This document shows positions 1 to 27,463 of a DNA stretch of 27,463 bases, piece after piece. The notes under the pieces were generated by a model that saw only the letters and a program-made list of their open reading frames with translations, was not told the DNA's origin and did no database searches. The stretch comes from a bacterium (GTDB lineage: Bacteria; Sysuimicrobiota; Sysuimicrobiia; Sysuimicrobiales; Humicultoraceae): NCBI GenBank assembly GCA_041497675.1, contig JBGQGY010000033.1:1-27463 (forward strand). The letters are read 5' to 3'. Positions within the stretch are counted from its first letter, which is position 1, and every line of letters begins with the position of its first letter. The position numbers and the translations under genes were made by a program.

Positions 1-166
1 CCACAAGCAACGTCTTGCCTCGGATCGCGACCGGAGCGCTGGCATGCGCCATCTCGGGTCCGACGAGCGCACCCCACACCCGGCGGGCATGTGCCAACCG
101 CGCGGCCGGTTCGAGCCCCCACCCTGCTGCCGCCCGTGCTAGGATCTCTCGTATTGGGGTAACCAC
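1..166 (-). CDS. dciA: DUF721/DciA-family helicase loader protein, N-terminal part (runs off the window)
   Basis: Hand translation from GTG at 166, preceded by GGAGG: MVTPIREILARAAAGWGLEPAARLAHARRVWGALVGPEMAHASAPVAIRGKTLLV. Has the W..LVG...A....P....G.L.V pattern of DUF721 and overlaps the recF 3' end, the usual position. Not in the ORF track. Confidence 0.8.
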   Translation of the reverse strand, partial: MVTPIREILARAAAGWGLEPAARLAHARRVWGALVGPEMAHASAPVAIRGKTLLV

Positions 167-1248
167 GTGCCTCCCCTTAGCGTTCCGGCTTCAACCGCCA
201 CCACACACACCCGAGGTGCGTCGGGCGGCAGTTCCGTGGCCGTCAACAGAACCTGCCCGGCGCCGCTCAAGTCGAGCACGCGCCGCTGGCGGACGTGGTC
301 CAGTTCTGCCAGCGCGTCATCCAGCAATAATACCGGGGGCCCGCCTACCTCGCCCGACATGACCTCGCGCTCAGCCAGCCGAATAGCCAGCATAACCGTC
401 CGCCATTGTCCCTGCGACCCTACGCTACGCAAGGCGTGGTTGTCCAGCGATAAGAGGAGCTCGTCCCGCTGCGGTCCTGTGAGCGTGACCCCTCGTCGAG
501 ATTCTTCGGCGCGCCGCTGGGCAATTTGCCCCCTTGCATCCGTGGTCATCTCTTCTTCGCCTGTCCCCTGCCAGACGGCCTGATACACCACGCGGAGGTC
601 GCCTTCCCCTCCCAAGCGCTCGAACCACATGTTGGCGGCCGGACCTAGTCTCTCGATATAGCCCCGCCGGTGGATTGTCAACCGTACGCCCAGCGCGATC
701 ATCTGTGCGTCCCACGGATCTGTGCTGGCCGCGCGGCCCTGCCGGAGTGCCACGTTGCGCTGCATGAGCACTCGGTGGTAGCGATGCAGCGCAAAGTAGT
801 ACGCGGGACTGAGCTGGGAGAGCGCGGCATCGATGATACGGCGCCGCGCCGCGCCGGACCCGCGAATTACGTCCATGTCCCACGGTGCCACCATAACGAC
901 TGGCAGCCTCCCGAGTACGCTCCCGCGGGGCGTTAGGGCGCCGTTGACCTTCAACTGCACCGCTGCTCGTGCGTCATCTCGGCGGAGCGTGGCCTCGAGC
1001 TCCTCTTCGCGACCCGGTCGTGCAATGAACGCGCGGATTCGCCCGGCATCTTGGCCGAACCGGATCGTTTCTTCTTCATGCGCTGTTCGGTGTGATCGAC
1101 CGGTTGCGACGAGATACACGGCTTCGAGCAGGTTGGATTTCCCGCCACCGTTGGGTCCGGTAAACGCGGTAATCCCAGGTTCTATCGCGAGATCGACGCG
1201 CTCATAGTTACGAAACTCGCGGAGCCACAGCTGGCGTAGTCGGTGCAT
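139..1248 (-). CDS. recF: DNA replication and repair protein RecF
   Basis: FRNY motif, Walker A GPNGGGKS, SQGQ signature, LLLDDALAELD Walker B/D-loop; located downstream of dnaN. Confidence 0.97.
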   Translation of the reverse strand: MHRLRQLWLREFRNYERVDLAIEPGITAFTGPNGGGKSNLLEAVYLVATGRSHRTAHEEETIRFGQDAGRIRAFIARPGREEELEATLRRDDARAAVQLKVNGALTPRGSVLGRLPVVMVAPWDMDVIRGSGAARRRIIDAALSQLSPAYYFALHRYHRVLMQRNVALRQGRAASTDPWDAQMIALGVRLTIHRRGYIERLGPAANMWFERLGGEGDLRVVYQAVWQGTGEEEMTTDARGQIAQRRAEESRRGVTLTGPQRDELLLSLDNHALRSVGSQGQWRTVMLAIRLAEREVMSGEVGGPPVLLLDDALAELDHVRQRRVLDLSGAGQVLLTATELPPDAPRVCVVAVEAGTLRGGTWLPQYERS

Positions 1249-1480
1249 GGGCTTCTCTCACTACGAGAATTGTACCGCCGCCGCCCTGTAGGGTGATCCT
1301 ATCCCCGGGTCTAATTTGGCGTCCTCGTCGTGTTTCCACCTGACCATTTACCCGTACCCGCCCCTGACCAATGACGGTTTTAGCTTCTCCTCCGGTCGTG
1401 ACGAGGTTCGCCCACTTTAGGAGTGCCCCGAGTACAATCTGTGGCGTACGAATATACACTTCCCGTTTAGGTGGCAACAC
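1208..1480 (-). CDS. yaaA: S4-domain RNA-binding protein, YaaA family
   Basis: LGALLKWANLVTTGGEAK...VRVNGQVETRRGRQIRPGD; lies between dnaN and recF. Start uncertain (1480, 1477 or 1459). Confidence 0.9.
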   Translation of the reverse strand: MLPPKREVYIRTPQIVLGALLKWANLVTTGGEAKTVIGQGRVRVNGQVETRRGRQIRPGDRITLQGGGGTILVVREAHAPTTPAVAPRVS

Positions 1481-2576
1481 GCACCGGCGCCAGCACGTAG
1501 GTGTAATCGGTCTGTCCCGTCGGCCGGATGGAGCCCGGACTCAGCGGTCCGGTAAGGTCCAGCGCAATTTCCTCCGTGTCGATGACTTGAAGACAGTCGA
1601 GCAGATATCTGGCGTTGAACGCCGTCTGAATCGTCTCTCCTTCGGCGACAACAGGAATAGTCTCTTCAGAGCTGCCAAACTCCGGCGTGTTCGACGCAAG
1701 GTTCATCGTGTCGGCTGTCGCTTGTAGCCGTACGACGTTTGCGGAGTCCCGCGCGGTAATCGCTACCCGTTTGACTGCAGCGAGCATCTTTTCCGTCCCA
1801 ATGATGAGGTGCTGTTTATGGCCTTGGGGGATAACCTGCTGATAGTTGGGGAATGGTCCTGGAATGAGTCGGCTCACCAAACGTGCTCCAGGAAACGTAA
1901 ACACGATCTGGTTTTCTGCCAGTGCAATCTCGACCAGTCCTTCTCCGCCCGCCAGTGCGCGCACAAGTTCTCCCATAGCTTTCGCCGGCACAATCACTCC
2001 GACTTTTTGTGTCGCCGGCGTGCTAAGCTTCGCTGTTCGGAGCGCTAGCCGGCCACCGTCCGTGGCGACGAGCCGGATTTCATCACCGTCTAATACAAGA
2101 TACAGTCCGGTTAAGAACACGCGGGTTTCGTCTGTGGATACTGCGAATCCTGTTTGCCGAACCATCGTCCGTAAGAGACCTCCGTCGATAGTCGCTACGA
2201 CTGCCGTATCTACTTCAGGCATTAGCGGGAACTCGCTTGCTGGGATCCCAACGAGATCGTAGGTAATCCGCTCACACTGCAGCTCAACATTCCGGCCGTT
2301 TTCGTCGACTTTGATTTGGACCTGTCCGGCAGGCAGATTTGCAACAATCTCCGTAAACAACCGCGCGGGAAGAGTAATTGCACCGCCTTTTTTGATCGTC
2401 GCCGGGATCGTCGTTTGAATTCCATGATCCAAATCCGTCGCGGCAAACTTTACCCCATCTTTCTGTGTTTCAAGCAACACATTCGACAAGATCGGCATCG
2501 CGACTCGCGTTGACACCGCACGGCCAACAAGTGTCATAGCTCGGTTGAGCTGTTCCTGCGAGCAGGTAAATAACAT
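1467..2576 (-). CDS. dnaN: DNA polymerase III beta sliding clamp
   Basis: PILSNVLL, ATDLD, STDETRVFLTG, VATDGGRLA, FPNYQQVIP, AFNARYLLD and C-terminal APVR motifs; 369 aa. Confidence 0.98.
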   Translation of the reverse strand: MLFTCSQEQLNRAMTLVGRAVSTRVAMPILSNVLLETQKDGVKFAATDLDHGIQTTIPATIKKGGAITLPARLFTEIVANLPAGQVQIKVDENGRNVELQCERITYDLVGIPASEFPLMPEVDTAVVATIDGGLLRTMVRQTGFAVSTDETRVFLTGLYLVLDGDEIRLVATDGGRLALRTAKLSTPATQKVGVIVPAKAMGELVRALAGGEGLVEIALAENQIVFTFPGARLVSRLIPGPFPNYQQVIPQGHKQHLIIGTEKMLAAVKRVAITARDSANVVRLQATADTMNLASNTPEFGSSEETIPVVAEGETIQTAFNARYLLDCLQVIDTEEIALDLTGPLSPGSIRPTGQTDYTYVLAPVRVAT

Positions 2577-2621
2577 TTCGAACTCCCTCTCTTACTGAAG
2601 TAATTCTATTGTAGAAAGAAC

Positions 2622-2782
2622 TAGTAGTCGTAGTAAGGGGTGTGGATAGTGTGGATGAAGTGTTGTTTTAGGCACTAGGTACCGCGAGAGAGGCATTTTG
2701 GTGATGGGGGTGGCGTGTGGATAACCAGGGCCAAAAGACCTATGGTGCACACGCAGAGACAAGGAAAGCAATGTTATGCACA
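2622..2782. promoter_or_regulatory. oriC: oriC unwinding half: DnaA-trios plus DnaA boxes in the dnaA-dnaN spacer
   Basis: TAG TAG TCG TAG TAA (2622-2636), GGGG, tandem boxes TGTGGATAG (2641-2649) and TGTGGATGA (2650-2658), perfect TGTGGATAA (2716-2724), TTATGCACA (2774-2782); AT-rich stretch at about 2590-2620. Confidence 0.88.
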
Positions 2783-2785
2783 TGT

Positions 2786-4132
2786 TCAGCCGGCGTGTCG
2801 TTGTAGGTCTTCGTTCAACCGCTTGATACTTGCAGCCAAATAGGCGTCCTGGCGTAGGGCTTCTCGCACCCGCCGGCAGGCGTGGATGACAGTCGTATGG
2901 TCGCGGCCCCCAAACTCTTCGCCGATCCGCGGCAGAGAGGCTTCGGTGAGTTCGCGCGCGAGATACATGGCGATCTGGCGAGGGAACGCGACGCCTTTCG
3001 TCCGGCGCTTTGCGCGCATTTCTTCCGGACCGATCCCAAAAAACTCAGCCACAGCGAGTTGGATGGCCTGGATAGTTACCACGCGTGCGCGAGCGGGCGG
3101 CAAGAGATCACGGAGGACGTCGGCGGCAAGATCGACGGTGACAGAAGCACGCGTCAGGGAGGCATACGCGACCACACGGACAAGCGCTCCCTCAAGCTCG
3201 CGGATGTTCGAATGAATGCGTTGCGCGATAAACTCGGCGACGTCATCGGGTACAGGGATCCGTTCCATCTCCCCTTTCTTGCGGAGAATAGCAATGCGCG
3301 TTTCGAGGTCGGGCGGCTGGATATCCGCGATCAGCCCCCACTCAAACCGGCTTCGAAGCCGGGCTTCAAGTGTCGGGATCTCCTTCGGGGGACGATCGGA
3401 GGTAATAATGATCTGACGGCTCGACTCGTGTAGGGTGTTGAACGTGTGGAAAAACTCCTCCTGCGTGCGTTCCTTCCCGGCGAGGAACTGGATATCGTCA
3501 ATGAGGAGTACGTCAACGTGCCGATACCGCTGGCGAAACTCGAGGGTCTTGTCGTCCCGGATAGCGTTGATGAGTTCGTTGGTAAACTTCTCGCTGCTAA
3601 TATATGCGACCCGAACAGCGCCACCATCAGCAAGAACCCGGTGCCCGATTGCTTGGAGGAGGTGCGTTTTCCCCAGGCCAACGCCGCCGTAGATGAACAA
3701 GGGATTATAGGCCCGCGCCGGCGCCTCGGCGACGGCAGTAGCGGCGGCGTGCGCGAAGCGGTTGCCTGCACCGACGACGAACGTTTCAAAGGTGTACTTC
3801 GGGGATAGATGTAGACTGTCCCGGTTGCGAAGCAAAGGGACAGATACGGACTGCACGGGTGGCGCGGTCCGCGGGGCATCGGCAACGGTAATTTGAACGT
3901 TGAGCGGGCGCCCGCCCGCCACCGAGAGCGCAGTTCGCACGGTGCCGAGGAGGCGTTGCTCGACCCACTCTTTGGCGAACCGATTCGGGACAGCCAGAAT
4001 GAACGTGTCCCCCTGTAGCCCGACTGGCCGCATGATCTTGAGGAACGACTCTAGAGTCGGCTTGTTCAGCTGGCCTTCAATGTGCCGCAGAGCCTCTGCC
4101 CAGAGCGTTGTCGGAGGTACATCAATCGACAC
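2786..4132 (-). CDS. dnaA: Chromosomal replication initiator DnaA
   Basis: YTFETFVVGAGN, YNPLFIYGGVGLGKTHL, LLIDDIQF, RLRSRFEWGL, NIRELEGAL, GGRDHTTVIHA; RBS GAGAGGAG. Confidence 0.99.
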   Translation of the reverse strand: MSIDVPPTTLWAEALRHIEGQLNKPTLESFLKIMRPVGLQGDTFILAVPNRFAKEWVEQRLLGTVRTALSVAGGRPLNVQITVADAPRTAPPVQSVSVPLLRNRDSLHLSPKYTFETFVVGAGNRFAHAAATAVAEAPARAYNPLFIYGGVGLGKTHLLQAIGHRVLADGGAVRVAYISSEKFTNELINAIRDDKTLEFRQRYRHVDVLLIDDIQFLAGKERTQEEFFHTFNTLHESSRQIIITSDRPPKEIPTLEARLRSRFEWGLIADIQPPDLETRIAILRKKGEMERIPVPDDVAEFIAQRIHSNIRELEGALVRVVAYASLTRASVTVDLAADVLRDLLPPARARVVTIQAIQLAVAEFFGIGPEEMRAKRRTKGVAFPRQIAMYLARELTEASLPRIGEEFGGRDHTTVIHACRRVREALRQDAYLAASIKRLNEDLQRHAG

Positions 4133-4176
4133 GGAAGACTCCTCTCATCCCAAAATGCGCGAGGAGACGCTGTTCC

Positions 4177-4968
4177 CTACGCCTTGAACACCTCGTCGAG
4201 GCGGGCCACGCCCTCCTCGGTAAGTGTGCGCTTACCGCGTCCCTTCCCGGTCAGCAACCCTAAGGCTTGTAACGCCAGCAATTCCCGGTAGGCCGTACTG
4301 TGGCTGATATCCAGCTCTTTGGCTACGGACGTGGGTCCGGCAGCGCCAAGCTCGGCGATGAGCAGCAGGACCTTCTTCTGGCGGGGGGAGACTTCGAGAC
4401 GGTGCACGGGAACGTCCGCCGCGAGGGGGGTGGCACCGGCAGTGTCACCCCGCAGGCTGAGGGTCACAACGGTACCGCGATCGAGGTTGTCTTCGATGGT
4501 TAGGGTGCCGCCAAGAAACCCCAATTGTTCCTTCGCAACCGGTAGGCCGCTCCCCACCCCGCGGATCAGGCGACGCATCTCGGCCGTCGCCGTAGAAAAG
4601 CCCGGGAGGAGAGCGCGCTGCTTGTCTGCAATCCCCGGCCCCTGGTCTGAGATACGGATGGTATTGCCGTTATCGAGAATAGTCACAGTCGCGTTCTGAA
4701 ACAGCGCATGGATGAGGTTCTCAACGACCTCGCGAATAACCACATAGGGAACTTTGCCACCCCGCTCGTGTGATGCGGCGTATGTGCGCGCAGCGATCTC
4801 GCCAACCAGCGTATTGAAACTGTCGCCACGGAGGGACGTGACCTGCGGTTCCGCGACAAGAGAGTCATACACGGCCAGCCGGACCTCTGGCCCTTCGGTG
4901 CCGACGGAGGACGCCGACGGCGCCCGCCGCTCCTCGATCAAACGGGCGATGAGTTCTTGGATGGACAT
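4177..4968 (-). CDS. GHKL (HATPase_c) ATPase/kinase domain fused to a C-terminal winged helix-turn-helix; function unknown
   Basis: N-box REVVENLIHA, G1 DQGPGI, GFST, G2 GVGSGLP, GTVVTL; C-terminus SPRQKKVLLLI...GPTSVAKELDISHSTAYRELLALQALGLL...GKRTLT. ATG at 4968 follows a GGGGGAG RBS (the ORF track start is 5004). Confidence 0.85.
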   Translation of the reverse strand: MSIQELIARLIEERRAPSASSVGTEGPEVRLAVYDSLVAEPQVTSLRGDSFNTLVGEIAARTYAASHERGGKVPYVVIREVVENLIHALFQNATVTILDNGNTIRISDQGPGIADKQRALLPGFSTATAEMRRLIRGVGSGLPVAKEQLGFLGGTLTIEDNLDRGTVVTLSLRGDTAGATPLAADVPVHRLEVSPRQKKVLLLIAELGAAGPTSVAKELDISHSTAYRELLALQALGLLTGKGRGKRTLTEEGVARLDEVFKA

Positions 4969-5083
4969 CGCTCCCCCGGCTGTTGGGTAACGATTGTCTA
5001 GCATGACGAGAGACTCCTACCACGGCTGACCAGCACCGCCCGAGTTCACGATGATCCACGGGCGGTCACGCACGCGGCAGTGC

Positions 5084-5331
5084 TGTGGATAGATTCTCTG
5101 GGCAGCGCCGTAGATTCTCTCTGAAAGTGACGGGTTCCTGCTGCGGGGAAAAGGGCGCATCTGCGCGCCCCGACGGGCGCTTGGTGGTTATCCACAGACG
5201 CCGAACATCCTGTGGACAACCAACGAAGCCATGTGGACAACATGCGCAGACATGCCCGAGACGAACAATTTGCGGGCGGGGCGAGTGAATCGTGTGCGGG
5301 AAAATGTGCACAAGGAGGGGTGTTGTCCACA
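5084..5331. promoter_or_regulatory. oriC: Second DnaA-box cluster (upstream half of oriC / dnaA-operon regulatory region)
   Basis: TGTGGATAG 5084-5092, perfect TTATCCACA 5188-5196, TGTGGACAA 5211-5219 and 5232-5240, TGTGCACAA 5305-5313, TTGTCCACA 5323-5331. Confidence 0.87.
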
Positions 5332-5372
5332 AGATACCCACACCCGAAACGAGAGATGCTTTGAGGGCGACG

Positions 5373-5402
5373 TTGCTCGTTGACCGGGCCCTGTGGTATA
5401 TT
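5373..5402 (+). promoter_or_regulatory. Putative sigma70-type promoter of the rpmH operon
   Basis: TTGCTC (5373-5378), 18 bp spacer, extended -10 TGgTATATT (TATATT 5397-5402). Confidence 0.55.
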
Positions 5403-5409
5403 GGGCCGC

Positions 5410-5550
5410 GTGAAGCGGACATATCAACCCAAGAAGCGGGCCCGGAAGAGGGTGCATGGATTTCGCGCCCGCATGCGGACACCCGGCGGTCGGCGAGTCC
5501 TGAAGCGGCGCCGGGCGAAGGGGAGGCATCGACTGACCGTTTCAGGGTAG
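5410..5550 (+). CDS. rpmH: 50S ribosomal protein L34
   Basis: Hand translation [46 protein letters not shown] (46 aa, GTG start); absent from the ORF track, presumably because it is short. Confidence 0.98.
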
Positions 5551-5556
5551 GGCCAG

Positions 5557-5919
5557 ATGAACCCCCGATCTTCGCTGGGGAGACTCGCACGAGACGGAGA
5601 CTTTCGAGTCGCCTACCGCGAGGGTGCTCGCCACGTTACCACCCACCTTGTCATCTACGCCCGACCCAATACGTTGAATACGGTTCGACTGGGAGTGGTT
5701 GTGGGCAAACGGTTTGGGCGCGCCACGGTGCGCAACCGGTTGCGGCGCCGTCTACGAGAGGCCACGCGTTCCTTGGCGGCACAGATCCAGGCGGGGGTTG
5801 ATCTTGTGCTGTCGCCTCGCGTGGGCGCGGTCGCAAAGTCGTTCGGCGATCTTCGAGACGAGATGAAAACCGGGTTGACCGCCGCGAGGGTCCTGCGCGA
5901 GGAGACTGAACAACCCTGA
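5557..5919 (+). CDS. rnpA: Ribonuclease P protein component
   Basis: [25 protein letters not shown] (RNR motif); follows rpmH. Confidence 0.96.
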
Positions 5920-6131
5920 TGGCCACGCGGGTGCTCTTGGCACTGATCGCAGGCTACAGAAGGGGTCTCTCTCCCCTCTTACCGCGAGCTTGTCGGTTCA
6001 CGCCATCGTGCTCGGTCTACGCCGCTGAAGCCATCGGCCGACACGGCGCGGGGCGAGGTGTGGTATTGACGATCAAGCGGCTCGTCCGCTGCCACCCCTT
6101 TCACGCGGGTGGTTACGATCCGGTACCCTGA
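5919..6131 (+). CDS. yidD: Membrane protein insertion efficiency factor YidD
   Basis: [11 protein letters not shown]...[15 protein letters not shown]. Confidence 0.96.
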
Positions 6132-6143
6132 GGAGGACGCCGC

Positions 6144-6839
6144 GTGCTTGATCCCATCATAAGAATATTCACGCCGGCCCTCGAGGCGCTGCGGGCATTC
6201 ACGGGCAGTTACGTTGCCGCCATCATCCTGTTGACGGCCGCCATACGGCTCATTCTCCACCCCCTCACGCGGAAACAGCTCAACTCGATGAAAGTGATGC
6301 AGGCGCTGGCGCCACAGGTTGAGGTGCTACGGCGCAAGTACAAGGACGACTCCAAGAAACTGAACACCGAAATGATGGCGATGTACAAAGCAAACAACGC
6401 GAACCCTTTCGGCGGATGTTTGCCGCTGCTGATACAGTTTCCGATCCTGATCGCCCTGTACCGGGTGATCGTCAACGCGGGAACGTTTGGTGGTGAAACA
6501 TTGATGGGCGTGCAGCTCAGCCACCACCCCGACAAGGACGTATTGCTGGCCCACCCCATATTGATCATCATTCCCGTGTTGAATGGCGCGGTGAGTTACT
6601 TGCAACAGCAGTTATCCGTCACCGACCCGCAACAAGCCAAAATGTTCATTTTTATGCCGATCTTCCTTGCGTTCATGTCGCTTCAGTTTCCTCTTGCGCT
6701 CTCGGTCTACTGGATCTCCTCGACGGCGCTGTATGTCGTGGAGTACCTAATCGTTGTCGGCCGGCCGAAGAAGTCCGGCGTGGCGCCGCCAAAAGAGATG
6801 CGGAAGACGGCGCGGACAAGAGCCGAAGGCGGTGCCTAA
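6144..6839 (+). CDS. yidC: YidC/Oxa1 membrane protein insertase (short form, no large periplasmic domain)
   Basis: IRLILHPL..KQ..SM, NPFGGCLPLLIQFPILIALY, LSVYW motifs. Confidence 0.95.
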   Translation: MLDPIIRIFTPALEALRAFTGSYVAAIILLTAAIRLILHPLTRKQLNSMKVMQALAPQVEVLRRKYKDDSKKLNTEMMAMYKANNANPFGGCLPLLIQFPILIALYRVIVNAGTFGGETLMGVQLSHHPDKDVLLAHPILIIIPVLNGAVSYLQQQLSVTDPQQAKMFIFMPIFLAFMSLQFPLALSVYWISSTALYVVEYLIVVGRPKKSGVAPPKEMRKTARTRAEGGA

Positions 6840-6847
6840 GCCGGTCA

Positions 6848-7498
6848 ATGAATCAGACTGAAGCAAGCGGACGCACGATCGAGGAAGCGACTACAGCCGC
6901 GCTAGGGTTGATTGGGGCGGCCCGAGAGGAAGTCGACGTCGAAGTCCTGCAGGAACCCAAACCGGCCATTCTCGGATTTGGTGGGCGCGAAGCACGCGTC
7001 AGAGTCACCAGGCAGGCGTCATACGGTACGCTTGCCCGAGACGTCGCCACGCAGATGCTCGGACTCATGGGGTATTCTGTAACGGCAGAGCTGTCCGACG
7101 AAGGTCCAGACGGAGCGTCGATCATGCTGTCTGGACAGGACCTGTCCGGGTTGATTGGACGTCATGGGCACACATTGGATGCGCTCGAATTTCTGGTGGG
7201 CATGCACGTTTTCCGGAGTCGGGGCAGCAAAGTGGGGCTCGTCATTGACGCCGGCGGGTACCGCGTACGTCGAGAGAAGGCGCTGGTCGAAATGGCGCAC
7301 CAGGCCAGCGAACGCGCTACCCAGGAATCCCTCCCGATTGCCCTGGAGCCGATGGAAGCAAAGGAACGCCGCGTTGTGCATTTGGCACTGCGTGATGACC
7401 CGCGTGTGGCGACTGCCAGCCAGGGTGAAGAGGGATCCCGATTCGTCGTCGTGACGCCGGTGGCCCTCGGCTCAACAGAAGATACCGACGCCCCGTAG
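6848..7498 (+). CDS. jag: Jag/EloR (KhpB) RNA-binding protein with Jag_N, KH and R3H domains
   Basis: GRTIEEA...VEVLQEP..ILGFG, LIGRHGHTLDAL, LEPMEAKERRVVH. Confidence 0.95.
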   Translation: MNQTEASGRTIEEATTAALGLIGAAREEVDVEVLQEPKPAILGFGGREARVRVTRQASYGTLARDVATQMLGLMGYSVTAELSDEGPDGASIMLSGQDLSGLIGRHGHTLDALEFLVGMHVFRSRGSKVGLVIDAGGYRVRREKALVEMAHQASERATQESLPIALEPMEAKERRVVHLALRDDPRVATASQGEEGSRFVVVTPVALGSTEDTDAP

Positions 7499-7502
7499 GG
7501 GC

Positions 7503-8255
7503 GTGGAGCCAGCACTCGAGCAACTCGAAGCAGCAGCGGCAACCCTGGGAGTGGCGCTGCCGGCTCTCGCCGTCGACAGCCTCCGCCGCTACGCCGGCGA
7601 GCTGCTGTTGTGGCGGGCGCGTCTGAACCTCACCGGAGCCACCACGCTGTCTGCGCTCGTCGACCCCCACCTCCTTGACGTCCTCCTCCTGATTGCTGCG
7701 GTCAACATCCCGGAAGGCGCGGCGGTCGTCGATGTCGGGACCGGCGCGGGACTCCCTGGCATCCCGCTGAAGCTCATCCGGCGGGATGTCCGTGTAGTGC
7801 TCGTCGAGGCGTCACGGAGGAAGGTGGCATTTCTGGAGCACCTGCAGACAGCACTCGGACTGGACGATGTACGAATCGAATGGGGGCGAGCCGAGGACTT
7901 GGCGCACCGCCGAGACCTGCGTGAAACATTCGATATCGGGGCGACCCGGGCAACCGCGCACCTGGCGGCCGCGGCGGAGCTCTGCCTGCCGTTTGTCAGG
8001 GTTGAAGGAGTGGCTGTCTGCCTGAAGGGGCCTGGTGTTCTCCGAGAACTCGATCATGCGGCGCTGCTGGTTGAGGCGCTCGGAGCTAGGATCGAGTCCC
8101 ATGAACAAATACCGTTGCCGACAACGGAAATTATCCGCACCATTGTCATCTTACGCAAACGGCATACAACACCGGAGGGATATCCCAGAGCTGCGCATGC
8201 TTTGGGCAGACCCCCGCGATTGCACAAGGGAACCCAAGGATCGGCCGCCGAATGA
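7503..8255 (+). CDS. rsmG: 16S rRNA m7G527 methyltransferase
   Basis: LNLTG, HLLD, VVDVGTGAGLPGIPL, GRAEDL, CLPF...LKG. Confidence 0.93.
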   Translation: MEPALEQLEAAAATLGVALPALAVDSLRRYAGELLLWRARLNLTGATTLSALVDPHLLDVLLLIAAVNIPEGAAVVDVGTGAGLPGIPLKLIRRDVRVVLVEASRRKVAFLEHLQTALGLDDVRIEWGRAEDLAHRRDLRETFDIGATRATAHLAAAAELCLPFVRVEGVAVCLKGPGVLRELDHAALLVEALGARIESHEQIPLPTTEIIRTIVILRKRHTTPEGYPRAAHALGRPPRLHKGTQGSAAE

Positions 8256-8268
8256 TTCCACTGCCACC

Positions 8269-9045
8269 GTGCCGCGCATCATTGCCATCGTCAACCAGAA
8301 GGGCGGGGTCGGGAAGTCCACGACGGCAGTAAATCTCGGCGCCTGCCTGGCAGGGGCCGGCCACCGGACCCTGCTCGTCGACCTCGATCCTCAAGCAAAC
8401 GCCACAAGCGGGCTGGGAATGCCCCGGGACCGAGAATCCGGATCGGTTTATGACCTGTTGCTTGGTGAGGCCACGCTGGCCGAGTGTGTCATTTCGACCG
8501 CGGTACCCAACTTGGACATCGTCCCCAGCACCATCAATCTCGCCGGCGCCGAAGTGGAGATGGCCGGTATCGCGGGGCGAGAGACGCTTCTACGCACCGC
8601 CATTGCCGGCGCTTCCTACACCTTTGTCTTATTGGACTCCCCCCCTTCTCTCGGGCTGTTGACAATCAACGCGCTGACGGCTGCGTCTGAGGCCCTGATC
8701 CCACTCCAGTGCGAGTACTACGCGCTTGAGGGACTGACACAGCTCCTCCAATCCGTCGAGCTGGTCCGCCGGCACCTCAATCCTTCCCTTGAGGTCAGTG
8801 GGGTGTTGTTGACCATGTATGATTCCAGGACAAACCTCTCGGATCAGGTGGCCTCCGAGGTGCGTCGGTTCTTCGGTGAGAGGGTCTACAACACCGTCAT
8901 TCCCCGCAGCGTTCGTCTTGCCGAGGCGCCGAGTCATGGCAAGCCGATAACGGCCTACGATCCAGACTCACGGGGCGCCAAGGCCTATCTTGAGCTCGCC
9001 AAAGAGGTGATCGCTCGTGGACACCAACTCTCCTCTGCCCCCTGA
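8269..9045 (+). CDS. parA: Chromosome partitioning ATPase ParA/Soj
   Basis: NQKGGVGKSTT, DLDPQAN, DSPPSLGLLT, PLQCEYYALEGL, RLAEAPSHG. Likely start GTG 8269; the track ORF extends upstream into rsmG. Confidence 0.96.
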   Translation: MPRIIAIVNQKGGVGKSTTAVNLGACLAGAGHRTLLVDLDPQANATSGLGMPRDRESGSVYDLLLGEATLAECVISTAVPNLDIVPSTINLAGAEVEMAGIAGRETLLRTAIAGASYTFVLLDSPPSLGLLTINALTAASEALIPLQCEYYALEGLTQLLQSVELVRRHLNPSLEVSGVLLTMYDSRTNLSDQVASEVRRFFGERVYNTVIPRSVRLAEAPSHGKPITAYDPDSRGAKAYLELAKEVIARGHQLSSAP

Positions 9046-9925
9046 GTCTCCGCGAAACACCCGCGGCAAAGCGCTGGGCCGTGGCCTGGCCGCACTGATC
9101 CCTGGGGCCGGGGCATTCCAGGGCCACGCCACCATGGAGATTCCTGTGGACCGAATCCGACCCAACAGTCTTCAGCCGCGCGCGGAGATGGACGGGGCGG
9201 AACTTCGGGACCTGGAAGCGTCCATCAGGGAGCAGGGGGTGCTGCAGCCGGTGCTCGTCAGACCCACCGCCGATGGGTATGAGTTGGTCGCCGGGGAGCG
9301 CCGATGGCGGGCCGCGATGGCTGCTGGGCTGACCAGTGTTCCAGCGGTCGTGAAGCCGTTTGACGACCTTGGCGCGCTGGAGGCCGCTCTGGTGGAAAAC
9401 CTCCAACGGGAGGATCTCAGCGCCCTGGACCGGGCCCGGGCATACCGGCGGCTAACTGAAGAGTTCGGTCTCAGCCAGGACGCGGTCGCGAAACGCGTCG
9501 GGCGCAGCCAACCGTCGATTGCGAACACACTCCGACTATTCGCCCTCCCCGACGAGGTTCAGAGATCTTTGGACGCGGGTAGGATCTCAGAGGGTCATGC
9601 CAGGGCGCTCCTTTCGATACGCGACCAACGCAGGCTATTGGCCATTTGGAGGGCCGTCGAGGAGAGGGGGCTGTCTGTTAGGCAAACTGAATCCGCAGCA
9701 AAACGCCTGACTATTTCACGTGAAATAACCAGTGGGATGACGTCAGGAGCAGGAAGAATAGAGATCAAAAATATCGAACAAACCATATCAGAAAAGATCG
9801 GATCACCGATACGAATCGTGACGTCAAGATCCGGAAGGGGAGAAATACGGATATCCTTCTTCTCTCCGGCCGACTTTGACCGCCTACTGGCAGCGTTGGG
9901 TGTAGAGACTCAAGGGGCCCGGTGA
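9017..9925 (+). CDS. parB: Chromosome partitioning CTPase ParB/Spo0J
   Basis: LGRGLAAL ParA-activating peptide, GERRWRA CTP motif, ENLQREDL, HTH GRSQPSIANTLRL, GHARAL. Confidence 0.96.
   Translation: MDTNSPLPPESPRNTRGKALGRGLAALIPGAGAFQGHATMEIPVDRIRPNSLQPRAEMDGAELRDLEASIREQGVLQPVLVRPTADGYELVAGERRWRAAMAAGLTSVPAVVKPFDDLGALEAALVENLQREDLSALDRARAYRRLTEEFGLSQDAVAKRVGRSQPSIANTLRLFALPDEVQRSLDAGRISEGHARALLSIRDQRRLLAIWRAVEERGLSVRQTESAAKRLTISREITSGMTSGAGRIEIKNIEQTISEKIGSPIRIVTSRSGRGEIRISFFSPADFDRLLAALGVETQGAR
9712..9727. promoter_or_regulatory. parS: parS-like 16-bp perfect palindrome TATTTCACGTGAAATA inside parB
   Basis: Perfect inverted repeat with a 14/16 match to TGTTTCACGTGAAACA; origin-proximal and intragenic in parB, as in Bacillus spo0J. 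Confidence 0.82.
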
Positions 9926-10509
9926 TGAGCGCGCACAGCGGATTGCCAGCGCGCGCCGACGCGTGGACGCTTCTTTGTGAGTGGACGCCGAACCCGAACC
10001 TCCGCAAGCACATGCTCGCCGTCGAGGCGGCCATGCAGAGCTATGCCCGGCGGTTCGGCGAGGACGAGGCGCTTTGGAGTCTGGTGGGATTGCTTCACGA
10101 CCTGGACTACGAGCGACATCCGTCTCAAGAAGCCGGACATCCCTTCAAAGGAGTCGAACACCTACGGGCTCTGGGTTACCCAGAGATGGTCTGTCGGGCT
10201 ATTCTCACGCACGCTCACTACTCGGGCATCCCACGCGAATCACAGATGGAACGAGCGTTGCATGCTTGCGACGAGCTCACAGGCTTTGTCATCGCGGTCG
10301 CGTTGGTCCGACCCTCGCGCAGCCTGCACGAGGTGGACGCCGCAGCGGTGAAACGAAAGATGAAGGACAAGGCCTTTGCCCGCGCGGTCTCACGAGACGA
10401 GATGGTGCGGGCCGCCGAAACACTTGGTGTGCCATTCGATGATCACGTCACACTGGTCATCGACGCTATGCGCGGAATCGCGGGGGAACTGGGTCTGGCG
10501 GGGTCGTAG
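9922..10509 (+). CDS. HD/HDIG-domain metal-dependent phosphohydrolase
   Basis: RKHMLAV, GLLHDLDYE, H, ILTH, ACDELTG; overlaps the parB stop. Confidence 0.88.
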   Translation: MMSAHSGLPARADAWTLLCEWTPNPNLRKHMLAVEAAMQSYARRFGEDEALWSLVGLLHDLDYERHPSQEAGHPFKGVEHLRALGYPEMVCRAILTHAHYSGIPRESQMERALHACDELTGFVIAVALVRPSRSLHEVDAAAVKRKMKDKAFARAVSRDEMVRAAETLGVPFDDHVTLVIDAMRGIAGELGLAGS

Positions 10510-10551
10510 GACAGGAGAAGCACCGACAACCGTGGAACAACGGAGAACCCG

Positions 10552-11010
10552 ATGCCCCCAAGTAGTGAGTTGTTGACGCTCGCGATGCTCACTGTGTCTC
10601 TGGCGGTGGCCGCCGGTCTGGTCTGGGTCGCCGTCAAAGTGCAGGCGCTCGAGCGACGGCTCACGGCGACGACCGGCGATCCGCGAGTCCTCGAACGCCT
10701 GACCTCCGTCGAGCGCGAACTGGGTGCGGTGGGTGGGCGGTTGGATCATCTGGCAGGACGGGTGGACCGCATCAGTGAGGAGACGCAGCGATGCCTGCGG
10801 CGCGTCGGCATCGTGCGTTACGATGCGTTCAAGGAACTCGGTGGGCACCTGAGCTTCAGCCTCGCGTTGCTCGACGCGCGCCAGGACGGTGTGGTGGTCA
10901 GCGTGCTCAACGATCGGAACGGCGCCCGTGCGTACGCGAAACCTGTCGCAGGCGGACGGTCGACGATCACGCTATCGGAGGAAGAGCAGCGCGCCATCAC
11001 GCAGTCCTGA
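10552..11010 (+). CDS. DUF4446-like protein (N-terminal TM, coiled coil)
   Basis: VGIVRYDAFKELGGHLSFSLALLD..DGVVV...R.YAKPV.GG.S...LSEEE pattern; this family is often found downstream of parB. Confidence 0.85.
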   Translation: MPPSSELLTLAMLTVSLAVAAGLVWVAVKVQALERRLTATTGDPRVLERLTSVERELGAVGGRLDHLAGRVDRISEETQRCLRRVGIVRYDAFKELGGHLSFSLALLDARQDGVVVSVLNDRNGARAYAKPVAGGRSTITLSEEEQRAITQS

Positions 11011-11022
11011 GGCGCGGCACTA

Positions 11023-11658
11023 ATGGTTTTTGCGGACCGGCGTGACGCGGGTCGCCGCCTGGCTGCGGCTCTCGTGCACCTCCGCGGGCAACGGCTCTTC
11101 GTGCTGGCGGTGCCGCGGGGAGGTGTCGTGGTGGCCCGCGAGGTGGCGGATGCTCTCCAAGCTCCCCTCTCGGTGATCGTCCCGCGCAAGCTGCGCGCGC
11201 CCTACAATCCCGAGTTCGCGATTGGTGCTGTTGCGGAAGGCGGGGCGGTTTTTGTCGATGAGGAACTGGCCCAGACGGTGGGGGCAGGGTATCTGGCGCA
11301 GGAAATCGCCGCGCAGCGCGCGGAGATCGCTCGCCGCGTGGAGGTCTATCGGAGTGGGAAACCGTTGCCCGTTCTTACAGGAACCTGTGCGATCGTCGTG
11401 GATGACGGGATCGCCACGGGGGCGACACTGATCGCTGCGCTGCGGGCGACGCGCGCACTCGGCCCGGCGCACCTGGTCGCCGCCGTGCCGGTCGCCCCAC
11501 CGGACGGCGTTGCGCGTATGGCAAAGGAAGCTGACGAGGTGGTCTGTCTACAAGTCGCCGGAGAGTTTCACGCGGTTGGGCAATTCTACGGTGACTTCAC
11601 ACAGGTGGACGACACGACCGTGCTCGCGGTACTCGGGGAACGCTCCGATGGCCGCTGA
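11023..11658 (+). CDS. Type I phosphoribosyltransferase-family protein
   Basis: [22 protein letters not shown]-binding [21 protein letters not shown]. Confidence 0.9.
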
Positions 11659-12772
11659 AGAACTGCGCCGGACCTCCCTGTACGACCTGCACGTCGCCGC
11701 GGGGGCACGGATGGTGCCCTTTGCAGGGTGGGAGATGCCCGTGCAGTATGCCGGTGTGACCGAGGAGCATCTGACGGTCCGTACGGGTGCTGGATTGTTC
11801 GACGTATCGCACATGGGAGAAGTGCACGTCGAAGGACCGGACGCCCTGGCCGTCGTTCAGCGCGTGATCACGAACGATGCGGCACGGCTTACGATCGGTC
11901 AGGGGTTATACAGTCCGATGTGCACCCCGTCCGGGGGGATCGTAGACGACATCACGGTGTTTCGGACCGCTGATCGAGCCTACTTGTTCGTCGTCAACGC
12001 CTCGACGCGGGCGAAGGACGTGGCCTGGATCAACACACACGCTGAGGGGCGCGCCGCGGTGGTCCGAGACGTCTCCGACGATACGGCCCTGCTGGCGCTG
12101 CAGGGCCCACGCGCTGCCGGCATCCTGGCCGGCGCGGCCGGGGTAGACTTCTCAGGGCTGGCACCGTTCCACTTCCGTGATGGCGTGGTGATTGGCGGGG
12201 CGACGACACGCGTGTTTCACACGGGGTACACAGGGGAGGACGGGTTCGAGATTGCGTGTCCGTGGGATACCGCGCCGAGCGTCTGGACAGCACTGTTGGA
12301 GGCGGGACGCGTCCATGACACGCAACCCGTCGGGCTGGGTGCACGCGACACGCTGCGACTCGAGGCGGCGTTGATGCTCTACGGGAACGACATCGATGAG
12401 ACGACCTCGCCGCTGGAAGCGCCGTTGGTGTGGACGGTGAAGTTCGACAAAGGGGACTTTACCGGACGTGACGTGCTGCTGCGGCAGCGAACCGACGGCG
12501 TGGCGCGGCGTCTGGCGGGGTTTGAGGTCACCGAACGGGCGATCCCACGCCAGCACTGCCCGATCGAGGCCGGCGGACAAGTCGTAGGAGAAGTCACCAG
12601 CGGATCGTTTGCACCGTTCCTGAAACGGCCGTTGGGCATGGGATACGTCCCGAGCGCGTTCTCCGCGGCAGGGACGTCGATCCGCATCGAGATACGTGGG
12701 AAGCCGACGGCCGCGACCGTCGTGAAGTTGCCGTTCTACCGGCGGAAGAAAATCCCCACAGAGGTGAGGTGA
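11648..12772 (+). CDS. gcvT: Glycine cleavage system aminomethyltransferase T
   Basis: [44 protein letters not shown]; likely start ATG 11648. Confidence 0.97.
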
Positions 12773-12776
12773 CGGC

Positions 12777-13163
12777 ATGTACCCGGACGATCGGCGCTAC
12801 ACCCGTGAGCACGAGTGGGCGAAGGCAGAAAAGGGCCGCCTCCGGGTAGGCATTACGGCTTTTGCGGCCGAACGCCTGAGCGATGTCGTCTTCATCGAAC
12901 TGCCAGAAGTGGGCGCCGAGATTCGCGAGACGGAGCCATTTGGCGTCGTCGAGTCCGTCAAAGCCGCGAGTGATTTGTTTGCGCCGGTCTCGGGCAAAGT
13001 CGTGGAGGTCAATCGGGCGATTGTCGACAACCCGGAGCTGATCAACCAAGATCCCTACGGCGGCGCCTGGATGATCGTTGTAGAACCGGCGGACCCGACG
13101 GCTTTGGAACGGTTGCTGTCGGCCGCTGAGTACGCGAAGCTGGTGGGAGCCGAAGGGGCATGA
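12777..13163 (+). CDS. gcvH: Glycine cleavage system H protein
   Basis: YTREHEW, lipoyl-lysine motif VESVKAASD, INQDPYGGAW. Confidence 0.97.
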   Translation: MYPDDRRYTREHEWAKAEKGRLRVGITAFAAERLSDVVFIELPEVGAEIRETEPFGVVESVKAASDLFAPVSGKVVEVNRAIVDNPELINQDPYGGAWMIVVEPADPTALERLLSAAEYAKLVGAEGA

Positions 13164-14533
13164 CGACGTCGACCTGGCATCCGCATAAGTACCTGCCGAT
13201 GACGGCGGAGGATCGAGACGCGATGCTCCGGGCCATCGGGACCGACTCTGTGGATGACCTGCTGGCGGATATCCCCGCCGCGGTGCGCCTCGGCCGGTCG
13301 TTGGCGCTCCCCCCGATGCTGGCCGATGATGATCTTATGGGCCATCTCCGATCGCTCGCAGACCGCAACGGGCACGCGGACCGGCTTGTGTGTTTCCTTG
13401 GGGGAGGGGCCTACGAGCACGTGATTCCCAGCGTCGTCTGGCACCTGGCCGGTCGCGCTGAGTTCTACACGGCCTATACACCCTATCAGGCCGAGATGAT
13501 GCAGGGCGAACTGCAGGCGATGTACGAGTACCAGTCGATGGTGTGCGAGCTCACCGGCATGGATGTTGCCAATGCCTCTATGTACGATGGCGCGAGCGCC
13601 GTTGGCGAGGCCGCGGTCATGGCGCGAGACTTGACGAAGCGTGACCAGGTCGTGGTATCCGCCACCGTCCATCCGCAGTACCGGCAGGTGTTGCGGACCT
13701 ACGTGCGCCATTTGGGAATCGACGTCGTCGAGCTCCCCTATGATGCCGGCCGGACGTCGCCTGCCCGCATCCGCGAAGCAACCGGCAGCCGGACCGCCGC
13801 GGTGATCGTCCAGTCTCCCAACGTGTTTGGATGTATCGAGGAGGGAGCCGCGCTGGCTGAAGTCGCACACGCTGCCGGCGCGCTCCTCGTGGTTGCGGTG
13901 GCGGAACCGATCAGCTTCGGCGTGCTCCAACCTCCCGGGGTATTTGGGGCAGACATCGTGGCAGGCGAGGGCCAGCCGTTAGGCAACCACTTGAGTTTCG
14001 GCGGACCCTACCTGGGGATGCTGGCGACCCGTGACGCATACATTCGGCGGATGCCGGGGCGGTTGGTCGGGGTGACGAGCGACCGGGACGGCCGCCGGGG
14101 GTTTGTGCTGACATTGCAGACGCGCGAGCAGCATATCCGCCGTGAGAAGGCGACCAGCAACATTTGCACCAACGAGGCCCTCAACGCGCTGGCCGCCGGG
14201 ATCTACATGGCCGCGTTGGGCAAGACCGGGATGCACCGCGTCGCCGAGATCAATGCCCGTCGCGCGCACTACGCGCGGAAGCGCCTCACCGCGATCCCCG
14301 GTGTGCGGGCGGCGTTCGACGGGCCGGTGTTCAACGAGTTCGTGCTCCGCATGCCGGTCGATCCGGAACGCCTCAACGAACGACTGGTCGAGCGCGGCAT
14401 CCTCGGCGGACTCGCGCTTGGACGTTGGTACCCTGAACTCGCCGACGGGTGGCTGGTCTGCGTCACGGAAGCGAGATCGCGGGCGCAGATCGACGCGCTC
14501 GCCGACGCGGTGTTGGAGGGGGTGCGCGCGTGA
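13160..14533 (+). CDS. gcvPA: Glycine dehydrogenase subunit 1
   Basis: [38 protein letters not shown]. Confidence 0.97.
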
Positions 14534-16008
14534 ACCCCGAGTCCTTCCCCTTGATTTTCGAGCGCACCGCGCCTGGACGCATCGCGGTGTCGGTGCCGGA
14601 CGCGGGTGTGCCGGACGTCCCGCTGGAGGAGATCGTCGGCGCTGCGCATGCCCGCCGCGAGCCGGCGATGCTTCCTGAGGTGAGCGAACTCGATCTGGTC
14701 CGGCACTATACGCGTCTGTCGCAGCGCAACTACGCGATCGACGTTGGCTTCTATCCGCTGGGCTCGTGCACCATGAAGTACAATCCGAAGGTCAACGAAG
14801 ACGCGGCGCGTCTGCCGGGCTTTGCCCGCCTCCATCCCAACACGCCCGCCGCCCTGGCGCAGGGGGCGCTAGAGCTCTTGTGGCAGCTCGAGCAAATGTT
14901 GTGCGAGATCAGCGGCATGCATCGTGTGACGTTCCAACCGGCGGCGGGCGCGCACGGCGAGTTGACCGCGCTGATGATGATTCGCGCCTACTTCGACGAT
15001 CGGGGCGAGCGGCGTACCCGTGTCATCGTGCCCGATTCGGCTCACGGCACGAACCCCGCCTCGGCGGCGATGTGCGGGCTGACTGTCGTGACTGTGCCCA
15101 GCGACGGCCGAGGCAACATCGATTCCGGTGCGCTCCGCCGGGCGGCCGACAATTCGGTCGCGGCGTTGATGCTCACGAATCCAAACACGCTGGGATTGTT
15201 TGAAGAACACATCACTGAAGTGGCGGATATCATCCACGGGTGCGGGGCGTTGATGTATCTGGACGGCGCCAACTTCAACGCGGTGCTCGGCGTCACGCGG
15301 CCGGGCGATCAAGGGTTCGACGTGATGCACATGAACGTCCACAAGACGTTTTCGACGCCGCACGGGGGCGGGGGACCCGGCGCCGGCCCGGTTGCGGTGA
15401 AACGCCTGCTCGAACCCTATCTGCCGTCGCCGACGATCGAGCGCGACGGCGCGGTCTTCAGCCTCGACGGCGACCGGCCAAAATCCATCGGCCGCGTCCG
15501 GGCCTTCAACGGGAACTTTGGCATCTTTGTGCGCGCCTACGCGTACCTGCGCGCGTACGGTCCGCTGCTGCGCCAGGTCTCCGAGGCCGCTGTCATCAAC
15601 GCGAACTATCTGCTGGCAAAGCTGCGTCCATACTTTGACGTACCGTACGACAGAGCGTGTATGCACGAATTCGTGCTGTCCGGCCGCCGGCAGAAGACGC
15701 AGCACGGGGTGCGCACGCTCGATATGGCCAAGCGCCTGCTGGACTATGGCATCCACGCCCCGACGATTTACTTCCCTCTCATCGTCGACGAAGCTATCAT
15801 GATCGAGCCGACCGAGACAGAGAGCCGGCAGACACTCGACGCCTTCGCCGACGCCTTGATTCACGTCGCCCAGGAGTGCGAGAGCAACCCGGAGATCGTC
15901 AAGACCGCGCCGCACCGGACCGCCGTGTCGCGCCTCGATGAGGTCACCGCTGCCCGCCAGCCGAACCTCCGCTGGCGCCCCCCGACGAAAACCGGGGCGG
16001 CCCGGTGA
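14530..16008 (+). CDS. gcvPB: Glycine dehydrogenase subunit 2
   Basis: [34 protein letters not shown] lysine [27 protein letters not shown] overlap with gcvPA. Confidence 0.97.
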
Positions 16009-16955
16009 GCGCGTCACTCACCGCGACCCTCCCGACCATCGACGACATTCGCGCTGCGGCCACGCGGATCGCTCCGGACATCCGCCGGACACCCCTGCAT
16101 CCGGTCGACGACGGGATCTTCTTGAAACTCGAAAGCCTCCAGCCGACGGGATCGTTCAAAGTGCGCGGGGCCTCCAACCACCTGCGGCAGGTGGCCGCGA
16201 CTGTTCGCGGCGTGATCACCGCATCTTCGGGCAACCACGGCCAGGCCGTCGCATATGTGGCGGGCCGGCTGGGCATCCCGGCGGTCGTCGTCGTGCCGGA
16301 GACCGTCACGCCGATCAAGGCGACGAGGATCGAAGGATTTGGCGCGGAGTTGATCCGGTGCGGCACGACAATGCCCGAACGGACCGAGTTGGCCAAGCGT
16401 CTGGCGGCGGAGCGAGGGTTGCACTTTGTGCCGTCATTTGACGATCCGATGATCATCGCCGGTCAGGGGACGTGCGGCCTGGAAATCGGCGAGCAGGCTG
16501 GCGAAGTCGCGGTCGTGGCGGCGCCGACCGGCGGCGGGGGGCTGCTGTCCGGCGTAGCGCTTGTGCTGAAAACACTGCGGCCCGACATCCGGGTTGTGGG
16601 GGTAGAGCCGCAGGGACTTCGCCGCTTTGCCGTCTCTCGGGCCGCCGGAACCAGGACTATGGTACCGTTCGCGGACACCATTGCCGACGGTCTGCGTGGA
16701 CAGCAACCCGGGGTGATGACCTTGGCGGCGACGGCGAGCACGGTGGACGAGTTCGTGGGGATCGACGACGAGGCCATCGGCGATGCGATTCGGAAACTCT
16801 ACCTGGACGCGAACCTTGTTGTCGAACCCTCCGGCGCCATCGCGATGGCGGCGCTCATGAGCGGAGCAGTGACCCAGCGACCGGCTGTCGCGGTGGTGAG
16901 CGGCGGCAACCTCGATCCACATCTGTTGACAACGCTTCTGTTGGGGACCACCTAA
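16005..16955 (+). CDS. PLP-dependent threonine/serine dehydratase (or serine racemase-like), no ACT domain
   Basis: [45 protein letters not shown]. Confidence 0.9.
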
Positions 16956-17067
16956 GCAATCCTCGAAAGACCGTCTGATTTTCTGACATCGTCCTGTCGA
17001 GATTGACCGTGAAATTCAGCGATATGACGAGATAATCCCCCGATTTCCGCACCCAACAGTTCATAGG

Positions 17068-17122
17068 GTACAAATGTTCGTGTGCTTTCCCCTTGCGTAT
17101 ACGTACATATGTTCGCTATTAT
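17068..17122 (+). promoter_or_regulatory. lexA promoter with two SOS boxes
   Basis: GTACAAATGTTCG (17068-17080) and GTACATATGTTCG (17103-17115). The second box lies in the spacer of TTGCGT (17093-17098)-18 bp-TATTAT (17117-17122). Confidence 0.8.
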
Positions 17123-17141
17123 GCCGGAAGGAGGTGAGCCC

Positions 17142-17771
17142 GTGAGCGTCCCTCTCACCACTCGTCAGGAAGAGATCCTTCGGCATGTCGCCGGATGCAT
17201 TCGCCGTACCGGCATCGTCCCGTCCGTGCGGGAGATCGGCCAGGCGCTTGGCATGCGATCGCCATCGACGGTGCACCAGCACCTGACAGCATTGGCGCGC
17301 AAGGGGTACCTCCGCCGAGACGGCGATCGCATGCGTGTGCTGGAGATCACCAACCGGACCGTGCTCCCCGATCCGGATGACGTGGTCCACGTCCCGTTGG
17401 TCGGACGCGTGTCCGCCGGAACGCCGATTCTCGCAGAGCAGCACGTCGAAGACATGATCCCCATTCCACGACGTTTCGTCGGTTGGAACGAAGAGTGTTT
17501 TCTGTTGACCGTTCGTGGCGACAGCATGATCGGCGCGGGCATTTACGACGGCGACCTCGTGATCGTCCGGTGCCAACCGACGGCCGACCCTGGTGATCTC
17601 GTCGTCGCTCTGTTTGAAACTGAAGCCACAGTCAAACGGATGGCTATGGATGATGGACGGCCGTTCCTGCGTGCCGAGAATCCGGCGTATACCCCGATTC
17701 GTGGGGAGTTCGAACTTCTGGGCAAAGTCGTCGGCCTACTGCGCCGGTACCCGATTGAGAATCAGGCATGA
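17142..17771 (+). CDS. lexA: SOS repressor LexA
   Basis: LTTRQEEIL, PSVREIG...SPSTVHQHL..L..KGY, Ala-Gly cleavage site VSAGTP, GDSM serine, ATVKR lysine; RBS AAGGAGGTGA before GTG 17142. Confidence 0.97.
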   Translation: MSVPLTTRQEEILRHVAGCIRRTGIVPSVREIGQALGMRSPSTVHQHLTALARKGYLRRDGDRMRVLEITNRTVLPDPDDVVHVPLVGRVSAGTPILAEQHVEDMIPIPRRFVGWNEECFLLTVRGDSMIGAGIYDGDLVIVRCQPTADPGDLVVALFETEATVKRMAMDDGRPFLRAENPAYTPIRGEFELLGKVVGLLRRYPIENQA

Positions 17772-17923
17772 TCCACGCGTACCCGCTGATAGGGATCGGC
17801 GCAGAGAGGGTTTCACAGTCCTCCAGGGCGCCTTTTTGGAATGACCGGCAGGCCGTGCGGCTGAAGATACTGCTGATCGGCCTGTGCTTCATTGCCGCGG
17901 CCCTGCTCGAGGTCCCCCGGTGA
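17768..17923 (+). CDS. Small (51 aa) putative membrane protein coupled to lexA
   Basis: MIHAYPLIGIGAERVSQSSRAPFWNDRQAVRLKILLIGLCFIAAALLEVPR; ATGA overlap with the lexA stop, GTGA overlap with the next start, hydrophobic C-terminal segment. Not in the ORF track. Confidence 0.6.
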   Translation: MIHAYPLIGIGAERVSQSSRAPFWNDRQAVRLKILLIGLCFIAAALLEVPR

Positions 17924-18360
17924 AACCCGTTCTCCACGTCGCGACAGCTGCTCGTGTGAAGGCGGATGGTTGCATGACCTCAGCAGTGGTCCTGCGGTGG
18001 GACGGTACCGGTCCGCCCAGGGTGATCGTGCGGTCGCAGCAGAACGGCGACGTGATGGCGGCCGCGTATCGGGCACTCGTGCTGGGATTGACCGAGGCGC
18101 GACGCGTTCGCGCCCGTGCCGTGATCATCTACGCCGACAATGCGGACGTTGTTGCGCAACTGGACGGGACCGAGCGGCCGCCGGCGCCCGTGCTGGGTCT
18201 GTACTTGCAAGTCAGGGCACTGTTGAATGCCTTCCGGTCCGCCCAGGTGCAGCATTGCGCGGCGCGCGAGACCCCCGAAGCGGTCTTTGCCGCCGCGGCC
18301 GCGTTTCGCCGGCACCGGCCAGTTTACTCCGATCTCCCGCTCTGGGCTGCCGCTTCGTAA
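17920..18360 (+). CDS. RNase HI-like fold protein (RVT_3-like), apparently catalytically degenerate
   Basis: AAYRALVLGLTEARR..ARAVIIYADNADVVAQLDG...LYLQVRALLNAF aligns by eye with AEY.ALI.GL..A........V..DSELVV.Q..G...LY..A..LL..F; most acidic catalytic residues are missing. Confidence 0.75.
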   Translation: MKPVLHVATAARVKADGCMTSAVVLRWDGTGPPRVIVRSQQNGDVMAAAYRALVLGLTEARRVRARAVIIYADNADVVAQLDGTERPPAPVLGLYLQVRALLNAFRSAQVQHCAARETPEAVFAAAAAFRRHRPVYSDLPLWAAAS

Positions 18361-18404
18361 GCGCAGGGCTGCGGCGGTCGGCCGCAGAAGTCTCTCCCCC
18401 CACC

Positions 18405-18944
18405 ATGACACAGGAAGCAGCTGCGGCTCGCCTCGCGGAGGGTGAGAAACACCTGGAGACCGGCGCCTGGGAAGCCGCCGAGACGGAGTTCCGGCGCGCA
18501 GTCGAAGCCGATGCGTCCTCCGCGCTTGCGTATAGCAAACTCGGTGTGGCCCTCGTTCACCAGCGCCGGCTTGATGAAGCCGGGCAGGCGTTTTCTCGCG
18601 CCGTGGCGATCGACCCGAAGTACGCGCCGGCGTGGAGCAATCTGGGGAACATCTACCGCGAGAGCGGACGCACCGAACAAGCCCTCGACGCCTATCAGCG
18701 TGCGATCGCCGCGGATCCAGACTACTGGATCGCGCACCAGAACCTTGGCGGACTCTACCGGAAAATGGGCCGGATGAGTGAGGCGATAGCGTCGCTGCGC
18801 AAAGCCACGCGACTCTCGGCGCAAGCGGCGCTCCGCCCCACGGGAGCAGGTAAGGGCCGGCGGCTCGGGTGTCTGGGGGGTGCGGCATTGTGGTTGATCG
18901 TGTTTGCGGCGGCGGCTCTGATCTTTCGCACGCATGGCGGATGA
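18405..18944 (+). CDS. Tetratricopeptide repeat protein with C-terminal transmembrane helix
   Basis: About 4 TPRs (AYSKLG, AWSNLGNIY, AHQNLGGLY) and C-terminal ALWLIVFAAAALIF; likely start ATG 18405. Confidence 0.88.
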   Translation: MTQEAAAARLAEGEKHLETGAWEAAETEFRRAVEADASSALAYSKLGVALVHQRRLDEAGQAFSRAVAIDPKYAPAWSNLGNIYRESGRTEQALDAYQRAIAADPDYWIAHQNLGGLYRKMGRMSEAIASLRKATRLSAQAALRPTGAGKGRRLGCLGGAALWLIVFAAAALIFRTHGG

Positions 18945-19047
18945 CGTGTCGGGACGCCGCGAGTGGGAATAGCCTATCGTGAGGTCCGGTTATCGTATCG
19001 GGCGCCGGTCCGCCCGAATGTGTCGTGACTGGTGAGGAGGACGTGTG

Positions 19048-19371
19048 ATGGCCAAGTTGCTCGCGGTAACAGAAGAGACGTTCGACCAGGAAGTCCTGAA
19101 GGCCGGACTGCCTGTCCTGGTGGATTTTTGGGCCGAATGGTGCGGGCCGTGCCGGATGGTGGCGCCGATCGTAGAAGAACTTGCGACCGAATACGCCGGG
19201 CGAGTCAAGGTCACTAAGGTAGACATTGACGACAACCAGCGGCTCGCCATGCGGTACAGCATCATGAGCATCCCCACGCTCGGCGTATTCAAGGGTGGAG
19301 AACTCGTCGATCGGATCGTTGGCTACATGCCCAAACAGGAGTTGAAGCGCCGGTTGGACGGCGCGATCTAG
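19048..19371 (+). CDS. trxA: Thioredoxin
   Basis: VLVDFWAEWCGPC, SIPTL; RBS GAGGAGG. Confidence 0.98.
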   Translation: MAKLLAVTEETFDQEVLKAGLPVLVDFWAEWCGPCRMVAPIVEELATEYAGRVKVTKVDIDDNQRLAMRYSIMSIPTLGVFKGGELVDRIVGYMPKQELKRRLDGAI

Positions 19372-19386
19372 CCGCAGGACGCTGAA

Positions 19387-20304
19387 TCAGTTCGCCGTCT
19401 GCAACCACCGCTCGACGTCGATCGCGGCCACGCAGCCAAACCCCGCAGCAGTGATCGCCTGCCGGTAGGTGTGATCGTGCACGTCTCCGGCGGCGAAGAC
19501 CCCCTCGACGCTGGTCATCGATCGTGTCCGAAGCGCAACATAGCCGGCCGCGTCGAGATCGAGCTGACCGGCGAACAGCGCGGTGTTCGGCACGTGGCCA
19601 ATCGCCACGAACACGCCGTCGGTCGGCCGTTCGGTGAGCTCGGCCGTCTTCAAATTGCGCAGCAGCACGCCGCGAACGACTCCATTGCCGAGGACGTCTT
19701 CAACGGCGGCGTTCCAGACAAAGCTGATCGCAGGATGTTTCATGGCGCGCTCCTGCATGATCTTGCTCGCGCGCAGCGTGTCACGACGATGGATGATCGT
19801 CACGGAACGCGCGAGATTCGCCAGATAGAGGGCCTCTTCCATCGCAGAATCGCCCCCTCCGACAACCACGACGTCTTTTTTCCGAAAGAAGAAGCCATCG
19901 CACGTCGCGCACGTGGACACCCCACGACCCATCAACCTGGCTTCACCGGGGACGCCAAGCATTTTGGCGGACGCGCCGGTGGCAACAATGAGTGTACGTC
20001 CCTCGAATCGCTGGCCCGACTGCGTAGTGACTGCAAAGGGCCGGTGACGCAGATCGACGGCGGTGACATCTTCTGTGATGAAGTCAGCTCCGACGCGCTC
20101 GGCCTGCTTGCGCATGCTTTGCATCAACGCCGGGCCCATGATGGCTTCTTCGAACCCAGGATAATTTTCGACAAGCGTCGTGATCATCAGCTGGCCGCCG
20201 GCTTCGCTTCCTTCGATGACCAAGGGCGCCAGGTTTGCTCTCGCCGCGTAAATGGCGGCAGTCAGGCCCGCCGGGCCTCCACCGAGGATGACCACGTTGC
20301 GCAT
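19387..20304 (-). CDS. trxB: Thioredoxin-disulfide reductase
   Basis: GGGPAGLTAAIY, GGQL, CATCDG, GGGDSAMEEA, GVFAAGDV, RQAITAAG; likely start ATG 20304. Confidence 0.98.
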   Translation of the reverse strand: MRNVVILGGGPAGLTAAIYAARANLAPLVIEGSEAGGQLMITTLVENYPGFEEAIMGPALMQSMRKQAERVGADFITEDVTAVDLRHRPFAVTTQSGQRFEGRTLIVATGASAKMLGVPGEARLMGRGVSTCATCDGFFFRKKDVVVVGGGDSAMEEALYLANLARSVTIIHRRDTLRASKIMQERAMKHPAISFVWNAAVEDVLGNGVVRGVLLRNLKTAELTERPTDGVFVAIGHVPNTALFAGQLDLDAAGYVALRTRSMTSVEGVFAAGDVHDHTYRQAITAAGFGCVAAIDVERWLQTAN

Positions 20305-20753
20305 CGAACACCCCCAAACACCAGTGCGGTGGTTTGCGCGGCCTGCCCGCCCCGCGCCCACGACCAACTGTATGGGTTCGTCGGGTATTCCGCTGCGACC
20401 CTTCTACCGAAGCGCCTCCATCAGACAGCGCTTCGGGTGCGTCAGGACGGGATCGGTCAGATCACGGCGCTTCTTGGAGAACAACAGCGCCACTTCGAAA
20501 GAGTTAGCGGTCCATTTCCCGCCCCGTTGCGGTCATTTTATGGGCGATTTCTCCCCCAAACGGAGTAGACGTGCCTACGCCCCTAGTGTAGCGATCTAAT
20601 CCTCCTAGAGAGGGATGACATACCACGCTCCATGATGACACCTAGATCATCCCGGCCAAGGGCGAAATTCCTCCAGGTAGGGAGTTGGCGCGAACCAGCA
20701 TACGTCGTACTCTACGATCACCACCAATCAAACTAGGCAGGGAGTCGCCACTG

Positions 20754-20969
20754 ATGCCGTCACAGATCACTGTGCGTGCCCGCGACTGTGTGGGCCGGCC
20801 GAGCCGGCCACCTTTCATTGGTGACGTGTTAGACTATCGGGGGCAGCCATGGACCGTTGTTGGGCTGTTCATGGGTGCCGACCCGATCACCAGTGAGGTC
20901 GAAGAGTATCTGATCCTTGAAGGACGTCAAGTGTTGCAGAGGAGGGAAGAGAGTGGGAGAGCGACGTAA
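20754..20969 (+). CDS. Small hypothetical protein (71 aa) at the head of the EPS locus
   Basis: GGGAG RBS, then MPSQITVRARDCVGRPSRPPFIGDVLDYRGQPWTVVGLFMGADPITSEVEEYLILEG...; overlaps the next gene's start. Confidence 0.55.
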   Translation: MPSQITVRARDCVGRPSRPPFIGDVLDYRGQPWTVVGLFMGADPITSEVEEYLILEGRQVLQRREESGRAT

Positions 20970-21897
20970 GCCACACGTCCGCACGTGCCTGGCCATTATC
21001 TTGGGCATCGCGGTGGTGGTTCTGTCGGCTCATGTCGGGCCGGTCGGAGGGCCCGGGTCGCGCGTGCTGGCCCAGCAGCCGCCGCGGGAGTACGTGCTCA
21101 ATCTCGGGGACACGGTGGAGATCGCCGTGTTTGGGGAGGGCGAGCTTTCCCGCAGCGTCACCATCGGCCCCAATGGGAAGATTACCCTCCCGTTGGTCGG
21201 CGAGATTCAGGCTGCCGGGCTGACACCCACTCAGCTTACCGAAAAGCTCACAGACGCGCTCAAAGCGTACCTCAGGAACCCCCAGGTCACCGTGACCGTT
21301 CGCGAGTACCCGCGCGCGTACGTGTACCTCGTGGGTCAGGTGGCGCGCACGGGTCAACTTGAGATTCAACGCGGATGGACTGTGCTCGAGGTCATGATCA
21401 GCGCCGGTGTCACCCCTCGCGCGGCACTGCGGCGTGCGACGCTCACCCGGAAGAGCAACGGGGAGGTCATCCCGATCGATCTCGACCGTCTCTTGAACAA
21501 GGGTGACAGGAGTGTGAACGTGCCCGTTGAGCCGGGGGACGTCATCATGGTACCCGCGCTACAGAACCGGATCATGGTGCTGGGTGCGGTGACCAGCCCA
21601 GGCGCCTACGAGTTCGATGACGGCGCGAAGATCTTCGACGCAGTGATCAGGGCTGGGAGCCCTTTGGAGCGATCGGCCCAGAACAACATCGGGCTGATCC
21701 GACAGGGCGCAGACGGCAAGCCGGTGATCAAGACCGTTGATATGACGAAGTTTGTGAAAGGCGACTTTTCCCAAAACGTCCCGGTGCAGGACGGAGACAT
21801 CGTGTACATTCCGCGCGACAACCGGATACGGTGGACCGATGTGCTCGTGTATCTTGGGGGTATCGGCTTGATTCGGTCGGTGCTAGGTACTCCGTAG
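20953..21897 (+). CDS. Polysaccharide export protein, Wza/OPX-like (Poly_export plus SLBB domains)
   Basis: YVLNLGDTVEIAVFGE..LS..VTIGPNGKITLPLVGEIQAAGLT...YLRNPQVTV, two SLBB repeats, signal peptide, C-terminal amphipathic helix; AGGAGG before GTG 20953. Confidence 0.9.
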   Translation: MGERRKPHVRTCLAIILGIAVVVLSAHVGPVGGPGSRVLAQQPPREYVLNLGDTVEIAVFGEGELSRSVTIGPNGKITLPLVGEIQAAGLTPTQLTEKLTDALKAYLRNPQVTVTVREYPRAYVYLVGQVARTGQLEIQRGWTVLEVMISAGVTPRAALRRATLTRKSNGEVIPIDLDRLLNKGDRSVNVPVEPGDVIMVPALQNRIMVLGAVTSPGAYEFDDGAKIFDAVIRAGSPLERSAQNNIGLIRQGADGKPVIKTVDMTKFVKGDFSQNVPVQDGDIVYIPRDNRIRWTDVLVYLGGIGLIRSVLGTP

Positions 21898-21935
21898 GAG
21901 CAGATCTCCTTTTTGTTCGGAGAGGAGCAACGGTA

Positions 21936-23531
21936 ATGGGTGGACAGACGAATGAGCTAGGGATCTACCTGCAGGCCGTCAAGAGCCGATTCTGGTTGGT
22001 GATGCTGATGGTTGCGGTCGCCGTGAGCGCGGCCTATTCGACCATCGGCCGCCGGCAGGCGCGGTACACCGCGCAGGCGATGATGATGGTGACGGCCCCG
22101 GTGCTCACCCCGCCGCCAAGCGTATCTGGCCGGACGGTAACTTCCGGATCCAGCCAGACGACTGTGACCGCCGACATCCTGGAGCTGATCAACAGCCGTC
22201 CCATCGCGGCACGCGTCGCCAAGCGGTTGGACCTGCCTAATCTCGCAGTGGTTCAGCGCTCCGTGTCCGCGTTTCCACAGCGCGGCACGTCACTGATCTG
22301 GATCGCGGCCAACGATCGTGACCCTGAACTGGCCGCCCTCCTCGCCAACACGACCGCGGAGGAGTTCATTGCCTACTTCCGCGAGGCCAATCGCAACGCG
22401 GTGACCGAAACTCGGCGGTTCGCGGAGGAACAGCTGGCGCTATCGCGGTCCAGGCTCGAGCAGTCCGAGCGCGCCATTCAAGGGTTCCGGGAGAGCCGGC
22501 GAGTGGTGAGCGCTGGTGAAGCCAGTGCCCGCGTGTTGGGGCAGATGAACATGGCCGAGACCGAGCTCGATGTGGCGAACCGCACGCGCTCCGAAGTCGA
22601 CGCGCGCCTGGTGGCCATCCGCGAACGGCTGTCGCATGAGCGGCCCGTGATCGTGGCGTCCCGCGCGACGACTGGGAACCCGATCTTCCAGCGGATTCAG
22701 AGCTATCTGGTCGAGCTCGAGATCCGGCGCACGCAGCTGGCCCAGTTGTACACGCCGCAGCATCCGCGCATGCAGGCGCTCAGCAACGAGATCGCGGATG
22801 TCCGGAACCGAATGCTGGCCGAAGCCAAGACCATGGTTGGGGAAGAGATCACCACCACCACCCCGCTGCACGCCCGTCTGATCGGCGACATTCTCTCGTT
22901 GGAAGTGGAGCGGGCGGCCATGACGGCGCGCATCGCAGGCGTACAGAACAGCTTGCAGCGCAGGCAGCAGGACGTGCAGGGGTTGTTTTCGACCGAAACT
23001 GAGTTCAATCGGCTGATGCGTGAGAACCGGATCCTGGAGGCGAACTACACCACGCTGGCGACGCGCTATCAGGATCTTCTGTTGCGCGAGAACGAAGCAG
23101 GGTACTCCCCCGCCAGCATCCAGCTGATGGAAGCGGCGGTGGCGCCACTCGCCGCGAATGCGTCGTCCTTCCCCAAGACTGCGGCGGCCGCCGGCGTGAT
23201 TGGGATGGTGTTAGGTATTCTGGGGGCGCTGCTTCTTGAGGCGTTCGACGATCGGATCAGAAGCGCACAGGACGCCGAGCGTGTCGTGGGCGCGCCAGTG
23301 CTGGCGCAGATTCCTACGTTCGGCGCCGCCCAGCCGAGAGTCACACCGGCCCCGGCGGTGTTCGTGCTCATGTTGCTGTTGGTGGCGGGGGCCGCGTGGG
23401 TGGCGATTGCTCGAACCCATCCACCCGTGGTGAGCCGCGTGTCGGAGGAGGTTCGCAAGGTCACGGTGATGATGGCAGAGAGAGTACCGGCGCGCGCATC
23501 TGAAATGAAGCCCGTCGGGGAGAATCGATAG
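21936..23531 (+). CDS. Polysaccharide co-polymerase, Wzc/GumC N-terminal type
   Basis: N-terminal TM, long coiled coils, YTPQHP, TM GVIGMVLGILGALLLE followed by DDRIRS..DAE....PVLAQIP; RBS GAGGAG. Confidence 0.88.
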   Translation: MGGQTNELGIYLQAVKSRFWLVMLMVAVAVSAAYSTIGRRQARYTAQAMMMVTAPVLTPPPSVSGRTVTSGSSQTTVTADILELINSRPIAARVAKRLDLPNLAVVQRSVSAFPQRGTSLIWIAANDRDPELAALLANTTAEEFIAYFREANRNAVTETRRFAEEQLALSRSRLEQSERAIQGFRESRRVVSAGEASARVLGQMNMAETELDVANRTRSEVDARLVAIRERLSHERPVIVASRATTGNPIFQRIQSYLVELEIRRTQLAQLYTPQHPRMQALSNEIADVRNRMLAEAKTMVGEEITTTTPLHARLIGDILSLEVERAAMTARIAGVQNSLQRRQQDVQGLFSTETEFNRLMRENRILEANYTTLATRYQDLLLRENEAGYSPASIQLMEAAVAPLAANASSFPKTAAAAGVIGMVLGILGALLLEAFDDRIRSAQDAERVVGAPVLAQIPTFGAAQPRVTPAPAVFVLMLLLVAGAAWVAIARTHPPVVSRVSEEVRKVTVMMAERVPARASEMKPVGENR

Positions 23532-23533
23532 GT

Positions 23534-24220
23534 ATGGACGGACGTAGTAACGGCAAAGACACAGTGGCGAAAAACGGGTTTGTGACGGTCGCAACGGCCG
23601 ACCCGGGGACGCCATTTGTCGAGGCCTACGGCATGCTGTTGGCCAGCTTGCTGTTGGGCAGCAACGGCAAACCACCGAGCACCGTGGCGGTCGCCAGCGC
23701 ACGAGCGGGCGATGGGTGCTCTACGACGGCGCTGAACCTGGCCATCATGATGGCGCAAACGGGTCGGGCGACCGTCCTCGTGGACGCGAACATGCGCACT
23801 CCGGGGTTGCACACGGCTTTTGACGTCCCGCAGCGACCTGGTCTCGCGGAGGTACTGACGAAGAAGAGCGACGCGAAGAGCGCCATCGTCGGGACAAGGA
23901 TCGTCAACCTGTCGGTCATGCCGGCTGGAAATGCTGAAGTGCCCCCGCAGGCCCTGCTGACGCAGACGAGCCTGGCCGACCTGTTCCAGACGTTACGCGA
24001 ACGATTCGAAATGATCGTGGTTGACACGCCGCCGATCTTGAGTTGCCCTGACGTCCTTCATATCAGTAAGGTCGTCGATGGGGTCTTGATGGTCGTGTCG
24101 CCACACGGGGCCTCGCGGCGGGATCAGCAAGAGGCCCGCCAGTTGTTGGACCGCGTGGAAGCGCGTATTTTCGGCATGGTGCTCAACCGGGCTCGGTCAC
24201 GAGCGGCGTCACGCGCGTAA
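23534..24220 (+). CDS. CpsD/CapB-family BY-kinase homolog (probable pseudokinase)
   Basis: EAY..L, SARAGDGCST, VLVDANMRTP, GLAEVL, IVVDTPPIL, GMVLN; Walker A Lys is replaced by Cys. Confidence 0.88.
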   Translation: MDGRSNGKDTVAKNGFVTVATADPGTPFVEAYGMLLASLLLGSNGKPPSTVAVASARAGDGCSTTALNLAIMMAQTGRATVLVDANMRTPGLHTAFDVPQRPGLAEVLTKKSDAKSAIVGTRIVNLSVMPAGNAEVPPQALLTQTSLADLFQTLRERFEMIVVDTPPILSCPDVLHISKVVDGVLMVVSPHGASRRDQQEARQLLDRVEARIFGMVLNRARSRAASRA

Positions 24221-24221
24221 G

Positions 24222-24749
24222 ATGGACATCGGGGAGACGCCGGTTGGAGCGGCGTGGTACGTCGTGCAGACGAAGCCACGGCAGGAAGAACATGTCAGGC
24301 ATTGGCTGGAAGAACGAGCGCGGCTGACCGTATTCCTGCCAAAGATCCAGGACGTGCGCAAACGCAGGTTCAAGCGGGTCACCATCATCGAGCCGCTCTT
24401 CCCATCGTATGTGTTCGTGGAAATGCGCCTCGAACCCGGCCCCTGGTACGCGGTGAAGTGGACACCAGGTGTCAAGCGAATCATTGGCACCGGTGAAATA
24501 CCGACGCCCGTGCCGATAGAGATTATTCACCTCCTCCGTCAGCGGTGTGTGGACGGCGAGATCATTTCCTGGTGCCCGAGGCTGCCCGCGGGAGCAACGG
24601 TGCAGGTGATCGACGGGCCGTTTGCCGGCCTGCAGGGGATCCTCGAGCGACCGGCAAGCCGGGGAGAACGGGCGCGCGTCCTGCTACGGCTGATGGGCGC
24701 CACGGCGCGAGTGGAGCTGGACGTTACAGACATCGAGTTAGTCGCCTGA
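24222..24749 (+). CDS. NusG paralog transcription antiterminator (RfaH/UpxY-like)
   Basis: WYVVQTKPRQE, EPLFPSYVF, TPGVKRII, KOW motif VQVIDGPFAGLQG. Confidence 0.92.
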   Translation: MDIGETPVGAAWYVVQTKPRQEEHVRHWLEERARLTVFLPKIQDVRKRRFKRVTIIEPLFPSYVFVEMRLEPGPWYAVKWTPGVKRIIGTGEIPTPVPIEIIHLLRQRCVDGEIISWCPRLPAGATVQVIDGPFAGLQGILERPASRGERARVLLRLMGATARVELDVTDIELVA

Positions 24750-24848
24750 GGGAACTACGGCGGGGCAAGGTGTGATCCCGCCGAGGAACACAATTCCGAT
24801 TGATATCTAAGCCGGAGAATAGGACGCCGGTAGGGCGGAGCTGTACCT

Positions 24849-26198
24849 ATGACGATTGCAACCCTCGAACAGATCAAACCCAAACGACCGGCCGACGCCG
24901 AATTCGACGAGAGACTGCGTAGCCGCCATGCGTCCGTGGCGGTGATCGGACTCGGATATGTCGGGTTGCCTCTTGCGCTGTCATTTGCACAAGACGGCTT
25001 CGATGTGCTGGGGATCGACGTTGATTCGGCGCGGGTCGAAGGGCTCGTCCGCGGGCAATCGCCCGTGGGAGATGTATCGTCCGCGGACCTGGTGGCTGCG
25101 CGTGAATCTGGACACCTGAAGTTCGAGGCGACCTACCATGGATTGCCCCGAGCGGATATCAGTATCATCTGCGTACCCACCCCCTGCACGCGGAACAGGC
25201 AGCCAGATACATCGAGCATTGCCGGCGCCGCACGAGGCATTGCGCAGCACCTGCGGCCCGGGCAGTTGATCATCCTGCGCAGCACATCCTACCCGGGGAC
25301 CACCGGCGAGCTGGTGCTGCCGATCCTTGAATCCGGTGGGCTGTCAGTCGGGCGAGACTTCTTTCTGGCGTTCGTCGCCGAACGGGTCGATCCGGGGCGC
25401 AAGGACTATACGATTCGCAACACGCCCGTCGTGGTGGGCGGGTGCGATCCGGAAAGCACGCGCCGCGCGGCGAAACTGTTCGAGCAACTCGGCCCGCCCA
25501 TCTTGTCGGTCTCCTCGCCGGCCACGGCTGAGATGGCCAAGCTGCTGGAGAACGTCTTCCGCAACGTCAATATTGCCCTGGTGAACCAGCTCGCGATGCT
25601 GTGCGACCGCATGGGTTTGGATGTCTGGGAAGTTGTGGAAGCGGCCGCGACCAAACCCTACGGATTCCTACCTTTCAATCCGGGCCCAGGTGTCGGCGGA
25701 CACTGCATTCCGGTGGATCCGTATTATCTGGCATGGAAGGCGCGCGAATACGACTTCCACATGGATTTCATCGAGCTGGCCGCTCGGGTCAACGAGGAGA
25801 TGCCGTACTACGTCGTCACTAAGACGCTGCTGGCGCTCAATGGGCAACGGAGTCGGCCGCGGGGTCCGCGGGTGTTGGTTCTCGGCGTGACGTTCAAGCG
25901 TGATATCGACGATTATCGGGAATCTCCGGCCTTAAAGATCATCCAGTTGCTCATGCAACGCGGCGTCAAAGTCAGCTATCATGATCCGTTCGTGCCGAAG
26001 ATCACCGTCGGAGGCAGTTTGTTTGTCAGCCGTCCACTATCCGCGGCAACCCTGAAAGCGGCTGACTGCGTGCTCGTGGTCGCGGATCACTCGTGCATCG
26101 ACTACCAGCACGTGGTGAAGCATGCGCGACTTGTGATGGATACGCGGAACGCTACACGGGAAGTGGAAGAGGGACGGAACAAGATCGTCAAGTTGTAG
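24849..26198 (+). CDS. Nucleotide-sugar dehydrogenase (UDP-N-acetylhexosamine dehydrogenase, WbpA/WecC-like)
   Basis: VIGLGYVGLPLA, ICVPTP, STSYPGTT, ERVDPG, AEMAKLLEN, GPGVGGHCIPVDP, FKRDIDDYRESP. Confidence 0.95.
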   Translation: MTIATLEQIKPKRPADAEFDERLRSRHASVAVIGLGYVGLPLALSFAQDGFDVLGIDVDSARVEGLVRGQSPVGDVSSADLVAARESGHLKFEATYHGLPRADISIICVPTPCTRNRQPDTSSIAGAARGIAQHLRPGQLIILRSTSYPGTTGELVLPILESGGLSVGRDFFLAFVAERVDPGRKDYTIRNTPVVVGGCDPESTRRAAKLFEQLGPPILSVSSPATAEMAKLLENVFRNVNIALVNQLAMLCDRMGLDVWEVVEAAATKPYGFLPFNPGPGVGGHCIPVDPYYLAWKAREYDFHMDFIELAARVNEEMPYYVVTKTLLALNGQRSRPRGPRVLVLGVTFKRDIDDYRESPALKIIQLLMQRGVKVSYHDPFVPKITVGGSLFVSRPLSAATLKAADCVLVVADHSCIDYQHVVKHARLVMDTRNATREVEEGRNKIVKL

Positions 26199-26327
26199 GA
26201 TCCGTCGGGTCTAGACGTCTGGCGGTTCGGGCATAACAAAAGCAATACCCGCCCCGCATGAGCCTATTGCCCGCATGAAGAGGTTGGGACAAAAGCCGCC
26301 ATAAAGGTCGGCCGTTTAGGTGGCCGT

Positions 26328-26410
26328 GCCACGATAAAGGCAAACCCGTCGCAAGGCGGGGACGCAAAGCCACGGGACCCCCTCACGGGGTCAGCCGGGT
26401 TACCGAAAGG
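26328..26410 (+). ncRNA. Cyclic di-GMP-I (GEMM) riboswitch
   Basis: GGCAAACCCGTC-GCAA-GGCGGGGACGCAAAGCCACGGG...AGCCGGGTTACCGAA matches the GEMM-I core; the aptamer 3' end abuts RBS AAGGAG (26407-26412). Confidence 0.93.
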
Positions 26411-26421
26411 AGACAGTCACC

Positions 26422-27463
26422 GTGAAGGTTCGCACGATTCTTGGTTTGGTTGTGTGTGCGGTGTTGATCGCCAGCGCGTTTCCAGTCTTCCGACAGACGC
26501 CTCAACTCCATGCACAGGTTCCGTTTACCGTAGCCTCAGTTCGCAGCGGGCGCTGGTCGGATTCCACGGTATGGAGTACCGGGCGGGTCCCCGTGCAGGG
26601 CGATTCAGTTCTCGTCTCGGCGGGGCAAGCGATCACCTACGATGCCTACAGCGACGTGGAGATTGGCCGGCTGCAAATCCAGGGGACCCTGGCGTTTGCG
26701 CGGGACCGGGCGACGCGGTTGGACGTGGGGAACGTGATTGTGGATCGGGGCGGGACGCTGGACATGGGGACGCCGGGGAGCCCGATCCCGGGGACCGTGA
26801 CGGCGGAGTTGCGGTTGGTGATCGCCTCGGGAGCGACGTGCACCGGGGGGACGGCCTTTGTCGAGAGCGACACCGGTATATGGGCGTACGGCCGCTGGGA
26901 TGTCTACGGCACGCCCGTGCGGGTGACGTGGACAAAGCTGGCGGCTCCGGCCACGGCAGGCGCGACGGTGGTACAGGTCGCCGACGACGTGACGGATTGG
27001 ACGGTAGGGTCCTGGGTGGTGCTCACCTCGACGGCTATGGGGAATGAGGCCAATAACCGGACCACCCCCCAATATGATGAGCGGCAGATCCGGCAGGTCG
27101 TGCGGCGGGGGACGGTCACGGAACTGACGCTGAGTGCGGGGCTGCAGTACGCGCACGACGCGAGCGGCCAGACGGTGGGCGAGGTGGCCTTGCTGACCCG
27201 CAACGTGGTGGTGACGAGTAAGTACCCAGGGCGGACCATGCAAGGACACACGATGTACCTGAACGGAGCCACCGGGAGCATCGCCTATGCGGAGTTCCGG
27301 GATCTGGGGGACTTTGGGTGTTTGGGCCGGTACCCGGTGCACTTCCACTTGATGGCGGATACGTCCCGGGGGATGTCCGTGCGGGGCGCATCGATCTGGC
27401 GGTCCGACAACAACTTCATGAATATCCATGCGTCGAACGGGATCACGGTGGAAGACACGGTGG
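26422..27463 (+). CDS. Secreted G8-domain protein with CEMIP/TMEM2/fibrocystin-like beta-helix start (3' truncated)
   Basis: Hand translation from GTG 26422: signal peptide MKVRTILGLVVCAVLIASAF, SGRWSDSTVWSTGRVPVQGDSV, GEVALLTRNVVV, GHTMY, LGRYPVHFHL, IHASNGITVED; open to the window end and missing from the ORF track. Confidence 0.88.
   Translation, partial: MKVRTILGLVVCAVLIASAFPVFRQTPQLHAQVPFTVASVRSGRWSDSTVWSTGRVPVQGDSVLVSAGQAITYDAYSDVEIGRLQIQGTLAFARDRATRLDVGNVIVDRGGTLDMGTPGSPIPGTVTAELRLVIASGATCTGGTAFVESDTGIWAYGRWDVYGTPVRVTWTKLAAPATAGATVVQVADDVTDWTVGSWVVLTSTAMGNEANNRTTPQYDERQIRQVVRRGTVTELTLSAGLQYAHDASGQTVGEVALLTRNVVVTSKYPGRTMQGHTMYLNGATGSIAYAEFRDLGDFGCLGRYPVHFHLMADTSRGMSVRGASIWRSDNNFMNIHASNGITVEDTV

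Follow-up and report, generated by a model that had tools for sequence, protein, structure and literature searches.

The window analysed here (the whole stretch of 27,463 nucleotides) covers an origin region: recF, dnaN, and dnaA lie on the minus strand, followed by yidC, jag, rsmG, parA, and parB. The origin region is marked by dnaA (positions 2786..4132, minus strand), and DnaA-box matches fall at positions 2716, 2774, and 5188 (the scan returned 4 matches against 0.44 expected). Directly upstream of dnaA is a gene with a HATPase_c domain (4177-5004, minus strand), which occupies the same place in the relatives checked from three families (f1, f5, and f7). On the plus strand, parA (8269..9045; assigned from an AAA_31 match and its sequence) encodes a Soj-type ATPase, and parB (9017..9925; assigned from domain and profile matches) encodes a chromosomal ParB of 302 amino acids with ParB_N, HTH_ParB, and ParB_C domains. 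The protein scores 176.9 bits against TIGR00180, above the cut-off of 58.45, and 224.7 against the Noc model TIGR04285, below the cut-off of 315. Its LGRGL ParA-binding peptide (9074..9088, plus strand) follows the LG-R/K-GL motif described in an excerpt of PMC12704722, and its GERRWRA stretch (9293..9313, plus strand) is the CTP-binding motif GERRxRA as given in part of PMC7333895. The protein thus combines the features looked for in a chromosomal ParB: three domains, an origin-side parA-parB, both motifs, and a 16-bp palindrome near the origin. The genome (G000; 3.97 Mb in 272 contigs, 98.6% complete) holds this TIGR00180 match only, and also encodes SMC; public RNA runs contain only small shares of the window.

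The ParB helix-turn-helix (HTH) aligns without gaps to that of Caulobacter ParB 6T1F (GKSRSHVANTMRLLALP...TAGH against GRSQPSIANTLRLFALP...SEGH), giving Q/T/A/G at the specificity positions 173, 179, 184, and 201 (Caulobacter numbering, used below unless a residue of this protein is named). Gln165 (codon CAA, 9509..9511, plus strand) corresponds to Caulobacter Arg173 and Noc Gln158, the reader of the outer base (PMC7383237); Thr171 (9527..9529, plus strand) and Ala176 (9542..9544, plus strand) correspond to positions 179 and 184, and neither is the permissive Lys/Arg; and Gly193 (codon GGT, 9593..9595, plus strand) occupies the inner-base position, Gly201. The same residues read QKKR in annotated Noc proteins of Priestia and Latilactobacillus, and QKGR in a third, unannotated protein. 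A contig from a public run that spans parB shows 40 differences, and none of the 39 listed falls in the Gln165 or Gly193 codons or in the site described next.

That site is an A-type parS palindrome, TATTTCACGTGAAATA, at 9712..9727, which lies within the parB coding sequence (where it encodes T-I-S-R-E-I), 5,580 bp from the dnaA start and two mismatches from canonical parS, TGTTTCACGTGAAACA. Re-reading the sequence reproduced the two codons, the palindrome, and the gapless Q-T-A-G alignment of a preliminary description of this DNA, which had also called the palindrome the only parS-like one; this holds in the window at up to 3 mismatches and in the genome at up to 2. In the window, TATTTCACGTGAAATA is the sole match at ≤3 mismatches and has zero mismatches, while a ≤3-mismatch match arises in 29 of 100 shuffles. 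Over the whole genome no other 16-mer comes within 2 mismatches of the A-type or canonical G-type pattern, six more lie at 3, and the expected number of exact copies is 3e-5 under an order-3 Markov model. The genome-wide count of the two types, which the description had proposed as a check, thus stands at one A-type site, origin-proximal, and no other match to the canonical G-type pattern at ≤2 mismatches. Separately, one 16-mer found at two contig ends (C18:28-43 and C184:21-36) is one mismatch from an NBS-like pattern; similar words occur in several f1 genomes, and it is probably part of a repeated element. Because the canonical pair joins Arg173 to an outer G and here Gln meets an outer A, we file this ParB and its site as a variant rather than as a canonical pair.

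To place the pair in its lineage, we consider 94 genomes of the phylum (likely Sysuimicrobiota; one order, seven families), most of them fragmented metagenome assemblies. The probable placement, CSP1-3/Sysuimicrobiota, is suggested by the presence of one order only (PMC11604079) and by several close homologues that carry the NCBI name 'Armatimonadota bacterium'. A ParB match was found in 83, in 84 copies, and all 84 loci were inspected; the additional copy in G057, an Arg ParB that does not cluster with the phylum, was excluded, giving 83 loci. For the first 30 loci only flanks of 1.5 kb were covered, and genome-wide pattern scans of 61 and then 94 genomes added few sites among the matches listed. 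A site is present at 83/83 ParB loci. By family, f1 and f2 carry Gln..Gly at positions 173 and 201 (46 loci), f3 and f5 carry Gln..Ala (13), and f4, f6, and f7 carry Arg..Gly (23); the ParB of a single genome, G003, reads Pro-Thr-His-Gly. The outer base of the site follows the residue: Arg goes with G in 23/23 genomes, Gln with A in 58/59 (one is mixed), and Pro with C/T in one. Counted by half-site, after exclusion of five degenerate matches that lay away from the slots in which sites recur (three of which had an outer G in Gln genomes), Gln pairs with 157 A and 1 G, Arg with 60 G and 0 A, and Pro with 4 T and 2 C. The co-variation predicted for relatives in the preliminary description, Gln with an A-site, thus extends through the phylum.

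The inner base varies with residue 201. It is A in 108/114 Gln..Gly and 60/60 Arg..Gly half-sites, and in 0/44 of those from Gln..Ala genomes (32 T, 10 C, 2 G), so that in the thirteen Gln-x-x-Ala ParBs the inner base has changed too; the pairing of Ala201 with inner T/C is absent from the published code. In all 13 Gln..Ala genomes the intragenic site is gone and sites occur only outside that slot: TATTTCTCGAGAAATA or relatives of it stand 25-120 bp upstream of parA and at or just behind the end of parB (for example G045 L047:2904 and 4558, and G048 L045:2019 and 3755), with one or two matches per genome, at par loci, and with the exact Bacillus NBS in G045, G048, and G093. The PTHG locus of G003 (C1:58213-59615, L046) has likewise lost the intragenic site and has three sites upstream of parA, CCTTCCACGTGAAAAG twice and GTTTTCACGTGAAAAC once, which are all three core matches of that genome; with their C/T outer bases they form a third outer-base code, seen in one genome only. 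G009, assembled in four contigs, has a single core match, which is the intragenic site.

A few matches depart from this pattern. Perfect or near-perfect canonical G-type sites lie off-locus in two Gln genomes (two in G019, one in G068), on contigs that hardly resemble the genes of G000, one of them at 55% G+C, and contamination is their likely source; a one-mismatch G-type match also occurs elsewhere in two Gln..Ala genomes. G-type dominance near this origin, or Gln relatives with G-type sites, had been named beforehand as evidence that would speak against recoding, and apart from these few matches we encountered neither. In G057, a foreign Arg-type parAB follows native rsmG and a native site at a contig end (C21:1289-3042), and the native parAB begins another contig (C38:1038-2685), an arrangement explained either by DNA inserted at parA or by a chimera in the assembly. 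Taken over the lineage, we regard the recoding of the ParB/parS pair as real at the level of compared sequences.

Since the palindrome is in frame in 46/46 Gln..Gly genes, it could in principle merely reflect conservation of an ISREI linker peptide. The codons make this explanation barely credible: the intragenic ATT and CGT are each kept in 46/46 genes, while control codons nearby are spread over their synonyms, and the six site codons of the G000 parB have a joint probability of 4.6e-7 under genome codon usage. The encoded amino acids, by contrast with these fixed rare codons, vary (E/G/A and I/M/T), and further A-type sites lie outside parB in 6/46 Gln..Gly genomes. The invariant codons and the sites outside the gene show that selection acts on the DNA. 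Variation among Gln..Gly sites is mostly at the outermost and fifth positions (the remaining positions being partly fixed by the search pattern); these are the places where canonical ParB is tolerant, since according to a portion of PMC5450999 it accepts symmetric changes at 1-16 and 5-12 and nowhere else. On the protein side, the other DNA-contact residues (Q162, N178, R181, and H202) are invariant in the phylum's ParBs.

These observations make it very probable, as judged from sequence, that the window holds a chromosomal ParABS locus whose Gln ParB loads at the A-type palindrome in its own gene, the predicted single centromere. Extrapolating from known ParB biology, Gln165 would make the hydrogen bond to the outer adenine that Gln158 makes in Noc, CTP would close the ParB clamp and allow spreading, and ParB would stimulate ParA and recruit SMC. 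It is very unlikely that ParB binds the site mainly as an operator or roadblock to regulate parAB, with segregation depending little on it: such a role would suit a site within parB in G000 and Gln..Ala sites upstream of parA and just behind parB, but ParA, the ParA-binding peptide, the CTP motif, and SMC are all retained, the Arg families have a canonical site in the same slot, and a single parS is often enough, according to part of PMC7333895. A sigma-70 scan of one Gln..Ala locus, a weak test, returned no promoter-like match. Also very unlikely is that the Gln ParB lost or relaxed specific binding, leaving the palindrome as a relic or to be read by another protein. Such a loss would agree with the failure of QTAG in Caulobacter ParB and with the single site in most genomes; it is hard to square with a site base that follows the ParB residue through four states, with the invariant DNA-contact residues, with the single intragenic layout shared by the Arg families, and with profile searches that found no second ParB or Noc above cut-off in G000 or five relatives.

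Loading of ParB at the palindrome nonetheless meets a difficulty in the specificity code itself. The preliminary description had presented an outer A with the parS core as what the code predicts; the base is indeed as predicted, but the code also predicts binding failure for QTAG. Because the engineered QTAG in Caulobacter ParB bound 0/16 sites (Jalal 2020, PMC7383237), the missing lysines, which the description had pointed out, are a surprise and not a footnote. Their absence, read directly at Thr171 and Ala176, extends to the whole phylum, where 0/84 ParB copies have Lys or Arg at 179 or 184. Gln is universal among the 120 closest database proteins, of which 42 read QTAG; three carry Arg at 184, and position 179 is basic in none. 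Breadth beyond the phylum came from 149 more distant cluster representatives and named loci from a plasmid collection: 145 of the 149 have Arg173 and none has Gln, with Lys, Pro, Val, and His once each (outside ParBs with Pro, Val, His, or Lys at 173 are P0188, P0192, P0269, and P0179). A related-locus scan of genome contigs returned one close locus. R173 and G201 have been called absolutely conserved in extant ParB (PMC7383237).

The authors of the engineering study considered that other residues probably contribute (PMC7383237). It is conceivable, though we hold it only tentatively, that the protein background offsets the lost Lys179/184, with Glu200, Arg168, and a Lys/Arg kept at 171 as candidates. 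Position 200 is Glu192 in this protein (9590..9592, plus strand; Ala200 in Caulobacter, Glu185 in Noc); Glu200 is common to the phylum's ParBs (83/83) and to Noc, whose E185 is drawn in the Fig. S2 contact scheme, and also occurs in 49/149 outside ParBs, 47 of them with Arg173. Arg168 is missing in the Gln..Ala families. Given that Glu200 is common in Arg ParBs and Arg168 is absent from Gln..Ala, neither alone explains the rescue, and Glu200 is not established as the compensating change. Residue 171 is Lys/Arg in 55/59 Gln ParBs and non-basic (Gly, Ser, Val, or Leu) in 23/23 Arg ParBs (f4, f6, and f7); as the sole compensating change it was rejected, Lys171 being present in the dead Caulobacter variant.

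Phages provide a comparison chosen by site and not by residue. Exact TATTTCACGTGAAATA occurs in 69 loci of a viral collection, of which 5 hold a ParB, and 5/10 multi-site viral records searched hold one, for seven distinct ParBs overall (L197, L202, L209, L222, L240, L249, and L251). Gln173 and Arg179 are common to all seven, and residue 201 is Gly in 2 and Ser in 5. Each protein's own gene contains an A-type site, between the HTH and helix 6. The position of this intragenic site differs from that in the phylum, and the phage ParBs fall outside the phylum's clade. Some of the phage ParB-like proteins lie in very long open frames, and several of the phages have 2-4 exact copies. As far as sequences can tell, the phage ParBs support the rule that Gln pairs with adenine, and because they obey the permissive rule through Arg179, they sharpen the phylum's exception.

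As the genomes are kin, the 83 loci collapse to far fewer events: about four independent coupled changes appear to be involved (two Arg/Gln, one Gln to Pro, and one Gly to Ala). In RpoB+RpoC trees (FastTree with 59 rows; IQ-TREE LG+G4 with 26 rows), the Arg family f7 branches first, the Arg family f4 groups with the Gln..Ala families f3+f5 (97/99), and the Gln..Gly families f1+f2 form the other arm (97/97). Holding all Gln/Pro rows together was rejected (p-AU 0.0145) in a test that used distant outgroups and no mixture model and was set up after the tree was seen. This tree needs two Arg/Gln changes and one to Pro, and the ParA tree four changes in all. The RpoBC, ParA, and ParB trees disagree in their deep branching and f6 has no rpoB; Gln may have been gained or may reflect reversion. 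In the ParB tree, computed after masking of the specificity columns and the ISREI segment, the phylum is one clade (0.986), with one outside protein nested within it, far from the long Noc branch.

That separation bears on the claim that this ParB is a natural ParB/Noc intermediate, which stands in sequence space and fails historically: because the phylum's ParBs group by themselves, at a distance from Noc, the recoding is best described as convergence. A true evolutionary intermediate that acquired Gln from noc by transfer or recombination is highly improbable, with K179, K184, and R201 absent and a ParB-type N-terminus, and despite the shared Gln173 and Glu200 and the exact NBS in some relatives. 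The accompanying claim, that the protein is a segregation ParB and not Noc, is borne out by the retained LGRGL, the parA-parB context, and the score below the TIGR04285 cut-off as well as by the clade. Where Noc reads QKKR this ParB reads QTAG; its first 14 residues contain 1 large hydrophobic against 4-5 in three Noc proteins, a crude count that shows no Noc-type N-terminal amphipathic helix; and Noc-like sites spread over the chromosome were not found in G000 (one site) or G009 (one core match).

Compared with canonical ParABS systems (Caulobacter ParB 6S6H/6T1F, Thermus Spo0J 1VZ0, and Bacillus Spo0J, all with parS TGTTTCACGTGAAACA), the locus shares the gene order and origin-side position, domains, and motifs given above, Gly201, and a 16-bp palindrome with the same core, but differs in that Gln replaces Arg173 and an outer A replaces G on both arms. 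The intragenic slot reads VSRET in 10/149 outside ParB representatives and ISREI in the G000 ParB. With Noc/NBS of the Bacillota (6Y93; QKKR) it shares Gln173, the outer A, and Glu at 200, and the Gln..Ala relatives add TATTTCTCGAGAAATA and the exact NBS; unlike Noc, it has a ParA-binding peptide in place of the Noc N-terminus and one to three origin sites rather than genome-wide ones, with no duplication. In the engineered PtoN series, QTAG was dead, and QKAG, QTKG, and QKKG changed specificity to a site that combines parS and NBS features (Jalal 2020, PMC7383237). The four-residue code of PtoN1 is identical to ours, and the natural site has the outer A preferred by Q173 variants; unlike its engineered counterpart, natural QTAG is common (42/120 close homologues) with its site kept under selection, and the natural order, Gln without an earlier Lys/Arg, is the reverse of the proposed path. 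Burkholderiales secondary-replicon parS and Pseudomonas T5C parS, as covered in part of PMC5450999, are likewise natural cases in which ParB and a 16-bp palindrome diverged together; those involve chromids and plasmids or a tolerated position, whereas here the main chromosome changed a directly read position. A search of the openly available literature turned up no description of a chromosomal ParB that naturally has Gln173. Among the papers listed as containing the exact sequence, all look unrelated from their titles, and the matches probably come from shRNA hairpins.

On balance we lean towards a history in which a segregation ParB repeatedly recoded the primary centromere across the phylum, without duplication or permissive Lys/Arg, taking a Gln-first route to the Noc site, one excluded by the deep mutational scan, through an unrecognised background residue such as Glu200. 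The steps would be a change from Arg/G to Gln/A at least two times (or a single change followed by reversions), one from Gln to Pro together with C/T, and one from Gly to Ala together with an inner base of the NBS type. Chromosomal parS with Arg173 has been treated as universal, canonical parS being called a faithful chromosome marker in the relevant part of PMC5450999, and the study of the passage from ParB to Noc is a standard example of "permissive mutations first". Here, a genotype that is dead in an engineered ParB is kept by nature in dozens of species with a matching site. Searches for canonical parS may overlook such putative centromeres, and the recoding predicts ParB/site pairs that would not cross-react. 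RxxG, QxxG, QxxA, and PxxG form a natural series in which to ask how the rest of the protein permits specificity to switch in a system that is essential and has no duplicate.

Follow-up and report, generated by a model that had tools for sequence, protein, structure and literature searches.

The window considered here, that is, the whole stretch of 27,463 nucleotides that was analyzed, carries a lexA gene followed on the same strand by three further open reading frames. The features discussed below are these.

1467..2576, minus strand: dnaN, encoding the beta sliding clamp, the proposed partner (Pfam DNA_pol3_beta, DNA_pol3_beta_2, and DNA_pol3_beta_3)
17068..17079, plus strand: LexA box 1, GTACAAATGTTC, of the GTAC-N4-GTTC type
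17103..17114, plus strand: LexA box 2, GTACATATGTTC, 18 bases before the lexA ATG
17121..17771, plus strand: lexA, 216 aa from the ATG at 17121, with an in-frame GTG at 17142 as an alternative start
17768..17923, plus strand: small ORF of 51 aa, bridging lexA and the dead RNase H gene
17920..18360, plus strand: gene for an RVT_3/RNase H-fold protein of 146 aa (P0001), judged dead; assigned from Pfam, a structure model, and alignments
18325..18357, plus strand: putative beta-clamp-binding tail YSDLPLWAAAS, residues 136 to 146 of the preceding protein (core DLPLW at 18331 to 18345)
18405..18944, plus strand: gene for a TPR-repeat protein of 179 aa (Pfam TPR_11, E = 2.4e-27, plus other TPR models)

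lexA is identified by TIGR00498 (E = 1.9e-58; 197 bits versus a cut-off of 111) and by the Pfam families Peptidase_S24 (1.4e-29) and LexA_DNA_bind (1.1e-21). The two LexA-box matches in the window compare with 0.5 expected, a count of two being reached in 4 of 100 shuffles, and both lie just 5' of lexA. GTAC-N4-GTTC boxes also precede lexA in 41 of 44 related loci, with a box at about -17 to -21 in most, and in none of the 44 does a LexA box lie between lexA and the dead RNase H gene. We take this motif to be the site of LexA in the lineage, by the logic of autoregulation and its likeness to the cyanobacterial and Gram-positive boxes. Across the organism's own genome, a scan for the box gave 61 strict matches, of which 9 have an AT-rich spacer. 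One match near an ImuB-like gene (C56:19618) falls inside a coding frame and is probably due to chance. A terminator/promoter scan found a single promoter-like site, at 17009-17036, upstream of the LexA boxes, and no terminator-like site between 16900 and 19100. Rfam gave no match at E <= 1 over that same interval, so the spacer from lexA to the RNase H-fold gene is not a known RNA.

What, then, fills the 148-base "gap" 3' of lexA? It is a conserved open reading frame for a small membrane peptide, a feature absent from the preliminary description of this locus. Two detection rules together recovered the frame in 44 of 46 related loci, and synonymous changes make up 23% of codon differences when it is read in this frame versus 10% and 6% in the other two. 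In its product a variable N-terminal part precedes a conserved F-W-x-D-R-x-x-V-R-L-K segment, which is followed by a hydrophobic helix and LEVP[WR]; the product has no match in Pfam or PADLOC or to any family by sequence. Its ATG overlaps the lexA stop codon (ATGA), and its own TGA shares bases with the GTG at which the RNase H-fold gene starts (GTGA). Conserved across loci, these overlaps argue for coupled translation from one mRNA. RNA-library contigs of close relatives cover lexA, and one of them spans 17346-17827, running from lexA into the small ORF; contigs from the four RNA-labelled runs do not cover 17920-18360, though contigs cannot show absence. The TPR gene begins 44 bases 3' of the RNase H-fold gene, and its product ends in a hydrophobic segment, RRLGCLGGAALWLIVFAAAALIF, that is a putative membrane anchor. 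As read from the sequence, the arrangement points to a translationally coupled operon for LexA, the peptide, the dead RNase H, and the TPR protein.

The central gene of this group, at 17920-18360, is real and under selection. It begins with GTG, in agreement with database homologs that begin MKPVLHV; 29 homologs were found at E <= 1e-3, and a profile search of 1.84 billion representatives gave 744 matches. RVT_3 (PF13456) is the sole Pfam family matched by the protein at E <= 1, with a score above the curated cut-off (E = 4.9e-10; 39.8 bits against 21.6; residues 37-125). The NCBIfam equivalog models for RNase HI fall far under their cut-off (18 bits against 140), and the Pfam scan at E <= 1 detected no IMS (Y-family) or RecA-like domain. 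An AlphaFold2 model (pLDDT 82.9, pTM 0.78) most resembles, among solved structures searched with Foldseek, the RNase H enzyme 3hst_B (E = 1.9e-8; TM 0.74/0.77), followed by further RNase H enzymes (4e19, 3aly, 2ehg, and 1g15). In the model the fold is that of RNase H, a mixed sheet of five strands flanked by helices, as the preliminary description had proposed from the letters of the sequence. The body is small and strongly basic, with 16 Arg and 2 Lys against 11 acidic residues as counted from the sequence. PADLOC assigned neither this protein nor the 51-aa product to any defense family, and an anti-phage reading was dropped for this reason.

The preliminary description had further held that the acidic tetrad of RNase HI is gone except for one Asp, having read VATAA, AAY, DN, and EAVFA at the four motifs. 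Translation confirms all four, in the segments HVATAAR (residues 6-12), AAAY (47-50), YADN (71-74), and EAVFAAA (120-126). On alignment to RVT_3 proteins that keep DG, NxAEY, SDS, and NxxADxLA (P0122, P0138, P0131, and P0152), the four catalytic positions are A, A, D, and V rather than D-E-D-D. The third Asp alone is kept, and elsewhere in the family it is G or E in some members. Three of the four carboxylates are lost here, and the loss extends across relatives; among 25 members no catalytic position belongs to the invariant columns. Judged from its residues, the 146-aa protein appears to be a catalytically dead RNase H-fold pseudoenzyme.

The most conserved segment of the family is the tail, Y-x-DLPLW, noticed earlier as an extra C-terminal YSDLPLWAAAS and indeed present at residues 136-146. 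All 25 sequences share D138, L139, L141, and W142, and each of P140, Y136, and A144 is kept in at least 90%; a tail that was not conserved among homologs would have spoken against the earlier suggestion, and in these 25 it is conserved. In the AlphaFold2 model it sits on a low-confidence, disordered linker (pLDDT of about 50 for residues 131-146), which was counted as support because short linear motifs are placed likewise. The clamp-binding consensus is Q-phi-x-[L/M]-(x)-[F/L], with a six-residue form as well, as given in PMC11139829. Against it, DLPLW fits at positions 2 and 4 and has Trp at position 5, as does the QLPLW of ImuB, but position 1 is Asp rather than Gln. The same article reports that replacing the Gln of a QLDLF peptide by Glu, Ala, or Gly strongly cuts affinity for the clamp. 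An invariant Asp at this position is unusual for a clamp motif and was counted against such a reading of the tail.

The tails of more distant dead relatives read QLPLW, QLSLVF, QLSLSL, LQLSF, ETLSLF, LQLPL, or QLVLPM and lie within or close to the consensus of PMC11139829. A rough regular-expression sort was applied to the 118 proteins of <= 260 aa among the 150 matches listed. By that rough measure, xLxL[WF] or Q-phi-x-[LM](x)-hydrophobic occurs within the last 28 residues of 42 of 74 "dead" proteins versus 1 of 30 "active-looking" ones, again among the matches listed. Dead tailed relatives of this kind suggest that the idea extends beyond the uncultured lineage. How often does such an ending occur by accident? 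In the own genome, 15 of 15,171 open frames of at least 120 aa have [QDENST]LxL[WF] in their last 20 residues; five of them encode a radical SAM protein, an HD-GAF protein, a DAO oxidoreductase, and two unnamed products. None of those five is a known clamp partner, so what the scan provides is no more than a background rate. The long RVT_3 matches, of which 10 were scanned, are ordinary multidomain RVT_3/RNase_H proteins that offered no functional hint.

The proposed partner of the tail is the DnaN encoded in the same window, which matches solved clamps with E values down to 3.5e-65 and aligns to the Escherichia coli clamp 1mmi over residues 1-366 (1-365 in 1mmi). DnaN (an alignment of 22) was co-folded with residues 115-146 of the dead RNase H (an alignment of 25). 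Individual runs scored 0.01, 0.64, and 0.63, for a median of 0.63, and the best of three controls reached 0.02; of 157 solved complexes 116 attain the mark used, as do 2 of 215 mismatched pairs. The runs share at least 8% of contacts, with a partner pLDDT of at least 39. Contacts are predicted to DnaN residues 152, 155, 172, 174-177, 243, 247-248, 345-347, 361, and 363-364 from tail residues 135-136, 139-142, and 144-145. The pocket of the E. coli clamp comprises 152, 155, 172, 174-177, 242, 246, 247, 344, 360, 362, and 363, according to PMC11139829, and the contacted residues correspond to it once the net one-residue offset of the 1mmi alignment is allowed for. Fifteen of the 16 contacted positions are invariant in 22 DnaN orthologs, and the remaining one is conserved in at least 90%. 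The model thus places the tail in the canonical peptide pocket of DnaN, the cleft between domains II and III, which is where the preliminary suggestion of recruitment to DnaN would have it, albeit with one of three runs failing. Many clamp-peptide complexes have been solved, so that a pass of this sort may mirror likeness or memory rather than binding, and the run that scored 0.01 calls for the same caution.

If the tail suggests a partner, the neighborhood suggests an occasion. Immediately 5' of the dead RNase H gene, and in the same orientation, lexA is present in 8 of 9 loci, in 29 of the 30 best related ones, and in 7 of 7 loci, in sets that share genomes, and the linkage is kept across several families of the lineage. 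The order of the two genes persists while LexA identity drops to 53-58% and the left flank changes. The wider neighborhood is syntenic within the lineage, running from a gene for a PALP enzyme through lexA, the dead RNase H gene, and the TPR gene to trx, and dnaN lies 15-20 kb off on the same contigs; since these comparisons fall within one bacterial order, the conservation of gene order may in part be inherited synteny. There are exceptions. One genome (L008/L016) has the dead RNase H and TPR genes without lexA, the small ORF, or a LexA box, its LexA being encoded elsewhere. One genus (g5) has lexA, the small ORF, the TPR gene, and trx and has lost the dead RNase H gene. A more distant tailed clade, represented by three short loci, has no lexA within the available flanks and no TPR neighbor; another gene follows instead, which from its sequence appears to be cysteine desulfurase-like. 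For the phylum of this clade, an ESM Atlas cluster in which Candidatus Dormiibacterota is the commonest taxon serves as a lead only. The preliminary placement of the gene in a lexA operon thus agrees with 29 of 30 best loci and with the boxes upstream, and it does not carry over to the one genome lacking lexA beside the gene or to the distant clade.

Could the tail serve something other than the clamp? TPR domains commonly bind short terminal peptides, and a TPR gene lies 3' of the dead RNase H gene by tblastn in 9 of 9 and 28 of 30 loci, and does so even in the one genome where lexA has gone. Both flanking products, moreover, have hydrophobic segments of membrane type. The tail might then be a handle for the TPR protein or the membrane peptide, within a membrane-associated SOS module such as a division or envelope checkpoint that does not involve the clamp at all; the Asp at motif position 1, unusual for clamp motifs, was counted in favor of this reading. 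Genus g5, which retains the TPR gene and small ORF without the dead RNase H gene, and the distant clade, in which the tail occurs without a TPR neighbor, imply that the pairing is not obligate. The tail variants of distant relatives follow the clamp consensus, and the co-fold put the tail in the DnaN pocket while controls stayed at or below 0.02. On this balance we regard a handle for the neighbors as quite unlikely. A separate possibility concedes the clamp and questions the damage response: the gene might be expressed constitutively from a promoter of its own within or after the small ORF, its position reflecting nothing but inherited order near the replication origin. The synteny of the whole neighborhood, with dnaN 15-20 kb away, would fit such a history, as would the genome and the clade in which lexA is not alongside and the lack of a LexA box directly before the gene. 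The conserved ATGA and GTGA overlaps, which argue for one mRNA, the lack of a terminator-like site 3' of lexA, and a lexA-to-gene order that survives changes in the left flank all tell against it, and we consider constitutive expression distinctly unlikely.

It might also be asked whether the protein is an enzyme after all, a clamp-tethered nuclease with a non-canonical active site that covers RNase HI duty in a genome with no other type 1 RNase H. The own genome, which is 98.6% complete, has one RVT_3 match (the dead protein itself), one RNase HII-family gene, and no PF00075 match, a gap that such an enzyme would fill. Ala, Ala, and Val replace three of the four metal-binding carboxylates, however, and the fourth is variable; the 25 sequences share no other cluster of acidic residues, E59 being the only acidic residue conserved in at least 90% of them apart from D138 in the tail; and many relatives with the dead gene also have a second, canonical RVT_3 match. 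Retained catalysis therefore seems to us very improbable. In the wider family, the active-looking protein P0159 (RVT_3, E = 1.3e-27) has the ending QLNLW, an observation that lends the idea of a tethered enzyme some color, since active RNase H enzymes tethered to the clamp may exist.

A dead RNase H fold with a conserved clamp-like tail, encoded just after lexA, is probably an undescribed damage-response accessory protein. The explanation that we favor, and judge a little more apt to be right than wrong, is that the lexA transcript also yields a non-catalytic RNase H-fold protein, which carries a beta-clamp-binding motif. Being made from that transcript, it should rise upon LexA cleavage after DNA damage. 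The disordered Y-x-D-L-P-L-W tail would then act as the clamp-binding motif, L141 and W142 entering the hydrophobic subsite of the same DnaN cleft to which polymerases and repair proteins bind, while the basic body would sit on DNA or the primer-template beside the clamp. Which polymerase or repair factor gets to act at a damaged fork is settled by the proteins that vie for the sliding clamp. Induced by damage, the protein could occupy loaded clamps or serve as their adaptor, either contesting the cleft with the replicative polymerase or retaining clamps at primers or gaps, and the cotranslated membrane peptide and TPR protein would take on other tasks of the operon. The preliminary idea of a damage-induced, nuclease-dead clamp adaptor, one that might bind RNA:DNA hybrids or forks, is partly supported in this form by the fold, the dead site, the tail, the predicted docking, and the linkage to lexA, and it needs qualifying in that the linkage is not universal.

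A bolder reading, which we think unlikely and offer as speculation, is that the lexA operon is a self-contained, translationally coupled checkpoint, in which cleavage of LexA would release one mRNA for both a division-halting peptide and a p21-like pseudo-RNase H that plugs the clamp cleft. The pseudo-RNase H may recognize primer RNA:DNA junctions, pausing or rerouting replication. If so, bacteria would have an analog of the damage-induced protein that inhibits PCNA, one derived from a dead nuclease, and the dead tailed RVT_3 proteins of other phyla would be an unrecognized class of clamp regulators.

How does the favored explanation compare with what has been described? To our knowledge, bacterial clamp partners are nearly all enzymes, or dead paralogs of such enzymes, of the polymerase and ATPase families. 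If confirmed, a nuclease-dead RNase H that is coupled to lexA and bears a clamp motif would be an SOS component of a new type and a new case of a pseudoenzyme serving on the clamp as adaptor or brake. Full-text literature searches, conducted mostly at the abstract level, found no dead RNase H-fold clamp partner and no such lexA operon, in keeping with the earlier remark that this was not recognized as a described SOS component, and a search of the clamp-partner review PMC11139829 did not return the term "RNase H."

The nearest functional relative is ImuB of the ImuA-ImuB-DnaE2 SOS mutasome, an SOS-regulated pseudoenzyme that acts as a clamp-bound hub, the role proposed here for the 146-aa protein. 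In Mycobacterium tuberculosis ImuB the proven clamp motif is QLPLWG, as stated in PMC10421592, and DLPLWA differs from it only at positions 1 and 6. ImuB is, however, a dead Y-family polymerase (IMS), whereas the 146-aa protein is of the RNase H/RVT_3 type and has no further domains. IMS matches occur elsewhere in the own genome, and a weak one (28.3 bits, with no Pfam family at E <= 1e-5) may be ImuB; with a possible ImuB of its own, the organism would have the dead RNase H as an addition, not a replacement. The nearest structural relatives are the RVT_3-type (archaeal-type) RNase HI enzymes, such as the Rv2228c N-terminal domain (3hst), Halobacterium RNase H1 (4e19), and Sulfolobus tokodaii RNase HI (3aly), which share its fold, Pfam family, order of secondary structure, and size. 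Unlike them, the 146-aa protein is without catalytic motifs I, II, and IV and adds the conserved clamp-motif tail.

Small occupants of the clamp cleft that regulate replication are familiar from the checkpoint role of UmuD2C in E. coli and from eukaryotic p21 on PCNA. The logic proposed here would be similar, with a damage-induced protein taking the polymerase-binding cleft of a sliding clamp, but neither is homologous to the 146-aa protein, whose role is read from sequence and a model. For the peptide, the analogy is with the SOS-induced small membrane inhibitors of division of the YneA/SidA/ChiZ class, as described in the abstract of PMC6051672. Like these, the 51-aa product would be a small, putatively LexA-controlled membrane peptide with a single helix, encoded beside lexA. 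It differs from them in having no family match and in being codirectional with lexA and coupled to it rather than divergent, and both this bridging ORF and the coupled layout of the operon are new here.

The gene downstream of lexA starts with GTG, and its product carries every motif named in the preliminary description: HVATAAR, AAAY, YADN, EAVFAAA, and the tail YSDLPLWAAAS. The features relevant to its role are as follows.

1467-2576, minus strand: dnaN
17121-17771, plus strand: lexA (TIGR00498, E = 1.9e-58), directly upstream of the RNase H-fold gene
17768-17923, plus strand: small ORF of 51 amino acids, filling the 148-base spacer between lexA and the RNase H-fold gene
17920-18360, plus strand: RNase H-fold protein gene, ORF of 146 codons
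18405-18944, plus strand: TPR-repeat protein gene, 44 bases after the RNase H-fold gene; the product has a hydrophobic C-terminal segment

Does the protein have the RNase H fold claimed for it? It matches Pfam RVT_3 (39.8 bits against a curated cut-off of 21.6; E = 4.9e-10) and no other Pfam family. An AlphaFold2 model built with 25 homologs (mean pLDDT 82.9, pTM 0.78) has a confident body and an uncertain end (pLDDT of ~50 at residues 131 to 146), and its best solved matches are all RNase H enzymes, namely, 3hst_B (E = 1.9e-8), then 4e19, 3aly, 2ehg, and E. coli RNase HI. The fold therefore stands. The protein falls far under the threshold of the NCBI RNase HI equivalog models (18 bits versus a cut-off of 140), and it matches none of the PADLOC defence models. 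A word-indexed search found 29 homologs, while 744 matches at E <= 1e-3, 58 of them at E <= 1e-10, came from a profile search of 1.84 billion representatives. The protein is highly basic by sequence count, with 16 Arg and 2 Lys versus 11 acidic residues, and the Arg residues conserved in a 25-sequence alignment (R26, R38, R51, R61, R62, and R99) suggest that its body may contact DNA or a hybrid.

Though an RVT_3 member with an RNase H fold, the protein lacks the catalytic tetrad that defines RNase HI. When it is aligned to RVT_3 proteins retaining the four catalytic motifs (DG, NxAEY, SDS, and NxxADxLA), it has Ala, Ala, Asp, and Val at the metal-binding positions, just as first described: the acidic tetrad is lost and a single Asp is kept. 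None of the four positions is invariant among 25 close homologs, and motifs I, II, and IV are also missing from every more distant tail-bearing relative, which argues for a long-standing pseudoenzyme lineage, not a recent wreck. The organism's own genome (98.6% complete) encodes one RNase HII-family protein but contains no match to PF00075 (RNase_H) and no second RVT_3 match, making the dead protein its sole type 1 RNase H-fold gene. Many relatives do have a second RVT_3 match, possibly an active enzyme, that stops short of the tail. Another protein from the profile search, P0159 (203 amino acids; RVT_3/RNase_H, RVT_3 E = 1.3e-27), retains every catalytic motif, and a long linker leads to its final GQLNLWE, a canonical clamp-type motif. 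Judging from sequence, clamp-tethered active RNase HI enzymes may exist, and they may be ancestors of the dead family.

What the family has kept is its tail. D138, L139, L141, and W142 are among the invariant columns of the 25-sequence alignment, P140, Y136, and A144 are conserved at 90% or more, and the least conserved stretch lies just before them (residues ~113 to 135). This pattern is typical of a short linear motif carried by a flexible linker. For mycobacterial ImuB, the clamp motif established by experiment is QLPLWG (PMC10421592), which differs from that of the tail in the first and last residues only. Distant family tails vary and yet remain inside or close to the clamp consensus, Q-phi-x-[L/M]-(x)-[F/L] in a review on clamp partners (PMC11139829); they include QLPLW (P0101), QLSLVF (P0085), QLSLSL (P0117), LQLSF (P0067 and P0124), ETLSLF (P0081), DLPLF (P0061 and P0149), LQLPL (P0073), and QLVLPM (P0066). 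A rough regular expression was used to sort the 118 proteins of 260 amino acids or fewer among 150 matches listed. A clamp-like C-terminal motif was present in 42 of the 74 listed proteins without motifs I and IV, in 1 of 30 with both, and in 3/14 mixed cases, a pattern that is descriptive and no test, since the proteins are mutually related. In a six-frame translation of the organism's own genome, [QDENST]LxL[WF] occurs within the last 20 residues of 15 of 15,171 open frames of at least 120 amino acids. A radical SAM protein there (420-amino-acid open frame; G000:C30:1796-3058, minus strand) ends in RDEQLVLFER, which resembles a canonical clamp motif. One radical SAM family, to which this protein may belong, carries the annotation of a putative DNA modification or repair protein.

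Can the tail reach DnaN? Residues 115 to 146 (25-sequence alignment) were cofolded with the window's own DnaN (22-ortholog alignment). The median score was 0.63 (runs of 0.01, 0.64, and 0.63) versus 0.02 for the best of three controls, a result classed as "supports binding" by a mark that 116 of 157 solved complexes pass, as do 2 of 215 mismatched pairs. The runs share at least 8% of contacts, with a partner pLDDT of at least 39. Tail residues 135-136, 139-142, and 144-145 touch DnaN residues 152, 155, 172, 174-177, 243, 247-248, 345-347, 361, and 363-364; 15 of these 16 DnaN positions are invariant among the 22 orthologs and the other is at least 90% conserved. In E. coli, subsite I comprises residues 152, 155, 172, 174-177, 242, 246, 247, 360, and 362, and subsite II comprises 175, 320, 323, 344, and 362-365, according to the same review (PMC11139829). 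With the window's DnaN aligned from 1 to 366 against residues 1 to 365 of the E. coli clamp, the contacts match this pocket, so the predicted site is the canonical cleft, mainly subsite I. This docking is a prediction, and one of the three runs scored 0.01. The model may also be recalling a class, because many structures of clamp-peptide complexes have been solved. The invariant Asp at motif position 1 requires explanation, since replacing the Gln of a QLDLF peptide by Glu, Ala, or Gly is reported to weaken binding strongly (PMC11139829). The organism's DinB homolog (G000:C256:1-1398; IMS E = 2.2e-50) ends in GGLDELFR, a clamp-type LF terminus without Gln, so this lineage's clamp may perhaps tolerate another first residue.

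How would the protein be tied to DNA damage? A lexA gene directly precedes the RNase H-fold gene, in the same orientation, in 8/9 loci from one-genome-per-species contigs, in 29 of the 30 best-scoring loci (from 94 genomes of the phylum, spanning one order and seven families), and in all seven metagenome loci of the same type. These sets overlap in genomes, and the 30 are those scoring highest among the matches in 86 genomes; genome tallies take in two unpublished genomes (G024 and G017) that loci and alignment rows exclude. The order lexA, RNase H-fold gene, TPR gene, trx persists at LexA identities down to 53 to 58% and in one family that has lost the left neighbor, a PALP enzyme. The TPR gene follows in 9/9 and, among the best-scoring loci, 28/30. 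Two GTAC-N4-GTTC boxes precede lexA in the window, at 17068 and 17103 (0.5 matches expected; 4 of 100 shuffles reach two). At least one box lies no more than 200 bases from the lexA start in 41 of 44 related loci with lexA (two of the other three run off the contig), and none of the 44 has a LexA box between lexA and the RNase H-fold gene.

The small ORF, newly seen here, overlaps both neighbors: its ATG overlaps the lexA stop (ATGA), and its TGA overlaps the GTG of the RNase H-fold gene (GTGA). It occurs in 44 of 46 loci (the union of two detection rules finding 40 and 41), and the remaining two are copies of one genome without lexA there. The N-terminal part varies, while the C-terminal ~30 residues hold a conserved pattern: [FL]-x-D-D-R-x-L-[IV]-x-x-K, a ~20-residue hydrophobic helix, and LEVPW. 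No known family matches the ORF. Across 37 distinct sequences, the synonymous share of codon differences is 23% in its frame versus 10% and 6% in the others. Neither a terminator-like site nor an Rfam family was found in 16900-19100. Given the overlaps, the conservation of the ORF, and the lack of a terminator, one LexA-autoregulated, translationally coupled unit would run from lexA through the small membrane peptide to the dead RNase H, and probably on to the TPR protein. We infer that the unit is cotranscribed, and the coupling ORF strengthens the interpretation first offered. RNA-library contigs cover lexA and run across its boundary with the small ORF but leave the RNase H-fold gene uncovered, and they decide nothing on expression.

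Several observations concern the surroundings. recF, dnaN, and dnaA (139-4132, minus strand) lie 13 to 17 kb from the lexA locus, and in several relatives (e.g., G025:C110, G055:C110, G005:C24, and G092:C56) dnaN is ~15 to 25 kb from the locus on one contig, placing the operon within a conserved origin-proximal region. A contig titled "Actinomycetes bacterium" (JAIMBI010000019.1) has the same PALP, lexA, small ORF, RNase H-fold, TPR, trx block, with a LexA 73% identical to the window's; either its bin label or the assignment of the contig may be in error. Elsewhere in the organism's own genome, beyond the window, CGAACGTATGTACG (G000:C2:9019), a palindrome resembling a LexA box, lies 52 bases before a 784-amino-acid ORF whose N terminus resembles that of a replicative DnaB helicase and whose length would fit an intein.

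The lexA linkage asserted at the outset holds in most loci but is not universal. In one genome labeled "Candidatus Thermofontivivens primus" (L008, the same as L016), the RNase H-fold and TPR genes are present with no lexA, small ORF, or LexA box at this place, and LexA is encoded elsewhere in the genome. Two genomes of one genus (L084, G014:C3; L083, G012:C25) keep lexA, the small ORF after it, the TPR gene, and trx and precisely lack the RNase H-fold gene; both have a second LexA paralog (~53% identity). A distant tailed clade is represented by three short metagenome loci (tails LQLPLSV, PKLPLVL, and LQLRLL) whose available flanks contain no lexA; the next gene there is, by appearance, what we take to be cysteine desulfurase-like. 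The dead domain is thus accompanied more consistently by the tail than by lexA, a pattern that fits a primary clamp-related role put under SOS control in this lineage. Clamp binding without damage regulation is an alternative we consider improbable. Slightly less improbable, and still unlikely, is that the tail's partner is the TPR protein or membrane module, not the clamp: the TPR gene accompanies the RNase H-fold gene in the one genome without lexA there, but it also remains beside lexA where the RNase H-fold gene is missing, and the predicted docking points to DnaN. Retention of a noncanonical nuclease activity has very little probability. The one catalytic Asp that survives in the protein is Gly or Glu in some of the 25 close homologs.

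On balance, we lean modestly toward a damage-induced pseudo-RNase H whose C-terminal motif docks into the cleft where polymerases bind loaded clamps. Once induced and docked there, the protein would act either as a brake, by competing, or as an adaptor that keeps clamps at primers or gaps; sequence cannot tell which. The initial observation is confirmed, and the interpretation given with it is partly supported, by the dead fold, conserved tail, predicted docking, and lexA linkage across several families.

Is there a precedent? Full-text searches, mostly at abstract level, yielded no such protein or lexA operon, in agreement with the initial view that this is not a described SOS component, and "RNase H" has no occurrences in the clamp-partner review (PMC11139829). 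The small ORF is like the SOS-induced small membrane division inhibitors in position and form. The RNase H-fold protein itself is best classed as a putative clamp-binding SOS accessory pseudoenzyme. ImuB belongs to a different family, the RNase H-fold protein matching only RVT_3 in Pfam; by analogy, the two would share one logic as SOS pseudoenzymes whose clamp motifs are almost the same.
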